Shown here one piece after another: positions 1-64,000 of a stretch of DNA of 64,000 nt. The stretch is from Promethearchaeota archaeon (GTDB taxonomy: Archaea > Asgardarchaeota > Lokiarchaeia > Sigyniarchaeales > SOKP01). Under the pieces are notes generated by a model. It ran no database searches and was not told the DNA's origin. It worked only from the letters and a program-made list of their open reading frames with translations. The stretch is taken from assembly GCA_048941015.1 (NCBI GenBank), contig JBHLNZ010000002.1, positions 32,001 to 96,000 of the forward strand, written 5' to 3'. How positions within the stretch are numbered: position 1 is the first letter of the stretch; the number at the start of each line of letters is the position of its first letter. A program made the translations under genes and the position numbers.

Positions 1-1326
1 TGCTTTAGAATCTGTATCTGGATAAAGTCTTGCTCCACCATGCAATTCTCTTAGAAATTCGGTATTCCCATTATCAAGTGCTCGTCTTGTTTCTGGAGGT
101 ACTCCTTTAAAGGCAAACTTAACTCTTTCGGTAATAACATCCATGGCTTTTTGAACTTCCTTTTTAGTTCCAAGGACTAATACAAAACAATCCTCTTCGC
201 TTGAGTTTAGTTTTTTTCTAATTTTCATTACTTCCTCTCCAGAAAGTTTATATTTTTTCAGATCTTCATCCGAATGGATAATCCCTTTTATTCCTGTTAA
301 AGTTTTAACTTTACTACTTACTTCAGTTCCAAATCTATAATCTTCCATTAAAATTTTCCCAAATAGTCCTTTAAATCCCTCAAAGTTGATACCAAATAAT
401 ACTTTTCCAGACTTTAAACCGTTCGAAATGAAACCAGATTTTGAATCCGATATAAAATTAGTTAATTCTATTGATTTCTTAGCAATTTTTTCTTCTTTTA
501 ATCCCCTTTTTAGTAACTCATTTTTAATTTCAATTAACTTTAATTGGCGAGAAATTTCATGATTTATTAAAGTTGGAATCCATCCTAATTTTTGAACTCC
601 TTTTATTTCAATTCTTGTCCCTGATTTAATACTCACATTAATATCCTGTCTAATTGACCCAATTACTTTTTTCACACTTGTAGACCAAAGTAATAATCCA
701 ATCCTTTCTGCACACTCTCGGCATTCGTAAGGATCATTAATATCAGGTTTTGTAGTTACTTCAATTAAAGGAATTCCTAATCGATCTAATCGAAAATAAT
801 TGGTTTTATTTTCAGTTTTAATCCTTCTTGCGGCTTCTTCTTCTAAACTTAAGATGAAAATGCCAATTTTCTTACCATTCTCGAGTATTATATTTCCATC
901 TGTACCCAAAATCATAGTTCTTTGAAACCCGCAGGGTACACTCCCATCAAGATAATTCTTTCGACATACATGCATTTCTTCAATAATATTTGCATTTAAA
1001 AGTAATGCTATCTGTAATGCAATTTTTCTTGCTTCATTATTACAGGAAAAAGGAGGAGTGTCATCTAATTCATAAGTACAAATAACATCATTGTATCCTT
1101 CATATATGATATTCATTCCCTTTTCGTATTCTGTTAGCATTGCTTTATCAAAGGTTCCCATCTCTCCTAAAACAGGTCTCATAAACCTCCTTATAGTAAA
1201 GTCTGGTTCTCTAGTGCCTTGGAGTTTACTAGGACATCTACAAAATAACTTTTCTTTTGTCTCAAGTTGTTGATGAATTTCTAATCCGCATTTAAGAGCT
1301 AATTTTTTATAATCAAATTCTACCAT
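1..1326 (-). CDS. gatE: Glu-tRNA(Gln) amidotransferase subunit E (5' part; runs off the window start)
   Basis: Manual translation from ATG at 1326 gives MVEFDYKKLALKCGLEIHQQLETKEKLFCRCP...DGSVPAGFQRT...LEEEAARR...RLDRLGIPLIEVTT, which are GatB/GatE motifs; the GatE-type insertion region follows. Confidence 0.93.
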   Translation of the reverse strand, partial: MVEFDYKKLALKCGLEIHQQLETKEKLFCRCPSKLQGTREPDFTIRRFMRPVLGEMGTFDKAMLTEYEKGMNIIYEGYNDVICTYELDDTPPFSCNNEARKIALQIALLLNANIIEEMHVCRKNYLDGSVPCGFQRTMILGTDGNIILENGKKIGIFILSLEEEAARRIKTENKTNYFRLDRLGIPLIEVTTKPDINDPYECRECAERIGLLLWSTSVKKVIGSIRQDINVSIKSGTRIEIKGVQKLGWIPTLINHEISRQLKLIEIKNELLKRGLKEEKIAKKSIELTNFISDSKSGFISNGLKSGKVLFGINFEGFKGLFGKILMEDYRFGTEVSSKVKTLTGIKGIIHSDEDLKKYKLSGEEVMKIRKKLNSSEEDCFVLVLGTKKEVQKAMDVITERVKFAFKGVPPETRRALDNGNTEFLRELHGGARLYPDTDSKA

Positions 1327-1498
1327 TTAAAATCGAACTTTCTTTTTTAGAGTTAATAAAATACAATAACTTATCAAGTAAGAAGATATTTAATTATTTT
1401 CAAAAAAGAATATATTAATTTAAAATTGAAGTAAGTAGTTAAGCATCGATTTCTTTGTTCGATGATATTTTATAAAAACACAAAAATAGAAAATTTTT

Positions 1499-3826
1499 TT
1501 AGGTATTCCTATAACAATATCTATTTTTAATATCATTTTGTACAGCTTTTGGAAGTTCTATATAGCGAGCGCTATAACCTGAAACGCGAACCATAAAATT
1601 TTGGTACTTTTCTGGATTTTTTTGAGCATCTTCAAGATCTGAAAACGATATGGAATTAAATTGTATATGAGATCCATTTAATTCGATATAAGCTTTTAGC
1701 AAGGATTCTAAAATTTTTCCTTCATTAATCTTTACAATACCAGGATCAATATTTAATGTGCAAGCTAATCCATTAGCCAGGAGTGAATGGTCTAACTTGG
1801 TGATACTATTGATTGTAGCTGTAAGACTCTTTTCACCGATAAATCCAGGAGCGATATCTCTCGTTAAAGGTTTACCTTTTTTTCTTCCAGAAGGGAGCGC
1901 TCCAGTAAAAATACCAAAACCAACATGTGTAGTCATGGCATGAATGCCTACTCGATATTCGCCTCCTCTTGCAGATTTAAGGCCCTTTACAGATCTAAAT
2001 AGTATCTCTCCTACCTTTTTAGCATACTTATCTGCATCTAGATTATCATTTCCATATTTTGGACATTTATACAAAAGATAATTATGTAATTCTTTAAAAC
2101 CTCTAAAGTTATTTTTAATAGCATCTACAATTTCTGCCATGGTATATTGCTTTTGTATAAAGACAGCCCAATCAATAGCAGCAAGAGAGTCAACTACGTC
2201 AGAAAATCCTGTAACATGAATGCCTGCAAAATTATATTTTGCTGAACCTTCACCTACATCGTATCCCTTTTCAAAACAACCTTTTATAGATAATGACATT
2301 AATGGAGTAGGTTTAATCTTTTGATGAGCTTGCTGATAAGCATTAGCAGCATTAGCAGCCATCTCCATCATTGATTTTAGATTAATTTCAAATGCTTGGA
2401 GAACTTCCTCTATTGATCTAAAACGAGAAGGATCAATAGTGTTTTTGATATATTGACTAATATAAGATTTATCAGTTCCTAACGCGAGTTCTAATGCTTT
2501 TGCAGTGTTAAGAAATACAGCACCTGTATTATCATATGATGCACCTGATGTTGATAACCCTACACATCCAACAACTCCATAATCTCTTGCTTCTTCCAAA
2601 GATATCCCGAAGCGCATTAAACTTTTAACAACTAACTCATCATTATAACAACCTATAATATTTTTGCCCTTTGCTAGTATTTCTGCTATTTTTTTATATA
2701 TTTCATGTGGAGTTTGTTTGTTTAATCTTACTACTAAATTTGGACTAGGAACTTCAGTTTCATCAACAGCTTTTAAAAATAAATATGTTAATTCATTCGT
2801 AGCATCCTTTCCACTTTTATCAAAACCACCAATCAATACATTTTGTGTTGTCGCCATGCCTCCAAAATATTGGGTAGCTATTGAGTCATATAATGCTATG
2901 ATTTCATTAGTTTTTAATAAAAGATTTTTAAAAAGCTTCAGAGCATTTTCAACATTTCCACCATAATATGGTAAAAGATATTGATCAGTCCTTCCAAAGG
3001 AGATTCCATGCTCAAAATTTTCTAAATGAAGAGCCATATGAATAAACCAAAGAAATTGCATTGCCTCTTGTAAATCCCTTGGTGGATTTTCGGGAATATG
3101 TTTACAACATTCTGCAATCTTCTTCAATTCTTTTTTCCTGATTTGGTTTACTTCCTTTTCTGCTAAGATTTCAGCTTGATTAGCATACTTTCTACTGTAA
3201 TTAATTAAGGCTTTAGATATAATTATCATAGATTTATAAAAAGCAATTTTCTCTGCTCCCATTAAATCTGAAGTTAAAAGATTTTCAGTATCTTTTAATT
3301 TTTCTTCTGATAATTTTATATATTTTCTTAATCCCATAGATAATAATCTTGGATAGTCTATAACCGCATGTGCAATTCCTCCTATTTCTGTTGCAACATA
3401 CGCACACCCACTGAAAGAAGTTTCAAATACTTCTTCTGGAGCTAATTCTCTTGCATATTTATCTATTTTAAAATTTTCATAAAAAGGAGCAATCTCTTCT
3501 CTTAGTATCTTTTTATCATGCTCATTAATATTTATCGGATTTATATTACGATTAGGAAGGATATCAAGTTCCTTCATAATTCTAAAACCACTTGCTTCTA
3601 ATCTTGGTATAGCAACTGGAATATTATTATCAAAAGTTCCTACAATAATCTCATCCGGTCTAATAATAATAGGTAAACTTTCTAAAGTAAATCTTAATCC
3701 TTCAGCTTGTCTTATGATCATAGGTTTTCCAGATGTTTCCTTAAGGGCTTTAGTATAGGATAAGGGAACTTTTAGCGATATATGTGGAGTATCTCGAACA
3801 AGATCATTTAATAATTTTATAGCCAT
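1499..3826 (-). CDS. Glycyl radical enzyme (PFL2/dehydratase-like family), substrate unknown
   Basis: C-terminal glycyl-radical motif VRVSGYS, Cys loop GCVG, SFGRTDQYL, PKYGND. Confidence 0.9.
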   Translation of the reverse strand: MAIKLLNDLVRDTPHISLKVPLSYTKALKETSGKPMIIRQAEGLRFTLESLPIIIRPDEIIVGTFDNNIPVAIPRLEASGFRIMKELDILPNRNINPININEHDKKILREEIAPFYENFKIDKYARELAPEEVFETSFSGCAYVATEIGGIAHAVIDYPRLLSMGLRKYIKLSEEKLKDTENLLTSDLMGAEKIAFYKSMIIISKALINYSRKYANQAEILAEKEVNQIRKKELKKIAECCKHIPENPPRDLQEAMQFLWFIHMALHLENFEHGISFGRTDQYLLPYYGGNVENALKLFKNLLLKTNEIIALYDSIATQYFGGMATTQNVLIGGFDKSGKDATNELTYLFLKAVDETEVPSPNLVVRLNKQTPHEIYKKIAEILAKGKNIIGCYNDELVVKSLMRFGISLEEARDYGVVGCVGLSTSGASYDNTGAVFLNTAKALELALGTDKSYISQYIKNTIDPSRFRSIEEVLQAFEINLKSMMEMAANAANAYQQAHQKIKPTPLMSLSIKGCFEKGYDVGEGSAKYNFAGIHVTGFSDVVDSLAAIDWAVFIQKQYTMAEIVDAIKNNFRGFKELHNYLLYKCPKYGNDNLDADKYAKKVGEILFRSVKGLKSARGGEYRVGIHAMTTHVGFGIFTGALPSGRKKGKPLTRDIAPGFIGEKSLTATINSITKLDHSLLANGLACTLNIDPGIVKINEGKILESLLKAYIELNGSHIQFNSISFSDLEDAQKNPEKYQNFMVRVSGYSARYIELPKAVQNDIKNRYCYRNT

Positions 3827-4011
3827 TATGAACCTTGATATCTATTATAATAAAGATTTAGCTAAAATTCTTTTTATGGTTAATTGTTATAAGAATTAAG
3901 CTAATTAAAATTCTGCATGTAAATTAACAAAATTGTAATGAATCAGAAATTAATAGAATAAGCATTTAAAAAAAGTAGTTAAATAAAATATAATTTATAT
4001 TTAGTTCAATT

Positions 4012-5643
4012 TTAAATAAGCTTTTTTGAAACATAAACACCATCTAACCTATAGCCTAATTCATAAAACCAATCCCTTGCACCTATTCCGCTAATTACAG
4101 CTAACTTATTAGCGTCAAATTCTTCTGAAGATATTTTTTCAGCATTTTCGAGTAACATTTTACCGAATCCTCTATGTTGGATTTGGCTATAACGGTCAGG
4201 TTTTGAATCTTTTGGTACTAATTCGCCTACAACTTTAATTTCTCTTACAACCATAGTTTTACCATCATTTAATTCCGATCTATGTGCAAATTCAGATGGT
4301 TTTCTTAGACGTAAATAACCAACTAGATAATTATCTTGCAAATTCTCATAGGATAAAAAAACTTCTGCTCCTTTTGAAGCCTTATAATTTAAACGTTTTA
4401 ATTTGATATTTTTTAAGGAATTTTCATCTTTCAATAACTGTTTATTAGAGATACCGTATTCTCGGCACCTAATACAATTACATTTAGCATTTAATTCTTT
4501 TAATCTTTCCTGAACTAATTGTCTTAGATTGCTTTTATTACATCCTGCTTCTATTAATGGAGCTGGTATATCTCTCATGATACGTTGTATTCTTACATAT
4601 GAAGGTAATTTTTGCTTAATATTTGCTATTAAATCGATCAACTGGTCAGTAGTATAAGGAAGATAATTCCCTTCTTTCCACCACTTATATAATTCAGTTC
4701 CTTTTATAACCAAACATGGATAAATTTTAAGCATATCTGGGCGATAATCAGGATTTGAATATAGTATATTGAACATTTCGAGATCTTTTGGATAATCTGA
4801 ACCTGGTAAATTAGGCATTATATGAGCATTAATTTTTAAACCACTATCTTTAGCAATCCTGATTGCTTCTATACTATCTTCAATAGTATGTCCCCTGTTA
4901 ATTAAATTGTAAATCTCATTATAAACCGTTTGAATCCCAATTTCTACTCGCGTTGTTCCAAAAGTGAGCATTCTATCAACATGAAATTCTTTACAATAAT
5001 CTGGCCTTGTTTCTATTGTTAATCCAATTAATCTTCTTTTAGATTTTTCAGCTGAATTTTTAGCGTTTTCAAGGGTATCTACTTTCTTATTAATTATTCC
5101 CTCATATGCGCCTTTTATGAAATATTCTTGGTAATTTCTATCAGCTGAAAGGAATGTTCCCCCCATTATGATTAATTCAATTTTATCTACTTGATGACCT
5201 ATGGCCTCTAAATCATTGATTCTACTTTTTACCTGTTTACAAGGTTCATAGTCATTATAAATTGAACGCATCGCAGCAGGTTCACGTCCAGTATAAGATT
5301 GTGCCGCTTTATTTCCAGGTTGAGAATCTTGACCAGGACAGTAAATGCAAGTGCCTGGACAAGGAAGCGGTTTTGTCATTATTGCTATGACAGACACTCC
5401 AGATTGAGTTCTTGTTGTTCTTCTTTTAAGAATTTGAGTTATAATTTGTTTTTCTTCATTTGTAGCAAAATCTAGTATAGTAGCATTTTTAATGACTTTA
5501 TTATAATTATATTTTTTTCCTATTTTACCTTTAATATTTGTTATTTTTTGACGTGAAGTTCCTGGATTTCTAATTAAGTAATTTATAACATCTCTAGAAA
5601 TTTTTTCGATAATATTTGTGTTATCAACTTCAACAGGAACCAT
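4012..5643 (-). CDS. elp3: Elp3 tRNA U34 acetyltransferase (radical SAM + GNAT)
   Basis: CPGTCIYCPG, QSYTGREPA, ETRPD, KIYPCLV, QHRGFG motifs. Confidence 0.95.
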   Translation of the reverse strand: MVPVEVDNTNIIEKISRDVINYLIRNPGTSRQKITNIKGKIGKKYNYNKVIKNATILDFATNEEKQIITQILKRRTTRTQSGVSVIAIMTKPLPCPGTCIYCPGQDSQPGNKAAQSYTGREPAAMRSIYNDYEPCKQVKSRINDLEAIGHQVDKIELIIMGGTFLSADRNYQEYFIKGAYEGIINKKVDTLENAKNSAEKSKRRLIGLTIETRPDYCKEFHVDRMLTFGTTRVEIGIQTVYNEIYNLINRGHTIEDSIEAIRIAKDSGLKINAHIMPNLPGSDYPKDLEMFNILYSNPDYRPDMLKIYPCLVIKGTELYKWWKEGNYLPYTTDQLIDLIANIKQKLPSYVRIQRIMRDIPAPLIEAGCNKSNLRQLVQERLKELNAKCNCIRCREYGISNKQLLKDENSLKNIKLKRLNYKASKGAEVFLSYENLQDNYLVGYLRLRKPSEFAHRSELNDGKTMVVREIKVVGELVPKDSKPDRYSQIQHRGFGKMLLENAEKISSEEFDANKLAVISGIGARDWFYELGYRLDGVYVSKKLI

Positions 5644-5751
5644 TATATCATACTCTTAAAAAGATTTGAAATTTCATAGAATTTTTTTATGTCTCAAATT
5701 ATATATTTTGGCATGAAGTTAATATTTTGTGACAATATATAATAAAAGATT

Positions 5752-5767
5752 TGTTATGCTCATAACA
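5752..5767. promoter_or_regulatory. Palindrome TGTTATG-CT-CATAACA, candidate operator
   Basis: Perfect 7-bp inverted repeat in the divergent elp3 / HTH-roadblock intergenic region; an inverted copy of its core (ATGAGCATAA) lies at 5828-5837. Confidence 0.35.
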
Positions 5768-5877
5768 TAGAATCCGGGGTATAACTATAAAAAGATTTAT
5801 ATATAACTTATTTTATTAAATGTAACAATGAGCATAATATTAATAATTAATAAAATTTAACTGAGTAGGGATTTAAT

Positions 5878-6456
5878 TTGCCAATGACCTTAGGACAGAA
5901 AATAATAAAGGAATTAAAAATAAAAGCGCTTACTATTTCTCAAATAAGTGAGATCTTAAAAAAAGACGAGGCGACCATAAGAACTACAATTAATCGATTA
6001 AAAGAGAAAAGATTAGTTGCAGAAACAGGGGATTTTTTAGATAGATATAAAATTTATAAAATTGCTGATAAGTCGATGAATGCTATTTTTGCTTTAAAAT
6101 TACTGATGAATATCAAAGGTGTAAAAGCAGTGAATCTCGTAACTACTGAAGGTATACCTATTGATAGTATTCTTCCAAAAACCGTGGATCCTAAAGATGA
6201 AATGAAGTATGCTTCTATGACTTCCGCTTTTGTATCTCTTGGAGAAAGGGCTTGTAAAGAGACCAAAAAAGGAGATTTGAATCTAGTGTTAATTGATGGA
6301 AAGGATGGTAAGCTTCTTGTTGTAGGATGTGGTCCAGAATTTGTCATATCACTTTCATTAGATGACACAATTAGCAATAATCAATTATTTTCCGAATATT
6401 TTAAAACAATTGACATAGTCAGATCTACACTTATTAATTTACAAGAAGAAGAATAA
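5878..6456 (+). CDS. Winged-HTH / Roadblock(LC7) fusion protein
   Basis: N-terminal LTISQISEILKKDEATIRTTINRLKEKRLV (wHTH); C-terminal GVKAVNLVTTEGIPIDS...ASMTSAFVSLGERACKE...LVLIDGKDGKLLVV (roadblock). Confidence 0.8.
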   Translation: MPMTLGQKIIKELKIKALTISQISEILKKDEATIRTTINRLKEKRLVAETGDFLDRYKIYKIADKSMNAIFALKLLMNIKGVKAVNLVTTEGIPIDSILPKTVDPKDEMKYASMTSAFVSLGERACKETKKGDLNLVLIDGKDGKLLVVGCGPEFVISLSLDDTISNNQLFSEYFKTIDIVRSTLINLQEEE

Positions 6457-6462
6457 AAGTAT

Positions 6463-7317
6463 TTAATCTAATGGAACTTTTTTACCTGTAAAATCTCTTT
6501 TATATTTACCAAAATCGTCCAATTGTCTTAAAATTTTCGAATCAAACACTGGTCCTTCCTTACATACTAACAATCCTAAAGGATCGACTGCACATAATCC
6601 ACATAGACCACATCCACATCTCATAACTCTTTCAAGACTTACTTGAACATTGATATGATATTTTTCACAAATTTGAAAGATTTCATAAACCATTTTTTCA
6701 GGACCACATGTAAATATATTACAATTAGAAAGATTTGATCTGGGTTGTTCTTTAAGTATTTTGTCAAAATATTGAGACGCATATCCTTTATATCCTAAAC
6801 TTCCATCATCTGTGCAGTAAAATAATTCTGAATTTCTTTTTTCAAGCATTTTAAAATCTTTTAAATATATTAACTCACTATTGACTTTTGCTCCTTCAAT
6901 TATTTTTATTTCATGTTTATGTTTCATTAGTTCAAAAGCAAGAAATTTGAGGGGGGCAATTCCTATACCCCCTCCAACTAAAATTGAAATTTTTGAATTA
7001 TCATAGGGAAATTTAAAGAAATTTCCTAAAGGACCTCTTATTCCAAAATAATCTCCTTTCTTTAATTCAGAAAGAGCATTTGAACATTCTCCTATGCTTT
7101 TAACTGTGATAAACCAATCACCATAATCATTGCATCCTGATATAGACATTGGTATTTCATCTATACCGGGAACCCAAACCATAACAAATTGCCCAGGTTT
7201 TGGCATAATATAATTAGCTCGATCTAAATCTTTCATATTGAAAACGATAGTTTTGATCCCTTCACATTCTTCAAAGATTTCTTTAATTCTAGTAGTTTTA
7301 ATGATATTATTACTCAA
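6463..7317 (-). CDS. pyrK: Dihydroorotate dehydrogenase electron transfer subunit
   Basis: PGQFVMVW, GGGIGIAP, CGPEKM, CGCGLCGLC 2Fe-2S motif; overlaps pyrD. Confidence 0.93.
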   Translation of the reverse strand: MSNNIIKTTRIKEIFEECEGIKTIVFNMKDLDRANYIMPKPGQFVMVWVPGIDEIPMSISGCNDYGDWFITVKSIGECSNALSELKKGDYFGIRGPLGNFFKFPYDNSKISILVGGGIGIAPLKFLAFELMKHKHEIKIIEGAKVNSELIYLKDFKMLEKRNSELFYCTDDGSLGYKGYASQYFDKILKEQPRSNLSNCNIFTCGPEKMVYEIFQICEKYHINVQVSLERVMRCGCGLCGLCAVDPLGLLVCKEGPVFDSKILRQLDDFGKYKRDFTGKKVPLD

Positions 7318-8236
7318 ATTCAGGATCCTCTTGAACTCTATAATTATGAGCTAAACCTTTTATATCAGAAATAGAATTGTAGTTATTACTTTTTAAGTAA
7401 TCAATTAAGTTTTGGTTTATTTCATCAATAATATGATCCCCTTGATAGAGTGCCGTTCCAATTTGGACAGCTGAAGCTCCAGCAAGAAAAAATTCAATAA
7501 CATCATTAGCTGTGAAAATTCCTCCACAGCCTACAATTGGAATCTTTAAAATTTTATAAAGATCAAAGACTTTCTTAATCGCAACTGGATGAATCGATTT
7601 ACCTGAAAGCCCTCCACTACCATGTGATAAAACAGGTCGTTTAGTGTTTATATCTATAATCATTGCAGATAAGGTATTTATAGCTACAACAGCATCAGCA
7701 CCAGCCTTTTCAGCAGCTAATGCTATTTCAGTGATATTAGTAACATTTGGATTTAATTTTACAAATAATGGGATCGAAAGAACTTTCTTTAATTCAGAAA
7801 CCAGGATAAAGGTTAAATCCTTATCGATTCCGATTGATGATACCTTAGAATGAGGGCAAGAAATATTAATTTCAATGGCATCAGCTCCAGCTACCATTGC
7901 TTTTCTAGCAACATTAATATAAGTCTCATTATTCTCGCCAAATATACTTACTATCAAAGGAAATTTATACTTTTTCATTTCTTTAATTTCATTAACAAAG
8001 TAATCGATTCCTGGATTACCAAGACCTACACTGTTTAAAAACGTATCAGGATAAACTTCAATAATAGAGGGATTTTTATATCCCTTTCGAGGTTTAGGAC
8101 CGATAGATTTAGTTGTTATAGCTCCTATTCCTACATCAACTAATCTTTTCATTGTAGAAAAAGAAACCCCTAAAATACCTGATGCTAAAACAAGAGGGGA
8201 TTTTAACTTTAATCCAGAAATATTTACTTCAAGCAT
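7310..8236 (-). CDS. pyrD: Dihydroorotate dehydrogenase class 1B catalytic subunit
   Basis: LASG, NSVGLGNPG, EINISCPH, AINT, GGLSG, ASAVQIGTA. Confidence 0.95.
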   Translation of the reverse strand: MLEVNISGLKLKSPLVLASGILGVSFSTMKRLVDVGIGAITTKSIGPKPRKGYKNPSIIEVYPDTFLNSVGLGNPGIDYFVNEIKEMKKYKFPLIVSIFGENNETYINVARKAMVAGADAIEINISCPHSKVSSIGIDKDLTFILVSELKKVLSIPLFVKLNPNVTNITEIALAAEKAGADAVVAINTLSAMIIDINTKRPVLSHGSGGLSGKSIHPVAIKKVFDLYKILKIPIVGCGGIFTANDVIEFFLAGASAVQIGTALYQGDHIIDEINQNLIDYLKSNNYNSISDIKGLAHNYRVQEDPEFE

Positions 8237-8305
8237 TACTATTATAATTTAAAGCATTATTATTATTATTATTTAAGAATTTATATCCTAGATAAAAAAA
8301 GAAAA

Positions 8306-9520
8306 ATGAAGTGCTTTATAATAGAAACATTAATTGGAATTTTTGCTGTTGATGAACTTGGAAATATAATTAACTTTATTGACTTTAATGACGATTTTCA
8401 AAGAATTATAGTATTTTATACTTTATTAGATTCCAAATCCTTGCAAAAAGAATATGAAGTTTTTTTAAAAGAACTAAATACTTCTGGGTTTAATGAATTC
8501 TTTTTTGATAACAAGCAGTTAGAAGAAATTACATCCTTTAAATTAAAATATAAAACGTTTTATGTTAAAAAAGCATTGGAATTTAGAGATTTCCGTTTTA
8601 ATTTACAAGAGAAAATAAACAGTATAGGTTTAAGTAAAACAGAAGAAGAGTTATTAGCTACTTACAAAAAAGTTGAACAAGAATTCATTAGGAAGAAAGT
8701 GAAAGAAGCTGGAGAACAGGATGATATTATTGTTATTCAAACTATTGAAACTCTTGAGATCCTTAAAAAATCAATAAGTTTATTTATGAGTAGGTTAAGA
8801 GAATGGTATGGTTTACATTTTCCGGAACTGACTGATAAATTAGTTGAAGATAATATAATCTTAGCTGAAATGATTTTATCTTTGGGTAACAGAGAAAATT
8901 TTACTTTTAATAATATTAAAAGAAATTTTGAGTTTACTGAAAAAAGAATTGAAAAAATTCAGAGTTTAGCCTCAAATTCAATGGGAGCTGATATTGATTT
9001 AAAAATTATTCAAGAATATGCAAACCAAGTTTTATCATTAGATAAATATAGGAACGAACTAGAAAACTATTTAGATAATTTAATGGAAAAATTCGCACCA
9101 AATCTTACAACATTAGTTGGAAGTTTGATTAGCGCTAAATTGATATCAAAAGCAGGTAATTTAAAAAAACTTGCATATATGCCAGCTTCCCGCATCCAAT
9201 TATTAGGAGCAGAAAAAGCATTATATAGGTTTCTAAAAACAGGTGAGAAACAACCAAAACATGGTTTAATCTTTCAATGGAACCTTATCAGAGGAAGTCG
9301 CCCATGGAATCGCGGTAAAATATCTCGTCTTATCTCTGGAAAAATAGGAATTGCCGCAAAAGTAGATTATTTTGGTGGAGATTTTATAGCTGATTCAATT
9401 TCGAAGGAAATTGAAGATAAAATAAAAGAAATTGAAATTAAATATCCTAAACCTCCACTTGTTAAAAAGAAACCACAAAGAATGACTAAAAAGCAAAAAA
9501 AGAAGAAATCAAGAAGGTAA
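8306..9520 (+). CDS. nop5: Box C/D sRNP protein Nop5 (Nop56/58)
   Basis: LREWYGLHFPEL, PASRIQLLGAEKAL, PKHGLIF, lysine-rich tail. Confidence 0.95.
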   Translation: MKCFIIETLIGIFAVDELGNIINFIDFNDDFQRIIVFYTLLDSKSLQKEYEVFLKELNTSGFNEFFFDNKQLEEITSFKLKYKTFYVKKALEFRDFRFNLQEKINSIGLSKTEEELLATYKKVEQEFIRKKVKEAGEQDDIIVIQTIETLEILKKSISLFMSRLREWYGLHFPELTDKLVEDNIILAEMILSLGNRENFTFNNIKRNFEFTEKRIEKIQSLASNSMGADIDLKIIQEYANQVLSLDKYRNELENYLDNLMEKFAPNLTTLVGSLISAKLISKAGNLKKLAYMPASRIQLLGAEKALYRFLKTGEKQPKHGLIFQWNLIRGSRPWNRGKISRLISGKIGIAAKVDYFGGDFIADSISKEIEDKIKEIEIKYPKPPLVKKKPQRMTKKQKKKKSRR

Positions 9521-9527
9521 GATCGTA

Positions 9528-10226
9528 ATGAATGAAGTAGAAATTAGAAATCATCCAAAGTATAGGAATGTTTTTATTTCTGGAAGTCAAGAAAAATTAA
9601 AATTATATACAAAAAATTTAACTCCCGGAAAAAGAGTTTATGGGGAAAAATTAGTTTCCTTTAGAGGAGAAGAATATAGAGAATGGGATCCTTATCGAAG
9701 TAAATTATCTGCTTTAATTTTAAAAAATCCTGAGTTTAATTTTTTTTCTAATAATCTAAAAACCTTGTATTTAGGTGCGTCATCAGGAACAACAATATCC
9801 CACCTATCAGATATCACTCCTAAAGGAATTATTTATGGAATCGAATTTGCTGAACGTAGTATTCGACAATTGATTCAGAATACTCAAAATAGGAAAAATA
9901 TCATCCCAATTTTGGCTGACGCCAATTATCCCAATCATTATGCTAAATCTATTTTTACATCAATAGATTTAATTTATCAGGATATTGCACAACCTAATCA
10001 AGCTGAAATTGCTTTAAAAAATTCTAAGTACTACCTAAAAAATGATGGTTTACTTATTCTCGCTATTAAATCTCAATCTATAGACAGCATTCAAAAATCA
10101 GATAAAGTATATATGAATGAGAGAAAAGTTCTCGAAAGTGAAAGTTATAAAATTATTGAAAGTTATAATATTCACCAATATGCTGCTAATCATATGGTTC
10201 TTTTAGTCAAGAAGGGTTTTAGTTAA
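9528..10226 (+). CDS. flpA: Fibrillarin-like rRNA/tRNA 2'-O-methyltransferase
   Basis: VYGEK, EYREWDPYRSKL, LYLGASSGTTISH, DIAQPNQA. Confidence 0.96.
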   Translation: MNEVEIRNHPKYRNVFISGSQEKLKLYTKNLTPGKRVYGEKLVSFRGEEYREWDPYRSKLSALILKNPEFNFFSNNLKTLYLGASSGTTISHLSDITPKGIIYGIEFAERSIRQLIQNTQNRKNIIPILADANYPNHYAKSIFTSIDLIYQDIAQPNQAEIALKNSKYYLKNDGLLILAIKSQSIDSIQKSDKVYMNERKVLESESYKIIESYNIHQYAANHMVLLVKKGFS

Positions 10227-10938
10227 AAAATTCGGTAATCTTCTTATTAGAAATTTCATCATTATAAATTCTTTTTGCTGTTTCCCAAGTTTTTCGCGTG
10301 AAAGGGGGAAGTTTTTTCTTACTTTTCACCCAATTTTGAATATATTTTACAGTTTTTTTATCGGATGGATATCCAGACCCAAAATCACCATATTGAAGTT
10401 TTAATTCCTCTATTAGTGAATCTCTTTTCTCTTTTGCAATAATTGAGGCAGCCGAAACAATTGGATAGATTTGATCTCCTTTATGTTTAGAGATGATCTT
10501 TTTTGGCTTATAGTTTAATAAATTTTTAATAGAGATTCCATATCTTTTTTCATTTACATCGGCAGCATCAATATATATCTCATCAGGTTTTAAAAGATTA
10601 ATAATTTCAGCCATCTTTGACTCTTCAAGTTTGTTGAGAGAAATTTTTCGTTCTTCTCTACTGTCAATCTCTTTAGCATTAACTATAATTATTTTATGAG
10701 AGTAACAATTATTTTTTATAATTTCAGCCATTTCTTTTCTTTTTCTAGGTGATAATTTTTTTGAATCTTTTACACCAATTTCTGATAATAAATTCAAATT
10801 AGTTTTAAAGTAACACACTCCACATAAAACCATAGGACCTAATACTGGGCCTCTTCCAGCCTCATCTATTCCACAGGTTAGAGTTAGATCATTTTTGAGA
10901 ATCTTGGATAAGCTCAATGAATTCTTCTTCATCATCAA
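10219..10938 (-). CDS. rnhB: Ribonuclease HII (true start possibly TTG at 10917)
   Basis: GIDEAGRGPVLGP, DSKKL, VSAASIIAK, GSGYPSD. Confidence 0.95.
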   Translation of the reverse strand: MMMKKNSLSLSKILKNDLTLTCGIDEAGRGPVLGPMVLCGVCYFKTNLNLLSEIGVKDSKKLSPRKRKEMAEIIKNNCYSHKIIIVNAKEIDSREERKISLNKLEESKMAEIINLLKPDEIYIDAADVNEKRYGISIKNLLNYKPKKIISKHKGDQIYPIVSAASIIAKEKRDSLIEELKLQYGDFGSGYPSDKKTVKYIQNWVKSKKKLPPFTRKTWETAKRIYNDEISNKKITEFFN

Positions 10939-11899
10939 TTTTTTCTAAATCTTTTACTTTTACAATAGGAATTGTTCGCTTTTTTAAAGTTTCAGATATT
11001 TTTACATTATTATTAATTATAAATAGAGAGTTCTTATGAAAGATGTTAGTAAAAGTTCTTAAACATTTAAGATTTAGTTCATTTATCTTCTTTTCTTCTT
11101 CAGAAAGTCCTGAAAAGACTGGATAAAAATCGCGTTCTAATATGCTATTTGGTTTTTTTGAATATAATGATAGCTTAAAAGGTATTGGTCCCTTTTTGTA
11201 CCAGTAAGCTGAAATACCAATATCACTAATTATAGTTTGAATATGAGATTCAAACTCATTTAATTCGTCTTTAAGAGAAGTTTTTACTTGATCAAAATCA
11301 AATTGGATATTCCATTCAAAAATGTTAATCTTCTTAAATATCTCACTATTTTGTAAGATTTCGCATATTTTATTAGCTACGGTCTCTGATGGTCTCATAT
11401 TTTCCGTTTCATATGCACATACTGTTCTTTTAGTGACTCCTAACTTATCTGATAAGTCTTTTCTACTTACTGATAATTTTTCTCTCAATGTCTTCATAAG
11501 ATCTCCATCAAGAAATATTACCCCACCACCCCGTTTTGCTAGGATATAGGGATATTTATTTTGGTTAAAAATATTTTCTAATGTATCTAATGAGATAAAT
11601 GGTAAATTTTCTCTTATATAAATTGTATTTTCTTCTAATCTATTGTATCTATTCCTAATTCCTATTAGAATTGGTTTTGATTTCAATAGTAAGGATAAAG
11701 ATTTTAGATCTCTTATTACATCAGGGTTAAGATTATCAATATTGGGAAAAACCTTTACACTAAAAAACAGATCATTTTTTTTTACTAAAAGATCAAAACA
11801 AAATTTATTTTTTTCATTAGCAAAATTTTCTAAAGCTAATGTTTCAAAATCAGCTTTTTTTAATATTTGATTGATTTTTTGGAGAATTTGCTCAGTCAT
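10889..11899 (-). CDS. Conserved archaeal XRE-HTH transcriptional regulator (COG1395-like)
   Basis: CFDLLVKK N-domain, AKRGG, HTH LREKLSVSRKDLSDKLGVTKRTVCAYE. Confidence 0.8.
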   Translation of the reverse strand: MTEQILQKINQILKKADFETLALENFANEKNKFCFDLLVKKNDLFFSVKVFPNIDNLNPDVIRDLKSLSLLLKSKPILIGIRNRYNRLEENTIYIRENLPFISLDTLENIFNQNKYPYILAKRGGGVIFLDGDLMKTLREKLSVSRKDLSDKLGVTKRTVCAYETENMRPSETVANKICEILQNSEIFKKINIFEWNIQFDFDQVKTSLKDELNEFESHIQTIISDIGISAYWYKKGPIPFKLSLYSKKPNSILERDFYPVFSGLSEEEKKINELNLKCLRTFTNIFHKNSLFIINNNVKISETLKKRTIPIVKVKDLEKIDDEEEFIELIQDSQK

Positions 11900-12026
11900 T
11901 AATTTCCATATTGTAAATGTTTAATATTATAAAAAAACTTTTTTGTTAATTCAAATATCTAAATTAGACTATTTAATTTAATTCAAAAATTATATTTAGT
12001 TAATGATTTTTATCCTACAATTTTTA

Positions 12027-12590
12027 TTATCTACTAGAAAGCTTTAGGAAATCAGAATCGGTGATAATACCAATATACTTATCAAATTCTTTAACCAAAA
12101 CTGCTGGATAATTTAGTAATAGGTTAGATATATCTTTCACGTTCCAACTTTTTTCAACTTCTGGAAATGGTAATTCTTTTATTTGCATTACTTCGACATT
12201 TATTATATCTGGATTATCTGTTATTAGTTTCTGAATTTTTTTTGAAGTAACGCTTCCTAAATTTTGGTTATCTATGATAGGTAACTGAGAAATACTATAT
12301 TCACTCATAATATTAATTGCTTCTTTCACTTTTGAGCTTGGTTTTATTGATCTAATAATCTTAGTCATTAAATCTGCAGCTGTAACTTCTGGTTTTTTCC
12401 TTATCATACTTTCATTTTCTAAATACTCAAAGATTAACTTAAATTTAGAATAGGGTGGATCCATTGTCCCATTCTCAATTCTTGATATTGTTGATTGAGG
12501 TAATCCTAACTTATTACCTAATTCTTTTTGACTAATATTTAGACTTTTCCTCAAAGATTTTATTTCTGATAGATCAGGTAAAATATTCAT
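12027..12590 (-). CDS. XRE-HTH + CBS-pair transcriptional regulator
   Basis: LRKSLNISQKELGNKLGLPQSTISRIENGTMDP followed by two CBS repeats (ISQLPII, GIITDSDFL). Confidence 0.88.
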   Translation of the reverse strand: MNILPDLSEIKSLRKSLNISQKELGNKLGLPQSTISRIENGTMDPPYSKFKLIFEYLENESMIRKKPEVTAADLMTKIIRSIKPSSKVKEAINIMSEYSISQLPIIDNQNLGSVTSKKIQKLITDNPDIINVEVMQIKELPFPEVEKSWNVKDISNLLLNYPAVLVKEFDKYIGIITDSDFLKLSSR

Positions 12591-12735
12591 CTTATACGTA
12601 AAGTTTATTTATCATTTTTTTAGCGCATATTCAATGCTTTTCCAGCATAAAATTTTTAATAATTATTTTAATTAATCATTAATTTAAAAACATACTTAAA
12701 ATAACTTTTTATTTAAACAAGTAGTTGGTTTAGCG

Positions 12736-13983
12736 ATGTTAAAAATTAATCAATGGGATCTAAAATTTGCTGTGGAACACTCGGATTTCCCTGAAATTGT
12801 TGAACGAAAAGGAATAGGGCATCCTGACAGTGTATGTGACGCAGTTGCGGATGCTTGTTCGAGAGCTTTATGTGTATATTATTTAGAGCATTATGGAAGA
12901 GTATATCACCATAATGTTGATAAAGCAGCGTTAGTTGGGGGAACTGCCAAACCAGAATTCGGCGGTGGTATGATTATTCAGCCACAATATTTTCTAATTG
13001 TTGGACGGGCAATAAATCAGATTTTAGTAGAATGTGGCGAAGGAAAAAGTAAATTGGAGTACATACCAATTCCAACAATTTGTATTGATACACAGAGAAA
13101 GGTACTGTCTAGTATTTTTAGAAATCTTGACCTTGAAAAGGATATTCAATTTGATTATGCTGTCAGGCCAGGCTCGATAGATTTAACTGGAGTTTTTGAT
13201 GAATCTCATCATTCAGAAGAAGTTCCTTTAGCAAACGATACTAGTTTTGGTGTAGGTTATGCACCCTATTCAGATGCAGAGAAGATTACACTTGAGGCTG
13301 AAAGACTTATAAATTCACCCGCTTTTAAAGATAAGTGTAAAGGTTCAGGCGAAGATGTAAAAGTTATGACGGAAAGAGTAGGGAATAAAGTTGGAATCAC
13401 AGTTGCCGCTGCTATGGTAAGTAGATACATTAATGATATTGATGAATATGTTAGTTATACGAATCAGATTAAAGATGCAGTGCTTGATTTGGCGACGAGA
13501 ATTATACCTGAAAGAGAAGTCACAGTTCAAGTAAATGTTGCCGATATATTAGAAAAAAATTTAATTTATTTGACTATTACAGGAACTTCCGCAGAAGCTG
13601 GAGATGATGGAGAAGTAGGGCGTGGAAATCGATCGAATGGATTAATTACTCCCTGCAGAACCATGAGTTTAGAAGCAGTATGTGGTAAAAATCCTATTAA
13701 TCATGTAGGAAAAATTTATAATGTGCTCGCCCATAATATGGCAAAAGAAATAGTAAATAGAGGGAGTGGTGATATTATTGAGGCACATGTTAAACTCCTG
13801 TCTCAAATTGGTCGACCAATAAATGATCCCTGGATCAATTCTATAAGTTTAATTGGAGCTCAAAATGTAAATTTTTCTAGCATCGAGAAAATTGCCAAGG
13901 AAGTTTCTGATGAATTCTTAGACAAGGATCACTTAATTCAATTGAGAAAAGATCTTATCGCAGGTAAAGAACAAGTATTTTAG
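12736..13983 (+). CDS. mat: Archaeal S-adenosylmethionine synthetase
   Basis: [47 protein letters not shown]. Confidence 0.95.
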
Positions 13984-14159
13984 TAAAATATCGTTAATAA
14001 AATTCTTTTTTCTATCTTTTTTTTATTATATAAATTTATTATTATTCTATGATATAAATTAATAATACAACATTAACAAAATTAAGTATCTAATTAAAGA
14101 AATTAAAATACAATGTCTTTAATTTCATAATTTCAGTTTTTAATCAACGTGGTATAATT

Positions 14160-14396
14160 TTGGGCTTGGATAAGTGGATAAAAACAGATAGAGAAGAAAA
14201 AAAATCTGATAAAAAACCTAAAAGTCAAAAGATTAAACAAGCTAATCAAGTTAAACAATCAGAGAGTCCGTTAAAGCTATCAAAGTACATCTTATTATGT
14301 ACCAAATGTAAATATCAAAAGATACTTATGAAAAAAGATTTAGAAGAAAATGATAGAATCTGCCCAAAATGTAAAAATAAGATGAAAATTAAATAA
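14160..14396 (+). CDS. Small Zn-ribbon protein
   Basis: CTKC...CPKC pair, basic N-terminus, TTG start. Confidence 0.6.
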   Translation: MGLDKWIKTDREEKKSDKKPKSQKIKQANQVKQSESPLKLSKYILLCTKCKYQKILMKKDLEENDRICPKCKNKMKIK

Positions 14397-14399
14397 AAT

Positions 14400-14642
14400 T
14401 TAAATGTTTTTATCTATATCTGAAGGATTTAATTCAGGTAGGTTATTTAAATCAAATTTAGTTTCACAATTAGGACATCTATCTTTCTTTTTGCTATATT
14501 TAAGTATGAGATAAAGAAAAAAACCTAACCCGCATGTTAAAAGAACACTAAAACATAATATTTCGTGGTATATATGTTCAAAATTCTTTCTTCTTAACTC
14601 CACAACATGTTCGCAGGTTGGACAATAAACTTTATGACCCAT
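14400..14642 (-). CDS. LITAF-like membrane-associated zinc-ribbon protein
   Basis: CPTC, then a hydrophobic stretch ILCFSVLLTCGLGFFLYLIL, then CPNC. Confidence 0.6.
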   Translation of the reverse strand: MGHKVYCPTCEHVVELRRKNFEHIYHEILCFSVLLTCGLGFFLYLILKYSKKKDRCPNCETKFDLNNLPELNPSDIDKNI

Positions 14643-14785
14643 AATTTAATAAAATTATTCTTTAAATTAATTATCAATTGATTTTATTGTATCATTATCA
14701 AGTAAATTTATTTAATAAAGCAATTATTATTTTTGTAATTTATTTTCAATAAATTTTAATTTTTTCTTATTATTTTAAACGGTAA

Positions 14786-14920
14786 TTATTCTTCTTTCTT
14801 TTTTTTTGAAAGATCCGTTAATATATTCCAAGTACTGCTAACACCTAATTCTTTTAACTTTTTTCTTTCAGTTTCTATATCTTCATTTTTTTCTTCTTTT
14901 TCTTCTCTCAATATCATCAT
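14786..14920 (-). CDS. Putative 44-aa charged microprotein
   Basis: Manual translation MMILREEKEEKNEDIETERKKLKELGVSSTWNILTDLSKKKKEE*; fills an otherwise empty gap. Confidence 0.4.
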   Translation of the reverse strand: MMILREEKEEKNEDIETERKKLKELGVSSTWNILTDLSKKKKEE

Positions 14921-15040
14921 CTATAATAAGATTATAATAATTAATATCTTGCAAAATAATAAAAGTATAAACTAAATATTATTAATCTTTACTTTTATAT
15001 CACTTATAAGATCATTTTATTTAGTGTATATTTCATTCAT

Positions 15041-16048
15041 ATGGAGGATTATAATTTGCCAATATGTTATCATTGCGGGAGAGAGATCTCCGATTTTATT
15101 GTCTGTGCTGAGTGTGGCCAAACTTATTGTTCTATTCATAGTGATCCTGTCGATCATGAATGCAAAATAGTAAAAGAAACTCTTCAACCACAGATAATTT
15201 CACCAAATAGACCATTATATCAAGAACCTAATATCACTCAATATCAGCACCAATATCCACAATCATACCAAACAAGTTCAGTTGAACGTGGTACAACTGA
15301 TGGAACGTATACATGGTATCGTCAAGAACATCAAGTTCCTCCTAATGCTTTTGATCCTGAGTCTGGAATTGAGTTTAAAGGCATACTATTATCTCATAAA
15401 TCAGAATTATTTCATTTTTTGATAGGGTGTAGCTTAATTTTCATAATAGGCTTGTTAAATTTCTATGATCCCCAGTTATTTACCCTAGGTTATGGATGGT
15501 CTTTATTTATGCTCGCAGGTTTTTATATGACTGCTTTTCTTTTCCATGAATTAGGGCATCGTCAAACTGCTTTACATTTCGGATTGCAGACAAAATTTAG
15601 GCTTCTTACTTTTGGAATGTTGATAACCGTTATCGGCTTAATTTCTGGATTAATGAGATTTTTTACTGGTTCTACACTTTTGCCTTCTTTAGCATTACCA
15701 GGAGCGGTTGTTGTTCTTGGTTTGGATAAAATAGATAGAAAAACTGGATTATGCAAAACAGCTGGCCCTTTAGTGAATCTTATATTCGGTACCGGATTGT
15801 TTATTATTTCTTTTGTTATTCCAAAAGCATTGTATCCACTAAATTATTTCTTTGGATTAGCAGCTTATTTAAATTATATGCTGGGCACCTTTAACATGAT
15901 CCCCATAGGAATTTTAGATGGACAAAATATATGGAAATGGAATAAAAAAGTCTATATTGCATTAATGCTTTCATTAGCTACTCTGGTTGTTACAACAGGG
16001 ATAATTATATATACTCCTTTAGGAATAGATTTTTATTTTCCATTATAA
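15041..16048 (+). CDS. AN1-type Zn finger + site-2 (M50) intramembrane metalloprotease
   Basis: CYHC...CAEC..TYCSIH...DHEC; FHELGH (HExxH), AGPLVN, FNMIPIGILDG. Confidence 0.85.
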   Translation: MEDYNLPICYHCGREISDFIVCAECGQTYCSIHSDPVDHECKIVKETLQPQIISPNRPLYQEPNITQYQHQYPQSYQTSSVERGTTDGTYTWYRQEHQVPPNAFDPESGIEFKGILLSHKSELFHFLIGCSLIFIIGLLNFYDPQLFTLGYGWSLFMLAGFYMTAFLFHELGHRQTALHFGLQTKFRLLTFGMLITVIGLISGLMRFFTGSTLLPSLALPGAVVVLGLDKIDRKTGLCKTAGPLVNLIFGTGLFIISFVIPKALYPLNYFFGLAAYLNYMLGTFNMIPIGILDGQNIWKWNKKVYIALMLSLATLVVTTGIIIYTPLGIDFYFPL

Positions 16049-16198
16049 TATAATAATAAAATTATTTATTTTCTTATAATTAATAAAAGTTAACAAGATT
16101 TATACCTTAAAATATATAGATTAAAAAATTTAGTTGCATGTATTTAATGTATCATCAATATCTTATCTTAAGTATAAAATCCACGTTATAGAAAGATT

Positions 16199-17131
16199 AT
16201 GACATACTGTGAGCATTGTGGGGTAGAAATTGGATATTTACCATTTAAATGTAAATATTGTGGAGGTACATTTTGCAAAAAGCATAGACTTCCCGAAAAT
16301 CATCAATGTACCTTTGAATTAAAACACACTCCTGTTGTCCCTTCATCAAGTCGAGAATATTCAGCTAGAACGATTATAGAACCTGTTTCCCAAAAATATT
16401 TATCCAAAGGTCCTCGTGAATTAAAAAAGTATTTAAAAAGACAGGAAAAGCAAAGAAGATACACAATAAGGAGTTATTCAGGAAGAAAGGCAGGAGCAAT
16501 ACGTAATAAGGGAACAAAAATATTAGTTGGTTTGATTATCATCTTCTCAATTATGGGTCTAATTTTTGAAGGTTTTGGTGTCCCTCAATATATATTTTTA
16601 AGTTTAAGTGGGCTAATTATTAATTTTACTTTCCACACTATAATTACATCCTTATTTATTGCACAAACAAGTATTTTTTGGATTTTCTTTCTTTTAATTA
16701 TGATTTATTTTTTGTATATAATTGCTAGAAACATTGAATTAACATATGGTACTTCCTTTCTAATCAAGTTATACTTAATTTGTACATTATTATCAGCTTT
16801 GTTTTATATATTATTAAGATTAGCTTTAATTCCTTTCAATTATCCTTTAACCTTTCGATATGATTATGTTGGATTAGCATGGGGGGGTATTTTAGGGTTA
16901 ATTTCATATTCGATATTTCCAGCAATGAATAGAGAAATTACTGCGCTAATGTATTTTTTTCCAATTAGATTGAAAGGAAAAACATTTCTATATATTATTA
17001 TATTAATTAGACTTATACCAGGTTTATTGTTTGCATTATTTGCTCCATTTTATTTATGGATGTATTTACCGGATTTAGGAGGGATTCTGGGGGCATATAT
17101 CGTCTTTAAATATCAAAAAGCAAGCCGTTAA
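16199..17131 (+). CDS. AN1-type Zn finger + rhomboid-like pseudoprotease
   Basis: [28 protein letters not shown]; about 6 TM helices with rhomboid layout, but GLAWGG replaces GxSG and PDLGG replaces HLGG. Confidence 0.75.
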
Positions 17132-17223
17132 TTAAATCTCGTTCGAATATTTCCATAAAAAATATGAAGTAAAAATCCTTTACTTTTTTAGATTAACAAA
17201 TATTAAATATTAGGATAATTGAC

Positions 17224-17880
17224 ATGTCTGAAAAAGAAGTCTTAAAAATTATTGAGTTAAACGAGGATTTAATAGAGAATAATGAAATACTAGCAAAAAA
17301 AAATAAAGAAATTTTTACGAAAAATAAGATTAATTCATTTGATATAGTTGGCGCTATAGGAGCTGGAAAAACAGCGCTTATTGAAGCTATTGTAAAACAG
17401 AAATCTAAAGAGAAAAAAATCCTCGTCATAAATGGTGATGTTGCTACAAGAATCGATGCGGATAGAATTGAAAAACATGGAGTAAAAACAATTCAAATTA
17501 ATACTGGAAGAGAGTGTGCATTAAATTCATATCATATTTCCCAAGTTTTAAAAAATTTTGATATAAGCAGATATGATACCGTATTTATAGAAAATGTCGG
17601 CAATTTGATCTGTCCATCAGATTTTATTTTAGGTACAGATAAGCGTGTTGTAGTTGTTTCAATAACAGAAGGTCCATGGGTTATTCGAAAACACCCGATG
17701 TTATTTAAATATTCAGACATAGCAGTAATTAATAAAATAGATTTAAGTGATGTAATGGAAGTTGATATTAAAGAAATGATAAATGATGCTAAGGAAATTA
17801 ATCCAAATCTCAAAATAATTACAACAAGCACAGTAACTGGAGAAAATGTCGATAAATTAATAGAACTATTATTTTCCTAA
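17224..17880 (+). CDS. hypB: Hydrogenase nickel incorporation GTPase HypB
   Basis: GAIGAGKT, INTGREC, IENVGNLICP, INKID. Confidence 0.9.
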   Translation: MSEKEVLKIIELNEDLIENNEILAKKNKEIFTKNKINSFDIVGAIGAGKTALIEAIVKQKSKEKKILVINGDVATRIDADRIEKHGVKTIQINTGRECALNSYHISQVLKNFDISRYDTVFIENVGNLICPSDFILGTDKRVVVVSITEGPWVIRKHPMLFKYSDIAVINKIDLSDVMEVDIKEMINDAKEINPNLKIITTSTVTGENVDKLIELLFS

Positions 17881-17965
17881 TAAAAAAGTAAAATTGATAT
17901 AATCAAGACAGATTATGAATTAAAAGAATCATAATTTAAATTAAAAATAAAATCTCTGATAAAAG

Positions 17966-18394
17966 ATGAGCTTAAGACAATATAATACTGAATTAGGACT
18001 ACTTATTGATAAAATAGTAAAAGTATATTTAGATCAAGATAAATTCTTTGTAGGTCAATTAAAAGGAGTTTCAGAAGATTCTAACCTTATTATTGTAAAT
18101 GCGAAGAATGAAAAAAATAAAGTATTTCCGAAGATTTTGATAAGGTCTTCTTATTATAATTACGTAACTGTTGAAGAGGAACCATTTCCTATGAAAGCTT
18201 TAGCAGATAGAATTGCAACAATCTTTTCAAAAGGCCATGTAAACTACATTGAGGACCAAAATATTATTTCTATTTTAAATGGTAAAATTATTGTTGATGA
18301 AGAAGGAGTAAGAGGATCTGGTCCATCTGCTGATAGGGTTAAAAAAATATTCGAACAATTTAGAATGGATTTAGAAAATCCATCAGAAGAATAA
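17966..18394 (+). CDS. Sm/Lsm protein with C-terminal domain (SmAP3-like)
   Basis: Sm fold (KIVKVYLDQDKFFVGQLKGVSEDSNLII...ILIR) plus a C-terminal domain ending GVRGSGPSADRVKKIF. Confidence 0.8.
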   Translation: MSLRQYNTELGLLIDKIVKVYLDQDKFFVGQLKGVSEDSNLIIVNAKNEKNKVFPKILIRSSYYNYVTVEEEPFPMKALADRIATIFSKGHVNYIEDQNIISILNGKIIVDEEGVRGSGPSADRVKKIFEQFRMDLENPSEE

Positions 18395-18409
18395 TTTTTT
18401 TTATTAATT

Positions 18410-18928
18410 CTATTTTTCTTTAAAAATATCTAATAAGTTCTTCAATGTTAAATCATCTATTACATTTTTTAAAACGGCCTTTCCTATTGGTGTGACTTTA
18501 ATCAATCCTAAATCTTTCAATTCACGTAAATAGTCCTTTTGAATTAGGAAATTGATATCAGAAGCCCATACTTCAGAAAAAATTTCTTTTAAGTCACTAA
18601 TTTTTATGTTTTCATCAATTTCTTTACTTAAAGCTACTATTAAAGCTAAAGTACCATATTGCGAAGGTGTAATGTCATCATCTTTTCCATTAGTGGCTAA
18701 TACATAGAATTTTTGATCTAAAAATTTCGAGGTGACAATTTCAAATCCAATCTTTTTCAAATTCAAGTAAATACTATTAATAATATCTTCGAAGTTAAAA
18801 TTCTTGGATAAATTTCTTAGATCTTCTTCTCTTATCATTTTTTGGGGACTTGTTAATATCAATCTTGTTATTTGCTCAACAGTTTCTTCAAAATTAGTAT
18901 TTTCCATATTTAGCTCATTCATTCTCAT
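18410..18928 (-). CDS. Tandem winged-helix protein, Nse1/Nse3(MAGE)/KITE-like
   Basis: WH-A: FEDIINSIYLNLKKIGFEIV...KFYVLATN; WH-B: GTLALIVAL...FLIQKDYL...IKVTPIGKAVL; overlaps the SMC-like gene. Confidence 0.55.
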   Translation of the reverse strand: MRMNELNMENTNFEETVEQITRLILTSPQKMIREEDLRNLSKNFNFEDIINSIYLNLKKIGFEIVTSKFLDQKFYVLATNGKDDDITPSQYGTLALIVALSKEIDENIKISDLKEIFSEVWASDINFLIQKDYLRELKDLGLIKVTPIGKAVLKNVIDDLTLKNLLDIFKEK

Positions 18929-20510
18929 TAATTTTTATTATTTTTAAATTCTTAATTTTATCTTTTAGTTCAATATTAGATAAAATAAAGATTAGATTAA
19001 ATTGAGTTAGATTATTTTTAACCTCAAATTGTGGTAATATTTTTTTCATTGTTCTTATTAGAGAGCCTCTTTTATTATAAATAGGGGGAAGAAATAAATT
19101 AGAGAATAAAATGTTTTCACTTCTAATTAATACTTTTATAGAAACATATAAAGTTATAACAAAAAATATTTTTTCTGGAGTTGTTAATTGTTCGAAGTAA
19201 ATTTGTTCCTTATTATTTCTTATAAAAGTCAATAAAATGAAGAAATTCTGTGAATTTTCTTCAATGGTTATCTCAAGATTGACTGATAAATTTATTTCAT
19301 TTAAAAAGGTTTTCAATAAAACTTCTAAATCTTGAATAAGAATTTCAATTTTTCTAAAACTTTCAAGTGAGGTTTTTGTGTTATTTTCATTAAAGCTAAT
19401 TTTTGTTTTACTTAATTCGTTAATTTTCTTTTCTATCTTTTTTAATTCACTTTTTATTGATGATAAATCAAATAGGCATTCAGGATTATACAACTTACTT
19501 AACTTTTCAATCTTTTTTAACTCAATTTCTAATTCTTCAATTTCTTGCACGATAATAGTTGGATTTCTCACTGTTCTTGCTTTCATATCGCTTAAGTCAT
19601 TCATAATTTTAGCCTCGGAAGAATTCATTTCTTTTATAACTTCCTGCTGTAAAATTTTCATTTTTTTTTCATCATTTCGTATTGTTTCTAAGATTTTTTG
19701 GTAATCCGATTCATAAGTTAAAAATTGGGGTTCAATTTTCTGATATTTTTCTTTAGAGTTATCCAATTTTGTTTTAGTTTGATTAATCTGAGATTGAACT
19801 TCCTTTGCCTGTATTTGGAGATTTCTTATTCTTTGAGAATAAGACGTGGCTGAGTTTTTACCTGTTTCACTAGATGAGTCAATTTCCATATCACGAGTAA
19901 TTTTATTAATTTGACTAAAAAGATTTTTTCTTTTCGTAATTAAATTCTGGATCTGTTGATTATATTCATCAATTACTTTTTTTACTTGATCAAATTGATT
20001 ACTTATCTTTATAAAATCTTGTTCCAAGTATTTTGACTTATTTTTATTAAGCTTTATCGAATCATCTAATTTCTTTAATAAATCTTTTGTTGCTGCTAAA
20101 TCACTTAACTTTTGATACTTTCTCGAAAGTTCTAATTCCTCTAGCAAAATTTTCTTTGTTTTACTGAGTGTATTGATTTTAAAAATTAAAATTAATTCTT
20201 GGACAATTTGATGATATTGACTTATTATTTCGAGATTTTTCATACTTGTATTATTAAATTTTTTTAAAAAAGAAAGTAAATTTAAAGAGAGATGAATTTT
20301 TTCAAATTGTTCAGGAAGACTTTGTAATAAATGAATAAAGTCTTCTAAAGGAATTAATTCTATTTTATTTAGAATTTTTAAATATTGTTCATCAAAATCC
20401 TCGAGCAATTGATCTTTTTTGAATTTACCAAGAATTAAAGTATATTTATCTCTAATTTCTATTTCCTTTGATCCAATAGAAAGTATATTTTCATGAAGTT
20501 TAATTTTTAT
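18915..20510 (-). CDS. Short SMC/Rad50-like coiled-coil protein with degenerate ABC head motifs
   Basis: The frame is open upstream of the annotated TTG (20408) to the TAA at 20526-20528 and encodes IKIKLHENILSIGSKEIEIRDKYTLILGKFKKDQ (SMC N-terminus-like); long coiled coil; C-terminal EQLTTPEKIFFVITL resembles LSGGEK. Start uncertain (ATA 20510 / ATT 20504). Confidence 0.55.
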   Translation of the reverse strand: MKIKLHENILSIGSKEIEIRDKYTLILGKFKKDQLLEDFDEQYLKILNKIELIPLEDFIHLLQSLPEQFEKIHLSLNLLSFLKKFNNTSMKNLEIISQYHQIVQELILIFKINTLSKTKKILLEELELSRKYQKLSDLAATKDLLKKLDDSIKLNKNKSKYLEQDFIKISNQFDQVKKVIDEYNQQIQNLITKRKNLFSQINKITRDMEIDSSSETGKNSATSYSQRIRNLQIQAKEVQSQINQTKTKLDNSKEKYQKIEPQFLTYESDYQKILETIRNDEKKMKILQQEVIKEMNSSEAKIMNDLSDMKARTVRNPTIIVQEIEELEIELKKIEKLSKLYNPECLFDLSSIKSELKKIEKKINELSKTKISFNENNTKTSLESFRKIEILIQDLEVLLKTFLNEINLSVNLEITIEENSQNFFILLTFIRNNKEQIYFEQLTTPEKIFFVITLYVSIKVLIRSENILFSNLFLPPIYNKRGSLIRTMKKILPQFEVKNNLTQFNLIFILSNIELKDKIKNLKIIKINENE

Positions 20511-20525
20511 TTCACTTCTACTTTG

Positions 20526-21560
20526 TTAATCAATTTTATCAAAATGATTTTTAAATTCTTTATACTCCTTTTCCTTTTTCTTTTTTCTTTTTCTAATTAT
20601 TTCTAGTGGATCTGATTCATTATCTTTCATTATTAGATATTTTTCTTGAAAAGATTCGGTGAATTGTGATTTAAATTTTTCAATTTTTTCTGTAACTTCA
20701 TCGCTAAGTTTTATATCTTCTGATTTTTTTGTGGATTTAGGCTTTTTTAGTGTTTGCCTTTTTCCTTTCCGTAATTTCCTTTCAAATTCTTTGTGGGATA
20801 ATTTTAAGTAATCTTCATATAATCCCTTTCTTTCTTCTTGTTCTTTTTTTAATTTTTCAAATTCTTCCATTTCTTTGATCTTTTTTAGAATTTCCTTCTT
20901 ATTTTTAATTTCTTCATGACTTGCTTGATTTTCAAGACTTTTTAAAAATTTCTCAAAAGTTAATTCGGGATTTCTATAAAATTTCTCTTTAAATTGATCC
21001 TTTAGTAAAGGATCGATATTATTTGGTAAATTCCTTAATTGGATTTCAAGTTTCTTTTGAAGAATTTTATTATAAAAAGCATTTAGTTTCATAATGATAC
21101 TAGAAAAAATTGTGTTTTGTTTTAAAGAATCAAATAATTCAACCCATTTAACTAAATCAATTGCTAAGGTATAAGATGTCTTATCCAATATTTTAGATAT
21201 TTTTTTATTTTCTATGAAAAAAAGACCTATTAGGTGAGTATCTCCTTTTTGTAATTTCAAACTTTTTAATTTATCTTTATAGCTCTCCTTATATCTTTTT
21301 ATTAAACTATTTCTAAAATCTAAGAAACTCTTAATATTTTCATTAGTAATTTCAGTGAGATTATTATTAATTTTGTTTAAAGTTTTAAACATATTTTCTA
21401 ATTCAAGTGAATTCTGAGTATCTGGAAAAGTCAGATTTAATTTTGAGTTCTTTAATTTTTCTGATATTTCGTTTAATTGATTGATTTTTCCTTGAAGATC
21501 ATCTATAGATGAGGTTAGTTCTTTAATTTTTTCTAGATTAAATGATTGAGTCTTTTTCAT
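20526..21560 (-). CDS. Hypothetical K/E-rich coiled-coil protein
   Basis: 344-aa ORF in the operon; heptad-rich and highly charged. Confidence 0.65.
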   Translation of the reverse strand: MKKTQSFNLEKIKELTSSIDDLQGKINQLNEISEKLKNSKLNLTFPDTQNSLELENMFKTLNKINNNLTEITNENIKSFLDFRNSLIKRYKESYKDKLKSLKLQKGDTHLIGLFFIENKKISKILDKTSYTLAIDLVKWVELFDSLKQNTIFSSIIMKLNAFYNKILQKKLEIQLRNLPNNIDPLLKDQFKEKFYRNPELTFEKFLKSLENQASHEEIKNKKEILKKIKEMEEFEKLKKEQEERKGLYEDYLKLSHKEFERKLRKGKRQTLKKPKSTKKSEDIKLSDEVTEKIEKFKSQFTESFQEKYLIMKDNESDPLEIIRKRKKKKEKEYKEFKNHFDKID

Positions 21561-21581
21561 TGTTAAATTGTAATAATATTT

Positions 21582-22700
21582 TTATAATTCTCGTGGTCCT
21601 GATAAACTTTTTCTATTATTAGGCAATGGAATATTTCTTTCAATTCTTTTTCTAGAATCACTTAAAATATCTTGTCTTTCTACGTGAATAGCAGTTCCTC
21701 CAACTAATTTCAGTGAATTATAAAATAGATCGTAAGTTAAACGCTCAGTATTAATAGCTTTTAAGATTGCGACTCTAGTTCCTCTTTCTATATCTGATCC
21801 TGAATATCCGTATGTTAACTCTAATAGTCCTTCCATTTTAAATTTCTTATTAAATTCGTTCCATAATAAATTATTATCAAATTCAGAGACTTTATGCCCT
21901 ATTTTCTTTTCTAATGAACTTCTAATTTCATCAATTTTCTGATGCTCGTTATTTAAGTTATTGAATATTGAATTATCAACTCCAATTTTAGCACTTTTAA
22001 CTTTATTAAGGAATACCTCAATAATTTGTTTTCTTAAATTATAATCAGGAAATTCAAAACTTAAATGAAATGTAAATCTTCTCCAGATTGCTGAATCAAG
22101 TTGATGCTGATGGTTAGTTGCCCCAAAAATAGCCAATGGAACCCCTTCATAATTAATTCTATCAATTACTTGTAGAAAAGAGATGACAGCACGTTTTATT
22201 TCTCCTACCTCATGAATATTTGATCTTTCAGAACCAATAGCATCAATCTCATCGAAAAATAATATAAAAGAGCCTCTTTCTTTTGCTATTTCTGCTGATA
22301 AATCTACAACACGTCTAATTTGTTTGATTGTATCTCCTAACAATGGCGATACAAGGCGATCAGTTTCTACAACACAGATAGGAATATTATATTTCTTAGC
22401 AAAACCTCTTGTTAGTGAGGTTTTTCCTGTACCTGGTGGACCATATAAAAGAACAGTTAAACTTGGGTTAAGTTTTGCTCCTTTTAATTGTTCCATAAAA
22501 TCATCATATTTTTTTAAAGCCGTAAAGAAATCATCAAGAATCTCTTTTTTAACTTCATTACCTAAGATATCATCAACAGTTTCTCTAATTTCATTTGGAA
22601 AATAAACAGCTCCAAATTTCCCCATCCGGTCTTTTATTACGTCATCTGTATAGGTGGTTTTTACTTCAACTTCTTTTTTTGAATTACTAATTTTTCTCAA
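21582..22700 (-). CDS. AAA+ ATPase (single module)
   Basis: Walker A GPPGTGKT, Walker B FFDEID, sensor/SRH GATNH..LDSAIWRRF. Confidence 0.9.
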   Translation of the reverse strand: MRKISNSKKEVEVKTTYTDDVIKDRMGKFGAVYFPNEIRETVDDILGNEVKKEILDDFFTALKKYDDFMEQLKGAKLNPSLTVLLYGPPGTGKTSLTRGFAKKYNIPICVVETDRLVSPLLGDTIKQIRRVVDLSAEIAKERGSFILFFDEIDAIGSERSNIHEVGEIKRAVISFLQVIDRINYEGVPLAIFGATNHQHQLDSAIWRRFTFHLSFEFPDYNLRKQIIEVFLNKVKSAKIGVDNSIFNNLNNEHQKIDEIRSSLEKKIGHKVSEFDNNLLWNEFNKKFKMEGLLELTYGYSGSDIERGTRVAILKAINTERLTYDLFYNSLKLVGGTAIHVERQDILSDSRKRIERNIPLPNNRKSLSGPREL

Positions 22701-22715
22701 CTCTTTTTTAGTGAT

Positions 22716-24023
22716 TTATTTATTTTTCCTTTCTTTATCAAATTTTTCACAAAATTCTGCTATCTCAATAATAAAATCCTTAAGGTTATCAATTTGTGAA
22801 CCTATAAAATTAAAAATTTCTTTTCTATACTGAGGCGAATCTCTTATTTTCATTTTATTTAATCCTAAATAATTTGGGAAACAAATAAGCTTCATTAAAT
22901 AAGGGAGGATTTTCTCGTTTGTTTGTAAATCTTTGAAAATAGAATAAAAAATATTTTCATCAGATAATTTCCACTTTAAAATTCCCATATAAATTAAAAA
23001 AGAGAAATTCATTGAAATCCAATTGATTAATTCTTTTGATAAAAAACCTCTTCTCTGAGCAGCAAATGCTAAATAATATAAGATCAAAGTTTCATTACTA
23101 AATTGAGGTAATAATCTTATAGTTCCATCTGATTGTTTACTCTCACGTAAAAAGTTGGATTTCAGAAGCAAATCTACGAAATCTTCTTTAGGTGCTAAGA
23201 AAATATTGTCAATAACTCGTAAACCTATTCTTTCAGAAAGAGACGTAATTGCTTCTTCTTCTGCGTTAGCAATAGAATCAATAAAAGGTGCAAAGACTTC
23301 ATTTTTTAATATCATGGGGATTTCATAGTTCTCTTTTTCAGGAAAATCTCCAAAGTTAGGATCTAAATTGAATAAAGATGTAATATTATTTATTACTTGA
23401 TAAACTTTGGGCGTCATTCCGGGAATTTCAAAGAAGTCAGAACTTTCAATTTTTTCTCGGTAATAAGTATGAGGTTGTAAAATATGTCTTTGACATTCGT
23501 AAAAATTTGTTGAATAGCTTAATAATTTTTGATAAACTAAGTTTAGATTTTGTGCTCGTGGAAACAATTTATCTTCAATATATTTAACTAAAATATATAA
23601 ATATGTGTTCTTTAAATCTGTTTCATCAGGATTAGTTATTCTACGTAATATATTTAAAGCTTCGACTGATTCAAAGAGAAAGTCAATAATGTAATCTTTT
23701 ATATCTATTATTGGGATTTCTTCACGATATTTAACAATAAAATCCTTAATAATCTCGTACACGTTAGATCTATACATCGCAGAAAATTCAGATAAAGCTC
23801 TAACCTTTCTAATATTCCTTTTTTCTTCTTCTTGGCGTATTTTATCTAATACTTCAGTGTCAAGGAGAAGATCAGCATCTAAATCACTTATAATTCTTCT
23901 TGTTTCTCTAAGTATAGGTCGCATATGGCTTATAAAAGTAAGATATCTCGGAAGTATATCAGTCCATTTCTCTCTTTTTCTGCTTGGTTTTACTGTTCTC
24001 GAAGATTTTTTCTTATAACTCAT
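22716..24023 (-). CDS. Hypothetical protein (435 aa, largely helical)
   Basis: Long ORF with SD-like AAGGTGA upstream; part of a tightly spaced operon. Confidence 0.7.
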   Translation of the reverse strand: MSYKKKSSRTVKPSRKREKWTDILPRYLTFISHMRPILRETRRIISDLDADLLLDTEVLDKIRQEEEKRNIRKVRALSEFSAMYRSNVYEIIKDFIVKYREEIPIIDIKDYIIDFLFESVEALNILRRITNPDETDLKNTYLYILVKYIEDKLFPRAQNLNLVYQKLLSYSTNFYECQRHILQPHTYYREKIESSDFFEIPGMTPKVYQVINNITSLFNLDPNFGDFPEKENYEIPMILKNEVFAPFIDSIANAEEEAITSLSERIGLRVIDNIFLAPKEDFVDLLLKSNFLRESKQSDGTIRLLPQFSNETLILYYLAFAAQRRGFLSKELINWISMNFSFLIYMGILKWKLSDENIFYSIFKDLQTNEKILPYLMKLICFPNYLGLNKMKIRDSPQYRKEIFNFIGSQIDNLKDFIIEIAEFCEKFDKERKNK

Positions 24024-24048
24024 TAAATTATCACCTTTTTAAAACTTA

Positions 24049-25185
24049 TTATTCTTCATAACCAACTAAAACTTCAGCAAAAATATTTGCAATTTCAATA
24101 AAAATTGGGATTTCTACTCTGCAGAGATTTCCTAGAATCCACTTGTTGACATCTTTTAATAAAAAGCGGATTTGATTATGTATTTTTTTATTAACTTCTG
24201 AATCAATTATTTTTGTTAACCATAATCCCCCTCCTAGTCTATATGCAATTATTTTAATTAATGGTTCAAATAGTGGTTCTAATACTTCTCTCATCATCCA
24301 AGATTTAGGGATTATACTCATTTTTTGTTGATCGAAACTAGGATCATTAAGAATTGGGTTAGTTTCATCGACTGTAACTTTAGGCATAAAACTAAGTAAT
24401 AAAATTAATGCAAATATTGCTGAAATCCCATTAACCGTATAAGTGCCCCCAATTTTTTCAAGATCATCCCGATTGACTGCGATGTTAGATAGAAACATAC
24501 AAATAAAGATATTTCTATCAAATTCTTCAGAAACATATGCATATCCTAATTGTTCATCAATAATAAGATATTTTTCTTCAAGGATTTTTATAATCTCATC
24601 TGGAAATGTATAAAAAGTATAAATTCTTTTCTCACTTTTTCTTACATCCTTTTCAATAATCAATTCCTTAGAAATAAGACCAAACATGTCTATTAAATCT
24701 TCTAATTGTTTTTTTACATAATGCTTAGGTTTATTAGGATCGCCAAACATCGCAAAAAATTGATGGTCTACAATATGAAAGTCGTTCCTTTTACTAAATG
24801 CCTCAACCATTCTATCTATTATTGGCCCTTGGCTACCAGAAGCAATAGCTTTAGCTTTCGAGGTGACAAATCCATTTAATAATTCATTTATAATAAAATC
24901 TTGTTCATGAGTTCTTGATTTTAAGATTTGGGTAAAATTTTTTGCAAAGTCTTTAATTGTAGGAAAGAAGGAATTTTGAATTTTATCATCGATCGATTTT
25001 ACAAAGAGCTCTCCATTATTTTTTGGAAAATGAAGTTTTATATTATTTAGCCTTTGTATTAAAGCTTCTTTAGCTCCAGGTATATTATCTATATCTCTAT
25101 TTTCAATTTGTTCAATTGCTTTATTCAATCCAATTTCAAAATCCTTTAATAATTCTTTCCAGGTTTTGTCGCTAACTTCTGTCAT
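24049..25185 (-). CDS. Hypothetical protein (378 aa)
   Basis: Long ORF in the operon; possible internal winged helix. Confidence 0.7.
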   Translation of the reverse strand: MTEVSDKTWKELLKDFEIGLNKAIEQIENRDIDNIPGAKEALIQRLNNIKLHFPKNNGELFVKSIDDKIQNSFFPTIKDFAKNFTQILKSRTHEQDFIINELLNGFVTSKAKAIASGSQGPIIDRMVEAFSKRNDFHIVDHQFFAMFGDPNKPKHYVKKQLEDLIDMFGLISKELIIEKDVRKSEKRIYTFYTFPDEIIKILEEKYLIIDEQLGYAYVSEEFDRNIFICMFLSNIAVNRDDLEKIGGTYTVNGISAIFALILLLSFMPKVTVDETNPILNDPSFDQQKMSIIPKSWMMREVLEPLFEPLIKIIAYRLGGGLWLTKIIDSEVNKKIHNQIRFLLKDVNKWILGNLCRVEIPIFIEIANIFAEVLVGYEE

Positions 25186-25225
25186 AAATTCTCAATCTTC
25201 TTAGCCTATAATAATTAATATCCTA

Positions 25226-26179
25226 TCAATTTAATTCTAACTTTACTTTATTTAATGCGTTTATTAACGGTTTTAGAATTTTTTTATCATAGATATTTGG
25301 AGAAGATACTCCCTTTTGGGCTTTCCATCCCATTTGTGTACCCTCACCCATCTCTCTTTGACCATATTTCAGTATTTTACTGAGATCTCGAATCCACCAA
25401 TAAAACCTTAACCATCTTTTATTAGGATTATCTTTTGAATATATAACTACGACCGCTTTCCACTCTCCCATTAACCATTTAATTGTAATCCCACTTACAG
25501 GCAAGTAATAATTGATTGGAAAGTTACTATGAAAACGTAAATCAAGATCTTCGGCAGAGATATTAAATATTGGTTGATTATATCCTTCTAAAATAACTAT
25601 CTCTCCACAATGAGGACACTCATAGTGTGATTTCATCTTATCCATCTTTTTTTGACATTTTGGGCAAGTTTTATTCTCTATTATTCTATATTTAAAAAGA
25701 TCTATATTTTTTTCTTTTTCTTGTTCCTCTTTAGTTTTTGCTTGCTGCTTTCCATACTTTCCCTTCCAATTCCAAATTTCATCAAAAGAGATCTCAATTT
25801 GTTCCAATGCTCTTATTAAATTTTCAAGAACGTGCTTATCATATATTTTAAGCATTCCAGCATGTTGATAACTTTTCCACCAAGAAAGTCTTACATATTT
25901 TTCATCTTTTAAGAAGGGGCTATGGCATATTAAAACAGCTAATAAACGATTTTCTGTTTTGCTTATTGTAATCCCTTTCTCACATACTTCATATTCTTTA
26001 TTGAGGCTGACGTTATTATGAAAATATTCTCCATCTTGAAAATCCCCTTCTTCAACTTCATCCTTTTCTTTTCTTTTTGAAATTTCATCTTTTTCTTTAA
26101 TAATTTTTCTACATTGAGGACATTGAAAAATACCTGCTACTAATGGTTCCATATCAATATTACATAAAGGACATTTCAC
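25226..26179 (-). CDS. Protein with two tandem [Zn-ribbon + PC4/YdbC-like] repeats
   Basis: CPLC..CPQC and CPKC..CPHC, each followed by GITI...R.[SY]WW...IYDK..L..LI.AL. Confidence 0.65.
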   Translation of the reverse strand: MKCPLCNIDMEPLVAGIFQCPQCRKIIKEKDEISKRKEKDEVEEGDFQDGEYFHNNVSLNKEYEVCEKGITISKTENRLLAVLICHSPFLKDEKYVRLSWWKSYQHAGMLKIYDKHVLENLIRALEQIEISFDEIWNWKGKYGKQQAKTKEEQEKEKNIDLFKYRIIENKTCPKCQKKMDKMKSHYECPHCGEIVILEGYNQPIFNISAEDLDLRFHSNFPINYYLPVSGITIKWLMGEWKAVVVIYSKDNPNKRWLRFYWWIRDLSKILKYGQREMGEGTQMGWKAQKGVSSPNIYDKKILKPLINALNKVKLELN

Positions 26180-27294
26180 TCTGAATCATCACTACTGGTA
26201 ATAAGTAATCTTTCATAATCGAGATTTAAAAGTTTTAATTCTTTTCTATTAAATTTCGAAATTTTTTCATTTAATTCTATAACATTACTCCTTAATTCAA
26301 TAAGAGAGTCTTGAATATTATTTATGATGTTGTCTTCATTAAATGAGACTTTTTCAATAAATTTAAGATAATTATATTTTTTTTCTTTTCCAGAATAAAA
26401 TCTTTTGATACCTAATAATTTAGTTTCAATATTCTCTGATTTAAATCTAAAATCTAAAAGTGATAATAATTTTGAATACCAATGCTTAAAGATTTTATTA
26501 TTCTTATCAATTTTTTCAAAATTAAATTTCTCTGGAAGCTCTACTTTTTCATCCTTTAGAGATTTAATAATATCTTTTTGTTCCTTTATTGCTCTAATTA
26601 TTTTTTTTATAATGGGCAGATTATTTAATATTGGATCAAAAATTTCAATAAACTTAGCAATCTTGTCTTGAATTTCCTTAAATCTTTGATAAAATCCTTC
26701 AATAGTAATTTCAATTTTTATCGTTTGATAAACATTACCAAATTGATCAAGGATGATGTAAAGATCATCTGATAAAGTATAATCATGTTCTCCAATTTCA
26801 GAAATAAGATGATGTATTACATTAGATCTTTCACATCTAACATCTTTTAGCTTTGGTAACGCTAAATTGAAATTTCTGCGTGTTAAATTTTTAAATTTTT
26901 TGTTAATTATTAAAAATAAGGTATCAGCAGGTACAGAAATTATGTCATTTTCAATGGTGATCGTTTCTTCTCCTAATTTAACAATAAAATCTTCATCTTT
27001 TTGCTCAAATTCTCTAACACTTCTAATATTTTTGAATAAACCCAAATCAATTGTGATTTCAATAAATTCTTGATTCCAAAAGTTCAAAATATTAGTTTTA
27101 TATATTTCATCTAATTCTAAAATCTTCTCGTAGGCTTCTATTATTTTTTTATTAGTTAAATTTTTGAATAAGTCGTTTCTTATAACATATAAAAATAAAA
27201 CGATATATCTCATATCAATATCATCGAGAATTTTCTCGATTAAGTCTTTATCATATTCCATTACTAAATTCTTATGTTCCAAACCTAAAATCAA
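26176..27294 (-). CDS. Hypothetical protein (possible wHTH + coiled coil), first gene of the operon
   Basis: 372-aa ORF; 4-bp overlap with the next gene. Confidence 0.65.
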   Translation of the reverse strand: MILGLEHKNLVMEYDKDLIEKILDDIDMRYIVLFLYVIRNDLFKNLTNKKIIEAYEKILELDEIYKTNILNFWNQEFIEITIDLGLFKNIRSVREFEQKDEDFIVKLGEETITIENDIISVPADTLFLIINKKFKNLTRRNFNLALPKLKDVRCERSNVIHHLISEIGEHDYTLSDDLYIILDQFGNVYQTIKIEITIEGFYQRFKEIQDKIAKFIEIFDPILNNLPIIKKIIRAIKEQKDIIKSLKDEKVELPEKFNFEKIDKNNKIFKHWYSKLLSLLDFRFKSENIETKLLGIKRFYSGKEKKYNYLKFIEKVSFNEDNIINNIQDSLIELRSNVIELNEKISKFNRKELKLLNLDYERLLITSSDDSE

Positions 27295-27472
27295 CTTGTT
27301 AAGTAATAATTGATTCAGCTAAAAAGAGTAATTAAAGAAATTAAGCATTCCTAAAAAATCTTTCGATTTCCTTGAATCTACAACAGAAAAAAGCGAAAAT
27401 TTTTTAGATTTGATTTCCTTTTACTTCTTGAATTAGAAATTTAAATTATCTATTTTAAAAAGTTGAATATCA

Positions 27473-28054
27473 ATGGGAAGAAGAAAAAGAAAACAGCAGA
27501 CTTATAAACGCGTAAAAAAAGTTCCTAAGATTTTCACTTGCCCAAACTGTGGGGAAAAGTCAGTAAAAGTGGAAAATATAAGGAAATCAGCAATTGCTAC
27601 TGTTAAATGTGGGCATTGCGGTTTAACTAAAGATGTATTGGTTAACTCTATTTCAGAACCAGTGGATGCTTTCGGTGATTTTATTGATATCTATTATGCT
27701 GATCAAGAAATTCAGAGACTAGAAAGACGTATTGCTAAATTAAAAAAGGATAACCAATGGGGGGAGCTTGCTCTTTCCTATTCAATTTTAGCAGATTTAT
27801 GTAAAGCAAAAGCTGCTGAGTTATTAGAAGATTCTGAAAATGTTGATGAAGATGAAGTATTAAGATGGAGATCAAAAGCTGAACAGTATAAGAAGCTAGA
27901 AAAGGAAGCATTACTACAACTAGAAACTCTTGAATTAGAAAAAGGTATTAAAACTGATGAAGAGTCATTATTTTCTGAACATGATGAAAGTGATATAAAA
28001 AAAGAACGAAAAATAAATGATATCTTTGATGATCCAGGATTTTTAGAATGGTAA
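27473..28054 (+). CDS. elf1: Transcription elongation factor Elf1 with long C-terminal extension
   Basis: MGRRKRK...FTCPNC...CGHC...EPVDAFGDFID is the Elf1 signature; about 115 extra helical/acidic residues follow. Confidence 0.85.
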   Translation: MGRRKRKQQTYKRVKKVPKIFTCPNCGEKSVKVENIRKSAIATVKCGHCGLTKDVLVNSISEPVDAFGDFIDIYYADQEIQRLERRIAKLKKDNQWGELALSYSILADLCKAKAAELLEDSENVDEDEVLRWRSKAEQYKKLEKEALLQLETLELEKGIKTDEESLFSEHDESDIKKERKINDIFDDPGFLEW

Positions 28055-29779
28055 ATTAGGTTTTAAAATTCTAATTTTTACTTTTGCAGGGATATATTTC
28101 CAAATAGGTAATTTTACAACAAACTGAAAAAATCGATTCATACTTAATTTATTTTTTAATATAAAATAGCTCCAATTACGAAAAGCTAAGTTATTAAAAA
28201 GGTGCATCAAGTTTACTCCAAAGATATTGTATCTAGAAGCAAGAAAACTTGCAAAGTATGCTCCAAATCTTTTAGTTTGAGGAATTGATTCTGGATATAC
28301 AGATTCTGAGAGAGCTCTATTAAATATTTCATAAATCGAGAATATCGGAATTAGATTATTCAGATTTTCTTCTACTTTTCTACTGTAATTTGGATTATCT
28401 AAAGATAAATTAGATAACTCATTTAATTTATATATAGCAAATTTGTAGTGTTTTTCTTTAAAGGAAAACCACATTTCTTCCATAGTAACTCTTAGATTTT
28501 TTAATATATTAAGTAGTTTTTTTTCATCAAAAGTAAAATGATATTTTTTTTCATAATATTTAATATATAATAGGAATATTGAATCAGGTATTTGTTTTTC
28601 AAAGTGATTAGTGTTATACCATTCTGAGAAGAAATCAATATCGTATTCTGTGGGAGTGTGAATTGTATGGGTATTTAAGGGAGTATTCCATATTAATTCA
28701 AGTAATTTTTCCATAAGTTTGATGGTATTAGTAAATTTCTCAATTATAGAATAATTTTGCTGCTTTTTAGGATTTCGAACTGATTTAGCTTTCGAGCGTT
28801 TAAATCGAATCTTAATTTTTTCGGTTATTTTTAATTGTTTAATAAATTCTTTCTTTTTTTTTTTATAGAGAATGATCTTTTTAATTAATAATTGTTTAAG
28901 CTTCATCAATTCTTTAATGTAAGAATAAAAGTCCACATTATATTTATTTAAAATTTCATGATAGCTAATTAATGGAATTTCAATATAAGGTCTATGTATT
29001 TTTGAATCAATTTTCATAGCATGATCTCCAATAGAATAGGAGAAAATAATCTTGTGAAGAACTTCTTTTAAATTCATGAAATTTCCCAATTTTTTTGGAT
29101 CATTCGTAAAATACCCATGCAAAAGGGTATCAATTCCCTTAAACACATTATTCTCATATTCAGAGATAATTACAGATTCAAACTCTCCTGGATGATGTCT
29201 TTTGATTTTAAATCTTTTTCCTACTAAAAAAATTGCTTGATTTGCTCTGTGGCAAACAGTGTGGCTCCATTTTAATATAGGTTCAAGAATCTTACCATAA
29301 GTGAGGTTATAACCATAAAATTCTGGTCCAAAATATATTGGAAATCCAAATCCACGAGAAGTAGAAAATGTAAACTGAAAAATGTTTCTTGTTTTCTCTC
29401 CTTTTAAAAATCCGGGAAATTTATAGTGTAAAGCAAATCGTGGGTATAATGCATCAAGCCCTAAATTCATCCATGCTTCAAATAGAAGTATGCTATCAGG
29501 GAATTTAAAGGAGTCTATTTTGCTTAATAAATTGTCACTTAAAGTATTTAATAAAGTGGGGATAGATTGAAGCCAGTTTTTTTCTATCTCAAACTTTTTT
29601 GCTCCTTTATTGAATTTTTTTAATAAAAGTGTCGTAATTTGATTTTGCAAACTAGCTTTTTTAAAATAATAATTATTTAAAACTCTAATAAAAGATGTTA
29701 TTTCTAATATTTGACGTTGAAGATCGTGAGTAACTCTGACATATAATGCTTGTTCAGAAAGATTTGAATTATGTAGCAA
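28043..29779 (-). CDS. Hypothetical protein (578 aa)
   Basis: Long ORF, no recognised motif. Confidence 0.6.
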   Translation of the reverse strand: MLHNSNLSEQALYVRVTHDLQRQILEITSFIRVLNNYYFKKASLQNQITTLLLKKFNKGAKKFEIEKNWLQSIPTLLNTLSDNLLSKIDSFKFPDSILLFEAWMNLGLDALYPRFALHYKFPGFLKGEKTRNIFQFTFSTSRGFGFPIYFGPEFYGYNLTYGKILEPILKWSHTVCHRANQAIFLVGKRFKIKRHHPGEFESVIISEYENNVFKGIDTLLHGYFTNDPKKLGNFMNLKEVLHKIIFSYSIGDHAMKIDSKIHRPYIEIPLISYHEILNKYNVDFYSYIKELMKLKQLLIKKIILYKKKKKEFIKQLKITEKIKIRFKRSKAKSVRNPKKQQNYSIIEKFTNTIKLMEKLLELIWNTPLNTHTIHTPTEYDIDFFSEWYNTNHFEKQIPDSIFLLYIKYYEKKYHFTFDEKKLLNILKNLRVTMEEMWFSFKEKHYKFAIYKLNELSNLSLDNPNYSRKVEENLNNLIPIFSIYEIFNRALSESVYPESIPQTKRFGAYFASFLASRYNIFGVNLMHLFNNLAFRNWSYFILKNKLSMNRFFQFVVKLPIWKYIPAKVKIRILKPNLPF

Positions 29780-29941
29780 TTATTTAAACCGATAAATAAA
29801 ATTATCCTTATAATTGTATATCTTTTTTTTTTTAAAATTTTAATCTAAAAATATTATAAGCTTGAATCGAGAAGCTTTTTCTTTTTGAAATATAAGAAGA
29901 TGTAAGAAGCTCAAAATTTCAAAAACTTCAAAATTATTGGA

Positions 29942-30403
29942 TTATCCTTGTTGCTTTCTTCTACTAAATAATTCCTTTAATTCCCCCATTATTGCACCTC
30001 TTAATGTTAAAGGGGTAGCAGGCCGAGCAGGACCAGGTCCTCCCGGAGGGCCGCCAGGTGGAGGTGGAGGACCGCCAGGTGGACCACCAGGTGGTGGCAG
30101 AGGGCCGCCAGGTGGACCACTAGATGGAGGAGGAGCGCTAACAGGTGCAGATGGAGTGGATACCATAGGGGTAGCTCCAGCACCTCTTGTCTTTAAAGCT
30201 GCCACGTCATTATTCATAGTATTGATTCTAGATTCCAGATTGGAAATTTTTTGATTCAAAGTTGCTAAGGATTGATCGACCAAATCAGGAATCCTTAAAA
30301 TCATCATCATCATTTTTTCGACAATGTCTCCAAACGCATTTAATTTTTCTTCAATTGGGGCTCTTCGTGTCTCTTGCATAAAATTTGCGAATTCTTCTGC
30401 CAT
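29942..30403 (-). CDS. Coiled-coil + polyproline + C-terminal amphipathic/basic helix protein (WAVE/WASH/VASP-like architecture)
   Basis: LATLNQKISNLESRI coil; (G)GPPGGP-rich tract; GAIMGELKELFSRRK terminus; SD-like GAGAGGA upstream. Confidence 0.75.
   Translation of the reverse strand: MAEEFANFMQETRRAPIEEKLNAFGDIVEKMMMMILRIPDLVDQSLATLNQKISNLESRINTMNNDVAALKTRGAGATPMVSTPSAPVSAPPPSSGPPGGPLPPPGGPPGGPPPPPGGPPGGPGPARPATPLTLRGAIMGELKELFSRRKQQG
30029..30134 (-). repeat. GC-rich imperfect repeat encoding GPPGGP/PPPPP units
   Basis: Recurrent ccgccaggtgga/ccaccaggtgg units within the 153-aa CDS. Confidence 0.7.
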
Positions 30404-30548
30404 TTTCCTCTCTCAATAGTTATTAATATTGAATACGACTAGTATTTTTTTTTAATAATTATATATTTGATATGTTTAATAAATTTAAGTTCATCTGAAT
30501 TAGTAGAAATTCAAGTTACAATTATAAAAAAAATAGATTATTTTAAAT

Positions 30549-31181
30549 TTAACTTGATTTGTTAACTGAATTTTTTAAAATTATCCATAAATTATCAAGT
30601 TCATCTCTTACTTCTATAAATTGGTGGATCTTTTTAAGAAGAACATCTCTCGCCCGATCAAAATCTCTTTGAAAATCGTTTAATTCGGCTTCTAAAAGCT
30701 TCATTTTATCGCCTTCCATTAAGTCATTTTTTTTCTTTTCAACTGTTAGAGCTTTTTTAATAACAGCAGCTCTTTTGTTTGCAACTTCAATTAAAGCATC
30801 GGCTAATTCTTCTTTCTTTTGAATGAAATATTCCTTATTTACAATTAAATTTTTGATAGCATCAATATAGCCATTATTAACTTTAATATATTCTTCATTT
30901 TTTCGAATGATATCATGAAATAGATTTACTTCTTCATCTTTTACATTAGCTCTTTTCTCTCTTACTAAAGTTTGCATTTGTTTTAAAACATCACGAAAAG
31001 ATCTATTAAGCATATCTCGTTCGACATTAGCTTTAGTTAAATCATCAGCATACTTTTTTTGAGAACTAATTAGAGCGCTTTGGGCTTTTGCCAATTTTTT
31101 AATTTCTTTAACTAGATCTTTTTCCATACTGGCTAATTCCAGTTCATCTTCATGGGTGATTATAGGACTCATTTTAGACAT
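30549..31181 (-). CDS. All-helical 210-aa protein, BAR-domain-like
   Basis: Three long amphipathic helices; the C-terminal KRAAVIKK...EKKKNDL..DKMKLLEAELNDFQRDFDRAR pattern resembles SNX/Vps5 BAR helices 2-3. Confidence 0.5.
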   Translation of the reverse strand: MSKMSPIITHEDELELASMEKDLVKEIKKLAKAQSALISSQKKYADDLTKANVERDMLNRSFRDVLKQMQTLVREKRANVKDEEVNLFHDIIRKNEEYIKVNNGYIDAIKNLIVNKEYFIQKKEELADALIEVANKRAAVIKKALTVEKKKNDLMEGDKMKLLEAELNDFQRDFDRARDVLLKKIHQFIEVRDELDNLWIILKNSVNKSS

Positions 31182-31255
31182 TTTATATTTAACAAATTTT
31201 AATATTATTCTTATGTAAATTCTTAATTATATTTTTTAGTCTTTTTTTAATTTGA

Positions 31256-32293
31256 CTATGTTATTGGATATGATGCTGTTAAAATATTATCCTTATAATT
31301 TGCTTTGATTACTTTCGCTTTAATTACTTTCCCTATTAGATCTTCAGAAAAAGTTAATGGTCTTTTTAGCAGTACTTTTATACCAACATTGTTATTAATT
31401 TTACCAATACATTCCCAATTCCACCTACCTTGTGAGACAATCTGTAGGTTTATAAGATCATTTTTTTTTAAAGCTGAAGAATACGAAGTAGTTCGTTTAT
31501 GTATTCCAAAATCTTTTGGACCTAGTTTCAATTTAATATTATATTTTTTTTCTAATTTCGACAGATATTTATAAAAATAATCCCAAGATTTGGGACGGAT
31601 TTTTTTCAATTTTCTTCCAGTTTTATATATTAAATATTTTTGAATGCCTATTTGAATTTTGAGTTCAGAATAACCTTCATTACGTAAATTTAAAACATAT
31701 TGAATTATTTCTTCAATATCCAAGTCATTTACACCAGGAAACCAGACTGGAGCAATTAAAACATTAATATTGGTGTTTAATAGAGTTTCAATGTTTTTAA
31801 TAACTTTGTGTAGATCATAATTCGAACAATCACATAAATAGTATGCTAAATCTTCATTTAATGTGTTTAAACTTATGTTGATACGAGTTAGGTTGTTATT
31901 ATTTAACATTTGAATGTTTTTTGAATTAAGCATTATCCCATTACTTTGCATAGAAACAACTTTTATTCCTTTAACATTCCATAGCTCACTTAAGAGTTTA
32001 AATAAATCTGGATAAAGTAGTATTTCACCATACGGAGCAATATGAATTTCTATATCATGATATCCTTTTATTTTCACTAAAGATTTTACTTTTTTTATAA
32101 GGTATTTATATTCAACTATAAAATTAGTATGATAATCACCAGCTTTTACAAAACAGTATTTGCATTTGAGGTTACATAAAGTTATAGGTTTAAGTTCAAT
32201 TATATTTGTCCCACGATCAATTAAACCGATAAAATCTACACCCATTATGGGGATATTAGAATTCTCATCAATATGAATAAAATTATTTATCAT
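31256..32293 (-). CDS. Archaeal radical SAM protein (COG2100-like)
   Basis: GLIDRGTNIIE, CNLKCKYC, C-terminal beta domain. Confidence 0.85.
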   Translation of the reverse strand: MINNFIHIDENSNIPIMGVDFIGLIDRGTNIIELKPITLCNLKCKYCFVKAGDYHTNFIVEYKYLIKKVKSLVKIKGYHDIEIHIAPYGEILLYPDLFKLLSELWNVKGIKVVSMQSNGIMLNSKNIQMLNNNNLTRINISLNTLNEDLAYYLCDCSNYDLHKVIKNIETLLNTNINVLIAPVWFPGVNDLDIEEIIQYVLNLRNEGYSELKIQIGIQKYLIYKTGRKLKKIRPKSWDYFYKYLSKLEKKYNIKLKLGPKDFGIHKRTTSYSSALKKNDLINLQIVSQGRWNWECIGKINNNVGIKVLLKRPLTFSEDLIGKVIKAKVIKANYKDNILTASYPIT

Positions 32294-32319
32294 TTCTATT
32301 AAAAATTTATACTTATTAC

Positions 32320-33393
32320 TTAATTTTTATATCGTAAAATAGCAACAAGAGATCCTAAGTCTTTAATTTGTTTCCCCGTTGGATGATCACTACTGAGAAT
32401 ATGAATTTTACCTCCCTGATTTTCAACATCAGTCAGAATCTTCTCAATTTTGAGTTTTTGATCTTTGGTTGCCCCTCTAATTAAAATATCGACACAAAAT
32501 AATTCCTTAATTGCTCCCTTTTGGGCAGCTTTAGATACTTCATTGGAACCAATAGCAATCATATCAGGATCAGTCCCTAATAACATAAGAATTTCTTCAA
32601 TTTTTTCAGACTCTTGTAAAATTCTTATATTCTTTTTTATTGAGATTAAATCTTTTGATTTTAGAGTTTCTAAAATTCCACTTTCGGTCCCTGAACTTGC
32701 ATGAATACTCTTTATTATTGAGAGATATTCTGGATTGGATTTTTCCTTAATGTATTTGATAAAAAGATCACGTGTATTGCCAGGTCCACATATTACTATT
32801 AAATTTATTTGAATATCATTTGATTTTTCATCAATAATTTTCTTTATAATAGAAAAAAATTCTTCTAAAGCCTTTTTACGATGTGATTGTTCATATCTTT
32901 TTCCAGGAATCGTTTTTTTTACTGTAGCTATCTTATTATGACTGAAATTCGTTATTAACTCTATAGTAGATAAACCTGTTTCAATGGCAATCATAAGAAT
33001 TATAAAATTACTCTCAAATTTAGAGGATTCTTTTAAACGTTTTAATTCACTTCTAAGCCATTCTTCCTTAATAATTGTTAATGTTTGTCCAATTTCTATA
33101 TTAAAAGTATGATAAGTTCCGAAGCTAACAAAATCTTCTGGACCTTCTAAAATTGTTCCTTTAACTCTTAACCTATTTGAAAATTCATGAAACGATACTG
33201 CCTCTACTTTCAATTTTAGTGTCATGGGTTTTCTTTCTCCTTTTGATCCTTCTTTTAAGACAACTCTCCTATGGGTTCGAGCTATAACTTTATCATTTTC
33301 TGAAATTAAGTTGTAAAGCGTCCAAAGATCGTTCAGACTCTCCACTTTAACAGTGATCTCTTGAGTTTTTTTGTTAATTTCCAGAATTTTCAA
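32320..33393 (-). CDS. pelA: Pelota/Dom34 ribosome rescue factor
   Basis: ESLNDLWTLYNLI, FHEFSNRLRVKG, YHT, IPGKR, AILRY. Confidence 0.93.
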   Translation of the reverse strand: MKILEINKKTQEITVKVESLNDLWTLYNLISENDKVIARTHRRVVLKEGSKGERKPMTLKLKVEAVSFHEFSNRLRVKGTILEGPEDFVSFGTYHTFNIEIGQTLTIIKEEWLRSELKRLKESSKFESNFIILMIAIETGLSTIELITNFSHNKIATVKKTIPGKRYEQSHRKKALEEFFSIIKKIIDEKSNDIQINLIVICGPGNTRDLFIKYIKEKSNPEYLSIIKSIHASSGTESGILETLKSKDLISIKKNIRILQESEKIEEILMLLGTDPDMIAIGSNEVSKAAQKGAIKELFCVDILIRGATKDQKLKIEKILTDVENQGGKIHILSSDHPTGKQIKDLGSLVAILRYKN

Positions 33394-33527
33394 ATTTTAT
33401 ACCAATCTTAATAGATGATTTGCGATAATTAAAAGTAGTGATGTATATTTCAAAAGGTTAATTTTGTCTAAAATAAGATAATTTGAAGATAATAAAAAAA
33501 TAAATAAAAAAGCTGTTAACAATTAAA

Positions 33528-33680
33528 TTATTCATTTGCTCCAAGAGCTTGCTTTACTTTTTCCAACTCTTCCATACGTTTCTTTTTCTCTTCTTCGCGG
33601 CGTTTTAATTCCTCCTCATCTACTTTTTGTAGACTGACTCCTTTCTTAATCTCTTCCTGCAATTCTTTATCTATAGGCAT
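33528..33680 (-). CDS. 50-aa WH2-motif microprotein (below the ORF-track cutoff)
   Basis: Manual translation MPIDKELQEEIKKGVSLQKVDEEELKRREEEKKKRMEELEKVKQALGANE*; upstream AAGGTGTTGAGGA SD-like sequence; higher GC than the flanks. Confidence 0.75.
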   Translation of the reverse strand: MPIDKELQEEIKKGVSLQKVDEEELKRREEEKKKRMEELEKVKQALGANE

Positions 33681-33782
33681 TCCTCAACACCTTTTTTTAA
33701 TAAAATTTGAGAATCTGTTAATATATTTTTATACCAATATTAAAAAAATCTTTATTTTTAAGTTTAAGTTTATAGAAAAACT

Positions 33783-34238
33783 CTAAAATTTTAATTCCAT
33801 CAAATAAGCGCTTTCTTTTTGACGATAATACTGTTCAATTTTACCTATTATACGGAAATTGAATTTCTTATATAAATCTATTGCACTTACATTTGTAGTT
33901 TTAACATTTAAAATAATCCTTTTAACTCCTTTTATTTTTTTAATCCGTTCTAGCGTTTTGTTTAAAAGAAGTGAACCATATCCTAGTTTTTGAAATTTCT
34001 TTTGAATAACAAAATTAATTATATTTACTCTGTCTTCATCATCTTTTATAGCAATGACGAAACCAATGATCTTTTTACTTAAGTTATTGTCTTCGATTTT
34101 TAAAAATAAAGTATTTTGTAAGATTAGTTTTTTTATTGTTTCTCTTGAAAATGCATCTTCTCTAAACATTTTTTTTTCTATTTTGATAAGTTGTTCTAAA
34201 TCATTCAATTCAACACGTTCAATCATCATTAGAATCAA
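33783..34238 (-). CDS. rimI: RimI/Ard1-like GNAT N-acetyltransferase
   Basis: FQKLGYGSLLL, LNVKTTNVSAIDLYKKFNF, YY...AYLM. Confidence 0.8.
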   Translation of the reverse strand: MILMMIERVELNDLEQLIKIEKKMFREDAFSRETIKKLILQNTLFLKIEDNNLSKKIIGFVIAIKDDEDRVNIINFVIQKKFQKLGYGSLLLNKTLERIKKIKGVKRIILNVKTTNVSAIDLYKKFNFRIIGKIEQYYRQKESAYLMELKF

Positions 34239-35370
34239 TCTCTGCTTTGAAAATCTTAATTGGGGTTTTTTCAGTGATTTGACAGTAATCTGCTTCTCTA
34301 AAAGGAGTAATCTCCATAATATATCCTTCCAATTTTTTTGAATCTATTAATTCTATAAAATTTTTATCAATAGCGACACTTATCGGCAATTTTATGGCTT
34401 GATTACTAAATAATAAATACTTTTTAGGAATTTTAAACTTTTTTAAAAGAAAATTACGTAATTCTATTAGTTTATTAATATTTCCTTCAATTTGAGCATA
34501 CATTAAAAGCCCTTCTTTATTTATAACTTCGTAAGGTTCTTTAATTTTTTTAGCTCGACGGCTATATCTTTCCTTTAATTGCCAATAATCTTTAGCAATT
34601 ATGGGACAAAAATGTATTTTTATGGAAACTTTATGGGCAATTCGTTCTATAAACTCAAGAGCCATTTCTTTACTATTTTCAACTGAAGCGATAGTTCCAT
34701 CTTTTAGTTTAAAACCCTTCTCTTTCAGGTACCTACTATTGGGAAAACAATACTCAAATTCATTGAGATTAATAAAATCTGCTCCTATCTTATCCAAATA
34801 AAATGTGAATTCTTCTAATTCATTAGCATATTTTCTTAAAGGAATCATAGGAACTTCTGCTCCAACTGACATTTTTTTCTTCAATGCATACTTAATAACG
34901 CCCCAATTTTCTTTTGAAGGGTTGAATCTAATTTCATCTAGGCCAGCTTGACTAAGCTCATTTGCGATTGCTTCACTAAATCCTAATCCATTTGTATAAA
35001 GATGAATATGAAACTTCTTTCCTTTTTCAGTTTTTAAAAATTTTATATATTTAAGCGTTTTTTCTAAATTTGGTTTAAACAAAGGATCGCCACCCGTAAC
35101 ACTAACTCCTTTTGCACCAGTTTTGTCAATTTCATCCAATAATTGCTCAATTTGAGTGATTTTTATTTCATTTATGAAAGTAGAATTTTTACCTTTTCTC
35201 TCTTCAGATATTGGGCAATACCACCAACAATGCTCCGGATCCTGACATAAACCATTTAAAAATAATACTGCTTTTTCTCCATTAAGACACTGTTGGCATC
35301 CTTTGGGGATCCCTCTCCTTTTTAAATAATATGTTTGGGCTTTCGATTTAATTATAATGGATTTAGTCAT
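34219..35370 (-). CDS. Archaeal radical SAM protein (COG2108-like)
   Basis: GIPKGCQQC..GEKAVLF, CQDPEHCWWYCP, TGGDP, HIHLYT, GLDEIRF. Confidence 0.85.
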   Translation of the reverse strand: MTKSIIIKSKAQTYYLKRRGIPKGCQQCLNGEKAVLFLNGLCQDPEHCWWYCPISEERKGKNSTFINEIKITQIEQLLDEIDKTGAKGVSVTGGDPLFKPNLEKTLKYIKFLKTEKGKKFHIHLYTNGLGFSEAIANELSQAGLDEIRFNPSKENWGVIKYALKKKMSVGAEVPMIPLRKYANELEEFTFYLDKIGADFINLNEFEYCFPNSRYLKEKGFKLKDGTIASVENSKEMALEFIERIAHKVSIKIHFCPIIAKDYWQLKERYSRRAKKIKEPYEVINKEGLLMYAQIEGNINKLIELRNFLLKKFKIPKKYLLFSNQAIKLPISVAIDKNFIELIDSKKLEGYIMEITPFREADYCQITEKTPIKIFKAEIDSNDD

Positions 35371-36074
35371 CTTAAATATAGCTTTTTCCTTATAATTGAT
35401 TTTTTATCTGCTAATTTTTTTAAAACTTCTTCGGTTGATTCATTAATGCTAAGCTGACGTTTTAAAAAAACTCCTGTTTTACCATGCTTTTCTCTTCTAA
35501 GTAGGACTTTCTTCCGATCTAAAATAGTCTCAATGCTTACATTTATTTCTTTAGCAACTAAATGTTCATTACCTATAACTGAATATTCATCATATCCTTT
35601 TGGATTTGGTTTAATAAGTACTAACCTCTTATCTATACCTGGGATTCTATCATTACTTTTTAAACCCTTAATATCTAATTTTCCTCCAAAATCATAAAAT
35701 TCCATCGATTTTTTATCAAATCTAGAAAGTGGGAGAGTTATACTTTCTAATTCGCTTAAATATATGTATAATTTAACTGAATCATTGGGAGTTGCCATAA
35801 CTATTTCTCTATGGTAATTAGAAAAACCATTTTTTTGTAATATATATTCGATTTGATAAGAAGGAATTAATTGAGGGATAATAATATCTATATCACTATC
35901 TTGATGAACATCCCCACGAGCAATGCTTCCAAAAATAAATGCCTTAATCCCTTCGTTTTCAAATAAGTTTAATAAGCGAAGAGAAGCTTTACGTTTTTGA
36001 TTTAGTAAATTCCAATCCGATTTTGTAAAAAAAACAGTATTATTATAATTTTTTAAAATTTTTCCTCTTAGCAT
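35367..36074 (-). CDS. Archaeal Pol-beta-type nucleotidyltransferase (COG2413-like)
   Basis: FGSIARGDVHQDSDID, EFYDFGG, GIDKRL, GKTGVF. Confidence 0.85.
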   Translation of the reverse strand: MLRGKILKNYNNTVFFTKSDWNLLNQKRKASLRLLNLFENEGIKAFIFGSIARGDVHQDSDIDIIIPQLIPSYQIEYILQKNGFSNYHREIVMATPNDSVKLYIYLSELESITLPLSRFDKKSMEFYDFGGKLDIKGLKSNDRIPGIDKRLVLIKPNPKGYDEYSVIGNEHLVAKEINVSIETILDRKKVLLRREKHGKTGVFLKRQLSINESTEEVLKKLADKKSIIRKKLYLR

Positions 36075-36082
36075 AATTTCAA

Positions 36083-36913
36083 TTATTTTTTCTGGAAATT
36101 ATTATTCATTTTCTCTATAAGAAATATAATTTTACTTAAAAGAATAGTCTCATAATACTTAAAGGAGCCACTGGCTTCTATTATCATAAATTTAAATAAA
36201 TCCTTATTATATGGAAAAATTTTAGTCTTAAAACTTTTAAGATTTAAATTTTTTAAAAAAAGATTTGAACGAGCGCTAAATATGATTTTTAAATGCTTTT
36301 TTGAGAGGTTTAAATCCTTGAGAGCTAAGATATTCTTCACATTCGACTCATTGATTCGAGGATTAATTAGAAATAGCCCAGTAGAATGAATATCACTTAA
36401 AAAAAAATTGAATGAAAGAAAGCATTTTCCATAATTAATTAAGACATATTTAGAATTCAAAATTTTATTATTATTAGCAAAAATTTTCATAATCGTCGTG
36501 CCAAATTTTTCAATATTTTTTTTATTTTCTTCAATCAAAAATGTTTCATGAATTTTTTTTATATATATATTAATAACGTTAAATCCGTAGCTTGAAAGTC
36601 CCTCAGTTAATATCTTAGTTATTTTTTTCTTTCTATTAGTTCTTATAATGATTATAGAAGGCCTTGCTAAAGCTTGTTCTTTAAATTTCGAATTTTCTAT
36701 TAAATTTAAGTTTTTTATCTTAATTGTTGTCCTGTTATAATTAAATTGTAATATTATTTTATAGTTGCTTCTAATTAAAGATTCATTAGATAATGAATAT
36801 CTCCATCTACTTAATCCTTTGAAAATTTTGACTCCTATTAAAAATAGAATTAAAAAAAAAATTAGAATTAAATCAATTAAAATCCAGTTTAAACGAAAGA
36901 TGTTAAATGGCAT
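36083..36913 (-). CDS. Membrane-anchored hypothetical protein (degenerate alpha/beta-hydrolase-like)
   Basis: N-terminal TM helix; LSSYGFNVI and LFLINP segments; no GxSxG. Confidence 0.5.
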   Translation of the reverse strand: MPFNIFRLNWILIDLILIFFLILFLIGVKIFKGLSRWRYSLSNESLIRSNYKIILQFNYNRTTIKIKNLNLIENSKFKEQALARPSIIIIRTNRKKKITKILTEGLSSYGFNVINIYIKKIHETFLIEENKKNIEKFGTTIMKIFANNNKILNSKYVLINYGKCFLSFNFFLSDIHSTGLFLINPRINESNVKNILALKDLNLSKKHLKIIFSARSNLFLKNLNLKSFKTKIFPYNKDLFKFMIIEASGSFKYYETILLSKIIFLIEKMNNNFQKK

Positions 36914-36927
36914 TTCTTATTTATTAA

Positions 36928-37248
36928 TTATACTTGGTTAACAATAGATTGAATCCAATTTAGATATCTCTCAGAACCTTTTTCAATTTTAAATCCTATG
37001 CATTCTGGGTTCTCGTAACTGTGTATCTCATTGATTTTCTCAATAAGAATTTCGCTTTTTTTTCCTGTACTTTTAATTATTAGTAAGTGTTCATTATCTT
37101 GTTCAATGCATCCTTTCCAATGATATATAGAAAAAATATTTTGAATGATGTTTACACAAGCAGCGAGATGATTTTCTATAAGAACTTTTGCGATCCTTTT
37201 TCCTTCTTCAATATTTGGAACTGTGACAAAGAAAATATAATAGTTCAT
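36928..37248 (-). CDS. cutA: Divalent cation tolerance protein CutA
   Basis: LAACVNI, SIYHWKG, HSYENPE. Confidence 0.93.
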   Translation of the reverse strand: MNYYIFFVTVPNIEEGKRIAKVLIENHLAACVNIIQNIFSIYHWKGCIEQDNEHLLIIKSTGKKSEILIEKINEIHSYENPECIGFKIEKGSERYLNWIQSIVNQV

Positions 37249-37475
37249 AACTATCCTTATTTTATTTTGCAGATATTAAACTATTATTTGATTACAAATC
37301 ATATGAGATTTACGGTTTTTTACTTTATAAAAAAATAATCATTTAAAAGGCCTAAATAATTAATGAAGAAAAGTCTACTATTTTTCTTATAAAGAAATTT
37401 AAATTATTATAATTTTATTAAATATGCAATTAAGAAGAGAAAATAAAAAATCTAATAAAGGAGTTTGAAAAGACT

Positions 37476-38201
37476 TTGATTCATGCATTTTATCTTATTG
37501 ACCAGCACACGGGTATTTGCTTAATCCATAGGAAGTATGGAACAATTGAATTTAATCAAGATTTAGTATCAGGATTCCTAACAGCTCTTAAGGATTTTAG
37601 TATTGAATTTTCAAAAGGAAGTGGAGAATTGAAAATAATCGATATGCAAGTATTCTATTTACTATTAGTTTTTAAAGAGGGAATTCTTTGTACTGCTGCT
37701 GCTGATAAAAATGATGACGCAAAAATTACCCATAAAGCACTGAGCGATATAATTGATAAATTTGTAAGAGATTTTGGTGATAAAATTGAAACATGGGGCG
37801 GAGATGTTAGAATATTTAAGGGTTTTGAAGGTATTGTTGATGAGATCTTACACAGCGGAAAGATTGCTGAAATGCAGTTAAAAATCCCTATTTTAAAAAT
37901 TTTTGAAAAAGATTTCCTTAAGTCTCGAAAACTGTTGGCTAAAAAAGGTCTAATACTTTCTGAAGAAGACTTACGTAAAGTACAGCATCAAAAACCTAAT
38001 TGGACATTTAAGAGACTTCCAACGCAGGTAATAACTCAAGGTTTTTTAGATAATGAAATGTATAAGATAGCTCATCTAGCAGATGGTTTTCATACTATTT
38101 CCGATATTGCAGAGGAATCTGGTAAACCAGAGTCTGAGATTCAAGTTATGATAGATGATTTGGACGATTTAGGTTTATTAAAGTTTATTGAAATTAAATA
38201 A
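37476..38201 (+). CDS. Longin-domain protein with C-terminal winged helix (NPRL2-like architecture)
   Basis: MIHAFYLID..TGICL...DLVSGFLTALKDF longin pattern; C-terminal LADGFHTISDIAEES...DLDDLGLL. Confidence 0.7.
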   Translation: MIHAFYLIDQHTGICLIHRKYGTIEFNQDLVSGFLTALKDFSIEFSKGSGELKIIDMQVFYLLLVFKEGILCTAAADKNDDAKITHKALSDIIDKFVRDFGDKIETWGGDVRIFKGFEGIVDEILHSGKIAEMQLKIPILKIFEKDFLKSRKLLAKKGLILSEEDLRKVQHQKPNWTFKRLPTQVITQGFLDNEMYKIAHLADGFHTISDIAEESGKPESEIQVMIDDLDDLGLLKFIEIK

Positions 38202-38343
38202 TTTAAATTCTTCATATTCTATTTTTAACGGCTATGCTTATTCATTATTAATGAAAAGTAAAGCTAATTTGTGAATAATTATATCGGTTTCTATTTAATT
38301 AAATGATAAAATTTATGAAAATTATATTATTAAATACTTTAGG

Positions 38344-39816
38344 ATGAATATTAATAAAATTGATAGTAATGTATACGAGATTTCGCCAACTACTATAATG
38401 TCTCGAGTAGGAGGTACAATAGAGAAATTTCAAATGAAAGTTCCAGTTCACATTTATGCTAATGAGTACATTTTAGAAAAAATTAAAAAAGATAGAACTC
38501 TTGAACAAATTAGTAATGTTGCATGTTTGCCAGGAGTTAAAAAACATGCTATTGCATTATCTGATGCTCATCAAGGATATGGTTTTTGTATTGGAGGTGT
38601 GGCAGGTACAGACGCGGAGGATGGAATGATCTCTCCTGGGGGAGTTGGTTATGATATAAACTGTGGTGTAAGACTTTTAAGAACAAATTTAATGCTAAAT
38701 GATGTGAATGCGACACTTTCAAATCTATTGAATTCAATATTTAAAAATATCCCTTCTGGTTTAGGTTCAAAAGGTAAATTAAATATAAGTTATTCAGATC
38801 TTGACAAAGTTTTAAATAGTGGAATGAATTGGGCTCTTGAGAATGATTATGCTGTTGAAGAAGATCTCCAACATTGTGAAGAAAGAGGATGTTTAAAAGA
38901 AGCTAATGCAGACTTAATCTCTATTAAGGCAAAACAGAGAGCTATTAAACAATTGGGTTCTTTAGGGAGTGGAAATCATTTTCTTGAGATTCAAAGAGTC
39001 GATGAGATATATAATGAATTTATAGCCAAAAAGCTTGGAATTTTTGAAAAAGATCAAGTTACAGTAATGGTCCATACTGGATCAAGAGCCCTTGGGCATC
39101 AAGTTTGTACTGATTCTTTACGAAGTATAGAACAAGCGATGAAGAAGTATAATATTAAAGTTCCAGATCGTGAGTTAGCTTCTGTTCCAGCTAATACAAA
39201 AGAAGCTCAAAATTATCTAAGTCAAATGGCATGTGCAGCAAATTTTGGGTTTACTAATCGTCAATTAATAACTCATTGGTTAAGGGAATCTTTTCAGAAC
39301 CATTTTAAGAAGAGTTTTGAAGATTTAGATCTGCATTTAATTTATGGAGTATGCCATAATATTCTTAAAATAGAGGAACATGAAATTAACGGCAAAAAGA
39401 TGAAATTAAATGTACATCGCAAAGGAGCAACAAGAGCTTTCCCTCCCGATCATCCTGTTCTTACTCAAGATTATAAAAGTATCGGACAACCTGTTTTAAT
39501 TCCTGGTACTATGGGTTCAGCATCATATTTATGTGTTGGTAAGCTCAAAGCTATGGATTTATCATTTGGATCTACAGCCCATGGATCTGGGCGTGTGATG
39601 TCAAGATCTAAAGCAACTAAACGTTATTGGGGCGCAAAAGTAAAGGAAGAATTGGGGAGCAGGGGAATACTAGTTAAAGCAGCATCTATGAAAGTAATAG
39701 CTGAAGAGGCTCCTGGAGCTTATAAGGATATTGATCAGGTAGTTCAGGTAAGTCATGACCTTGATATAATTGAAAAGGTTGTAAGACTTGTTCCCGTTGG
39801 AGTCGTAAAAGGTTAA
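38344..39816 (+). CDS. rtcB: tRNA-splicing ligase RtcB
   Basis: DAHQGYGF, GVGYDINCG, GSGNHFLE, HTGSR, HRKGAT, HGSGR, EEAPGAYK. Confidence 0.97.
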   Translation: MNINKIDSNVYEISPTTIMSRVGGTIEKFQMKVPVHIYANEYILEKIKKDRTLEQISNVACLPGVKKHAIALSDAHQGYGFCIGGVAGTDAEDGMISPGGVGYDINCGVRLLRTNLMLNDVNATLSNLLNSIFKNIPSGLGSKGKLNISYSDLDKVLNSGMNWALENDYAVEEDLQHCEERGCLKEANADLISIKAKQRAIKQLGSLGSGNHFLEIQRVDEIYNEFIAKKLGIFEKDQVTVMVHTGSRALGHQVCTDSLRSIEQAMKKYNIKVPDRELASVPANTKEAQNYLSQMACAANFGFTNRQLITHWLRESFQNHFKKSFEDLDLHLIYGVCHNILKIEEHEINGKKMKLNVHRKGATRAFPPDHPVLTQDYKSIGQPVLIPGTMGSASYLCVGKLKAMDLSFGSTAHGSGRVMSRSKATKRYWGAKVKEELGSRGILVKAASMKVIAEEAPGAYKDIDQVVQVSHDLDIIEKVVRLVPVGVVKG

Positions 39817-39829
39817 AGTCTTCTCATTT

Positions 39830-40267
39830 TTATATATCAAAAACGACATTTATTTCAATCTCCTTCTTTTTTTCTTCTATTGACATGTAAGAATAAGTAA
39901 TAGCTTTCACTTCAGTTCCAATCTCATGTTTCTGTTTATCAAATTTTTCTCCTTTCATAATTGCTTCTAATTCATATTTTTCGTTTAAGCGTTTGATTTT
40001 TAAAACATTTATATAGCAAAAAATAAGTTCTTCAACATCAAATATAAAAAGAAATTCAGAGAGAAAATCAAATAAAAGAGCTTCTTTATCCTCAGCTTTA
40101 ATTCTTATCCGTTTTTCAATCGAGGGGGTAATATTTTCTAATTTTGGCGATATTGTAGCCATTAAACTATATGCGGTCTGAGAAAAAGCTTCTTCAAGGG
40201 TAGATCCCCAACTTTTAACTTGAACGTCTGCAGTATGCTCTTTAAATTCATAACCTGCGTTTTTCAT
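39830..40267 (-). CDS. Archease (RtcB cofactor)
   Basis: EHTADV, EVKAITY, C-terminal FDI. Confidence 0.93.
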   Translation of the reverse strand: MKNAGYEFKEHTADVQVKSWGSTLEEAFSQTAYSLMATISPKLENITPSIEKRIRIKAEDKEALLFDFLSEFLFIFDVEELIFCYINVLKIKRLNEKYELEAIMKGEKFDKQKHEIGTEVKAITYSYMSIEEKKKEIEINVVFDI

Positions 40268-40382
40268 AATGAATTCTCCCTTTTTAATTTAAAGGAAGGT
40301 TATCGTGATAGAATAATTTTATTCATTATTAAAATCATTTTTTTAGGAGTTTATAACTTTTAAGAAAAACCATATATTACTT

Positions 40383-40889
40383 ATGTTAAGTACAATATGT
40401 GATGATATTATTTATTATCAACAAATAAAGTTTCGAAGATTTTATTCAAACCAGGAAATTAAATATTATCAATATTTTATTGAAAAAACGGAAGTTAAAC
40501 CAAAAATAGTGATTCTTATAGATAATTTTGTTTACTTTTTTGTTGATAATAAGAAGTATTTTAAAGCAAAAGCAAAAATCAATGGAATTCGACACCAACT
40601 AGCATCTAAAAAGGTATTAATAATAAGGGCTGAAAATACTTTAATTAGATTATTATTTAGTCTTTTCCAAGATCTTTATATTCATGATTTAAAGATAGAA
40701 ATGAACATCTATACCAGTAAAAAAGTAATAACTGTTTTCTTTTTAAGCTATAAGGATCGAGGTATTGCAGTTGGGAGAAATGGAGACTATATAAAATCGG
40801 TGAATAAGTTATTTGAAGAATTTGTAATTTTTGAATATAATCGAATTCCAATCAAAATAAGATGTGAGGTAATTAAATTATATAATTAA
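40383..40889 (+). CDS. Divergent archaeal NusA-like KH protein
   Basis: Second KH motif DRGIAVGRNGDYIK; the first KH GxxG is absent. Confidence 0.6.
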   Translation: MLSTICDDIIYYQQIKFRRFYSNQEIKYYQYFIEKTEVKPKIVILIDNFVYFFVDNKKYFKAKAKINGIRHQLASKKVLIIRAENTLIRLLFSLFQDLYIHDLKIEMNIYTSKKVITVFFLSYKDRGIAVGRNGDYIKSVNKLFEEFVIFEYNRIPIKIRCEVIKLYN

Positions 40890-41663
40890 TTACCAAGGAA
40901 CTTCTTTTAATCCAGCAAAATATGCTACAGTATTAGCGAAAACCGATACTGCGGGAGTTAGAATTAATAGAAAGATAATTATTTGAACATCAGGAGCAAA
41001 ATAAATATTTGGAATAAATAAAGCAGGAATAGAAGCAAATATTATTGATACAATTACAAAATCTAATTGATCAATTATCCAGAAAGGTTCTCCACTAGCG
41101 ATATTAAATCTTCGCTTAAGGAAAGAGCCTAGGAGGTCCCCAAATGCGGCACCATAAGAACTCAAAATAATCCTTAATATTAGAGAAATTAATCCAATTG
41201 GAAATGGTCCTCCAATGAAATAAAACTCATAGTAAGAAAGTTTAGAATATAACTTATATATTCCCATTTGAGCACCTGTTAATGGGATTTCTTGAATTGC
41301 TGGCCATAATACAATAAACAGTATAAATATAATAAAAGATATCGGAATTCCAATGTATAATGGTCCTTTTAATAAGCCTTTCCATGTTTTATGGTCTCCA
41401 AGAATTCTTCTTCCATCTCGCCAGAGTTTTCCACCATCTATAGGATTCCCCCCACCTACAATAACCATTCCTGCGTTTGATAAATATCCTGGAACTATAA
41501 ATAGTAAACTAAAAATTAATAACGCAATCCAATCAGCCCAACTATAAATTAAGGAAATAGTAATAAAATTTAAGAAGAGTAAAGTTATAAAGGTAATAGT
41601 TAAGATCTTCGCTATTTTAGTATTTCTTCGTTTAAATTTTTCATCAGTTTTATTAGAATCCAT
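40890..41663 (-). CDS. carS: CDP-2,3-bis-(O-geranylgeranyl)-sn-glycerol synthase
   Basis: PIDGG..WRDGRRILGDHKTWKG, GDLLGSFLKRR, DQLDF, LKEVPW. Confidence 0.92.
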   Translation of the reverse strand: MDSNKTDEKFKRRNTKIAKILTITFITLLFLNFITISLIYSWADWIALLIFSLLFIVPGYLSNAGMVIVGGGNPIDGGKLWRDGRRILGDHKTWKGLLKGPLYIGIPISFIIFILFIVLWPAIQEIPLTGAQMGIYKLYSKLSYYEFYFIGGPFPIGLISLILRIILSSYGAAFGDLLGSFLKRRFNIASGEPFWIIDQLDFVIVSIIFASIPALFIPNIYFAPDVQIIIFLLILTPAVSVFANTVAYFAGLKEVPW

Positions 41664-41971
41664 TTTAAAATGACATTTTTATGGAAAAAATTAGTTTAAC
41701 AAAATTTTTTATTAAAATTAAATTTTCTTGATTTAAAAGAACATAATAAAGCCTTAATAATATTGCTTGAGAAATAAATATCTTTTAAAAATCCGACAAT
41801 AATATAATAATATATTAATTAGATCTAAAAAATATGGTGTTGGTAAGGGAATATTAAACCTTTAACACTAAGCATTGCAATAATTTCTAGATTAATAAGA
41901 AACTTTAAATATGTCAATTGCATTGGAAATATTAACTTTTCGTGTGGAAATAAAATTCAAGGTGCTAGTAT

Positions 41972-43291
41972 GTGTTGACCAATCCTAATAATGATAAATA
42001 TTCTTTTAATATTGATCGGTTTTATAGAGATTATTTGAAAGGTCCTAAAATATTTAAGAAACGTGAAGCACTTGATCCTTCGTTTATTCCTGATGAACTA
42101 CCCCATAGAGACCAAGAAATAGGAAAAATTGCAGGGATCACTGCTTGTGCTTTAAAGGGAGATGTCCCTCCGAATTTTATGTGTTATGGGATGACAGGTA
42201 CAGGAAAAACTGCAACAATTCGTTATGTTAGTCAAAAATTAGCCACACACTGTATGAGTGATCCTCCATGGTGGATTTATATAAATTGTAATGTTGTTTC
42301 AACTCCTTATAGAATTTTAGCTCATATTTACAATACTATAGCTGGTAAAGAAAAAATACCTCCTACTGGTTTACCAAAAGACATTATTTTCAAGAAATTA
42401 TTGGGTTTACTTGATATTTATATTAATAATGGTGTCTGTTTTTTAGTTTTAGATGAAATTGATATCCTTATTGAGAAAAAAGGGGGAAATGAGATCTTAT
42501 ATGATTTAACCCGATTAAATGAGAACTTAGATTCATGTAGAACAAGTTTGATAGGAATATCTAATAAATTGAAATTTATGGAATTTTTAGATTCTCGAGT
42601 AACTTCAAGTTTAGGAGATGAGGAACCTATAGTCTTTCATCCTTATAATGCTAAAGAATTAGCAGATATTTTAGAACAAAGAGCAAAGTTAGCATTTCAA
42701 GATAATGTCGTAGAAGAAGGCGTTATTAATTTATGTGCCGGATTAGCCGCTAAAGAACACGGAGATGCAAGAAAAGCTCTTCAATTATTGAGAAAAGCTG
42801 GTGAGATTGCAGAAAGAAATCAACATAAATTCTTAACTGAGTCTGATGTAGAAAAAGCACAAAGAGATATAGATAAGGATCATATTGTAGAATATATTTT
42901 ATCAATGCCATTGCAAGCACAGTTAACATTAACAGCCATAGTATTGATATCAAAATATGAGAAAGAACATATTATTACTTCTGGAGATGTTTACGAGGTT
43001 CATAGTGAACTTGTAAGTAAAATCCCTGGAGTAAAGCAACTGACTCAAAGAAGGATAAGTGACTATATTAATGAATTGTCTTTAGCAGGAATAATTAGCG
43101 CAGAAACAAGATCTATGGGTCATTATGGAAGAACAAAATTAATTAAACTTGATATTGAAAATGATTTAGTATTACGAGTATTAGCTCAAATAGAAAAAAT
43201 ATCTATGAGTGGAATCCTAAATTACAAACCAATCATTTTACAAACTGATAAGGTGAAAGTAAAAAACAATGTTTTTAAAAAATTACTTTAA
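41972..43291 (+). CDS. cdc6: Orc1/Cdc6 replication initiator
   Basis: LPHRD, GMTGTGKT, LDEID, HGDARKAL, C-terminal wHTH with GHYGRT. Confidence 0.95.
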   Translation: MLTNPNNDKYSFNIDRFYRDYLKGPKIFKKREALDPSFIPDELPHRDQEIGKIAGITACALKGDVPPNFMCYGMTGTGKTATIRYVSQKLATHCMSDPPWWIYINCNVVSTPYRILAHIYNTIAGKEKIPPTGLPKDIIFKKLLGLLDIYINNGVCFLVLDEIDILIEKKGGNEILYDLTRLNENLDSCRTSLIGISNKLKFMEFLDSRVTSSLGDEEPIVFHPYNAKELADILEQRAKLAFQDNVVEEGVINLCAGLAAKEHGDARKALQLLRKAGEIAERNQHKFLTESDVEKAQRDIDKDHIVEYILSMPLQAQLTLTAIVLISKYEKEHIITSGDVYEVHSELVSKIPGVKQLTQRRISDYINELSLAGIISAETRSMGHYGRTKLIKLDIENDLVLRVLAQIEKISMSGILNYKPIILQTDKVKVKNNVFKKLL

Positions 43292-43971
43292 CTTAAAAAT
43301 TCCCATTGTTCAATATTTTCAGTTATAGCTTCAAGAAATCTTTTAGCGGCATTTTCATCTTTCTCTTTTAAAAATAAGAATAGTTTTGCTAAATGTTTAC
43401 AAAATTTTTTATTGTCTAATCTTTTAGTTACAAAGTCTTGACAATCATGCTTTAGTGATCTCTTTTTTATATCTATTTCAATTATATAGGGATTTTTTCT
43501 TGAACCGATAATGTGAGCATTAATTTTCCCTTTATTTAAATCAAATAATGACAAATTTATTGAATCATCAGATACATTTACAGCTCTGTTCAAGGTCCCT
43601 TTGTCTAAAAAAGCTTTTAATAAAATGTTATAAGTTGAGGTTTTGTCTTTCTGGAATCTAGCATGGATTTTCTCTGCATTTTTACTTGATTCAATTTTAT
43701 TTAAAATTTCATCTTTCCTTTTTCTTTGCCAATTTTTTAGTATTTTTTCTAATTCAGGAGCAATTGTTAGTATATTATCATCACTTTCAATTATTAAGTT
43801 ATTATCTTGGGCCTCTTTGATATACTTATGAGCCTCGTCAGGAGTGAAAAGCGATAAATCGAATGTAAGTTTATATAACAGTTCCTTTTTTGAAATTTGA
43901 GAATATTCTATTATTTTCCAAACATAAAGTGTCATTTCTTTAAGATTTTTACGAGGGACAGATATCTTCAT
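43288..43971 (-). CDS. Hypothetical protein with C-terminal SWIM-like Zn finger
   Basis: GSRKNPY.IEI...HDCQDF...FCKHL; N-terminal DUF2240-like helix pattern. Confidence 0.65.
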   Translation of the reverse strand: MKISVPRKNLKEMTLYVWKIIEYSQISKKELLYKLTFDLSLFTPDEAHKYIKEAQDNNLIIESDDNILTIAPELEKILKNWQRKRKDEILNKIESSKNAEKIHARFQKDKTSTYNILLKAFLDKGTLNRAVNVSDDSINLSLFDLNKGKINAHIIGSRKNPYIIEIDIKKRSLKHDCQDFVTKRLDNKKFCKHLAKLFLFLKEKDENAAKRFLEAITENIEQWEFLS

Positions 43972-44004
43972 TTCAAAAACATTTGAGCTTTTAAATTTTA
44001 TTAA

Positions 44005-45822
44005 TCATACATTTGATTTTAAATCTAGCTCATATGGTTTCAATGTATTTAATTCTATTATTGGAACTATTCCTGGAGTAGGTTTTATACCAAAACTTCT
44101 CATAAAGTCTGTTTGAGCTTGGAAACATCCTGAATTTATGAGAGTAACGTTTCTATGATAACCTAATCCATTTATATGAATATGTCCTGTATGAAATATA
44201 TCAGGAATATGATCTATTACGAGCCAATCATTTGCAGTTGGAGCAATTTGTGTTTTTTCTCCATAAATAGGTGCTAAATGTCGGCAAATTAGTAATTCTT
44301 TCATAATTTCTGCAGGTTTATTTATATCTAAATCATAAAGTAACATATTCATATCATGCATACTTTCTCCATGATAGACAAGAGTTTTGACGTTATTAGT
44401 CTTAATCATAGATGGATTTCCTAAACATTTTACTCCTAAATTAAGTAATTCTTCACAATACTTTTTTGGAACTGCTGGACGAGCAATTGCATTTCTAACA
44501 GGTTCATGATTTCCTGAAGTATAAAAAATTTGAATATAATCTGGAATTTCATATAATAGTTCAGCGGCTTTTTTATACTGATTGTAAATATCTGAAATAA
44601 CTAAATCTATCTCCTGATTTGGATAGACTCCTATACCATCGACTAAGTCACCATTTATAACGATATACTTAATCTTCCCTGCAATATCTCTTATACTTTT
44701 GTTTCCAATTTTGCCATTTATAAAATCTATAAACCTTTTAAATAATGGTTCTTCAAATTCTTTACTACCAATATGTGTATCAGAAATTAATGCAATAGAT
44801 AAGGGTTCATTAGAAAGAGATGGTTGAAAATCAGCGGGAATATCAATTTTTGTTAAATAATTTGCAAAAATTATCCCTTTTTTTCCTTTATCTCCTGCAT
44901 TATATACACCCTCAACATATAACATTTGGTCATTAACAATTCTTTCAACTTTTTTAACAGTTTCATCTTCTTCTGTACTTTTACGAATTAAAACATTAAT
45001 TACACCCGTGGTATCTTCTAATTCAAATAAGAAATTATTATTCTTAGTCTGATGAATATTAGAGACTAAACCAATAGTAGAAACCTCTGAATTACTATAT
45101 AATCTGAGAATATTATTAATGTTTGTTGCCGTAAGCACATCTGGTCTTTTTCTCATCAGATTATGAAGTTTAGTAAATTTTTGTTTAGTATATTCATAAA
45201 AATCTTCATAGTCTCCAGAGGTATATAATTTACCTGTCGGATCTTTCAAAACTTCATAATTAGAAGCGTAATCCTTAGCAATTGGTTTGAATTTAAGATT
45301 AGATTTTGCTGACCCTATCGGCTTGATTTCTAACTTCCTCTTTATTAAATTTGATTCCTTTTCCTCTAAAATATTATCAAATTTTACAGATTTATTTATA
45401 GCAGATTTTTGATTCTCGACTTCATATGCAAGATTACTTAATTCACTTTTCAATTCTTGTTGAGAACCTTTGATAAGATTTTCTGAAAAAGATTTTACAG
45501 GGCTGTCATATTTTTCACTTAGTGAAGTTTTTGGTTTGAATGATACTCTTTTTAATATTGATTGCAATTTTTCGTTTGAAATTTCCTTTAAAACAGTTCC
45601 AGTTAAATGACTTTTAAAATTAGGAATAAAGCTAGTTTCTTTAATTATTAAATTCAAATTTTCATGAGGATTTTCAAGATTTAGGATAAAATCTAACATT
45701 TCTGGAGTAGCATTTATTCCAGAATTAACTAATGTATTGATTATTTCACGTTTTAAAGATAATTTATCATCCTTCAAAATGCGTTCTTCCAAGCAAAAAT
45801 TATTATATTTATAGAGAAGCAA
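44005..45822 (-). CDS. polB: DNA polymerase D small subunit DP1
   Basis: OB fold ELEDTTG, ISDTHIGS, GDLVDG, GNHE, HLAP, HTGHIH. Confidence 0.93.
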   Translation of the reverse strand: MLLYKYNNFCLEERILKDDKLSLKREIINTLVNSGINATPEMLDFILNLENPHENLNLIIKETSFIPNFKSHLTGTVLKEISNEKLQSILKRVSFKPKTSLSEKYDSPVKSFSENLIKGSQQELKSELSNLAYEVENQKSAINKSVKFDNILEEKESNLIKRKLEIKPIGSAKSNLKFKPIAKDYASNYEVLKDPTGKLYTSGDYEDFYEYTKQKFTKLHNLMRKRPDVLTATNINNILRLYSNSEVSTIGLVSNIHQTKNNNFLFELEDTTGVINVLIRKSTEEDETVKKVERIVNDQMLYVEGVYNAGDKGKKGIIFANYLTKIDIPADFQPSLSNEPLSIALISDTHIGSKEFEEPLFKRFIDFINGKIGNKSIRDIAGKIKYIVINGDLVDGIGVYPNQEIDLVISDIYNQYKKAAELLYEIPDYIQIFYTSGNHEPVRNAIARPAVPKKYCEELLNLGVKCLGNPSMIKTNNVKTLVYHGESMHDMNMLLYDLDINKPAEIMKELLICRHLAPIYGEKTQIAPTANDWLVIDHIPDIFHTGHIHINGLGYHRNVTLINSGCFQAQTDFMRSFGIKPTPGIVPIIELNTLKPYELDLKSNV

Positions 45823-46018
45823 TTTTAAATTATTTATTATTAAACAAAAAACATCTTTCTTTTTTATATGAAAGGAGAGTTAAAGTATCATTATTTCTAA
45901 AAATTGTAAATCTGTTTTGATTAAAAAGTAAAGATTCAATTAGCCTATTAATAATTTAATTTAATATTTTCTGTACAAATTGAATATTAACGATGTAATT
46001 ACTCATTAGTGATTTTTT

Positions 46019-49000
46019 ATGGTACAGCTTAGTCATGAAATGGAACAATATTTTTCAAAGATTCAAAAAATGGTCGATGATTGCTATAATATCGCAGAAG
46101 AAGCTCGATCTAAAGGTATGGATCCTGAACTTTTCGTAGAATCTCCACAAGCCAAGGATTTAGCAGGTAGAGTAGAAAAGTTGGTTGGTCCTGAAGGAGT
46201 CGCAGAAATTATAAGAGATCTTAAGAGGAAAGGAAAATCTGATGATGAAATCGTTTTTCAAGTAGTATCTGATATTTTAGATAAGAAAATTGGAGAGATA
46301 AAACTTCTTGAAGATAGAGTAGAAAGAGCAATAAGAGTAGGTTTAGCAATTAAAACGATGGGAGTAGTAAGTGCTCCTTTGGAAGGTATATCTAAAATTT
46401 TAATTAAAGAGGATCAACAAGGCAATAAATATTTATCATTATACTTTGCTGGACCAATAAGGGCTGCTGGAGGTACAACAGCGGCTCTATGCGTGTTAAT
46501 TGCCGATTATGTAAGAAAGAAGTCAAATATTCCAAAATATGAAGCTACTGAAGGTGAAATTGGAAGATATGTCGAAGAAGTAAAACTGTATGATAGGAGA
46601 GTTCACTTACAATATCCTTCTTCTAATGATGAGATACGTTACGCTGTTCAAAATCTACCAGTGGAGATTAACGGGGATTCGACTGAGGATGAAGAAGTAT
46701 CAGCTTTCAGAAATTTACCAAGGATTGAAACAAATAAAATAAGAGGAGGTGCTTGCCTAGTATTAAATGACGGAATTCTTCTAAAAGCACCAAAGCTTCT
46801 AAAGATAGCTCGAACTATGAGATTAGATGGTTGGGAATGGTTAATAAATCTAAAGAAAATTGCACAAAGCCAAGATAAAATTGATAAATCAGAAGAGAAA
46901 TCTTTTAAGAAAGTAAATAAAATACCACCAAACCCAAAATATATTGCCGATATTATTGCTGGAAGACCTGTTTTCAGTTATCCTTCAAGAATTGGAGGCC
47001 ACCGGATAAGATATGGAAGATCTCGAAATACCGGGCTAGCGGCAGCAGGAATGCATCCTGCTACAATGGCGATATTAGATGATTTTGTTGCAATAGGTAC
47101 TCAACTTAGGATTGAAAGACCGGGAAAAAGTGCAAGTATTTGCCCTGTTGATGCAATTGAGCCCCCTATTGTTAAATTGAATAATGGAAACGTAGTTAAA
47201 GTATCAGATCCTATATTAGCAAAAAAAATTTTCCCCGAAATTAAAAAAATATTATTTTTAGGTGATATATTATTTGCTTTTGGAGAATTTGCTGAAAATA
47301 ATCATAAGCTTGTGCCTTCTGGATATGTAGAGGAATGGTGGGCATTAGATCTGGAGGAAGCAGTGAAAAACGAGAAAGTTTTTAATTCAACTGTTAAAAA
47401 ATTTATAGATCATCCCTTTCAAAACATACCCACAGCTGAAGAAGCAATTTCTCTATCTTTAAAATATCAAGTACCCCTACATCCAAAGTATCTTGATTTT
47501 TGGGGAAATATTGATGGAAAAGAATTAAAAATATTAAGGAATGCTTTAATAGAAGGTTTTATTGAATCTGAAAAGCGTATAGTTCTTGAAAATGATAAAG
47601 TTATAAAAAATATTCTTGAAAAAGCATTTATATGCCACAATGTTGAAGATTCAAAGATATATTTTGATGAAAATACTAATTATACTTTTAGAATAATTTT
47701 TGGCTTGAATAGTAAGGATATTGATGAAATAAATGAAGATGATGATGTTTTTGTAAATTTATATAAAATTTCTAAAATTCAAATAAGAAATAAAGCTCCT
47801 TATTTTATGGGGACTCGTATGGGGCGCCCAGAGAAATCTGAGAGAAAAAGTATGAAAGGTGTACATACTTTATTTCCTTTAAGCGATAAAGTAGGAAGTT
47901 CAAGATTAGTTGAAAAAGCAATTGATTTTGGAAAAATTAAGATTGATATTTGTAGAAAGAAATGTCCCAAATGTGGAAATAAAACTATTTTTAATATATG
48001 TTCTAAATGTGGAACTCATACCGAATTTCAAAAAATATGTACTAATTGTAAAAAATTGTTTCCCAAATTTGAAGAGAAATGTTCGCAATGTGGTAAAGTT
48101 CTAGATTTCTCAACTGAAGCATCATTTAATATTAAAGCACACATTAGTTCCGTGTTAAAGGCATTAAATTTACCTTTACCAAAAAAGTTTAAAGGCATTT
48201 TTGGTTTAACAAATCAATTCAAAGTCCCCGAACCAATAGAAAAAGGCATATTAAGAGCTAAAAATGGTTTACTTGTATATAAAACAGCGGAGATTAGATA
48301 TGATGCTACTGATATTCCTCTTACTCATTTTAAGCCAGAGGAAATCAAACTTTCAGTTAAGAAGGTGAAAGAATTAGGATATAAAAAAGATTATCAGGGT
48401 AATGACATTTTAGAAACTAATCAAATAATTGAGCTTAAAGTTCAAGATATTGTCATCTCCGATGATTGTGCTGAATATTTCGTAAAAGTGGCTAAATTTA
48501 TTGATGAAGAACTAGGACTTTATTATGGCATGCATGCATTTTACCATATCGCAAGTAAAGAAGATCTGATTGGTCGTTTAGCTGTAGGTCTTGCTCCACA
48601 TACAAGTGCAGGAATTATAGGTAGAATTATTGGTTTTACCCCAGCCAGATCAATCTATGCACATCCCTATTGGCACGCGGCAAAAAGAAGAAATTGTGAT
48701 GGTGATGAAGATGGTATTATGCTTCTTTTAGATCCGCTATTAAACTTCTCAAGATATTATCTTCCTAGTAAAATAGGTGGTCGTATGGATGCTACTCTGG
48801 TAATTTCAAGTATTTTAGATCCTAATGAGATTGATGTTGAAGCCCATAATCTTGATACTCATTTTAAATATCCATTAGAATTTTATCAAGCTACTCTTGA
48901 GTTTGAGTCTCCATCAAAGTTGGAGAATATTATGAATTTAGTGAAAAATAGATTGGGAACTTCTGAACAATATGAAAATATTGGTTTTAATATTCCAACA

Positions 49001-49453
49001 AAAGATATTAATGAAGGCCCTTCAATTAGTTCTTATAAAACTTATGAAAATATGGAAGAAAAAATTGATGCGCAATTACATTTAGCAAAAATAATTAACG
49101 CAGTCAAAGCGAAAAAAGTAGCGAAAAAGATATTATCATCTCATTTTAATCCAGATATTCTAGGTAATTTAAGGAAATTTGCTATTCAAGAGTTTAGATG
49201 CGTTAAATGTAATGAAAAGTTCAAAAGACCCCCTCTTTCGAATGGAGGAAAATGTCCTAATTGTGGAAACCGAGTAATCTTAACTGTAAATAAAGGGGGA
49301 ATTGAAAAATACATCCCAAAAGCTGTAAAATTATGCGAAGAGTTCAAATTGGATAACTATACAATTCAGCGGATGGAGTTAACTAGAGAATATGTAGAGA
49401 GCTTGACAAATAATCCAAAAATTAAGCAACAGAAATTGTCGGACTTCTTTTAG
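46019..49453 (+). CDS. polC: DNA polymerase D large subunit DP2
   Basis: GPIRAAGGT, RYGRSRNTG, GTRMGRPEK, catalytic RRNCDGDED, C-terminal PIP-box-like QQKLSDFF. Confidence 0.97.
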   Translation: MVQLSHEMEQYFSKIQKMVDDCYNIAEEARSKGMDPELFVESPQAKDLAGRVEKLVGPEGVAEIIRDLKRKGKSDDEIVFQVVSDILDKKIGEIKLLEDRVERAIRVGLAIKTMGVVSAPLEGISKILIKEDQQGNKYLSLYFAGPIRAAGGTTAALCVLIADYVRKKSNIPKYEATEGEIGRYVEEVKLYDRRVHLQYPSSNDEIRYAVQNLPVEINGDSTEDEEVSAFRNLPRIETNKIRGGACLVLNDGILLKAPKLLKIARTMRLDGWEWLINLKKIAQSQDKIDKSEEKSFKKVNKIPPNPKYIADIIAGRPVFSYPSRIGGHRIRYGRSRNTGLAAAGMHPATMAILDDFVAIGTQLRIERPGKSASICPVDAIEPPIVKLNNGNVVKVSDPILAKKIFPEIKKILFLGDILFAFGEFAENNHKLVPSGYVEEWWALDLEEAVKNEKVFNSTVKKFIDHPFQNIPTAEEAISLSLKYQVPLHPKYLDFWGNIDGKELKILRNALIEGFIESEKRIVLENDKVIKNILEKAFICHNVEDSKIYFDENTNYTFRIIFGLNSKDIDEINEDDDVFVNLYKISKIQIRNKAPYFMGTRMGRPEKSERKSMKGVHTLFPLSDKVGSSRLVEKAIDFGKIKIDICRKKCPKCGNKTIFNICSKCGTHTEFQKICTNCKKLFPKFEEKCSQCGKVLDFSTEASFNIKAHISSVLKALNLPLPKKFKGIFGLTNQFKVPEPIEKGILRAKNGLLVYKTAEIRYDATDIPLTHFKPEEIKLSVKKVKELGYKKDYQGNDILETNQIIELKVQDIVISDDCAEYFVKVAKFIDEELGLYYGMHAFYHIASKEDLIGRLAVGLAPHTSAGIIGRIIGFTPARSIYAHPYWHAAKRRNCDGDEDGIMLLLDPLLNFSRYYLPSKIGGRMDATLVISSILDPNEIDVEAHNLDTHFKYPLEFYQATLEFESPSKLENIMNLVKNRLGTSEQYENIGFNIPTKDINEGPSISSYKTYENMEEKIDAQLHLAKIINAVKAKKVAKKILSSHFNPDILGNLRKFAIQEFRCVKCNEKFKRPPLSNGGKCPNCGNRVILTVNKGGIEKYIPKAVKLCEEFKLDNYTIQRMELTREYVESLTNNPKIKQQKLSDFF

Positions 49454-49456
49454 AAA

Positions 49457-50656
49457 TTAATCATAATAATTGTCAATTTTCTTTATAGTTGAATAACAGA
49501 TTTGCAAACATCCATTTAAAATTCTAGCTGAGCATTTATCAGGAGTATCTTTAGAAGAATGAATATAGACTGAATCTTTGTCAGAATGAAAACATGCAAC
49601 TTGAAATTTAGATTTTGTAATTTTTGCTAAAGAAAGAAATGATCGATGATCTGTTTTTGGTAATATAATTCTACTATATCTTATCATTGGAATATTCATA
49701 CTTTTAGCGGACGTTTCAAGTTCTTCGTTTAAAGAGCTATTAATTGGCTTTTTTTTAAAAAGACCAGAACTATCTAACAAACCAACATAAGTTCCAACCA
49801 TATCAATATTGATATTAAAAGATTTATTTAAGTCGTAATCTTTATTTAACTTCCCTACGTGTCTTTCAACATAATTTTGTGAGCCTAATAAACCCCATTC
49901 TTCAGCTCCAGTCCAAATAAAAATCACATCAATATTTTTAAGTGGATTATTTTTTATCATTTTTGTCATTTCTATTAAAATTGATACACCACTAGCATTA
50001 TCGATAGAACCCATTGACTTCTTATTGTTATAAATAAGTAAAAAATTAATTATAAGAACAAATAATTGGATTAAAGAAGTATAGATAATTAAAGACACAA
50101 ATGCGTTTGCAGTTCCAGCTCCAGATAAGAAATCTACAATAAACCATAATGAATAAAATATAGCTATAATCAAGTATGGTATAAACATAATTCTGAAAAT
50201 AAATATTAGAATACTTTGAATTTTATAAGGGAGGTTAGCTGAAAATGTGTCATAGTGAGCGGAAAATATGATTAAAGGACGATTTTTTTTATTATTAATA
50301 CATGGAACGTAACAAATGAGATTCTTAGACTTTTCTTTTTTTACTAATGAAAGGGTGCGTTCTGTAGGTAAAAAAAATCTTAATGCTAAACAAAAGATAA
50401 GAATCACAATTAAGCGAGATAATAGAAGATATCCAAATATAATGAGTAAAACTATTCTAGTTAGGTATGTTTTGGGTCCAGCATATGAAAAATATTCTAT
50501 TTTTGATTCAATATTCTCTTTCTTAAGTTCTTCTTGAATATAAAATAAACCCTTAGACTCTCCAACACTTTCACTAGACCGGTTAAAAGCCAAAGACTTA
50601 ACATGGTTTATTGTAGCTTCTGGATCATATGAATTCGAATTTATTATATTTACCAC
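49457..50656 (-). CDS. Membrane M28-family peptidase
   Basis: SAHYDT, GSIDNASG, GAEEWGLLGS, NIDMVG, TDH, IHS..DT; TM insertions. Confidence 0.85.
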   Translation of the reverse strand: MVNIINSNSYDPEATINHVKSLAFNRSSESVGESKGLFYIQEELKKENIESKIEYFSYAGPKTYLTRIVLLIIFGYLLLSRLIVILIFCLALRFFLPTERTLSLVKKEKSKNLICYVPCINNKKNRPLIIFSAHYDTFSANLPYKIQSILIFIFRIMFIPYLIIAIFYSLWFIVDFLSGAGTANAFVSLIIYTSLIQLFVLIINFLLIYNNKKSMGSIDNASGVSILIEMTKMIKNNPLKNIDVIFIWTGAEEWGLLGSQNYVERHVGKLNKDYDLNKSFNINIDMVGTYVGLLDSSGLFKKKPINSSLNEELETSAKSMNIPMIRYSRIILPKTDHRSFLSLAKITKSKFQVACFHSDKDSVYIHSSKDTPDKCSARILNGCLQICYSTIKKIDNYYD

Positions 50657-50834
50657 GCTTTATAAAATTAAAAAGAACTTTTGTAATTAATGATTTTAAA
50701 TAATAAAAATATCGTCAATTTATTTATTTTCGGATTTATTACATATTTAAATATCGACTTTTGTTTAATTGTATACTTGAAAAAATAATTATTTTAATTT
50801 AGCTATTTGATTTATGAGTATATTGACAGAAATA

Positions 50835-50949
50835 TGCAGGAGGTGGGAATTTCAATCATTTTCAATGAGAGAATGATATTTGAACCCACGAAGACCTATG
50901 TCACTAGAGCCTCAGTCTAGCGCCGTAGACCAGGCTTGGCAACTCCTGC
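50835..50949 (-). tRNA. tRNA-Leu(GAG) with 30-nt intron at position 59/60 (intron 50849-50878)
   Basis: Acceptor GCAGGAG/CTCCTGC, anticodon arm CTAGA-CTGAGGC-TCTAG, long variable arm; T-loop interrupted by a BHB motif. Confidence 0.9.
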
Positions 50950-51187
50950 AATTTTTAAATTATGTTTTCTTTAAGGACCTACTTAAATTCTATTTTAATA
51001 GAATTAATGAATTAAATAAGAGAAATTTTAAAAATTTTATTTGTCGATTTTATTAATTTATCCACTATTTAAATGGAAAACATATTAAAAAAAAATTTTT
51101 ATTCACGAAACTTTAACTTATCTTATAATTTAATCAATATAACTCAAATATAAAATCATTTCAATAAAAAATAATAAGTGTAGAGAT

Positions 51188-52201
51188 TTGTCTATTGATA
51201 CTAAAAAATTAAAAGCACTATTACAATGGTATAAGCAAAATATCGGCGAGAATTTAATCGCAGCCCTTATAGTTAATAGAGATGGTCTTATAATTGATTC
51301 TTTAACTAATTCGTCAGAAAAGTTGGTTGATGAAGAAATTGTTGGAGGAGTAAGCGCACTTGTGGAACCTGTTTTAACAAGAATTACTGAAGAATTCAGT
51401 TCTGGCTCTTTTGGAACTGGAACTTTTGATACTGAAGAATATAGATTCATTTTTTGCGAAGCTGGCCCTGAAGCTGTACTTGTTACAGTATTAGATGCAG
51501 TAGCGGGAGTAGATCCCATATTTCCATATGCCTATTTAGCAGCTGAGAAAATTGCTCGAATATTCGACGGTAGAACTGTTAGTCCAGTCATACCTAAATT
51601 AATAAAAGATAAAGATGCTAAAAGTATACAAAGAAAATTAGAAAAACTTCAAAAAATCAAAATTAAATCTGGAGAATATGCTTTCAAATTAATTCTAGGC
51701 GGTGATGGAGCAGTTGGAAAGACAAGTATGGTACATCGATTTGTTGAAGATAAATTTGAAAAAGATTATAAGTCAACAATAGGAACTTCGATTATGAAAA
51801 AGGAATGCAGATTTGAAGGATTAGATAGCGGGGTTCGCTTCGTTATATGGGATTTAGCAGGACAAGCGCAATTCAAAAGAGTAAGGCAATCTTATTTAGC
51901 CAATGCGGAAGCAGGGATCTTAGTTTATGATGTAACTAACAAAACTTCATTTGAAAATGTAGAAAATTGGAATAATGAAATAAAAAATGGCTCACCCAAT
52001 ATTTCTTTAATCTTAGTAGGTAATAAGATTGATTTAGAGGAGAATAGAGAGGTTAGCTTCGAAGAGGGAGAGAAATTAGCTCAAGAGTTAGGATTATCTT
52101 ATATAGAAACATCTGCTAAAACTGGTGAAAACATAGAGGATGCGTTTAAAATGCTTGCTTTACAAATTATCCAGAAATATATAATCACTGAAGAGTTATA
52201 A
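51188..52201 (+). CDS. Roadblock domain + Rab-like small GTPase fusion
   Basis: N-terminal AALIVNRDGLII roadblock; G1 GDGAVGKTS, G2 STIG, G3 WDLAGQ, G4 NKID, G5 ETSAK. Confidence 0.9.
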   Translation: MSIDTKKLKALLQWYKQNIGENLIAALIVNRDGLIIDSLTNSSEKLVDEEIVGGVSALVEPVLTRITEEFSSGSFGTGTFDTEEYRFIFCEAGPEAVLVTVLDAVAGVDPIFPYAYLAAEKIARIFDGRTVSPVIPKLIKDKDAKSIQRKLEKLQKIKIKSGEYAFKLILGGDGAVGKTSMVHRFVEDKFEKDYKSTIGTSIMKKECRFEGLDSGVRFVIWDLAGQAQFKRVRQSYLANAEAGILVYDVTNKTSFENVENWNNEIKNGSPNISLILVGNKIDLEENREVSFEEGEKLAQELGLSYIETSAKTGENIEDAFKMLALQIIQKYIITEEL

Positions 52202-52202
52202 A

Positions 52203-52331
52203 TGGAGCCTCTGGGGGGAATTTCATGTCAGAGTGTTTCTCAATGACATCTTGAACCCCCGATCTACAGATTACGAATCTTTAGCATTCTTTTTTAAGAA
52301 GAATGTTGCTATACCGCTAAGCCACAGAGGC
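52203..52331 (-). tRNA. tRNA-Thr(CGT) with two introns (28/29: 52281-52304; 59/60: 52220-52249), encoded CCA
   Basis: Acceptor GCCTCTG/CAGAGGC-T-CCA; removing both BHB-type introns restores the anticodon arm ACAGA-TTCGTAA-TCTGT and T-loop TTCAAGT. Confidence 0.88.
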
Positions 52332-52383
52332 AAAATATTTTACTTATTATATATTAATATAAAAAAAATATAAAATTTTTCCA

Positions 52384-53400
52384 ATGAATCAAAAGCATTA
52401 TATTAGTGAACTTGGGGAAATTAAATTAATTGAAATTATCGAAAATTTAGTATTTGAGAAGCTTGGAAAGAATTTGATAAGGGATGATTCTTTTTATTTT
52501 GAACTTGAAAAAACTACAAACCAGAAATTGTTAATATTTAACTCTGATATGCTGGTCGCTTCATCCGATGTTCCTAGACTGATGTCATTTTATCAAATTG
52601 GAAGAAAAGCTGTAATAATGAATTTAAGTGATTTATTTATTAAAGCCGTTAAACCGAAAGGAATTATCATGAGTCTTGGATTACCAGATAATTTAATGAT
52701 ATCATCTTTTAAAGAATTACTGAGAGGTATTGTTGATCAATGCGAAAGATATGGTTTAGATTATATTGGAGGAGATTTAAATAAGACTGGAGAAATTATT
52801 ATAAATCCCACCGTCTTTGGTTTTAAAGATCCTAAAAAAATATTATATAGAACTGGGATCGAAGAGGGAGATTTTCTTGTTTCTAATAATAAATTTGGAT
52901 TAACTGGTGTAGGTTTTGATATTCTTTTAAATAAGAATGGAACTCCTGAGAAATATCCAAAATATAAAAAATCAATTAAAAGTGTCCTAGAACCGGAAGT
53001 TTTTGGACTAGAAGCATATATATTAGCTGAAAAGAATTTGGCTTCTGCAGCGATTGATTCATCAGATGGATTATTAAAATCTTTAAAAGACTTAATGCTA
53101 TCAAATCCTCATCTTGGATTTGAAATAAATTGTAATGAAAATTTAATTGATAAAGAAGCGTTATTATATTCGGAAGAATTTAACATCCCAATCGAAGGAT
53201 TAGTTTTTGAAGCTGGTGAAGAATTCATACATTTATTTATAATCAAACCACAAAATCTGAGATTAATAAGTAGTATTATACAAGAAAGGGGAGGGAAAAT
53301 TTTTAAAATTGGAAGAGTTATTTCTGAAGAGAAAGTAAATATTATAAAGGATGGAGTTAAGATTGAATTAGAAGGATTTGGTTATGAGCATTTTAGGTAA
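52384..53400 (+). CDS. thiL: Thiamine-monophosphate kinase
   Basis: ISELGE, RDDS, SDML, NLSDL, GGDL, IDSSDGL, GEEF, GYEHF. Confidence 0.9.
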   Translation: MNQKHYISELGEIKLIEIIENLVFEKLGKNLIRDDSFYFELEKTTNQKLLIFNSDMLVASSDVPRLMSFYQIGRKAVIMNLSDLFIKAVKPKGIIMSLGLPDNLMISSFKELLRGIVDQCERYGLDYIGGDLNKTGEIIINPTVFGFKDPKKILYRTGIEEGDFLVSNNKFGLTGVGFDILLNKNGTPEKYPKYKKSIKSVLEPEVFGLEAYILAEKNLASAAIDSSDGLLKSLKDLMLSNPHLGFEINCNENLIDKEALLYSEEFNIPIEGLVFEAGEEFIHLFIIKPQNLRLISSIIQERGGKIFKIGRVISEEKVNIIKDGVKIELEGFGYEHFR

Positions 53401-53526
53401 TCAGTTTTTAAAGCTTAACTTTCCTAACTTAGAAATTAAAATATTAACGAAAAAGTTTTATATCATTATAGACTTAATCTATTACTGTTTTAATCAAAAA
53501 ATGGTCTTTATTAAATTGAAACATTT

Positions 53527-53600
53527 GGGCCATTAGCGCAGGCAGGTAGCGCAGCAGGCTTTTAACCTGAAGGTCGTGGGTTCAATTCCCACATGGCCCG
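53527..53600 (+). tRNA. tRNA-Lys(TTT), intronless
   Basis: GGGCCAT/ATGGCCC acceptor, CAGG-CTTTTAA-CCTG anticodon arm, GTGGG-TTCAATT-CCCAC T arm. Confidence 0.95.
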
Positions 53601-53723
53601 CAATTTTTACTATTATTTAATAGTTCACTTTTTTATTCAAAATCTATATATGATTTTGGTATTAATAACGATAATATTTAATTTCCCCAATATTTAATAA
53701 TTATAATAAAACCTTCTTTTTTT

Positions 53724-54752
53724 TTGTATATGATTAATTCTGATTTTAGACTACCATCTGATGAACCAGAACAATTATTAGTCAAATCTCAGGATAAAAC
53801 AAATCCAGAATATGGATGTGACCCAACTAAAAGGAATATAGAATCCTTATTACAATATGGTGTAATTAATTTAGATAAGCCTAGTGGTCCCACAAGTCAT
53901 GAAGTTGTTTCTTGGTTGCGGAAAATCTTAAACGTTCCTAATGCGGGACATGGAGGTACATTAGATCCAAAAGTTACAGGAGTATTACCTTGTGCTCTGG
54001 GAAAAGCAACACGCGTTTTATCGGCACTATTAGAAGTAGGGAAAGAGTATGTAGGAATTATGAAACTGCATAATCCTGAAAGTTTTAAAAAAATAGAAAA
54101 AATTTTTAGGATCTTCACAGGAAAAATATATCAAACACCACCTTTGAAATCTTCTGTTAGCAGAAGATTAAGAACAAGAGATATTTATTATCTTAATATT
54201 CTTGATATTGAAGAAAATCTTGTTTTATTTCGTGTTGGATGCGAAGCTGGAACTTATATAAGAAAATTATGCTTTGACATCGGCGAAGCATTATGCTCAG
54301 GAGCTCATATGCTTGAACTAAGAAGAACTCGAGTAGGCAATTTTCGTGAAGATAATACATTAGTGACTCTTCAAAATGTAAAAGATGCATTCGATATCTT
54401 TTATCAAGAAAATGATGAATCATATCTAAGAAAAATTGTTTTTCCAATGGAAAAAATTGTCGAGCATATTCCTAAGATTTATGTTAGGGATTCTGCTGTA
54501 GATGCTTTATGTCATGGAGCAGATCTTGCGGCTGCTGGAATTTGTTTTATTGATGCACGGATTAAAATTAATATGCTTATAGCATATGTGACTCTTAAAC
54601 GTGAATTAATCGGTTTTGGCCTTTCAAAAATGGATGCAATGAAAATTTACAAAGCAAAATCTGGAATTATGGTAAATACAAATAAGATTTTTATGGAAAG
54701 GAATACCTATCCTCGCTGGGATGAGATTAAAATCAAAAAATTGGAAGTTTAA
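53724..54752 (+). CDS. cbf5: H/ACA pseudouridine synthase Cbf5 (TruB family)
   Basis: LDKPSGPTSHEV, GHGGTLDPKVTG, GTYIR, PUA domain. Confidence 0.95.
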   Translation: MYMINSDFRLPSDEPEQLLVKSQDKTNPEYGCDPTKRNIESLLQYGVINLDKPSGPTSHEVVSWLRKILNVPNAGHGGTLDPKVTGVLPCALGKATRVLSALLEVGKEYVGIMKLHNPESFKKIEKIFRIFTGKIYQTPPLKSSVSRRLRTRDIYYLNILDIEENLVLFRVGCEAGTYIRKLCFDIGEALCSGAHMLELRRTRVGNFREDNTLVTLQNVKDAFDIFYQENDESYLRKIVFPMEKIVEHIPKIYVRDSAVDALCHGADLAAAGICFIDARIKINMLIAYVTLKRELIGFGLSKMDAMKIYKAKSGIMVNTNKIFMERNTYPRWDEIKIKKLEV

Positions 54753-55412
54753 ATGAATAATAAAGGTCAACATTACTCTACGGCTTTTCCAGATGTCAAT
54801 GTGAAAATTCTTTCGATATCTGCAAGTTTAAGGAGACATCTATATCTTTTTAAGACAATAACTGGTGTATTCTCATTTAAAAAAATAGATCTTGGAACTA
54901 AAATTCTTGTTGAAAATATGAAAATACCTGATTCATCAAGTGTATTACTAGATTTAGGATGTGGATATGGGGTTATCGGTATAATTTTATCTAAAGAATC
55001 CCCTCTAAGCCAGGTTTATATGATAGACATAAATCAAAGAGCAATTTGGTGTACAAAAGAAAATATAAAAATTAATATACCAGATTCTAAGAATCAGACA
55101 ATAGTTCTTAAAGGTAATTATTTTGAGCCTTTAATTAAAAAGAATGTTAAATTTGATGCAATTTATATGAATCCTCCATTAAGAAAGGGGAGAAGAGAAT
55201 TTCTCAATCTTTTTCAGGAACTTCCTAATTATTTGAAGAAAAAAGGATTTTTCCAATTTGTAATTAAAAAAAAAATGGGAGCAGAATATGTATTAGATTA
55301 TCTAAGAAAAAAATATTCAGAACAAACCGTAGAAGTTTTATGCAAAAGAAGTGGTTATTGGGTTTTTAATTGTGTGCAACATCAAAATAATACAGTTTCT
55401 CCAAAAATTTAA
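54753..55412 (+). CDS. RsmC-like class I SAM methyltransferase
   Basis: GVFS..KIDLGT, LDLGCGYG, MNPP. Confidence 0.85.
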   Translation: MNNKGQHYSTAFPDVNVKILSISASLRRHLYLFKTITGVFSFKKIDLGTKILVENMKIPDSSSVLLDLGCGYGVIGIILSKESPLSQVYMIDINQRAIWCTKENIKINIPDSKNQTIVLKGNYFEPLIKKNVKFDAIYMNPPLRKGRREFLNLFQELPNYLKKKGFFQFVIKKKMGAEYVLDYLRKKYSEQTVEVLCKRSGYWVFNCVQHQNNTVSPKI

Positions 55413-55477
55413 TAGAGAAATCGTAAAAAATTGGTAAAATTTTTTAGAATTAATGTATTTTCTTTCTTAACTCACAT

Positions 55478-55756
55478 GTGAAAAATGAGGATTTTTCCTT
55501 GACTAAAAAAAAAAAGATTGATGTATTACTTCATGAACTAGTTCCAAAACATAAACTTATGACTAAAGAAGAGACTAAGCAATTATTAAATAAATTTCAG
55601 ATACAACTTACAGATTTGCCTCAACTTTTTGAAAAAGATCCTGTTGCTATTGCAATTGGAGCTAAAGAGGGGGATGTAGTTAAGATTATCCGTGATTCTC
55701 ATACTACTGTAATCTCAGTTAATTACTATCGATATGTAAAAAAGGAAAAAGTCTAA
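55478..55756 (+). CDS. rpoH: RNA polymerase subunit H (Rpo5)
   Basis: HELVPKH, LP...KDPV, GDVVKIIR, YRYV. Confidence 0.95.
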   Translation: MKNEDFSLTKKKKIDVLLHELVPKHKLMTKEETKQLLNKFQIQLTDLPQLFEKDPVAIAIGAKEGDVVKIIRDSHTTVISVNYYRYVKKEKV

Positions 55757-55798
55757 TTATTACTTATTAAAAATAAAAATGTGAAGGTTAAATAGATT

Positions 55799-58700
55799 TT
55801 GAGTGTTGAAAAACTATCTAATAACGACAAATGGGTTGTTTTAAAAAGTTTATTCGATGAAAAAGGTCTTGTTCGACAACATCTGGATTCATATAACAAT
55901 TTTATTGAGCATGAGATGCAAGCAATAGTAGATGAATCGGGTGAAGTTATTCCAGACATTCCAGGATTCAAAATAAAATTTGGAAAAATTAAAGTAGGTG
56001 TTCCTAAAGTAAGGGAAGCAGATGGTGCAACAATGGAGATAACTCCTATTGAGGCACGAATCAGAGAATTAAGTTACGCTGCTGATATCACATTAGAAAT
56101 GACACCTATAACAATCGATGAAAGGACGCAAAGGGAAGAACCTGAGGAAACTCTTGATATCTATATTGGTAAAATCCCGATAATGCTCAAGAGTTGTCGA
56201 TGCCCTTTAGAAAGTTTAGCAGAACAGGAATTAATTAACCGTGGTGAGGATCCTCTTGACCCAGGAGGATACTTCATTATAAATGGTACAGAACGTGTGC
56301 TGGTAACACAAGAAGATTTAGCTCCAAATAGAATATTAGCAGAAGAAGCAAGTAGGAGTTCAAGTGCTACTCATCAAGCTAAAGTTTTTTCAACAAGGAG
56401 TGGTTTTAGAGCTCCTGTAACAATCGAAAGAAAGAAAGATGGAAATCTGAGAGTATCTTTTCCTTCTGTTCCTGGTAAAATTCCGCTAGCTATATTAATG
56501 AGAGCTTTAGGATTACATTCTGATAGAGAAATTTTTGAAGCAATTTCAGAAAATGATGAAATTCAAAAAGAATTAATACCTGTAGTAGATGTGGCTTCTG
56601 AGATTCAAGTTTTAAAAGATCCTGAAAAATCTCAACAAAATGCACTTGATTATATTGGAAAACGAGTAGCTATCGGGCAAACTAAAGATTATCGTATTAG
56701 AAGAGCCCTTCAAGTTTTAGATCGATATCTCTTACCTCATATTGGAAATGAAGAGGAAGATCGAATTAAAAAAGCTTACTATTTAGGCCAAATGGCACAA
56801 AAAGTCATGGAATTGGCTTTAAAATTAAGGGACCCTGATGACAAAGATCATTATTCAAATAAAAGGTTAAAATTAGCGGGAGAATTATTTACTTCATTAT
56901 TTAGAGTAGCATTTCTAAATCTAGTCAAAGATATTAAATATCAATTAGAGAGAACAGCAGTACGTGGTAGAGCGCCTAATATCAAGACGGCAGTAAGAGC
57001 TGATGTAATTACAGAAAGAATAAGGCATGCTTTAGCAACAGGTAATTGGGTTGGTGGAAAAGCGGGAGTAAGCCAGTTATTGAATAGAACTAATCATGTG
57101 GGAACATTAAGTCACTTAAGAAGAGTGATATCTCCCCTAAGTCGAAGTCAACCTCATTTTGAAGCTAGAGATTTACATCCAACCCAATGGGGAAAAATTT
57201 GTCCTGCAGAAACACCTGAAGGACCAAACTGCGGTCTAGTTAAGAATCTTGGTTTAGCTTCCATTATATCGGTAGGTGCAGATGAGAAGATAATTGAAAA
57301 TATCTTAATTGACCTAGGAGTAATACCTATTAATGAAGTAAAAAACATTAAAGGAGATAAAGTTAAAGTATTTTTAAACGGAAAGCTGGTGGGGATACAT
57401 CAACAATACAATCCATTTATCCTTCAGCTTAGAGAGAAGAGGAGAAAGGGAGAGATCGGACAACATGTAAATATAGGGTATTATCATGATTCAAAAGAGA
57501 TCCAAATAAATTGTGATGAGGGAAGAGCTACAAGACCATTGTTTGTTGTGAAAAATAAAAAGTTGCTTATAAGTCGAGAAGATATTGAAAAATTAAAGCA
57601 GAATAAATTCATCTGGTCTGATTTAGTCCAGAAAGGTGTTATTGAATATTTGGACGCTGAAGAAGAAGAAAACGCTTATATTGCAATGTTTGAAGAAGAT
57701 ATAACTGAGGAAACTACTCATTTAGAAATTTCTCCAGCTGCAATCTTGGGAATATGCGCTTCTATAATTCCGTTCCCAGAGCATAATCAATCCCCAAGAA
57801 ACACTTATGAAGCAGGAATGGTAAAGCAAGCATTAGGCTTATTCGCTGCAAATATGCATTTAAGACTAGATACACGAGGTCATACATTACATTATCCTCA
57901 ACAGCCATTAGTAAAAACTAGTCCAATGGAAATAATAGGAATTAACAAACGCCCTGCTGGACAAAATTTTATTATAGCCATGATGAGTTTTGAAGGATTC
58001 AATATTGAAGATGCTATTATAATTAATAAAGCTTCAATTGAGAGAGGTCTAGCAAGAAGCCATTTCTTTAGAACTTATGATGCTGAAGAAAGAAAATATC
58101 CTGGGGGAGAAGTGGATAAGTTTGAGATCCCTGAAAGAGGAGTTAGAGGCTTTAAGTCTGCTGAATCTTATAGGTTATTATCAGAAGAAGATGGGATTAT
58201 TGAGCCAGAAACTGCTGTAAATGGTGGAGATGTTTTAATCGGACGTACATCACCTCCAAGATTCATTAAATCTTACGAGGAATTTGAATTAATGCAACCA
58301 AATAGAAGAGAAACATCAAAGAATATGAGACACAATGAAATGGGAATTGTAGATACGGTTATTATTTCCGAAACAGTTGACGGTAATAAGTTAGTTAAAA
58401 TTAAAGTAAGAGATTTAAGAATACCTGAATTGGGAGATAAGTTTTCTTCTCGTCATGGACAAAAAGGTGTTTTAGGATTAATACAACCTCAAGAAGACAT
58501 GCCTTTTACCTCATCTGGGGTGATTCCTGACATAATTGTTAATCCCCATGCGATGCCATCGAGAATGACTTTAGGTCAGTTATTTGAAGGAATTAGTGGA
58601 AAGATAGCATGCAATACAGGTATTTTAGGCGATGCTACTGCTTTCGAATGGAAAAATATTACTGAACTTCAAGAACAACTTGTTGAGGCAGGCTTCGAAT

Positions 58701-59170
58701 TTAATGGAAGAGAAGTAATGTATAATGGAATTACAGGTGAAAAATATGAAGCAGGAATTTATTGTAATCCTATTTATTATCAAAAACTTTATCATCTAGT
58801 TGCAGATAAGTTACATGCTCGAGCTCGAGGTCCTGTACAAATATTAACAAGACAGCCTACTGAGGGGAGAGCACGAGAGGGAGGATTGAGATTTGGGGAA
58901 ATGGAACGTGATTGTTTGGTTGGTCATGGATCTGCTTTACTTTTAAAAGAAAGATTATTAGATGAATCTGATAGAACTGTTATCTTGGTTTGTGAGAAAT
59001 GTGGTCTTTTAGCTGTATATGATAGAAATCGGGATAAGAGATATTGCCCTGTTTGTGGTGAGGGTACTGTAATTTCAAAGGTTGTATGCTCCTATGCTTT
59101 TAAATTATTACTTCAGGAAATGATGAGTTTAGGTTTAGCTCCACGTTTAAAATTGAAAGAAAAAATTTAA
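55799..59170 (+). CDS. rpoB: RNA polymerase subunit B (Rpo2), unsplit
   Basis: GGYFIINGTE, ETPEG, GDKFSSRHGQKG, GGLRFGEMERD, C-terminal Zn finger. Confidence 0.98.
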   Translation: MSVEKLSNNDKWVVLKSLFDEKGLVRQHLDSYNNFIEHEMQAIVDESGEVIPDIPGFKIKFGKIKVGVPKVREADGATMEITPIEARIRELSYAADITLEMTPITIDERTQREEPEETLDIYIGKIPIMLKSCRCPLESLAEQELINRGEDPLDPGGYFIINGTERVLVTQEDLAPNRILAEEASRSSSATHQAKVFSTRSGFRAPVTIERKKDGNLRVSFPSVPGKIPLAILMRALGLHSDREIFEAISENDEIQKELIPVVDVASEIQVLKDPEKSQQNALDYIGKRVAIGQTKDYRIRRALQVLDRYLLPHIGNEEEDRIKKAYYLGQMAQKVMELALKLRDPDDKDHYSNKRLKLAGELFTSLFRVAFLNLVKDIKYQLERTAVRGRAPNIKTAVRADVITERIRHALATGNWVGGKAGVSQLLNRTNHVGTLSHLRRVISPLSRSQPHFEARDLHPTQWGKICPAETPEGPNCGLVKNLGLASIISVGADEKIIENILIDLGVIPINEVKNIKGDKVKVFLNGKLVGIHQQYNPFILQLREKRRKGEIGQHVNIGYYHDSKEIQINCDEGRATRPLFVVKNKKLLISREDIEKLKQNKFIWSDLVQKGVIEYLDAEEEENAYIAMFEEDITEETTHLEISPAAILGICASIIPFPEHNQSPRNTYEAGMVKQALGLFAANMHLRLDTRGHTLHYPQQPLVKTSPMEIIGINKRPAGQNFIIAMMSFEGFNIEDAIIINKASIERGLARSHFFRTYDAEERKYPGGEVDKFEIPERGVRGFKSAESYRLLSEEDGIIEPETAVNGGDVLIGRTSPPRFIKSYEEFELMQPNRRETSKNMRHNEMGIVDTVIISETVDGNKLVKIKVRDLRIPELGDKFSSRHGQKGVLGLIQPQEDMPFTSSGVIPDIIVNPHAMPSRMTLGQLFEGISGKIACNTGILGDATAFEWKNITELQEQLVEAGFEFNGREVMYNGITGEKYEAGIYCNPIYYQKLYHLVADKLHARARGPVQILTRQPTEGRAREGGLRFGEMERDCLVGHGSALLLKERLLDESDRTVILVCEKCGLLAVYDRNRDKRYCPVCGEGTVISKVVCSYAFKLLLQEMMSLGLAPRLKLKEKI

Positions 59171-59262
59171 TTATATTTTCCTTTTCGCCTTATTTATTTA
59201 AGATTTATGAATCTATTGCTCAATTCTGAGAGAAAAATCGAATTTAAAAAAAAAAGAGAATT

Positions 59263-59682
59263 TTAAATTCCAAAACCAAGGAATGAATAAAGTTCTGGTA
59301 TCATTGTATATAGAAGGAATAGGAAAAACAATGTTAATAAAGCTATCCATACAGCATGATCCCAAGAGATATCCAGGAAAAACTTAGTTAAAACTAATAT
59401 AATAAGAAAACCGATTATCGGAGTTAATTGAGTCAAATAATTCGAACCACTGAATGCAAGTAAATCACCTATTGCAGATAAAACACTATTAATTGCACCT
59501 AAAACTACAGGAATTATCAAAACACATATAAAAGCTAATAGAATGATTAAAAATTTCTTATCAGAGGCTTTAGTTTTAGATTCGATAAGTAATGTCGAAA
59601 TATAAATGATCAATGTAACTATTACTGTCGCAAGTACTAACCATAAAATAAAAAATAACGTACTTTCCCATTGAAATAACAT
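59263..59682 (-). CDS. Hypothetical 4-TM membrane protein
   Basis: Four hydrophobic segments; SD-like AAGGT upstream. Confidence 0.7.
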   Translation of the reverse strand: MLFQWESTLFFILWLVLATVIVTLIIYISTLLIESKTKASDKKFLIILLAFICVLIIPVVLGAINSVLSAIGDLLAFSGSNYLTQLTPIIGFLIILVLTKFFLDISWDHAVWIALLTLFFLFLLYTMIPELYSFLGFGI

Positions 59683-59818
59683 TTTAATTGTCTACCTTTA
59701 ATTTTGAGTTTTTGAAAAATTTAAATTAAGTGTGCAATACTCTCCTTCTTTTTTAAATATTAACATAATATTATTATTGTTTAAAAAAGGATTTTATGTT
59801 AAAAAATGAAAAATTGGG

Positions 59819-60034
59819 TTATATACCAAAGGATTTAAGAAAAAAGTGAATTGCAAAACCTAAAAACACAGAAGTAAAGGCAATAGAAATTATAGACAAT
59901 TTGATTGATAATTCCCTACCATATTTTGTATAAAGTACTAATATAGTCAATGAAATAATCCCAATAACAAGAAAAATCCATGCTAATATCCATAAAGTAA
60001 ATGAAGGAATTTCAAAGTCACTAATTTGAAACAT
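59819..60034 (-). CDS. OST5/TMEM258-like oligosaccharyltransferase subunit
   Basis: Two TMs with TKYGRE linker and S.FLGF...GI terminus, matching the TMEM258 pattern. Confidence 0.65.
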   Translation of the reverse strand: MFQISDFEIPSFTLWILAWIFLVIGIISLTILVLYTKYGRELSIKLSIISIAFTSVFLGFAIHFFLKSFGI

Positions 60035-60273
60035 AGGTTCTAATATGAGTTTTCTACATTTTTATTCTGGTTAAATTATATTTTATTTTTTATATTTTTT
60101 TAAGTTTATCAATAATAAATTGAAATTTACGGTATTGTTCAAAAAGTTGAATAAGGTGTTTTATTTAATGTGTTAAATTTATTGTTTTTTCCAAATTATT
60201 TTAGCAAAGAATTAATGATTAAAATTTAAAGGCATGAACTCTTGTTAAATTATAAATATTTTGAATTATTTAA

Positions 60274-61068
60274 TTGAAACTTGAAAAAATGCATTTTTTA
60301 AACAAGCTCATTAAAACTCCAATTTTGGATGATCCAGCAAATAAACATAGGGAGGTTCATCGGCATTTCTATAGGTATTCGAGGGGAGATTTCATTGGCC
60401 CTGCGATAAAAATAAGCAAAACAAGTACAAAGATCACTCTTAAAGGAACCCATGAATATGAAGATTTAATATTAGAAATTGTTACTAAAACAATTTCAAA
60501 TAATAGTGATTTTGAAATTAAAGGTAGATTGATTACTGGAAGCGATATCTCAAAAATTATTTCTAATTTAGGTTTTAATTGGGAATTAAAACAATCTACT
60601 GGAAAAACTAAGAATTTTAAAGCAGATATTATAGATAAAACAAATAGAGAACAATTATTAAATGCTATTGATATGTTTCGAGAAAATAGTTATCTACTCA
60701 TATCTTTCAATTTAGGGTCAAATTGTAAAGTTACAACTAAAAAAAATATTCCACAACCATCTAAAAAAAAAATTGAAGATGATGATGTTAATAAGAGGGT
60801 ACAATTCTGCACTGGATATATAAGAAATAATAAACAAAACCTTGACTACATAATTAATTTAATAATACCAGATTTTAAAGCAGACATTTCGAGTAATTGG
60901 AAATCGATTACACTTTATAATAACTATAAAATTACCGATATTGAAATCCCAAAAAGTCTCACAGATTCAAGATTAATGCGAATAATGTCGGTTAGAGAAG
61001 GAAAAGTGTTTCGATCATTAGAGATTGATGGTGAGATCATAGAAAAACAATATTCTGTTGTTGTATAA
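60274..61068 (+). CDS. Hypothetical protein
   Basis: 264-aa ORF with VHRHFYRYSRGDF.GP; no function recognised. Confidence 0.65.
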   Translation: MKLEKMHFLNKLIKTPILDDPANKHREVHRHFYRYSRGDFIGPAIKISKTSTKITLKGTHEYEDLILEIVTKTISNNSDFEIKGRLITGSDISKIISNLGFNWELKQSTGKTKNFKADIIDKTNREQLLNAIDMFRENSYLLISFNLGSNCKVTTKKNIPQPSKKKIEDDDVNKRVQFCTGYIRNNKQNLDYIINLIIPDFKADISSNWKSITLYNNYKITDIEIPKSLTDSRLMRIMSVREGKVFRSLEIDGEIIEKQYSVVV

Positions 61069-61172
61069 TAAAAAATATAGTATCTATGATATAAAATATA
61101 AAAAAATTTAATTTTTATAAAAATTTATGATACAAAAAAGACTTTAAAATTAAAAGAGGGAATTGGAAAAAT

Positions 61173-61754
61173 TTGAATCCGCTACTCCGTTCATTATTGT
61201 ATATCATAGGAGGGGATATAGCAATTGAAGTTGGAATTGAATTATTGAATTCAGAGAATGAAGATATCACAGATGAAGATATTACTGAAAATATTAAGGA
61301 ACGAATTGAAGCTGAAAATAGAGAAGTAGATTTTGAGCCAGATGATACTGAAATTCTAAAACTTAATACAGTTAGAAAAACTTTGTACAAACTTTATAAT
61401 GAAAAACTAGCTCAATTTCGTCGAATAAGAGACAAATCAACTGGCTGGTTTATTTATTATTGGTGGCACGAATTTGATCTACTTGATGAAATTGTTCTTG
61501 AAAAAAGAAAGACTATTGAGTTAAAACTAAGAGAGAGATTAGATTTTGAAGAGAATAATTATTTTTTTATTTGCCGAAACTGTGAAGATTCTAATACCAA
61601 ATTTAATTTTGAAGAAGCATACGAGATGAATTTTAGGTGCCCCAATTGTGGAAATATTTTAGAAGCGCAAGATAATAAGAAGATTATCCAATTTTTAAAA
61701 GAAAAAATTGCATCAATTCAAAAAGTCGATATTCCTTTAAGTAATGATAAATGA
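61173..61754 (+). CDS. tfe: Transcription factor E (TFE/TFIIE-alpha)
   Basis: LNTVRKTLYKLY, RIRDKSTGWFIYYW, Zn ribbon CRNC...FRCPNCG. Confidence 0.92.
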   Translation: MNPLLRSLLYIIGGDIAIEVGIELLNSENEDITDEDITENIKERIEAENREVDFEPDDTEILKLNTVRKTLYKLYNEKLAQFRRIRDKSTGWFIYYWWHEFDLLDEIVLEKRKTIELKLRERLDFEENNYFFICRNCEDSNTKFNFEEAYEMNFRCPNCGNILEAQDNKKIIQFLKEKIASIQKVDIPLSNDK

Positions 61755-61818
61755 GTTAAAAAATAACATTTTAATAAATTTTTATCCGATTTTTAGATAT
61801 TTTTTCAAATGAGGTGTA

Positions 61819-63876
61819 ATTTCTTTTTCTAAAAATAATTTACCTATTATAAGAAGATTTGGAACATGTTCAAAAGATTGTTATGGATCTTGTGTATTTA
61901 TTGGAGAATGGAAAGATAATAATACCGAGAAGAAATTTATAAAAGCAATACCTTCGAAAAGTCATCCATTTACTAAAGGTTTCTTTTGTTCTAAACTAAA
62001 TAATCGCCAAGATTTAATTTATCATCCCGCAAGACTAAAAAAGCCATTGTTTAGAACTAATGAAAAAGGGTCAAATGACTTTAATACTATTTCTTTAAAA
62101 AGAGCTTTAGAAATTATAGCTAACAATCTTATTGAGATTCAAAAAAACTATGGTTCTGAATCTATTCTAGCAGCATTTAATGCTGGTAATTTTGGTTTAA
62201 TCTCTAGATATGCTCCATTAAGATTTTTTGGGAGAATAGATGCCCAGATAACAGCTGGGGGAATTTGCAATGAAGGAGGCTGTGCTGGCTTGACAGAATT
62301 ATTTGGAACTTATTCAACAACAAATCCATTACAATTGATTAATTCAAAAACAAAATTAATTGTAGTTTGGGGCAGTGATTTATCTAATAGGAATATACAT
62401 GCTTATCTCTTAATCAAAAAAGCGAAAGAAAATGGAGCTTTTTTAATCGTAATCGATTCACGATTTACGAAAATTGCAGAAGAAGCAGACTATTTTATTT
62501 ATACAAAACCGGGAACAGATCACTTATTAGCTCAAATAATTATAAAAAGATTAATTAAGCTAAAGGAATATGAAAAGCTATTCTTAAAAAATTACGTTGA
62601 TGGTTATCAAGTAGTTATAAAAGAAGCGGCTAATATCAATGAAGAATATAATCTGAATTTAATTGAAATTGAAAAAAAACAAATCATTGATATAGTTAAT
62701 CTATTAATCAAATTTAAAAATCATACGATTTTTAATGTTGGCTATGGGGTACAAAAAGATTATTATGGTGGTAGAATTCTTCAATCAATTTCTTTGATTC
62801 AAATACTATTAGGAAATTTTGGAAAAGAGAGTACAGGTTTAATATATTCTCAAAGTGATTTTAATAAAAGATTTACAATACCTTTACTTGAATATATTAC
62901 TCAATTTCCCCTTAATTCGTTAAAATTTAATATAAATTTAATTGATTTAGGAAATAAGTTAAGTTCTAATGATATCAAAATGTTGTTTATTTATAATTTC
63001 AATCCCGCTAGCTCGCTTCCAAATCAAAATAAAGTAAGAAAATCTTTAAAGAGAAAAGATTTATTTATTGTAGTACAAGATTTATTTCTAAATGAAACAA
63101 CAAAGTATGCAGATATTGTAATCCCATCAAAATTCGATTTAGAATCTAATGATCTAATTACTCCATACTATGTTCCAGGTATTTCTATTAATCAAGCAGG
63201 ACCGTGTCCATATCCTGATTGTACTTCCAATTTTGAGTTTTTTCAGCTTTTAGCACAGAATCTTAATTGGAATATTGATCCTGAGTTCTATGAAAACGAA
63301 GATTCGATTATTCAAAATTGTATTGACTTACTTCCATCAAAAGTTCGAGATGGTATAAGAAGTAAGGGATATCATGTGATTTTTGGTAAAGATGATATTC
63401 CTTTCAAAAATTTAAAATTTCCAACTAAGAATAATCATATTCAATTAAGCAAATTTCAATTTTTTTTTGGTAGATATGAGTTAGAAGAGAGATTAGTAAG
63501 AGATAAAAATGAAATTCTTCTGATAACTCCCTCCTTTAAACAATTTATTCATTCTCAACTAGGACAAATACATCCAAAATATTTAGGAGTATTTGAAAAA
63601 GTATATTTAAGTCAAGGTGATATAAAGAAGTTTAAGTTGAAACATGGTGAGAGTGTAATTGTGTCAAATGAATATGGAAGAGGGAAATTCATCGTTGAGG
63701 AATCGAGATTATTAAGATCTGGAGTAGCAATGATTTATTCAGGCTGTCCTCTAAATTCTGCTAATAGAAGAAATGTTAATGTCTTAATAGGAGATCGTCC
63801 CGAAGAGTTAGGTTTTTCAGGATCTTATAATTCTGCTACTGTCAGAATCACTAAAGTTAAACCTGAATTAAACTGA
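61819..63876 (+). CDS. Molybdopterin (bis-MGD) oxidoreductase; start uncertain
   Basis: The frame extends upstream of TTG 62047 through TCSKDCYGSC...HPFTKGFFCSK (4Fe-4S domain); KPGTD, TTKYADIV, molydop-binding C-terminus. Confidence 0.85.
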   Translation: MSFSKNNLPIIRRFGTCSKDCYGSCVFIGEWKDNNTEKKFIKAIPSKSHPFTKGFFCSKLNNRQDLIYHPARLKKPLFRTNEKGSNDFNTISLKRALEIIANNLIEIQKNYGSESILAAFNAGNFGLISRYAPLRFFGRIDAQITAGGICNEGGCAGLTELFGTYSTTNPLQLINSKTKLIVVWGSDLSNRNIHAYLLIKKAKENGAFLIVIDSRFTKIAEEADYFIYTKPGTDHLLAQIIIKRLIKLKEYEKLFLKNYVDGYQVVIKEAANINEEYNLNLIEIEKKQIIDIVNLLIKFKNHTIFNVGYGVQKDYYGGRILQSISLIQILLGNFGKESTGLIYSQSDFNKRFTIPLLEYITQFPLNSLKFNINLIDLGNKLSSNDIKMLFIYNFNPASSLPNQNKVRKSLKRKDLFIVVQDLFLNETTKYADIVIPSKFDLESNDLITPYYVPGISINQAGPCPYPDCTSNFEFFQLLAQNLNWNIDPEFYENEDSIIQNCIDLLPSKVRDGIRSKGYHVIFGKDDIPFKNLKFPTKNNHIQLSKFQFFFGRYELEERLVRDKNEILLITPSFKQFIHSQLGQIHPKYLGVFEKVYLSQGDIKKFKLKHGESVIVSNEYGRGKFIVEESRLLRSGVAMIYSGCPLNSANRRNVNVLIGDRPEELGFSGSYNSATVRITKVKPELN

Positions 63877-63884
63877 AAGAAAGA

Positions 63885-64000
63885 TTAGGTTTTCTTTTTT
63901 TTTATAAAAGCGATATCACCTAAAGAAGCACCAGTTGATTTTTTCATATATTTATCCTTGTTTGCACTTACTTCGGTTGCATCAGCCTTTTTTAATATTT
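63885..64000 (-). CDS. 3' end of an unidentified CDS running off the window
   Basis: Open frame ...ILKKADATEVSANKDKYMKKSTGASLGDIAFIKKKKT*, convergent with the oxidoreductase. Confidence 0.35.
   Translation of the reverse strand, partial: ILKKADATEVSANKDKYMKKSTGASLGDIAFIKKKKT

Follow-up and report, generated by a model that had tools for sequence, protein, structure and literature searches.

Asgard archaea are reported to carry two, and sometimes three, SMC-kleisin-kite sets (van Hooff et al., bioRxiv 10.1101/2024.01.07.573240), and a third kite set was noted in some of them (bioRxiv 10.1101/2024.01.07.573240). Among the described systems closest to the locus studied here are eukaryotic Smc5/6, with its subunits Nse1, Nse3 and Nse4, and the Smc5/6-related SMC-kleisin-kite operons found in TACK and Asgard archaea; with the latter, the locus shares three adjacent genes for an SMC fold, a bridge and a kite. 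Smc-ScpAB shares the SMC-kleisin-KITE logic. Rad50/SbcC has a hairpin coiled coil that lacks an SMC hinge and carries a CxxC zinc hook at its apex, and it works with the Mre11/SbcD nuclease. Wadjet (JetABCD) and Lamassu (LmuACB) are compact operons that combine an SMC-like protein with accessory proteins, including the Toprim nuclease JetD and the effector LmuA, respectively. Finally, Ietas contains a classic-clade ATPase with a single AAA domain (IetA/IteA) and the protease IetS.

We analyzed a 64,000-nucleotide window of contig JBHLNZ010000002.1 from a Promethearchaeota archaeon. An earlier note had described eight co-directional genes at positions 18410-27294, overlapping or 15-40 bp apart, of which only an AAA+ ATPase was readily annotatable. 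Both observations were confirmed. The minus strand contains eight tightly packed ORFs, g1 to g8, exactly at these coordinates, with overlaps of 4 or 14 bp between neighbors and gaps of 15-40 bp otherwise, and g5 is the sole product above a Pfam cut-off. The genome has one copy of the operon. An intergenic region of 178 bp (27295..27472), presumed to be its promoter region, separates it from a divergent Elf1-like gene (PF05129 Elf1, 2.4e-19). The order g1-g8 was colinear in 12 of 12 loci of the same genus and in all 67 complete loci from public genomes, and it was also kept in a second Lokiarchaeia family. Thus, the eight genes do not stand together by chance, and purifying selection acts on each of them (dN/dS 0.08-0.30).

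The last gene, g8 (18410..18928), encodes a 172-aa tandem winged-helix protein of the KITE type. Its AF2 model (pLDDT 87.7) matched Nse1 (7dg2_A, E 1.3e-5), MAGE-G1, ScpB (6juv, 3w6j) and JetB in Foldseek, and VIA aligned 159 residues with Nse3 (7dg2_C, Z 11.1). All full-length structural matches were KITE proteins, in agreement with the proposed Nse1/MAGE-like identity, and Nse3 and Nse1 were at the top. At the profile level, g8 resembled the family to which the kite of this genome's second SMC operon belongs (hhalign 76%, E 2.3e-5); no profile similarity to the genome's own ScpB was detected.

The preceding gene, g7, encodes a mini-SMC/Rad50-like protein. As called, it extends from 20408 to 18915 (497 aa, TTG start). 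About 34 codons upstream of this TTG, to near 20510, are conserved in orthologues, which places the likely true start about 34 codons upstream (18915..20510, ~531 aa). The start codon is probably noncanonical, either ATA at 20510 or ATT at 20504. In orthologues, too, this conserved N-terminal stretch frequently has no canonical start codon. In the AF2 model (pLDDT 84.6), the N-terminal half of the protein pairs with the C-terminal half in an ABC-type head, and an antiparallel coiled-coil hairpin of ~140 residues connects the two. The protein has no hinge, and its sequence shows no CxxC zinc hook at the apex. The Foldseek search returned Rad50 (7zr1_C, E 5.6e-10) as the top match, followed by an Smc head (1.9e-7); the Smc head and coiled-coil structures 5xei, 5xg2 and 4i99 as well as Smc5/6, LmuB, JetC and MukB were further matches. 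Rad50 was also the top match of the head domain in VIA (4ncj_D, Z 11.4, rmsd 4.0, 196 residues; 3qkt_A, Z ~11.3-11.4). Hence, the coiled-coil product has an ABC-head fold, as had been suspected, and the suspected loss of its ATPase motifs was borne out as well: LILGKFKKD stands at the Walker A position, LTTPEK replaces the signature LSGGEK, and ILFSNLF stands at the Walker B position. The gene has a median identity of 39%. In contrast to Rad50/SbcC, g7 lacks the zinc hook and intact ATPase motifs, no Mre11/SbcD nuclease gene is present, and the partners are a kleisin-like protein and a KITE.

The earlier note had sought a kleisin among the 372-, 378- and 435-aa products. The complex model points instead to g6 (20526..21560), a helical 344-aa protein with a Lys-rich tail. 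For this fast-evolving protein (median identity 44%, dN/dS 0.26), no resemblance to known kleisins was detected at the sequence level. The g6-g7-g8 prediction reached an ipSAE of 0.62, compared with 0.30 for the best of three controls, and passed a mark that 58 of 80 solved complexes attain, as do 2 of 110 mismatched pairs. Contact agreement between runs was at least 34%, and partner pLDDT was at least 61. Since SMC-kleisin-kite complexes have already been solved, this pass indicates likeness and is not proof of binding. In the model, g6 residues 2-89 touch the coiled-coil neck of g7 (81-114 and 347-382), and residues 125-166 are in contact with the two winged helices of g8. The model does not put the C-terminal part of g6 on the g7 cap, so the defining neck-and-cap kleisin bridge is half seen. 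Based on these modeled contacts, g6 is likely a kleisin-like bridge between g7 and g8.

Upstream of this putative core lie five genes. The first, g1 (26176..27294), encodes a 372-aa orphan that matched no family in Pfam, NCBIfam or PADLOC; its median identity across 66 loci is 67% (dN/dS 0.16). Its N-terminal region is conserved and, judging from the sequence pattern alone, may be a winged helix; its C-terminal region is helical. The 317-aa product of g2 (25226..26179) has weak zinc-ribbon matches in Pfam and NCBIfam and consists of two copies of a CxxC...CxxC zinc ribbon followed by a beta/alpha domain of ~100 aa. The internal duplication was detected by hhalign (98%, E 1.3e-13, 123 columns), and the invariant Cys pairs, four zinc-ribbon pairs in total, are conserved in the alignment. 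A nucleic acid-binding role of g2 is presumed. The label PC4, previously given to this protein, found no sequence support, since the Pfam models PC4, PurA and DUF3276 did not match. The strongly conserved 378-aa orphan g3 (24049..25185; median identity 79%, dN/dS 0.088) had no match in a PDB profile search and no usable one in the Atlas. The 435-aa orphan g4 (22716..24023), which had no match in the PDB or the Atlas, is better conserved than any other gene of the operon (median identity 81%, dN/dS 0.081) and served as a marker for tracing it. An hhalign comparison (85%, E 6.2e-6, 226 columns) suggests that g3 and g4 are probably distant paralogues. The 372-aa g5 (21582..22700; PF00004, 1.1e-24) is a classic-clade AAA+ ATPase with a single domain, in which both the Walker A (GPPGTGKT) and the Walker B motif (FFDEID) are intact; its closest PDB relatives are AAA domains of VAT/p97/Cdc48 (7.5e-36).

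Rare sister operons have the same five upstream genes together with ATP-competent SMC-like proteins. The motifs are intact in the SMC-like protein of type II (GRTAAGKS, VSGGEK, LIGDE) and in that of type III (GKNGSGKS), in contrast to the decayed motifs of g7. Type III operons begin with divergent g1 homologues, and one sister operon encodes an Nse4_C-like kleisin, detected with a sub-threshold score. In all three operon types, g1-g5 are followed by an SMC-like gene, even where identity to the proteins of the window is down to 21-38%. The genome contains two further, ordinary SMC operons, namely Smc-ScpA-ScpB elsewhere (C64; ScpB PF04079, 7.7e-32) and a second, hinge-bearing SMC operon; the g1-g8 operon would therefore encode a third complex. 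Compared with Smc-ScpAB, which is thus encoded separately, g8 has no profile similarity to the ScpB of this genome, and g7 lacks a hinge and ATPase motifs. Compared with Smc5/6, g7 is half as long as normal, has no hinge and no longer carries the Walker A, signature or Walker B motif, and the kleisin-like g6 lacks sequence similarity to Nse4 or ScpA. Moreover, the gene order is kleisin-SMC-kite, and five extra conserved genes, including the AAA+ ATPase, are always beside the g6-g8 core. The earlier note had considered an SMC5/6- or Wadjet-related machine. The profile similarity of g8 to the kite of the second operon and the lack of a JetD-like nuclease argue for an affinity to the archaeal Smc5/6 type and against Wadjet.

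The g4 profile was present in 62 of 68 genomes of one Lokiarchaeia family and in 6 of 7 genomes of the second, but in none of ~225 other Asgard genomes sampled. In the high-quality genomes lacking the operon, the apparent absence coincides with a contig end beside a flanking gene. Among 1.84 billion proteins, the profile matched only 43 cluster representatives. The flanking Elf1-like, Lsm and HypB-like genes are conserved neighbors in both families. Thus, the operon is near-universal, single-copy and syntenic among housekeeping genes in these two families and not patchy, which favors a cellular role, related to the chromosome, over that of a mobile defense island. We consider it fairly probable that its products form a third SMC-type complex, specific to the lineage of Lokiarchaeia, that would act as a DNA- or nucleic acid-associated clamp or tether.

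A chromosomally fixed defense system of the Wadjet/Lamassu kind, in which g6-g8 would sense foreign or aberrant DNA and g1-g5 with the IetA-like AAA+ protein would act, appears unlikely, although several observations are in its favor. The PADLOC and NCBIfam models of the defense ATPases IetA (1.8e-58) and IteA (3.4e-52) were top-scoring for g5, which shares the classic-clade single AAA domain with them. However, its NCBIfam IteA score of 177.8 bits is far under the curated family cut-off of 510, and an IetS protease partner is missing. LmuB and JetC are weakly resembled by g7 and the sister proteins, but the PADLOC matches extend only over the coiled coil or over ABC regions of a generic kind, and the genome's own hinge-bearing SMC scores equally well. 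No JetD or LmuA, nor any other recognizable nuclease, protease or effector, was found in the operon with Pfam, NCBIfam and PADLOC. Further, g6 and g7 are hypervariable (median identity 44% and 39% vs. 74-81% in their neighbors, with a threefold higher dN/dS), and contig breaks are frequent inside them, suggesting strain-level diversity; their dN/dS values of 0.26-0.30 nevertheless indicate relaxed purifying and not gene-wide positive selection. In related genomes, two other SMC module types replace g6-g8 while g1-g5 stay. Against this, mobile elements were absent from the loci of both families, and strict single-copy synteny beside Elf1, Lsm and HypB speaks for a core locus. The roughly threefold faster evolution and the module swapping, a pattern also known from conflict systems, count against the clamp or tether reading, as does the top-scoring family of g5, a defense ATPase, though below its cut-off. 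So do the lack of both a hinge and a zinc hook in g7, the kleisin bridge seen only in half, and the absence of detected kleisin similarity in g6 and of a confirmed DNA-binding family among the operon proteins.

Less probable still is a machine that does not act on DNA, in which the dead SMC-like coiled coil would be a structural arm for protein remodeling or for cell architecture (a cytoskeleton, membrane or division complex) driven by a Cdc48-like AAA+ segregase. The substitutes for the lost ATP-site motifs are conserved within the g7 family (TLILGKFKK, LTTPEK, IIFSNLF), suggesting a new nonenzymatic interface; VAT/p97/Cdc48 unfoldases are nearest to g5; and family searches confirmed a DNA-binding family for no operon protein, with g2 matching only generic zinc ribbons. 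However, conserved SMC-type biology is indicated both by the kleisin-like and KITE partners that g7 has kept and by the sister operons, with their ATP-competent SMC proteins and an Nse4_C-like kleisin, and the four conserved Cys pairs of g2 are typical of nucleic acid binders. That g1-g5 (an AAA+ system) and g6-g8 (an SMC-like remnant) are unrelated modules working independently on one transcript is very improbable: they evolve at different rates and g6-g8 can be swapped with g1-g5 unchanged, but the whole block is colinear in every complete locus, an SMC-like gene follows g1-g5 in each operon type, and, in the loci that were examined, the g4 family occurred solely within such operons.

Thus, the earlier reading of an undescribed SMC-kleisin-KITE relative with a dead SMC head and a separate AAA+ protein is largely supported. 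In the third SMC-type complex that we favor, g6-g8 would form an SMC-like core: g7, a shrunken Rad50/SMC fold whose hairpin arm is short and in which no functional nucleotide-binding motif is left; g6, a kleisin-like subunit that packs its N-terminal helices against the neck of g7 and holds g8 with its middle part; and g8, a KITE of the Nse1/Nse3 kind. The orphan g1, the zinc-ribbon protein g2, the g3/g4 pair and the intact AAA+ protein g5 would be a constant partner module, and they accompany the SMC-like core even in sister operons that have diverged strongly and are ATP-competent. The dead g6-g7-g8 unit may serve as a passive scaffold and g2 as the nucleic acid contact of the complex. A g5 hexamer would power assembly, opening or removal of the scaffold, and the AAA+ protein may in this way replace the lost SMC ATPase in a chromosome-related function of Lokiarchaeia.

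An earlier note had described eight codirectional genes between positions 18410 and 27294 of the window, and all eight open reading frames (ORFs) were present on the minus strand at exactly the coordinates it gave. In transcription order, they are g1 (27294-26176, 372 aa), g2 (26179-25226, 317 aa), g3 (25185-24049, 378 aa), g4 (24023-22716, 435 aa), g5 (22700-21582, 372 aa), g6 (21560-20526, 344 aa), g7 (20408-18915 and 497 aa as listed), and g8 (18928-18410, 172 aa). In the ORF layout, neighboring genes either share 4 or 14 bp or leave gaps of 15-40 bp. The operon is single-copy in its Loki-type Asgard genome (G000), where it lies on contig C58; the GC content of the window is low (~28%). Only the AAA+ ATPase g5 scored above a family cut-off (AAA, PF00004, 1.1e-24), in line with the remark that it alone was readily annotatable. 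The products of g1-g4 and g6-g8 matched no Pfam, NCBIfam, or PADLOC family, barring zinc-ribbon and coiled-coil noise.

Gene order and distribution, both proposed as checks in the earlier note, were analyzed across relatives. In all 12 same-genus loci, the g1-g8 order and the flanking genes were unchanged, and g1-g8 were colinear in all 67 complete loci found on 80 public genome contigs, the remaining 13 contigs being interrupted by contig ends or too short for classification. The order was also kept in a second Lokiarchaeia family (f2), including two single-contig genomes (6.04 and 4.32 Mb). A g4 profile matched 62/68 genomes of the window's family (f1) and 6/7 genomes of f2 but none of the ~225 other Asgard genomes sampled, and retrieved only 43 matching cluster representatives among 1.84 billion proteins. 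Thus, the operon is near-universal in f1 and f2 and not patchy. It is flanked on one side by an Elf1-like gene and on the other by Lsm and HypB-like genes, with no mobile elements among the flanking genes in the window. The Elf1-like zinc-ribbon protein (27473-28054, plus strand; PF05129, 2.4e-19) has a C-terminal extension of ~115 residues, and its gene is divergent from g1 at a position kept in both families (L013-L024, L046, L047, and L053).

Five relatives with 92-100% complete genomes seemed to lack the operon. We did not accept this as loss: two of the relatives have contigs that stop right next to the Lsm gene flanking the operon, and the other three lack the flank as well, so that the apparent absences are assembly gaps and not shown losses. 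Metagenome contigs frequently break off within g6/g7, right next to them, or at the operon flank (loci L106, L110, L116, L160, L175, and L181; contig C10 of G152; contig C94 of G025, L069). This suggests strain-level diversity that interrupts assembly, so that the operon seems to be missing from some high-quality bins. On six contigs (L107, L116, L127, L138, L139, and L145), g4 is 80-88% identical to that of the window. These contigs are labeled Hodarchaeota, Odinarchaeota, Thorarchaeota, Hermodarchaeota, and even "Nanopelagicaceae bacterium," submitter labels that do not fit the sequence similarity.

The 172-aa product g8 had been taken for a tandem winged-helix KITE protein, and structure prediction bore this out. 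AlphaFold2, given a 17-sequence alignment, predicted with confidence (pLDDT 87.7) a tandem winged helix, the fold common to KITE proteins. The top PDB matches in Foldseek were Nse1 (7dg2_A, 1.3e-5), the MAGE-G1/Nse1 complex, Nse3, ScpB, and JetB. In a second structural alignment, full-length matches were to KITE proteins only, the best being Nse3 (7dg2_C, Z 11.1, rmsd 4.7, 159 residues); single-domain winged-helix regulators ranked next, with Z ~7-8. At the profile level, hhalign aligned g8 with the kite family of another SMC operon of the genome, on contig C32 (76%, E 2.3e-5, 97 columns), against E 0.22 for a kleisin-family control. No profile similarity to ScpB of G000 was found by hhalign, and g8 had no Pfam ScpB or MAGE match. 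In the 4.32-Mb single-contig genome, the orthologue (L046, 10910-11647, plus strand) ends in a long low-complexity (KKKTT)n tail, which is absent from other g8 orthologues.

For g7, the earlier note had proposed an SMC-like coiled coil whose head has lost its ATPase motifs. The AlphaFold2 model (pLDDT 84.6) shows N-terminal strands, a 140-residue helix that extends to a hairpin apex (residues 212-219), helices leading back, and a C-terminal alpha/beta half packed against the N-terminus. It is thus a Rad50/SMC-type head formed from both termini with an antiparallel coiled coil, as proposed. Foldseek matched it to Rad50 (7zr1_C, 5.6e-10), the Pyrococcus Smc head with coiled coil (5xei, 1.9e-7), Smc5/6, LmuB, JetC, and MukB, the matches to Rad50, Smc, Smc5/6, JetC, and MukB spanning E 5.6e-10 to 1e-5. 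The head alone superposed on Rad50 (4ncj_D, Z 11.4, rmsd 4.0, 196 residues; 3qkt_A, Z 11.3). All three ATP-site motifs are decayed in g7 and intact in the type II sister proteins described below: Walker A reads LILGKFKKD, with only three loop residues ahead of the helix, instead of GxxGxGKS/T; the signature reads LTTPEK instead of LSGGEK; and Walker B reads ILFSNLF instead of hhhhDE. The replacement residues are conserved within f1. The model contains no hinge, only the simple hairpin apex, and in G000 Pfam SMC_hinge matched only the SMC protein of contig C32. There is no CxxC zinc hook, since neither g7 nor its orthologues have a cysteine at the apex. Sequence profile searches of the PDB with g8, g7, g4, g3, and g2 returned just noise, coiled coils, or zinc ribbons.

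The start of g7 lies upstream of the called TTG codon. Orthologues align from residue 2-10 of a translation begun at ATA 20510, and the conserved N-terminal stretch "...I.IG..EI.I.D+.TLI.GKFKK" precedes the called start. Between 20409 and 20528 of the window, no ATG, GTG, or TTG lies ahead of this N-terminus. A sequencing error is unlikely, because at least 18 of 74 orthologous loci (within L104-L183) also have no canonical start there; in nearly all of these, the conserved position is occupied by ATT, ATA, or ATC. In the window, the TAA of g6 is in frame with g7. Readthrough of the g6 stop codon was nevertheless rejected as a general mechanism, because this stop is in frame in only 16/74 loci, with 30 and 28 loci in the other frames. 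Translation of g7 likely starts by non-canonical initiation or by termination-reinitiation coupled to g6. Since the conserved N-terminus often has no ATG, GTG, or TTG, gene callers and automatic annotation will truncate g7.

The gene g6 adjoins g7 and g8 and is swapped out together with both in variant operons. Its sequence resembles neither ScpA, Nse4, nor any kleisin of G000, Pfam gave no consistent match across all 16 orthologues, and hhalign found no similarity to the kleisin of the C32 operon or to an Nse4_C-like protein of a sister operon (type III, described below). We predicted a complex of g7, g8, and residues 1-290 of g6, with g6 as the partner and three controls. It scored 0.62, and the best of the three controls scored 0.30; in calibration, 0.62 was reached by 58/80 solved complexes and 2/110 mismatched pairs. 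Contact agreement in these runs was at least 34% and partner pLDDT at least 61. Residues 2-89 of g6 were placed on g7 residues 81-114 and 347-382, the coiled-coil neck beside the head, and residues 125-166 on both winged helices of g8. These predicted N-terminal and central contacts match the kleisin pattern. Kleisins bind the SMC neck with the N-terminus and the cap with a C-terminal winged helix; g6 was modeled on the neck only, no contact of its C-terminus with the g7 cap being reported for the modeled residues 1-290. KITE proteins bind the central kleisin, and the predicted contact of g8 with g6 may reflect a resemblance to solved complexes. As SMC-kleisin-kite complexes have already been solved, the score shows likeness and is not proof of binding. 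The guess that the kleisin is one of the 372-, 378-, or 435-aa proteins is probably wrong, because the model gives the 344-aa g6 the kleisin-like contacts.

Upstream of this module, g1-g5 form a partner module. The ATPase g5 has intact Walker A (GPPGTGKT) and Walker B (FFDEID) motifs, scored 87.8 bits against PF00004 (cut-off 21.2), and belongs to the classic clade of AAA+ proteins, with VAT/p97/Cdc48 domains as its nearest PDB matches (7.5e-36). Its nearest curated family is the defense ATPase IetA/IteA. However, its NCBIfam IteA score of 177.8 bits is far below the cut-off of 510, and the operon differs from Ietas systems (IetA plus IetS) by having no IetS: no family of the S8-type or any other protease was found among the eight products with Pfam, NCBIfam, or PADLOC. 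The proteins g3 and g4 align with each other (hhalign 85%, E 6.2e-6, 226 columns) and cross-hit in genome searches, so that on sequence grounds they are probable distant paralogues and may form a heterodimer. Neither matched PDB sequence profiles, and neither gave a usable ESM Atlas match. An internal duplication was detected in g2, the unit being a zinc ribbon plus a domain of ~100 residues (hhalign 98%, E 1.3e-13). The "PC4" label earlier attached to g2 has no sequence support: among profiles of PC4/Sub1 and PUR (Whirly-like) single-strand binders, it matched neither PC4 (PF02229) nor PurA (PF04845) or DUF3276 (PF11680), and PDB sequences gave no supporting match for g2 either. As orphan families, g1-g4 hardly occur outside operons of this kind, and all four are therefore candidates for new SMC regulators.

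Two sister operon types carry ATP-competent SMC-like proteins. Type II was found in two f1 genomes, G085 (L055, 8891-13962) and G148 (L056, 8593-13405), the latter in the window's own genus. In these operons, the genes after g1-g5 encode a mini-SMC of 644 or 669 aa, whose motifs are intact (GRTAAGKS or GRTASGKS; VSGGEK or LSGGER; LIGDE or IVGDD), and ~150-aa proteins; g6-g8 are absent. The ~150-aa proteins form one family with N-termini such as "..VVIEFKYxS". Downstream lie a PAPS-reductase/4Fe-4S protein and an HhH-GPD glycosylase in G085 and DUF5591 and TGT-like proteins in G148, neighbors that hint at nucleic-acid modification or repair.

Type III was found in the f2 genomes G032 (L067, 3827-15137) and G050 (L204, 3-10928), with highly divergent g2, g1, g3, g4, and AAA+ genes (21-38% identity to those of the window); in G032, g2 is on the opposite strand. 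Four genes come after these. The first product, a full-length SMC-like protein of 1057 or 1071 aa, has an intact P-loop (GKNGSGKS) and matches Pfam AAA_21, AAA_23, and AAA_29; the others are a 322-aa winged-helix-like protein, a 313-aa protein whose match to Nse4_C stays below the threshold (PF08743, 1.3e-3), and a 176-aa kite-like protein aligning weakly with g8. Comparison of g7 with the type III SMC by hhalign gave coiled-coil noise only. The kleisin-like protein had no further relatives in 301 Asgard genomes, and a partial type III-like g4 homologue was found in one genome of another family (G376). PADLOC, applied to the sister-operon proteins, detected nothing beyond generic ABC similarity, on a par with that of the housekeeping SMC. 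The presence of an SMC-like gene after g1-g5 in the sister operons too argues that g1-g5 are evolutionarily wedded to an SMC-type module. Of the three types, that of the window (type I) is the common, degenerate one; an ATP-competent state is plausibly ancestral.

The genome G000 contains two more SMC operons, which makes that of the window its third SMC-type set. One on contig C64 (L073, 68378-74657) encodes Smc (1482 aa), a ScpA-like protein (207 aa), and ScpB (254 aa; PF04079, 7.7e-32). The other, on contig C32 (L072, 8248-14128), encodes a 407-aa protein, the hinge-bearing SMC (1168 aa), and then partners of 216 and 169 aa; the 407-aa product, encoded upstream of the SMC, is without a family. 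A C32-type kite is also present elsewhere in the genome of G032. Pfam ScpA and Nse4_C had no match across the whole G000 genome. According to van Hooff et al. (bioRxiv 10.1101/2024.01.07.573240), there are two SMC-kleisin-kite operons in TACK and Asgard archaea, and in some Asgard archaea a third kite is colocalized with additional SMC and kleisin genes. The sections consulted of that preprint make no mention of a dead ATPase, an AAA+ partner, or the g1-g4 families.

The operon was also compared with known machines. With SMC-kleisin-KITE complexes, g7 shares the ABC-type head and antiparallel coiled coil, whereas their hinge and Walker A, signature, and Walker B motifs are lacking. Wadjet (JetABCD) includes the Toprim/topoisomerase-VI-like nuclease JetD; by Pfam, NCBIfam, and PADLOC, neither JetD nor any nuclease family was found among the eight products. 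Rad50-Mre11 and SbcCD have a zinc hook and an Mre11/SbcD partner; g7 has no hook, and Pfam and NCBIfam detected no Mre11 family in the operon.

Selection was estimated from 14 independent close pairs. The dN/dS values were 0.08-0.10 for g3, g4, and g5, 0.105 for g8, 0.12-0.16 for g1 and g2, and highest for the fast pair g6 (0.26) and g7 (0.30). All eight are selected protein genes, including that of the "dead" SMC-like g7. Median identity across public loci was 44% for g6 and 39% for g7 vs. 74-81% for g3-g5, and g6 and g7 evolve approximately threefold faster than their neighbors.

This rate difference bears on the main rival explanation, a fixed surveillance or defense system, which would also be in keeping with SMC module swapping between operon types, the frequent contig breaks inside g6/g7, and the IetA-like g5. 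However, the operon has no recognizable effector, and dN/dS is well below 1 throughout. We favor a cellular role because the operon is near-universal, single-copy, and syntenic among housekeeping genes.

In such a cellular role, g6 would bridge the g7 neck and g8, as the complex model suggests, and the g6-g8 unit may passively clamp or tether nucleic acid. The putative nucleic-acid contact is g2, and an AAA+ hexamer could supply energy for assembly, opening, or removal. A bolder version is an SMC-derived DNA clamp with an outsourced motor, in which the head is catalytically dead and loading, opening, or stripping of the kleisin-closed complex falls to a dedicated AAA+ unfoldase, with g3/g4 and the zinc-ribbon g2 as helpers. 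We consider this version rather unlikely. If true, it would be a hitherto unknown way to power an SMC-type machine, in the closest archaeal relatives of eukaryotes, and the type II and type III operons with live SMC ATPases would be natural intermediates.

Overall, the data support a variant of the SMC-kleisin-KITE complex in which the mini-SMC is dead and an AAA+ partner module is obligatory. SMC complexes are universal chromosome organizers, and every known one depends on its own ABC ATPase heads. Lokiarchaeia are a lineage used for reconstructing the origin of eukaryotic Smc5/6 and its Nse subunits. The three operon types offer a natural comparison series in which the same partner module accompanies a full-length live SMC, a live mini-SMC, or a dead mini-SMC. 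For an SMC-kleisin-KITE-like unit that is conserved and under selection, a dead head combined with an obligatory AAA+ partner would amount to a new design principle.

Follow-up and report, generated by a model that had tools for sequence, protein, structure and literature searches.

On balance, we lean towards explaining the 3.7-kb stretch considered here, which lies within a 64,000-nucleotide window of a Promethearchaeota genome (the window being the whole stretch of DNA analysed), as two separate units and not one system. One is a neighbour pair of genes, B and then A; the other is a short gene, C, which would be present at the locus solely through synteny at the family level. The original prediction had joined all three in a single locus for actin-driven membrane remodelling of WAVE/WASH type, and it is partly supported: the layouts of the three proteins proved to be as described, whereas the single-locus and the WAVE/WASH reading are unsupported.

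The activities and binding partners that we infer for the two units would be the following. A may be an oligomerising adaptor built from a head that forms a coiled coil, an arm that is flexible and rich in proline, and a highly conserved end helix, which would dock on a partner common to Asgard archaea. Because an identical head-arm-helix module ends Arf/RagA-like GTPases, A would most likely compete with, or scaffold, the targets of these GTPase tails at the membrane-cytoskeleton interface. B, with its BAR/arfaptin-like predicted fold, probably forms dimers, be it on membranes or on small GTPases. Its paralog B2 is found together with Vps4, ESCRT-II and a longin-like gene, a setting that assigns the B family to membrane remodelling. 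C is a WH2/beta-thymosin-like module that stands by itself and is probably a binder of actin monomers. In a co-immunoprecipitation of Lokiactin from L. ossiferum, profilin, gelsolins and an ARF GTPase were enriched, and two proteins with a BAR domain were detected below significance (PMC13716822).

Gene content and arrangement

The three open reading frames were confirmed at the coordinates originally predicted, all on the minus strand (Table 1). All three are genuine genes, none of them a chance ORF. Scans of A, B and C with Pfam and NCBIfam gave nothing usable, and the Pfam models for WH2, thymosin and VASP found no match among the members of the three families, of which we found no description in the literature searched. 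The families are small, abundant in metagenomes and very strongly conserved.

Table 1. Features of the locus and its flank (positions in the window)
Feature	Position	Strand	Description
Gene A	29942..30403	-	153 aa; free-standing form of the Asgard Arf/RagA-like GTPase tail module
A end helix, residues 131-153	29945..30013	-	LRGAIMGELKELFSRRKQQG; amphipathic, basic
A arm, residues 75-130	30014..30181	-	Disordered Pro/Gly linker with GPPGGPPPPPGGPPGG; pLDDT <50
A head, residues 1-74	30182..30403	-	Near-invariant N-terminal AEEF..F..P.EEK.N.FGDI.E, then heptad coil
Element TTAAATTTATTAAAC and TATA-like TATATAAT	30456..30488	-	55-85 nt 5' of the A start; conserved
Gene B	30549..31181	-	210 aa; three long helices, BAR (arfaptin)-like predicted fold
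Radical-SAM gene	31256..32293	-	Pfam PF04055, 73 bits; outside the proposed system
Pelota	32320..33393	-	mRNA surveillance, housekeeping; TIGR00111, 242 bits
Gene C	33528..33680	-	50 aa; WH2/beta-thymosin-like motif ELQEEIKKGVSLQKVD, then charged helix
RimI-like GNAT acetyltransferase	33783..34238	-	TIGR01575, 82 bits

Wherever the contigs of a home-family genome permit a check, B is found immediately upstream of A, and the radical-SAM gene, which together with pelota separates B from C, is invariably the immediate upstream neighbour of B in that family. In a genome of the sister family (G165) A and B adjoin in swapped order and the flanking genes differ, and in a further genome (G089) the pair is broken. 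Within one order the adjacency of B and A is conserved; it comes mostly from one family and is in essence one evolutionary sample. We do not take the two genes to be co-transcribed, because the pair is broken in G089 and A apparently has its own promoter: the element upstream of A, aligned in seven genomes from four genera (alignment A8), is a putative promoter of this gene, and a T-run follows the stop codon of B.

In G165 C lies 78 kb from A, yet it still adjoins the GNAT gene, with the order GNAT-then-C kept; GNAT is the sole neighbour of C that is also retained in the sister family. C is linked to the GNAT gene, not to A or B as had been proposed.

The A module as a tail of Arf/RagA-like GTPases

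More than 170 homologs of A were found, and the gene is present in 98 of 201 Asgard genomes. The predicted model comprises helices at residues 2-13 and 17-74 (pLDDT >90), a disordered stretch from 75 to 130 and a last helix from 131 to 152; according to the alignments, head, arm and tail are all retained across Asgard classes. The same head-arm-helix module forms the C-terminal end of Arf/RagA-like GTPases, two of which are encoded in the home genome. The HMMs of the A head and of the A tail both match these two proteins (L108, L109) as well as four in other genomes (L099, L100, L102, L103), and the GTPase part of the module-bearing proteins was confirmed by the Pfam models Arf and Gtr1_RagA. 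In addition, the tail alone stands behind one Ras-like GTPase and the head alone ahead of another, and in one protein (L098) the ELK tail motif is internal, not terminal. In the Asgard Arf/RagA-like GTPase tails the parts follow one another as they do in A, beginning with a coil that resembles the head, continuing with a K/P-rich linker and ending in an [IL]xSELKxxFxKKG helix; A differs from these proteins in lacking a GTPase domain and in having a true polyproline arm. Our search for longer homologs, intended for fusions of A, recovered only one Arf-like protein, because polyproline words crowd such a search, and the long profilins of the home genome gave no match to the HMM of the A tail. 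The C-terminal extensions of Asgard Arf/RagA-like GTPases are unnamed and have been trimmed off in published analyses, and in the Asgard Arf literature searched we found no description of an A-type tail module.

The arm of A contains the tract GPPGGPPPPPGG, which is of GPPPPP type and a candidate profilin-binding site; its DNA is a GC-rich, imperfect 33-nt tandem repeat, and the Pro/Gly tract forms an island of 62-68% GC against a genome background of 28% GC. A true polyproline arm is confined to the home order, and in other classes its place is taken by P/A/S/G-rich linkers. The end helix (ELKxLF) is near-invariant: in an alignment of 22 tails including GTPase tails (A5), E-L-K is fixed phylum-wide and R, L and F almost as strictly, a pattern suggestive of a specific protein partner for the tail. 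The profile of this alignment had two matches only in PDB, a quinone reductase and the WH2 helix of Cordon-bleu (Cobl; E = 3.1). Of a WH2, the LKKV half is missing from the tail; the FAB-like character ascribed to it would be a resemblance to the FAB helix of VASP.

In other Asgard classes A is accompanied by PGM, VTT-domain, UbiA, glycosyltransferase and molybdopterin genes only, with no cytoskeletal or ESCRT gene among its neighbours. The 578-aa gene downstream of A and the 440-aa gene downstream of the Odin-type A were compared, and no kinship was found.

The predicted fold of B and its paralog B2

B has 522 homologs in a word search and occurs in 38 of the 40 home-family genomes, with an N-terminal PIITxEDE and a C-terminal W..LK motif as invariant features. 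Its model (pLDDT 91.4) consists of helices at residues 10-74, 82-152 and 157-206. The closest solved fold, by Foldseek and VIA-align, is that of arfaptin, with 186 residues aligned at Z 13.4, a value that is borderline for long helical bundles; the BAR domains of SNX1, Lsp1, ACAP4 and APPL1 follow. An ESCRT-III-like fold for B was rejected as the weaker match (Vipp1, VIA Z 9.2 against 13.4 for arfaptin). With about 200 residues in a predicted bundle of three helices, B resembles arfaptin and other BAR domains (PDB 1I49, 4DCN; SNX1 4FZS; ACAP4 9JIH), and those of its ESM neighbours that have names fall in BAR/FAM92 clusters. The anticipated all-helical BAR-like protein upstream of A is thereby upheld at the level of a predicted fold. 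In contrast, kinship of B to any BAR family is unsupported by the sequence tests: B has no BAR-family match in Pfam, hhalign gives a probability of 1.8-5% (no relation) for the Asgard FAM92-type BAR family, and the profile of B recovers designed bundles only, and no BAR, among PDB sequences. The likeness of B to BAR domains would be one of single-chain predicted structure, with no sequence kinship to the Pfam BAR or the Asgard FAM92-type families.

Distant B-like proteins, which had been considered as members of other Asgard classes, turned out to be the paralog B2 from the same order. B2 adjoins a longin-like gene (X), Vps4 and ESCRT-II in four loci (L121, L124, L125 and G165), being either immediately upstream of Vps4 and ESCRT-II or at most 2.7 kb from Vps4. 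This linkage is known from one sister lineage only, and the ESCRT cluster of the home genome lies on a different contig from B and A. The GTPase-tail identity of the A module and the position of B2 by Vps4/ESCRT-II point away from a dedicated actin nucleator. Both contexts had been missed in the original prediction.

The WH2/thymosin-like protein C

C is present in 38 of 40 home-family and in all three sister-family genomes. It reads ELQEEIKKGVSLQKV, which fits LLxxIxxGxxL[KR][KR][VT] with the correct WH2 spacing; E6, L7, I11, K12, G14 and L17 are invariant, and the K-V end is variable, with LxKV drifting to LEKP, LASP or LSPV in some genera. Over the motif segment, the WH2 of N-WASP is the best natural match in PDB (E = 0.17). 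The Pfam WH2 and thymosin models gave no match at E <= 10 to 14 members of the C family, and a genome-wide scan of the home genome with the WH2 model gave none at E <= 1. A count of the WH2-like core pattern over the entire proteome gave one occurrence, the one in C, where chance would produce about 1.0, and therefore this pattern alone is no evidence; a stricter pattern, chosen post hoc, likewise occurs once, against 0.1 expected. The likeness of C to WH2 and thymosin gains weight not from statistics but because of its conservation, because at least four species of a single genus maintain a fusion of C with a bona fide Asgard profilin, and because the C-type unit is repeated nine times in a protein of about 490 aa. 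Fusion and array also lend indirect support to a possible binding of C at the barbed-face cleft of the actin monomer. The idea of a WH2 microprotein draws on motif, spacing, profilin fusion and nine-repeat array, and finds no backing from Pfam or from pattern counts.

C shares with WH2 domains and beta-thymosins (N-WASP, WAVE, Cobl, Spire; thymosin beta-4, ciboulot) an amphipathic helix, a glycine and L-x-K-V at WH2 spacing, and it occurs, as they do, both free and in tandem arrays, as well as beside functions related to profilin; beta-thymosins, like C, also have a second helix after the motif. On the other hand, C falls below all HMM thresholds, the LxKV half drifts, and its repeat unit of 45-50 aa includes a conserved charged helix, KKRMEELEKV, which WH2 does not possess.

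Alternative explanations

The joint reading from which the analysis started, in which a BRK1-like coil would oligomerise A, the polyproline arm would recruit profilin-actin and the end helix would bind actin in a WH2- or FAB-like manner, with A as a factor for filament elongation or nucleation, B bringing it to the curved membrane and C supplying or sequestering monomers, is in our judgement unlikely. It agrees with the layout of A (coil, GPPPPP-type arm, amphipathic basic helix) and the strong selection on its proline tract, with the presence of Lokiactin, three actin paralogs and several profilins in the home genome, with the confinement of polyproline, B, C and long profilins to the home order, with Cordon-bleu, matched in register, as one of two PDB matches of the tail, and with the co-precipitation of an ARF GTPase and BAR proteins with Lokiactin (PMC13716822). 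However, the A1 profile of the A family matches mostly trimeric coiled coils in PDB, and BRK1 (3P8C_E; E = 0.32, 14.3 bits) ranks below about 40 unrelated coiled coils; although BRK1/HSPC300 of the WAVE complex, too, consists of one long heptad-repeat helix, similar to the A head in length, we rejected homology as noise. The 'LATLN' match to BRK1 is specific to this sequence and not conserved in the A family, and CYFIP (PF05994), the type of partner that a proto-WAVE/WASH coil would call for, was sought in the home genome (95% complete) and gave no match at E <= 1. The Cordon-bleu match of the tail is non-significant and the LKKV half is missing, the arm outside the home order is not polyproline and yet head and tail are conserved, A has no cytoskeletal neighbours in other classes, and C is not linked to A. 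Moreover, the Loki and Odin profilins that have been crystallised showed no binding to VASP polyproline (PMC8410842). Ena/VASP proteins (EVH1 - proline-rich - GAB/FAB - tetramerising coil) resemble A in the oligomerising coil, the GPPPPP-type tract and the short amphipathic basic helix, but the order of parts is reversed, with the coil first in A; EVH1/WH1 and VASP_tetra are absent from A in the Pfam scan (E <= 1), and no test of kinship to Ena/VASP was positive.

Two further readings take the end helix of A out of the context of actin. It is highly doubtful that this helix, in A and in the GTPase tails, is an amphipathic membrane-targeting helix of MinD/FtsA type that would stand in for the lipid anchors which small GTPases carry in eukaryotes and make A a membrane-tethered coiled-coil spacer. 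In Arf/RagA-like and Ras-like GTPases the amphipathic helix with its basic end does lie at the extreme C-terminus past a flexible linker, the place at which eukaryotic GTPases bear a hypervariable linker and an anchor; but such helices usually keep their amphipathicity and not their sequence, whereas E-L-K is invariant here, and the internal position of the motif in L098 likewise fits poorly. We consider it still more improbable that B/B2 and A work with Vps4 and ESCRT, B as a membrane-shaping cofactor and A binding the Vps4 MIT domain through its proline arm and end helix, which would be MIM2- and MIM1-like. In their general form, MIT ligands (MIM motifs) have a stretch rich in proline and, after it, an amphipathic helix, a form that arm and helix of A would resemble by analogy, although the tail, compared by eye, does not fit the MIM1 charge pattern. 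The four B2 loci also speak for such a role, as do the fusions of Vps5-type BAR domains with Vps28, a subunit of ESCRT-I, that Eme et al. 2023 reported from Asgard archaea (PMC10307638). Against it, the linkage holds for B2 alone and in a single lineage, with the ESCRT cluster of the home genome elsewhere, no class shows an ESCRT gene beside A, and the VIA scores of ESCRT-III-type folds are well under those of BAR domains. An adaptor sharing its docking helix with GTPase tails, next to an independent C, is the reading that we retain.

Implications for actin and membranes in Asgard archaea

To our knowledge, profilins and gelsolins are the only established actin regulators of Asgard archaea, and the three families bear on the question of filament nucleation, elongation and membrane coupling in the closest relatives of eukaryotes. 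It is distinctly unlikely, though not as doubtful as the two readings discussed last, that they form a minimal Loki-type actin-assembly kit of parts later seen in eukaryotes, with C as the WH2/thymosin, A as the Ena/VASP-like and B as the BAR-like component. In such a kit C would act on its own, as a profilin fusion or in nucleator-like arrays of nine, A would combine polyproline and an actin-docking helix in an oligomeric protein, whose shared tail would let Arf-like GTPases engage actin, and B would link the actin kit to the curved membrane. If C binds actin, regulation of WH2/thymosin type would be older than eukaryotes. The A module in GTPases and B2 with Vps4/ESCRT-II suggest a shared docking system that may connect small GTPases, membrane shaping and possibly actin, which, if true, would bear on how eukaryotic trafficking and the cytoskeleton became joined.

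Gene content of the locus

All open reading frames on which the original prediction was built are present on the minus strand with unchanged coordinates. Genes A (a head coil, a Pro/Gly arm and an end helix), B (a three-helix protein) and C (a WH2/thymosin-like candidate) found no match in the Pfam and NCBIfam scans, which did name the enzymes and pelota. The home assembly comprises 3.59 Mb (completeness 95%), and outside the AT-rich window (GC ~28%) the genome encodes Lokiactin, located at G000:C3:45763-46875, three actin paralogs and, besides a canonical profilin, several extended ones. The three genes had been interpreted as one candidate actin-membrane locus of proto-WAVE/WASH, BAR-like and WH2 components. 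The observation is confirmed, and the interpretation finds partial support: the data are best read as two units, a B-A pair and an independent gene C, and not as one locus.

Features of the locus and related loci (window positions unless a genome (G), contig (C) or locus (L) is named)
Feature	Location	Strand	Remarks
Elf1 homolog	27473-28054	+	Pfam, 69.6 bits
578-aa gene	28043-29779	-	no Pfam or NCBIfam match
A	29942-30403	-	153 aa
15-nt element TTAAATTTATTAAAC and TATA-like box	30456-30488	-	upstream of A; kept in at least three genera
B	30549-31181	-	210 aa
Radical-SAM gene	31256-32293	-	named by Pfam/NCBIfam
Pelota	32320-33393	-	named by Pfam/NCBIfam
C	33528-33680	-	50 aa
RimI-like GNAT	33783-34238	-	named by Pfam/NCBIfam
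Ras-family GTPase, A-type tail	L098:1384-2601 (G104)	+	
Ras-family GTPase, A-like head	L104:271-1248 (G077)	-	
B2 locus	L121:3427-7090		
B2 locus	L124:421-3556		
B2 locus	L125:3515-8630		
B2 locus	L160 (G165:C27:54500-61500)		
Profilin-C fusion	L082:1198-1953 (G144)	-	
Nine-repeat C-like protein	G089:C72, L085:1291-2793	+	~490 aa
Long profilin	G000:C101:6393-6929		home genome
Long profilin	G000:C58:114348-114734		home genome; 18 kb past window end
Long profilin	G000:C67:7104-7484		home genome

The 578-aa gene directly downstream of A (48-61% identity) is kept in most home-family genomes and is absent or only a remnant in some, where A abuts the homolog of the transcription elongation factor Elf1. 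The Elf1 homolog of the window carries a charged, helical C-terminal extension of ~110 residues, and Elf1 adjoins A in the sister family too (L031, L032).

The B-A pair

Gene B has hundreds of near-identical homologs, and an exhaustive search with its profile over 1.8 billion representatives found only 51, almost all of ~207 aa. It is a single-copy gene restricted to the home order (38/40 home-family and 2/3 sister-family genomes). The model of B (pLDDT 91.4) consists of three long helices, and BAR domains make up nearly all of its top Foldseek matches, arfaptin first, with none at E < 0.001. In VIA-align against 48,161 chains arfaptin again ranks first with 186 residues aligned and a Z of 13.4, close to the value of 13 that the program flags as borderline for helical bundles, and is followed by the BAR domains of SNX1, Lsp1, ACAP4 and APPL1. 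Among the language-model neighbours, those that bear names, scoring below 0.9, are BAR/FAM92 clusters. On the other hand, B has no match in Pfam, hhalign against a collected Asgard family of FAM92-type BAR proteins yields a probability of just 1.8-5%, and the B profile retrieves designed bundles only from the PDB. Kinship by sequence thus finds no support, and B is BAR-like only at the level of the modelled monomer fold. Vps5-type BAR domains have been reported in Asgard archaea, in Thorarchaeia as fusions to Vps28 (PMC10307638).

A paralog of B, here called B2 (~209 aa), retains the end motifs of B and is found in sister-family lineages. The first impression that B2 sequences are distant B homologs was abandoned; both genes, B and B2, are present in G165, a sister-family genome, and in G089. 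At four loci B2 follows a longin-like gene (~160 aa) and lies directly upstream of Vps4 and ESCRT-II, or at most 2.7 kb from Vps4. The home genome has its ESCRT cluster on a different contig, and its Vps4 lies on G000:C52. At one B2 locus (L121) an actin-family gene is located 0.5 kb past ESCRT-II.

In all home-family genomes whose contigs permit checking, B lies directly upstream of A. The two genes are also adjacent in G165, with swapped order and different flanking genes, and are found on separate contigs in G089. In the spacer a T-run follows B, and a conserved element with a TATA-like box lies ahead of A, so that A probably has a promoter of its own; the 15-nt element together with the box may be a promoter or a regulator site.

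Gene A as a module

More than 170 close homologs of A, every one labelled hypothetical, were recovered, and A occurs in 98 of the 201 genomes sampled phylum-wide. Alignments and an AlphaFold model agree on an N-terminal part with a short helix and one long confident helix (residues 17-74), whose start is near-invariant, and on a disordered arm (residues 75-130). The C-terminal helix is amphipathic; throughout the phylum its E-L-K is invariant and its R, L and F residues hardly vary. True polyproline in the arm (GPPGGPPPPPGG) is restricted to the home order, and the arms of other classes are rich in P/A/S/G. In the window the arm forms a GC island (62-68%) built from imperfect 33-nt repeats, which argues for selection acting on the peptide. 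In published work, Loki and Odin profilins failed to bind VASP polyproline (PMC8410842).

The complete head-arm-tail module of A recurs as a C-terminal extension on Arf/RagA-like GTPases, among them two of the home genome (L108 and L109). Single parts occur too, a tail without the head behind one Ras-like GTPase and a head without the tail ahead of another. We found no description of such a tail of Arf/RagA-like GTPases in the published Asgard Arf papers. In the Ras-family GTPase of L098 the tail motif PATPVSLRGAIMSELKQIL is internal, after the G domain, and in that of L104 an A-head-like segment precedes the G domain.

The comparison of the head with BRK1 was rejected: the profile match (E = 0.32) ranks under dozens of coiled coils that are unrelated and for the most part trimeric, the BRK1-resembling 'LATLN' stretch is not kept across the A family, and a CYFIP-type subunit is not detectable in the home genome. 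Neither the BRK1-like coil nor the proto-WAVE/WASH label finds support in these results. The tail may resemble the VASP FAB; its profile has just two PDB matches at E ≤ 10, and one of them falls in register on the WH2 helix of Cordon-bleu but is weak (E = 3.1). In other classes the genes next to A have metabolic or membrane functions, and none is cytoskeletal. In several non-Loki classes, Odin-type included (L037, L038, L041, L050), A is placed between a gene for a VTT-domain (DedA/Tvp38-like) membrane protein and a ~440-aa gene, in the same orientation.

Gene C and profilins

Gene C is carried by 38/40 home-family and 3/3 sister-family genomes and is absent from every other family surveyed, a distribution that marks it as a real gene. 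E6, L7, I11, K12, G14 and L17 are invariant, as is a charged helix, and the 'LQKV' end has drifted in some genera. Asgard WH2-like motifs have been reported only within two-domain gelsolins. No member of the C family matches the Pfam WH2 and thymosin models, the WH2-like core expression occurs once in the home proteome versus ~1 expected, and the best natural PDB match of the motif, an N-WASP tandem WH2 chain, reaches E = 0.17. In contrast, a protein maintained in at least four species of genus g6 (65-86% identity) combines a bona fide Asgard profilin domain (5ZZA_P, E = 2e-9) with a C-like module (LIEFFTKGGKLEKVDE). These genus-specific fusions (251-258 aa; L082, L127, L128, L129) run from the profilin domain through a linker and the C-like module to a conserved ~50-aa end domain. 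Furthermore, G089 encodes a protein of nine tandem C-like modules of 45-50 aa each (first repeat KKILEEIKKGPALQKVDE), which has the same architecture as WH2 nucleators and multi-thymosins. The WH2 reading of C draws support from the fusion and the repeat array; statistics do not establish it.

Extended profilins are present in 40/40 home-family genomes. In the 'long profilins' of the home genome an S/G-rich linker joins the profilin domain to a conserved helical extension (…GLSGYINYYLQQN…ELAKIYAELRQIFG), and one of 428 aa runs on into what by eye appears to be a methyltransferase-type domain.

A probable two-unit reading

In G165, C lies 78 kb from A, yet still beside a GNAT. C is tied to A and B by nothing more than family-level synteny, and neither its proposed link to them nor the idea of a single locus is supported. 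No description of the three families was found in the literature. In a co-immunoprecipitation with Lokiactin of L. ossiferum, profilin, gelsolins and an ARF GTPase were enriched, and two proteins with a BAR domain were detected below significance (PMC13716822). On the two-unit reading, the BAR-like B and A, an adaptor of the GTPase-tail type, would act in membrane remodelling and perhaps in its coupling to the cytoskeleton, and C would be an independent WH2/thymosin-like microprotein, the best actin-binding candidate among the three.

Follow-up and report, generated by a model that had tools for sequence, protein, structure and literature searches.

Asgard archaea possess actin, profilins and gelsolins, but no starter or elongator of actin filaments at membranes has been described in them, and nucleation machinery is not yet known for these organisms (PMC9433394). 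How membrane signals were connected to actin before eukaryotes is the question addressed by the protein family reported here. When an antibody to Lokiactin was used for co-immunoprecipitation in L. ossiferum, an ARF GTPase was enriched together with a profilin and five gelsolins (PMC13716822; 2026), and two BAR proteins were detected below significance in the same experiment (PMC13716822). Loki profilins are reported not to bind VASP polyproline, and Heimdall and Thor profilins bind it weakly, with Kd values of 0.3-3.3 mM (PMC8410842). Outside the Asgard group, arcadin-2, a regulator of Pyrobaculum crenactin (PDB 5LY3), binds the hydrophobic groove of crenactin through its conserved C-terminal helix with a Kd of 31 nM (PMC5173319).

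The window analysed in this study is a stretch of 64,000 nucleotides from a Promethearchaeota archaeon (contig JBHLNZ010000002.1, positions 32,001 to 96,000), and coordinates given without a locus name refer to it. An earlier note, made from the sequence alone, had described the open reading frame at 29942..30403 on the minus strand as a minimal WAVE/WASH/VASP-like protein. This ORF is present and carries the coil, the GPPPPP tract and the end helix as quoted in that note. It begins with ATG and encodes 153 amino acids followed by a stop; SLATLNQKISNLESRI occupies residues 45-60, the Pro/Gly tract residues 91-118 with GPPPPPG at 111-117 (30053-30073, minus strand), and GAIMGELKELFSRRK residues 136-150. 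An AT-rich spacer of 145 nt (30404..30548, minus strand; GC 0.12-0.19) separates the gene from its upstream neighbour, and this spacer contains GAGAGG, a Shine-Dalgarno-like motif shortly before the ATG. The Pro/Gly tract coincides with an island of GC 0.66-0.68 in surrounding DNA of ~0.2-0.3 GC and is underlain by imperfect 12/33-nt DNA repeats. A 105-amino-acid ORF on the opposite strand was rejected as a mirror artefact of the gene. The ORF, its translation, its homologues and the phylum survey together describe a free-standing protein composed of a coil, a proline arm and a putative docking helix.

Analysis of homologues revealed a widespread family. A word-indexed search retrieved 176 homologues at E<=0.01 (best E 1e-89), and an exhaustive one, clustered at 50% identity, yielded 104 representatives; the named homologues are all "hypothetical protein" entries from Asgard MAGs. 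With a 52-member profile the family was identified in 229 of 301 Asgard genomes, including 77 of the 90 high-quality genomes, and in 27 of 30 families. The 153-amino-acid protein is real and undescribed, and it is found in most Asgard archaea. Relatives share only ~25% identity outside the C-terminal motif, and alignments showed that the protein has all the parts by which the family is defined, namely the conserved N-module, the Pro-rich disordered arm and the SLRGAIMxELKxLFxKRK end helix. The genome to which the window belongs has a single copy of the family, in the free-standing form, and no GTPase fusion. A contig titled 'Candidatus Nanopelagicaceae bacterium' (L062, DATKTW010000134.1) also has the family gene, at 75% identity; this bin is probably mislabelled or contaminated.

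An AlphaFold2 model built on the 52-sequence alignment predicted helices at residues 2-14, 17-73 (pLDDT above 90) and 134-152 (pLDDT 75-90), with residues 74-133 disordered. The short N-terminal helix (residues 2-14; 30362..30400, minus strand) carries an AEEF..F motif, and A2, E4, F5 and F8 are invariant among close relatives. The long helix is modelled as a single 57-residue helix made of two unlike halves. Its N-half (residues 17-44; 30272..30355, minus strand), with the pattern EEKLNAFGDIVE..M..L.IPDLVDQ, shows invariant columns and a mean conservation of 2.61 bits/column and recurs in the fusion proteins P0146, P0171, P0153 and P0181 described below; it is probably a specific docking surface. 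The other half (residues 45-73; 30185..30271, minus strand) is variable, with hydrophobic residues at 3-4 spacing (L46, L49, I53, L56, I60, M63, V67 and L70). From the high-confidence helix model and the profile matches to the PDB, this half, which is the stretch resembling BRK1, is presumed to be an oligomerising coiled coil.

The helix is followed by a Pro/Gly/Ala/Ser-rich arm (residues 74-126; 30026..30184, minus strand) with a Pro-rich core at 91-125, predicted to be disordered (pLDDT ~47-60) and containing the GPPPPPG sequence. The arm varies in length and composition across the family. Of 121 close homologues, 98 have a run of at least five consecutive prolines, as against 10 of 28 diverse representatives, hence the profilin-type proline tract is a feature of the Loki-type clade and not of the family as a whole. 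A Foldseek search with the monomer model returned two rows only (E 8.7), as expected since the monomer consists of one long helix and disorder, and residues 1-76 gave no usable match among the named clusters of the ESM Atlas.

The C-terminal motif RPxxPxSLRGAIMxELKxLFxKRK (residues 127-150; 29954..30025, minus strand) has the highest conservation in the protein and overlaps the predicted C-terminal helix (residues 134-152; 29948-30004, minus strand). The earlier note had made conservation of this helix in homologues a test of its reading, and the helix proved to be the best-conserved block, at 2.99 bits/column compared with ~1.9 for the variable coil and the arm/linker. K143 is present in 52 of 52 members, E141 and L142 in 51, F146 in 48 and R135 in 47 of the 52, and the RPxxPxS lead-in before the helix is conserved as well. 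The end-helix motif alone was found in 75 of 151 Asgard genomes, nearly always in ORFs of 130-200 amino acids or in GTPase tails. The helix has a net charge of +3 and a moderate hydrophobic moment (muH 0.31; family range 0.18-0.47), and the conserved R135 and R149 are located on its hydrophobic side. Because of the near-invariant charged residues, the position of the two arginines and the moderate muH, the motif fits a protein-protein peptide better than a lipid-binding helix.

The end helix may resemble the F-actin-binding block of VASP and the C helix of WASH. Comparison with described actin-binding motifs gave the following results. The WH2 model (PF02205), which describes a helix followed by LKKV, found no match at E<=10 when the terminal 45 residues of four members were scanned, and a whole-genome scan with PF02205 had no match at the 153-amino-acid gene. 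A phmmer search of PDB sequences with the tail found no actin-binding protein and nothing relevant, and a Pfam scan of the tail alone found nothing. The C-terminus is basic (SRRKQQG; KRK in the family consensus), without Trp or an acidic element of the VCA type, which binds Arp2/3. An EVH1 domain is absent, and Pfam VASP did not match the 153-amino-acid protein or the 52 members.

The same building blocks were found in fusion with other domains. In the Arf/Gtr1-RagA-like GTPases P0158, P0200, P0179 and L140 the entire module serves as the tail, with residues 307-424 of P0158 aligning to residues 15-150 of the 153-amino-acid protein. The arm and helix also form the tail of P0194, and in L139, from the same genus, a Ras-family G domain is followed by just the end helix. 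The Arf-like fusions have long N-terminal extensions instead of the Arf N-terminal helix. The N-module alone is fused to the Ras-like GTPases P0153 and P0181 and to gelsolin domains, P0146 matching Loki 2DGel (7whg, E 9e-11) and P0171 matching 7c2f (E 4.5e-4); the gene for P0146 lies directly 3' of tandem Ras/Arf GTPase genes. Fusions of the end helix are all to GTPases (and weakly, to one integrase-like protein) and none is to an actin-binding domain. The integrase-like case is a 596-amino-acid protein (L141:251-2038, plus strand) in which a Phage_integrase domain (E 5e-13) precedes a long arm rich in Gly, Pro and Ser; its end helix is of a similar kind, ..MGELKALLARRRK.., and matches the end-helix profile weakly (E 4e-4). 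Papers on Asgard Arf GTPases make no mention of a tail of the SLRGAIMxELKxLFxKRK type, and the module-bearing GTPase tails are undescribed in the literature searched.

The partner gene directly upstream (30549..31181, minus strand) encodes a 210-amino-acid protein identified as BAR-like and three-helical from AlphaFold2, Foldseek, VIA and synteny. Its model (pLDDT 90.4) has helices at residues 10-76, 82-152 and 157-209. In Foldseek the top matches are arfaptin BAR domains (TM 0.61-0.66), and VIA gave Z 13.4 for arfaptin over 186 aligned residues and 13.1 for FAM92A, with BAR domains making up most of the top 40; further structural matches are SNX, APPL, endophilin and IRSp53. Pfam BAR did not match this protein. 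As modelled, the neighbour superposes on solved BAR domains as a three-helix antiparallel bundle of ~200 amino acids. The BAR-like gene is located directly upstream on the same strand in all 76 of 76 related species-representative loci, with a median spacer of 133 nt.

Two distant lineages have other neighbours: there the family gene is close to a V4R + Robl_LC7 protein (L045:4060-4842 and L047:6591-7499) and an apolipoprotein-like helical-repeat protein of ~1100 amino acids (L045:1-3151 and L047:7568-10939); L047 also has a SNAP-like protein. An hhalign comparison of the BAR-like family with the 216-amino-acid upstream gene in L045 found no relation. In its own genome the 153-amino-acid gene does not adjoin actin, profilin or gelsolin, and the nearest profilin-like match is ~42 kb away. 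Directly downstream is a 578-amino-acid ORF (28043-29779, minus strand) with no Pfam match, and a gene of 551-578 amino acids takes the same place in the relatives L001, L005 and L006, not in L003. Further along (20526-27294, minus strand) are conserved genes of 372, 317, 378 and 435 amino acids without a Pfam family, then an AAA ATPase, in an order kept in related contigs. Elsewhere in the window, a 50-amino-acid ORF (33528-33680, minus strand) contains LQEEIKKGVSLQKV, of WH2/thymosin type by eye, and then a charged helix. Two related loci have this ORF in the corresponding acetyltransferase/pelota interval with 84-86% identity, and the Pfam WH2 model has no match to it.

We propose, with somewhat less than even confidence, that the protein is a small, Asgard-specific multivalent adaptor with arms that end in a docking helix. 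The variable heptad half would make a parallel homo-oligomer, giving each particle at least two arms. The N-half, with its conserved ..FGDIVE..IPDLVDQ.. pattern, may serve as a second docking surface that ties the hub to small-GTPase/BAR-type membrane machinery, and through the end helix, a short peptide, the protein would dock on a partner that is itself very conserved. Actin is our preferred and most likely candidate for this partner, a leading choice that still falls short of an even chance. By analogy with WH2, VASP-FAB and the end helix of arcadin-2, the helix would lie in the hydrophobic cleft of actin, and members of the Loki-type clade may additionally recruit profilin-actin through GPPPPP. 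In this way the protein would bring actin to, or enrich it at, places on the membrane that the BAR-like neighbour and the GTPases mark out, following the working logic of Ena/VASP or of the proline/WH2 region of WASP-family proteins, reached without detectable homology. Overall, our analysis suggests a good but unproven candidate for the connection of the archaeal actin skeleton with membranes and small GTPases.

Actin is favoured as partner because the motif is conserved residue by residue, including its charged positions and the arginines on the hydrophobic side; because the N-module associates with gelsolin domains; because the Lokiactin co-immunoprecipitation enriched an ARF GTPase, with BAR proteins below significance; and because arcadin-2 provides a precedent. 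The support for an actin context from the gelsolin fusions, the BAR-like neighbour and the GTPase fusions is indirect. Other results argue against actin. The end helix is fused to GTPases and never to actin-binding domains, and its sequence gave no WH2 match and nothing relevant in the PDB search. Long proline runs are clade-specific, and the profilins of the Loki group reportedly do not bind VASP polyproline. The gene itself is not beside actin, profilin or gelsolin.

Among the alternatives, the one that survives best is a membrane tether, which we regard as rather unlikely. Here the end helix with its KRK tail would be a membrane-targeting amphipathic helix on a flexible linker, comparable with FtsA/MinD or with the hypervariable region and lipid anchor of Ras/Rab, so that the coiled-coil hub, and the GTPase in the fusions, would be anchored to the membrane beside the BAR-like protein. 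The arrangement of a linker and a C-terminal amphipathic basic helix with net charge +3 is consistent with such a role, as is the place of the helix in the Ras-like and Arf-like fusions, where it sits at the position of the membrane anchor of eukaryotic Ras/Rab; in the Arf-like fusions, long extensions moreover stand in place of the Arf N-terminal helix, and the conserved neighbour is predicted to have a membrane-binding BAR fold. Lipid-binding helices, however, usually keep their character and not their exact residues. In this family E141 and K143 hardly vary, the RPxxPxS lead-in is kept as well, R135 and R149 are on the hydrophobic side, and the hydrophobic moment is only moderate, all of which argue against a tether.

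Unlikely as well, and ranked next, is an adaptor of the GTPase network without a direct tie to actin, in which the end helix would dock on a small GTPase, on a roadblock/longin regulator or on the BAR-like neighbour, and the protein would act as effector or scaffold in membrane trafficking. The occurrence of the helix otherwise only on Arf/RagA-like and Ras-like GTPases points in this direction. So do the V4R + Robl_LC7 and ~1100-amino-acid helical-repeat neighbours in the two distant lineages, the position of one gelsolin-fusion gene after tandem Ras/Arf GTPase genes, and the best match of the BAR-like neighbour to arfaptins, which bind Arf, Arl and Rac. The gelsolin fusions of the N-module, however, suggest actin, and the genome of the window has only the free-standing form without a GTPase fusion.

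True homology between the N-terminal coil and BRK1/HSPC300 (or CCDC53/HSBP1) is very unlikely; under that reading the protein, as a homo-oligomer that promotes nucleation, would be ancestral to the coiled-coil core of WAVE/WASH. Several results do lean this way. Comparison of residues 1-76 with BRK1 in hhalign gave a probability of 63.5% (score 25.9, P 6.8e-5) over 45 columns (residues 29-73 with BRK1 23-67), in which the conserved IPDLVDQ was aligned to IADFLNS of BRK1; reversed profiles gave 7-10% probability, and the best of 40 heptad-block shuffles reached a score of 23.0 (16.0 +/- 3.1 overall). This ORF, through residues 45-69, is also the best match of the BRK1 profile in the genome of the window, and CCDC53, HSBP1 and WASH_WAHD appear faintly below the Pfam threshold. 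The scores are nevertheless below significance: that best match has E 0.13, and in a profile search of the PDB, BRK1 (3p8c_E) reached E 0.32 (14.4 bits), below some 48 other matches, mostly coiled coils, the top ones mostly trimeric. The BRK1 alignment, assembled from database sequences, is shallow and metazoan only. Over 121 Asgard genomes the best matches of the BRK1 profile are unrelated proteins, and the family or look-alikes appear in a handful of genomes. The best Asgard match of all is a 141-amino-acid AbrB/SpoVT-like protein (L050:603-1025, minus strand; L051:370-792, plus strand), which scores E 1e-4 via KISDFFAIINCRSC; the BRK1 profile therefore matches easily by chance.

The Pfam results agree with this picture. 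No family reached threshold on the protein or on the 52 members, and 10 diverse members likewise gave only sub-threshold coiled coils; the generic families Baculo_PEP_C, DUF1664 and NPV_P10 rank above CCDC53 (8 of 52 members), with HSBP1 and WASH_WAHD lower. The ATL residues that give this copy its BRK1 look vary across the family, and BRK1 itself has neither the proline arm nor the end helix. BRK1 assembles into homotrimers and, together with WAVE and Abi, into a heterotrimeric coil, of which the mostly trimeric PDB matches are at most a hint in this family. We know of no WAVE or Abi partners in Asgard archaea. By sequence, the likeness to BRK1 appears slightly above a generic heptad background and far short of homology. 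The layout claimed in the earlier note (an oligomerising-type helix, a proline-rich arm and a conserved amphipathic basic end helix) was thus borne out, whereas its homology to BRK1/WAVE was not, and the idea of a BRK1/WAVE ancestor in the N-terminal coil was left with weak scores (E 0.32 in the PDB search, 63.5% in hhalign) and a noisy reciprocal search. It is a distant prospect that the protein would be the missing Asgard factor for actin-filament assembly, in which the end helices of the hub (with GPPPPP-bound profilin-actin in the Loki-type clade) would nucleate or elongate Lokiactin at membranes marked by BAR and GTPase proteins, with the coil as forerunner of the BRK1/CCDC53-type WAVE/WASH core. 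A chance ORF across a GC-rich repeat, which the placement of the Pro/Gly tract on imperfect repeats within the GC island might suggest, is refuted by the conservation data, as there are hundreds of homologues, clear purifying selection and conserved ends on either side of the repeat, together with conserved synteny and a ribosome-binding site, and its probability is next to nil.

For the question of how membrane signals were connected to actin before eukaryotes, the family offers a cheap and direct experimental handle, because it is near-universal in the phylum, has ~150 residues, is paired with a BAR-like gene, is built into GTPases and has an N-module in common with gelsolin proteins. Should actin prove to be the ligand of the end helix, the protein would be the first archaeal adaptor of VASP/WASP type; should the ligand be a membrane or a GTPase, the helix would define a new targeting signal of Asgard small GTPases.

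Comparison of the protein with known systems revealed likenesses of different kinds. BRK1/HSPC300, and analogously CCDC53 and HSBP1, share a single long helix of ~57 residues, with 45 columns aligned at weak scores; BRK1, however, is a coil only, of 75 amino acids, whereas the protein reported here continues into a Pro-rich arm of 60 residues and then the conserved end helix. Tethers of the FtsA/MinD type likewise end in an amphipathic basic helix carried on a disordered linker, and differ in that the 153-amino-acid protein conserves exact acidic and basic residues and places arginines on the hydrophobic side. With Ena/VASP proteins the likeness lies in a presumed oligomerising coil, a proline tract of GPPPPP type and a short basic helix of amphipathic character. 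Unlike the C-terminal tetramerisation coil of Ena/VASP, the coil is N-terminal, an EVH1 domain is missing and the proline tract is not family-wide; homology was not detectable in the Pfam VASP and WH2 scans. The tails of the Asgard Arf/Gtr1-RagA-like and Ras-like GTPases are true sequence relatives that share the helix/coil, the Pro-rich arm and the SLRGAIMxELKxLFxKRK helix, and the difference is that in the 153-amino-acid protein the module stands alone, without a GTPase domain. Arcadin-2, compared here by design and not by sequence, has the same plan, in which an unstructured, non-conserved linker connects the core to a small C-terminal helix that is conserved (PMC5173319). Whereas arcadin-2 is encoded in the arcade cluster beside crenactin, the gene for the 153-amino-acid protein lies beside that of a BAR-like protein.

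Follow-up and report, generated by a model that had tools for sequence, protein, structure and literature searches.

Does the short open reading frame between a Pelota gene and a predicted acetyltransferase gene in this archaeon encode a protein, and if so, could that protein hold actin in the way of the WH2 and thymosin peptides of eukaryotes? The question arises from a stretch of 64,000 nt (hereafter the window), for which the first-pass annotation had proposed an unannotated 50-aa microprotein that binds or sequesters G-actin on its own. The ORF runs from ATG to TAA and its translation is MPIDKELQEEIKKGVSLQKVDEEELKRREEEKKKRMEELEKVKQALGANE; the peptide quoted in the first-pass annotation corresponds to residues 4-31 of these 50 aa. 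The microprotein is however not new to the databases, as the exact 50-aa sequence is already present in public protein sets without a name, and orthologs have been deposited as 'hypothetical protein'.

The features discussed in this study are collected in Table 1. The Shine-Dalgarno-like sequence claimed earlier for this ORF is present as GGTG, and a GAGGA directly abuts the ATG (33681-33685). Further upstream, the TATA-box-like TATAAAAA may be a candidate archaeal promoter that would give the microprotein a separate transcript, and a T-rich tract resembling archaeal terminators follows the stop codon; a scan of the locus for bacterial-type hairpin terminators found none. It should be noted that the genome is AT-rich, hence the SD-like, TATA-like and T-tract signals are weak evidence.

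Table 1. Positions of the microprotein gene, its flanking signals and neighbours, and of related genes elsewhere; positions without a contig name are those of the window.
Feature	Position	Strand	Basis or remark
Microprotein CDS, 50 aa	33528..33680 (stop codon included)	(-)	ATG to TAA; ORF and translation
SD-like GGTG	33688..33691	(-)	7 nt 5' of ATG; putative, read from sequence
TATA-box-like TATAAAAA	33726..33733	(-)	~46-53 nt 5' of ATG; read from sequence
T-rich tract, archaeal terminator-like	33491..33511	(-)	3' of stop codon; read from sequence
RimI-like GNAT N-terminal acetyltransferase, upstream	33783..34238	(-)	Pfam Acetyltransf_1; TIGR01575 rimI 82.4 bits
Pelota, mRNA surveillance factor, downstream	32320..33393	(-)	eRF1_1/2/3; TIGR00111 pelota 242 bits
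210-aa all-helical protein	30549-31181	(-)	no significant Pfam match
153-aa polyproline protein	29942-30403	(-)	no Pfam family
Elf1-like zinc-ribbon transcription elongation factor	27473-28054	(+)	PF05129, 69.6 bits
RHH + one unit (..HEKGAFLKKPSEQELKEREKLLQKRKRELEKEL), 127 aa	G000:C48:20620-21003 (L024:1121-1504)	(+)	outside window
Three extended profilins, 202-422 aa	G000:C101:6393-6998, C67:7104-8369, C58:114315-114992 (L093-L095)
Ten-repeat gene	L085:864-2327 = G051:C1	(-)	L. ossiferum, GNAMCCOK_04085

Conservation was assessed at several depths. A word-seeded search returned 254 proteins with lengths of 27-88 aa; of these, the best 120 were 48-51 aa long and showed 73-100% identity. An intact ortholog frame of 48-58 aa was found in all of the sampled relatives (41/41). 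The broad profile A6 detected an ortholog in 142/153 sampled genomes of the GTDB order (123/134, 14/14, 1/1 and 4/4 in its families) and in 0/246 Asgard genomes outside it, namely 0/7 from other families of the class and 0/239 from the rest of the phylum. The conservation in Asgard genomes that was suggested as a check on the microprotein is thus found within one order, and not in the other Asgard genomes sampled. Some database orthologs carry the NCBI labels Thor, Heimdall, Hod and Hermod; an Asgard-wide range, as these would suggest, is ruled out by the 0/246, and the labels are probably loose MAG names.

In the intergeneric comparison the synonymous sites were saturated (pS 0.7-0.96) at a pN of 0.12-0.2, and the median dN/dS was about 0.12 over the 186 pairs with defined dS. 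Identity of the microprotein was 75-96%, as against 61-82% for the adjoining Pelota. The L. ossiferum ortholog (WP_371806818.1, genome G051) has a 69-aa gene call with a monoisotopic mass of 8.239 kDa, which along with the expected gene index matches GNAMCCOK_02436 (8.24 kDa). This protein was detected by mass spectrometry in 16/16 proteomes, with 5 peptides and 43.5% coverage, hence the family is translated. We conclude that the microprotein is a real gene, far beyond a chance ORF, and that it is under strong purifying selection; as a conserved, constrained and, in L. ossiferum, expressed stand-alone protein it agrees with what had been proposed.

In the AF2 model (24-sequence alignment, mean pLDDT 85) the microprotein is predicted to form an amphipathic helix at residues 5-13, an extended stretch at 14-21 (GVSLQKVD) and a charged helix at 22-48; a Foldseek search of the PDB with this 50-aa model gave no meaningful match. 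All invariant residues belong to the second helix (K32, K34, R35, E38, L39, K41 and K43), and I11, G14, L17, K19, V20 and R28-E31 are nearly invariant. Family-wide, the conserved N-terminal positions are L7, I11, G14, L17, K19 and V20, with L17 conserved to at least 90% in both alignments and G14, K19 and V20 doing so in the A1 alignment of close relatives only. The consensus of 46 diverse members reads ELKxEIxxGxxLxKVDxxELKxREEEKKKRxEELxKxKxAL, and the module can be written as h..EI..G..L.KV[DS]..EL..RE.EKKKR.EEL.K.K over some 45 residues, a pattern which the window protein fits. Its scores of 98 bits against A1 and 78 bits against A6 make it a core member of the family. Many members have the exact sequence L[KM]xxIxxGxxLKKV, while the orthologs of family f2 have an altered N-terminal helix and Gly.

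The positions that define WH2 are LLxxIxxGxxLKKV, and the conserved positions in the front half of the microprotein coincide with them. G14-V-S-L17-Q-K19-V20 follows the LKKV/T-type motif after a helix and a Gly, the first basic residue being Gln here. The window protein thus has LQKV instead of LKKV, along with LQEEI instead of LLxxI (second Leu to Gln); the predicted helix 5-13 keeps L7 and I11, and the full LLxxI or LMxxI is found in the tandem paralogs described below.

Scanning with the Pfam WH2 model had been named as a check on the first-pass annotation, and hmmscan of the microprotein gave no WH2 row (PF02205) at E<=10. The Thymosin model (PF01290, 24.8 bits) likewise left the microprotein unmatched at E<=10 in the four genomes scanned (G000, G051, G038 and G032). 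A six-frame WH2 scan of the source genome gave a single match, elsewhere, of 12 bits, and the repeat paralogs scored 12.8-13.6 bits, a value similar to the noise in the control genomes and below the cut-off of 23.1.

Profiles of the family were also searched against the PDB. With A1 the triple-WH2 chain of N-WASP (3m3n_W) ranked first at E 0.004. The independent profile A5, made from the front 28 residues of the tandem paralogs, placed N-WASP twice and Spire twice within the top five of 177,635 sequences, and A6, built on the 46 diverse members, again ranked N-WASP first, so that the N-WASP WH2 came first in the PDB for three of the four family profiles. For the fourth, A4, which holds the front halves of the microproteins themselves, the first rank went to designed TIM barrels containing four copies of ILQEALKKG, and no WH2 appeared. 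It should be noted that each WH2 stretch scores 4-10 bits and is non-significant per domain, the E-values being significant through summed repeats. Against 1.84 billion representative proteins A1 matched 71 clusters, including P0189 at E 3.9e-4, a secreted 6xWH2 protein to which the Pfam WH2 model gives 80.8 bits over 3 stretches. The histidine kinase P0176, in which EEKQKRADEL is repeated ten times, was set aside as a low-complexity match and no relative. The nearest entry in the ESM Atlas was an unnamed cluster (0.91), and ranks 2 and 3 carry Thymosin PF01290 (0.87 and 0.86), which we take as a lead only.

In our reading of these searches, the motif likeness to WH2 is real and specific, and stronger in the paralogs than in the window protein. 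It is reproducible but weak, and too short to prove common descent. The proposed WH2 match stands as regards L7, I11, G14, L17, K19 and V20, which occupy WH2 positions, and the helix-extended-helix layout of the AF2 model, and it stays below significance per domain. The charged helix had been counted into that match as well, and here the proposal is not supported, as the C-terminal helix is the best-conserved part of the microprotein and is absent from WH2.

The free peptide is not the only carrier of the module. Searching for longer proteins among the homologues gave no fused forms; these surfaced in the HMMER library and genome searches. In family f2, hmmsearch with A1 detected tandem proteins of about 480-500 aa with some ten units each (P0121, P0184, L014, L015, L016 and L085). 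AF2 predicts such a ten-repeat (10x) protein as helices of about 37 residues joined by low-confidence loops of 8-10 residues at G..LxKVD; the model lacks a compact fold (pTM 0.18). A folded helical solenoid was considered for the 10x protein and rejected on this pTM and the loop pLDDT of <50, the alignment holding n=9 sequences. In four other proteins (P0143, P0149, P0188 and L080) a profilin is followed by 1-4 units and then by a conserved C-terminal domain. Residues 18-124 of P0188 match the Loki profilin 5zza_P (E 9.6e-10) and 7pbh_A, an entry deposited as 'Profilin' (E 5e-8), and the domain is a genuine Asgard profilin.

The module is further fused in RHH, Ras-like GTPase, LRR and RING proteins. 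The RHH-unit proteins are 118-127 aa long, and P0177, P0183 and P0187 have the order LRR, module, RHH. In family f1, L081, L082 and L083 (genomes G226, G211 and G044) are 317-357 aa long and consist of a Ras/Roc-like GTPase domain, the module and RHH, and a second module follows the RHH at least in L082 and L083. The source genome carries the unit only in the free peptide and in one RHH fusion on contig C48, whose RHH domain is a ribbon-helix-helix of the DNA-binding type. P0175 and a 118-aa protein of G012 are homologs of this fusion, and there is no toxin-like gene next to it. The module was also looked for in the three extended profilins of the source genome and is absent from them. Two of these share a conserved C-terminal tail (..GFLQWIRNPEGLSSYISYYLQQN..), and the third runs on into a region that, judged by eye, is methyltransferase-like.

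One of the 10x proteins can be followed into published interaction data. Supplementary Table 2 of the L. ossiferum motility study (preprint 10.1101/2025.11.30.690169; Nature version PMC13716822), of which the top-ranked rows and selected entries are used here, lists the proteins recovered with Lokiactin by co-immunoprecipitation (co-IP). The 488-aa ten-repeat paralog of L. ossiferum has a monoisotopic mass of 56.414 kDa and corresponds to GNAMCCOK_04085, listed at 56.41 kDa; the gene lies 51 genes and 57 kb from 2DGel1 (GNAMCCOK_04136), which fits the gene index, and the masses were controlled with actin, for which translation from the second Met yields the listed 42.75 kDa. In the rows used, GNAMCCOK_04085 was recovered with 44 peptides, 70.5% coverage and 366 spectra, at a log2 ratio of 4.53 (adjusted p 0.0021) compared with 4.44 for actin itself (10.1101/2025.11.30.690169). 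Among the top-ranked rows its spectra exceed those of all L. ossiferum proteins but actin. Other unnamed proteins among these top matches are GNAMCCOK_00333, 02751 and 04250. In the preprint passages used, and by term search of PMC13716822, we found no mention of GNAMCCOK_04085.

As described in the passages of the study drawn on here, the co-IP used mild formaldehyde cross-linking (PMC13716822), hence it shows proximity and not necessarily contact. The microprotein ortholog GNAMCCOK_02436 has an entry in the same table with a weak enrichment (log2 0.57, adjusted p 0.105), and the entries of the two profilins are at log2 1.07 and 0.31 (10.1101/2025.11.30.690169). As the profilins are known monomer binders and were themselves recovered weakly, the weak recovery of the ortholog in these entries argues only weakly against actin binding.

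Taken together, we suggest with a probability of about 0.45 that the family represents an order-specific helical module of some 45 residues in Loki-type Asgard archaea, whose front half would act like WH2 or a beta-thymosin and bind Lokiactin, most likely the monomer. The microprotein is a plausible actin-binding module and a candidate archaeal actin regulator. In the mechanism that we propose, G14 would terminate the N-terminal helix, and V15-S-L17-Q-K19-V20 would run extended across the actin surface with L17 and V20 in hydrophobic contacts. K19 would point toward an acidic patch, E29-D30 of the Lokiactin of the source genome, which we take to correspond to D24-D25 of eukaryotic actin. Helix 22-48 (REEEKKKR.EEL.K.K) might then add a second contact or project as a single helix. 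A single module could serve as a monomer buffer, or as a competitor of profilin and gelsolin for the same cleft, and modules in series, as in the 10x proteins or in profilins with 1-4 modules, could arrange monomers in a row or decorate filaments. The site on actin that WH2-like linkers occupy has been conserved in Loki actins, and Asgard gelsolins already make use of it (PMC9433394).

A wider proposal, which we regard as doubtful, is that the Lokiarchaeales have a WH2-type module class of their own, comprising a free monomer buffer, a ten-unit candidate for a nucleator or filament organiser, a profilin extension and an RHH/Ras-linked coupling. Through the RHH and Ras-like fusions, gene regulation or signalling could in that case be made to depend on the amount of free actin, in a manner similar to the RPEL motifs of MRTF. 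To our knowledge, neither a formin nor a complete Arp2/3 complex has been reported for Lokiarchaeales.

Some of the same observations could be read without actin. The module might be a general helical interaction unit, with the free 50-mer as a microprotein regulator that pairs with or competes against the larger module-bearing proteins (RHH, Ras-like GTPase-RHH, LRR and RING proteins and extended profilins), or binding some other conserved partner. Many of its architectures have no obvious link to actin, including the RHH-module protein of the source genome, and a hydrophobic stripe on the helix (M36, L39, V42 and L46) is kept in all contexts; however, the helix carries many charges but few hydrophobic residues and would make a poor coiled coil, and AF2 predicts no packing between modules. 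The WH2 similarity is sub-threshold, profile A4 gave only chance matches, and the enrichment of the ortholog with actin is non-significant in the co-IP entries used. Against this, the profilin fusions and the recovery of the 10x paralog in those entries tie the module to actin, and the WH2-specific matches would have to be coincidence. We consider this reading unlikely, yet the main rival to the one that we prefer.

Alternatively the module may bind actin in another mode than WH2, with the charged helix REEEKKKR.EEL.K.K placed along filaments or on another surface of actin. On this view the 10x proteins would act as filament side-binders or rulers in the manner of nebulin or tropomyosin, each subunit taking up one module, and a module on its own would be a small peptide that binds or stabilises filaments. 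It is in line with such a role that the C-terminal helix is the best conserved part in every context, that the predicted 10x shape of long helices and flexible loops suits lying along a polymer, and that, in the rows used, cross-linking followed by co-IP of Lokiactin strongly enriched the 10x protein. But it leaves aside that the front half is conserved at exactly the WH2 positions and draws WH2 matches, and no similarity to nebulin or tropomyosin appeared in any search; we find this mode rather improbable.

The genes around the microprotein offer another line of evidence. On the same strand the order is nucleotidyltransferase, radical SAM, RimI-like GNAT, microprotein, Pelota and second radical SAM, the GNAT scoring just below the TIGR01575 rimI cut-off of 86.4 bits. 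Throughout family f1 the run radical SAM-GNAT-microprotein-Pelota-radical SAM is intact, and part of f2 retains GNAT-microprotein-Pelota, though Pelota identity drops to about 41%. In L. ossiferum the GNAT still adjoins the microprotein and Pelota does not, and in G038 neither does. The conserved neighbours are GNAT and Pelota, not actin genes, and the gene order, the sole argument for a connection with translation, may be an inherited one. Most orthologs of the microprotein start with MAP-, MTP- or MSP-, which after removal of Met would be typical substrates of N-terminal acetylation, and we mention this as a speculation; thymosin beta-4 is N-acetylated.

Three further genes of the window may be described here. 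The 153-aa protein combines a coiled coil at its N-terminus with a long tract rich in Pro and Gly, PPGGPLPPPGGPPGGPPPPPGGPPGGPGP, and a short helix at the C-terminus, RGAIMGELKELFSRRK; it is conserved in 39/41 genomes of the order, and its gene lies about 3 kb from the microprotein in all family f1 genomes compared and is unlinked in f2. Polyproline beside a short helix resembles the regions by which VASP, WASP and formins recruit profilin. The gene of the 210-aa all-helical protein is located just upstream of it. The Elf1-like factor, a eukaryote-type signature protein, has a long charged C-terminal extension.

From this gene order one could speculate that the microprotein is linked to translation or the ribosome, through Pelota (ribosome rescue) and the RimI-like acetyltransferase. 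A weak match to archaeal EF-1beta (1gh8_A) recurs in the searches as well, though at a non-significant E of 0.14-0.67. The synteny that would carry this link, present in f1, part of f2 and, for the GNAT, L. ossiferum, is broken in L. ossiferum at Pelota and in G038; the family is limited to one order, unlike the universal translation factors; Pfam and NCBIfam gave no match to a ribosomal or translation family, and the paralogs point to actin. We hold a translation role to be very unlikely. Hardly credible is a precursor of a radical-SAM-modified RiPP, or no gene at all: two radical SAM genes do flank GNAT-microprotein-Pelota in family f1, but they are missing in f2 and the SPASM maturase matches are far below cut-off, the peptide has no Cys and no leader/core layout and is conserved over its whole length under strong purifying selection, and a standard database search covered 43.5% of the ortholog, as expected of an unmodified protein. 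We reject both the RiPP precursor and the chance ORF.

Returning to the actin-binding module that we prefer, its closest comparison is WH2 itself (PF02205; N-WASP, WAVE, WIP, MIM, Spire and Cordon-bleu). WH2 binds actin in the cleft that lies between subdomains 1 and 3. The module, with a helix predicted to be amphipathic and of about three turns, a Gly and L-x-K-V three residues on, has a similar layout, and both occur singly and in tandem arrays. WH2 spans about 17-27 aa and is followed by variable, mostly disordered sequence, whereas in the module a near-invariant charged helix of 27 residues comes right after LxKV; unlike WH2, the module is found in archaea of one order and scores below the Pfam threshold. 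The tandem-WH2 proteins of bacteria and eukaryotes (Spire, Cobl, VopL/VopF and TARP, and here P0189) share head-to-tail repeats with the 10x proteins and with the profilins with 4 modules, but they have short disordered linkers where the 10x paralogs have a period of about 45 residues with a long helix between the motifs.

The beta-thymosins (PF01290; thymosin beta-4, ciboulot and actobindin) are free peptides of about 40-50 aa with a helix, an LKK-type linker and a C-terminal helix, and the microprotein resembles them in size and in its predicted helix-extended-helix layout. Thymosin beta-4 contains EIEKFDKSKLKKT, which the EIE..DKS.M.KV of the f2 orthologs resembles. The beta-thymosins have LKKTET and a linker of about 10 residues, whereas the microprotein is without both, and its C-terminal helix begins straight after LxKV and is much longer and more charged.

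In Asgard archaea, the two-domain gelsolins have WH2-like linkers of the LKKT type (LVDV, LRRV and LKHV), and the Asp25 region of actin is conserved and used (PMC9433394). These are four-residue linkers inside the gelsolin fold, whereas the module is a free helix-LxKV-helix with no sequence relation to them. As WH2-like elements of Asgard archaea we found only these four-residue gelsolin linkers in the literature, and therefore consider the module family to be undescribed. A WH2-like motif has been reported in trypanosomatid profilin, where it is inserted within the profilin fold (PMC10907219); P0143, P0149, P0188 and L080 likewise pair a profilin with a WH2-like element, but here 1-4 modules stand after the profilin domain. 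In the passages of the motility study used here, only profilins and gelsolins are established as actin regulators of Asgard archaea (PMC13716822).

How Lokiactin is nucleated and how a pool of its monomers is held bear on the origin of the eukaryotic cytoskeleton. Asgard actin is about 60% identical to eukaryotic actin. If the module does bind actin, it would represent a third class of archaeal actin-binding proteins along with a candidate nucleator; if it does not, it would be a new order-specific helical module with another partner. Should the Lokiarchaeales have a WH2-type class of their own, the WH2 grip on actin would either predate the eukaryotes or have arisen independently.
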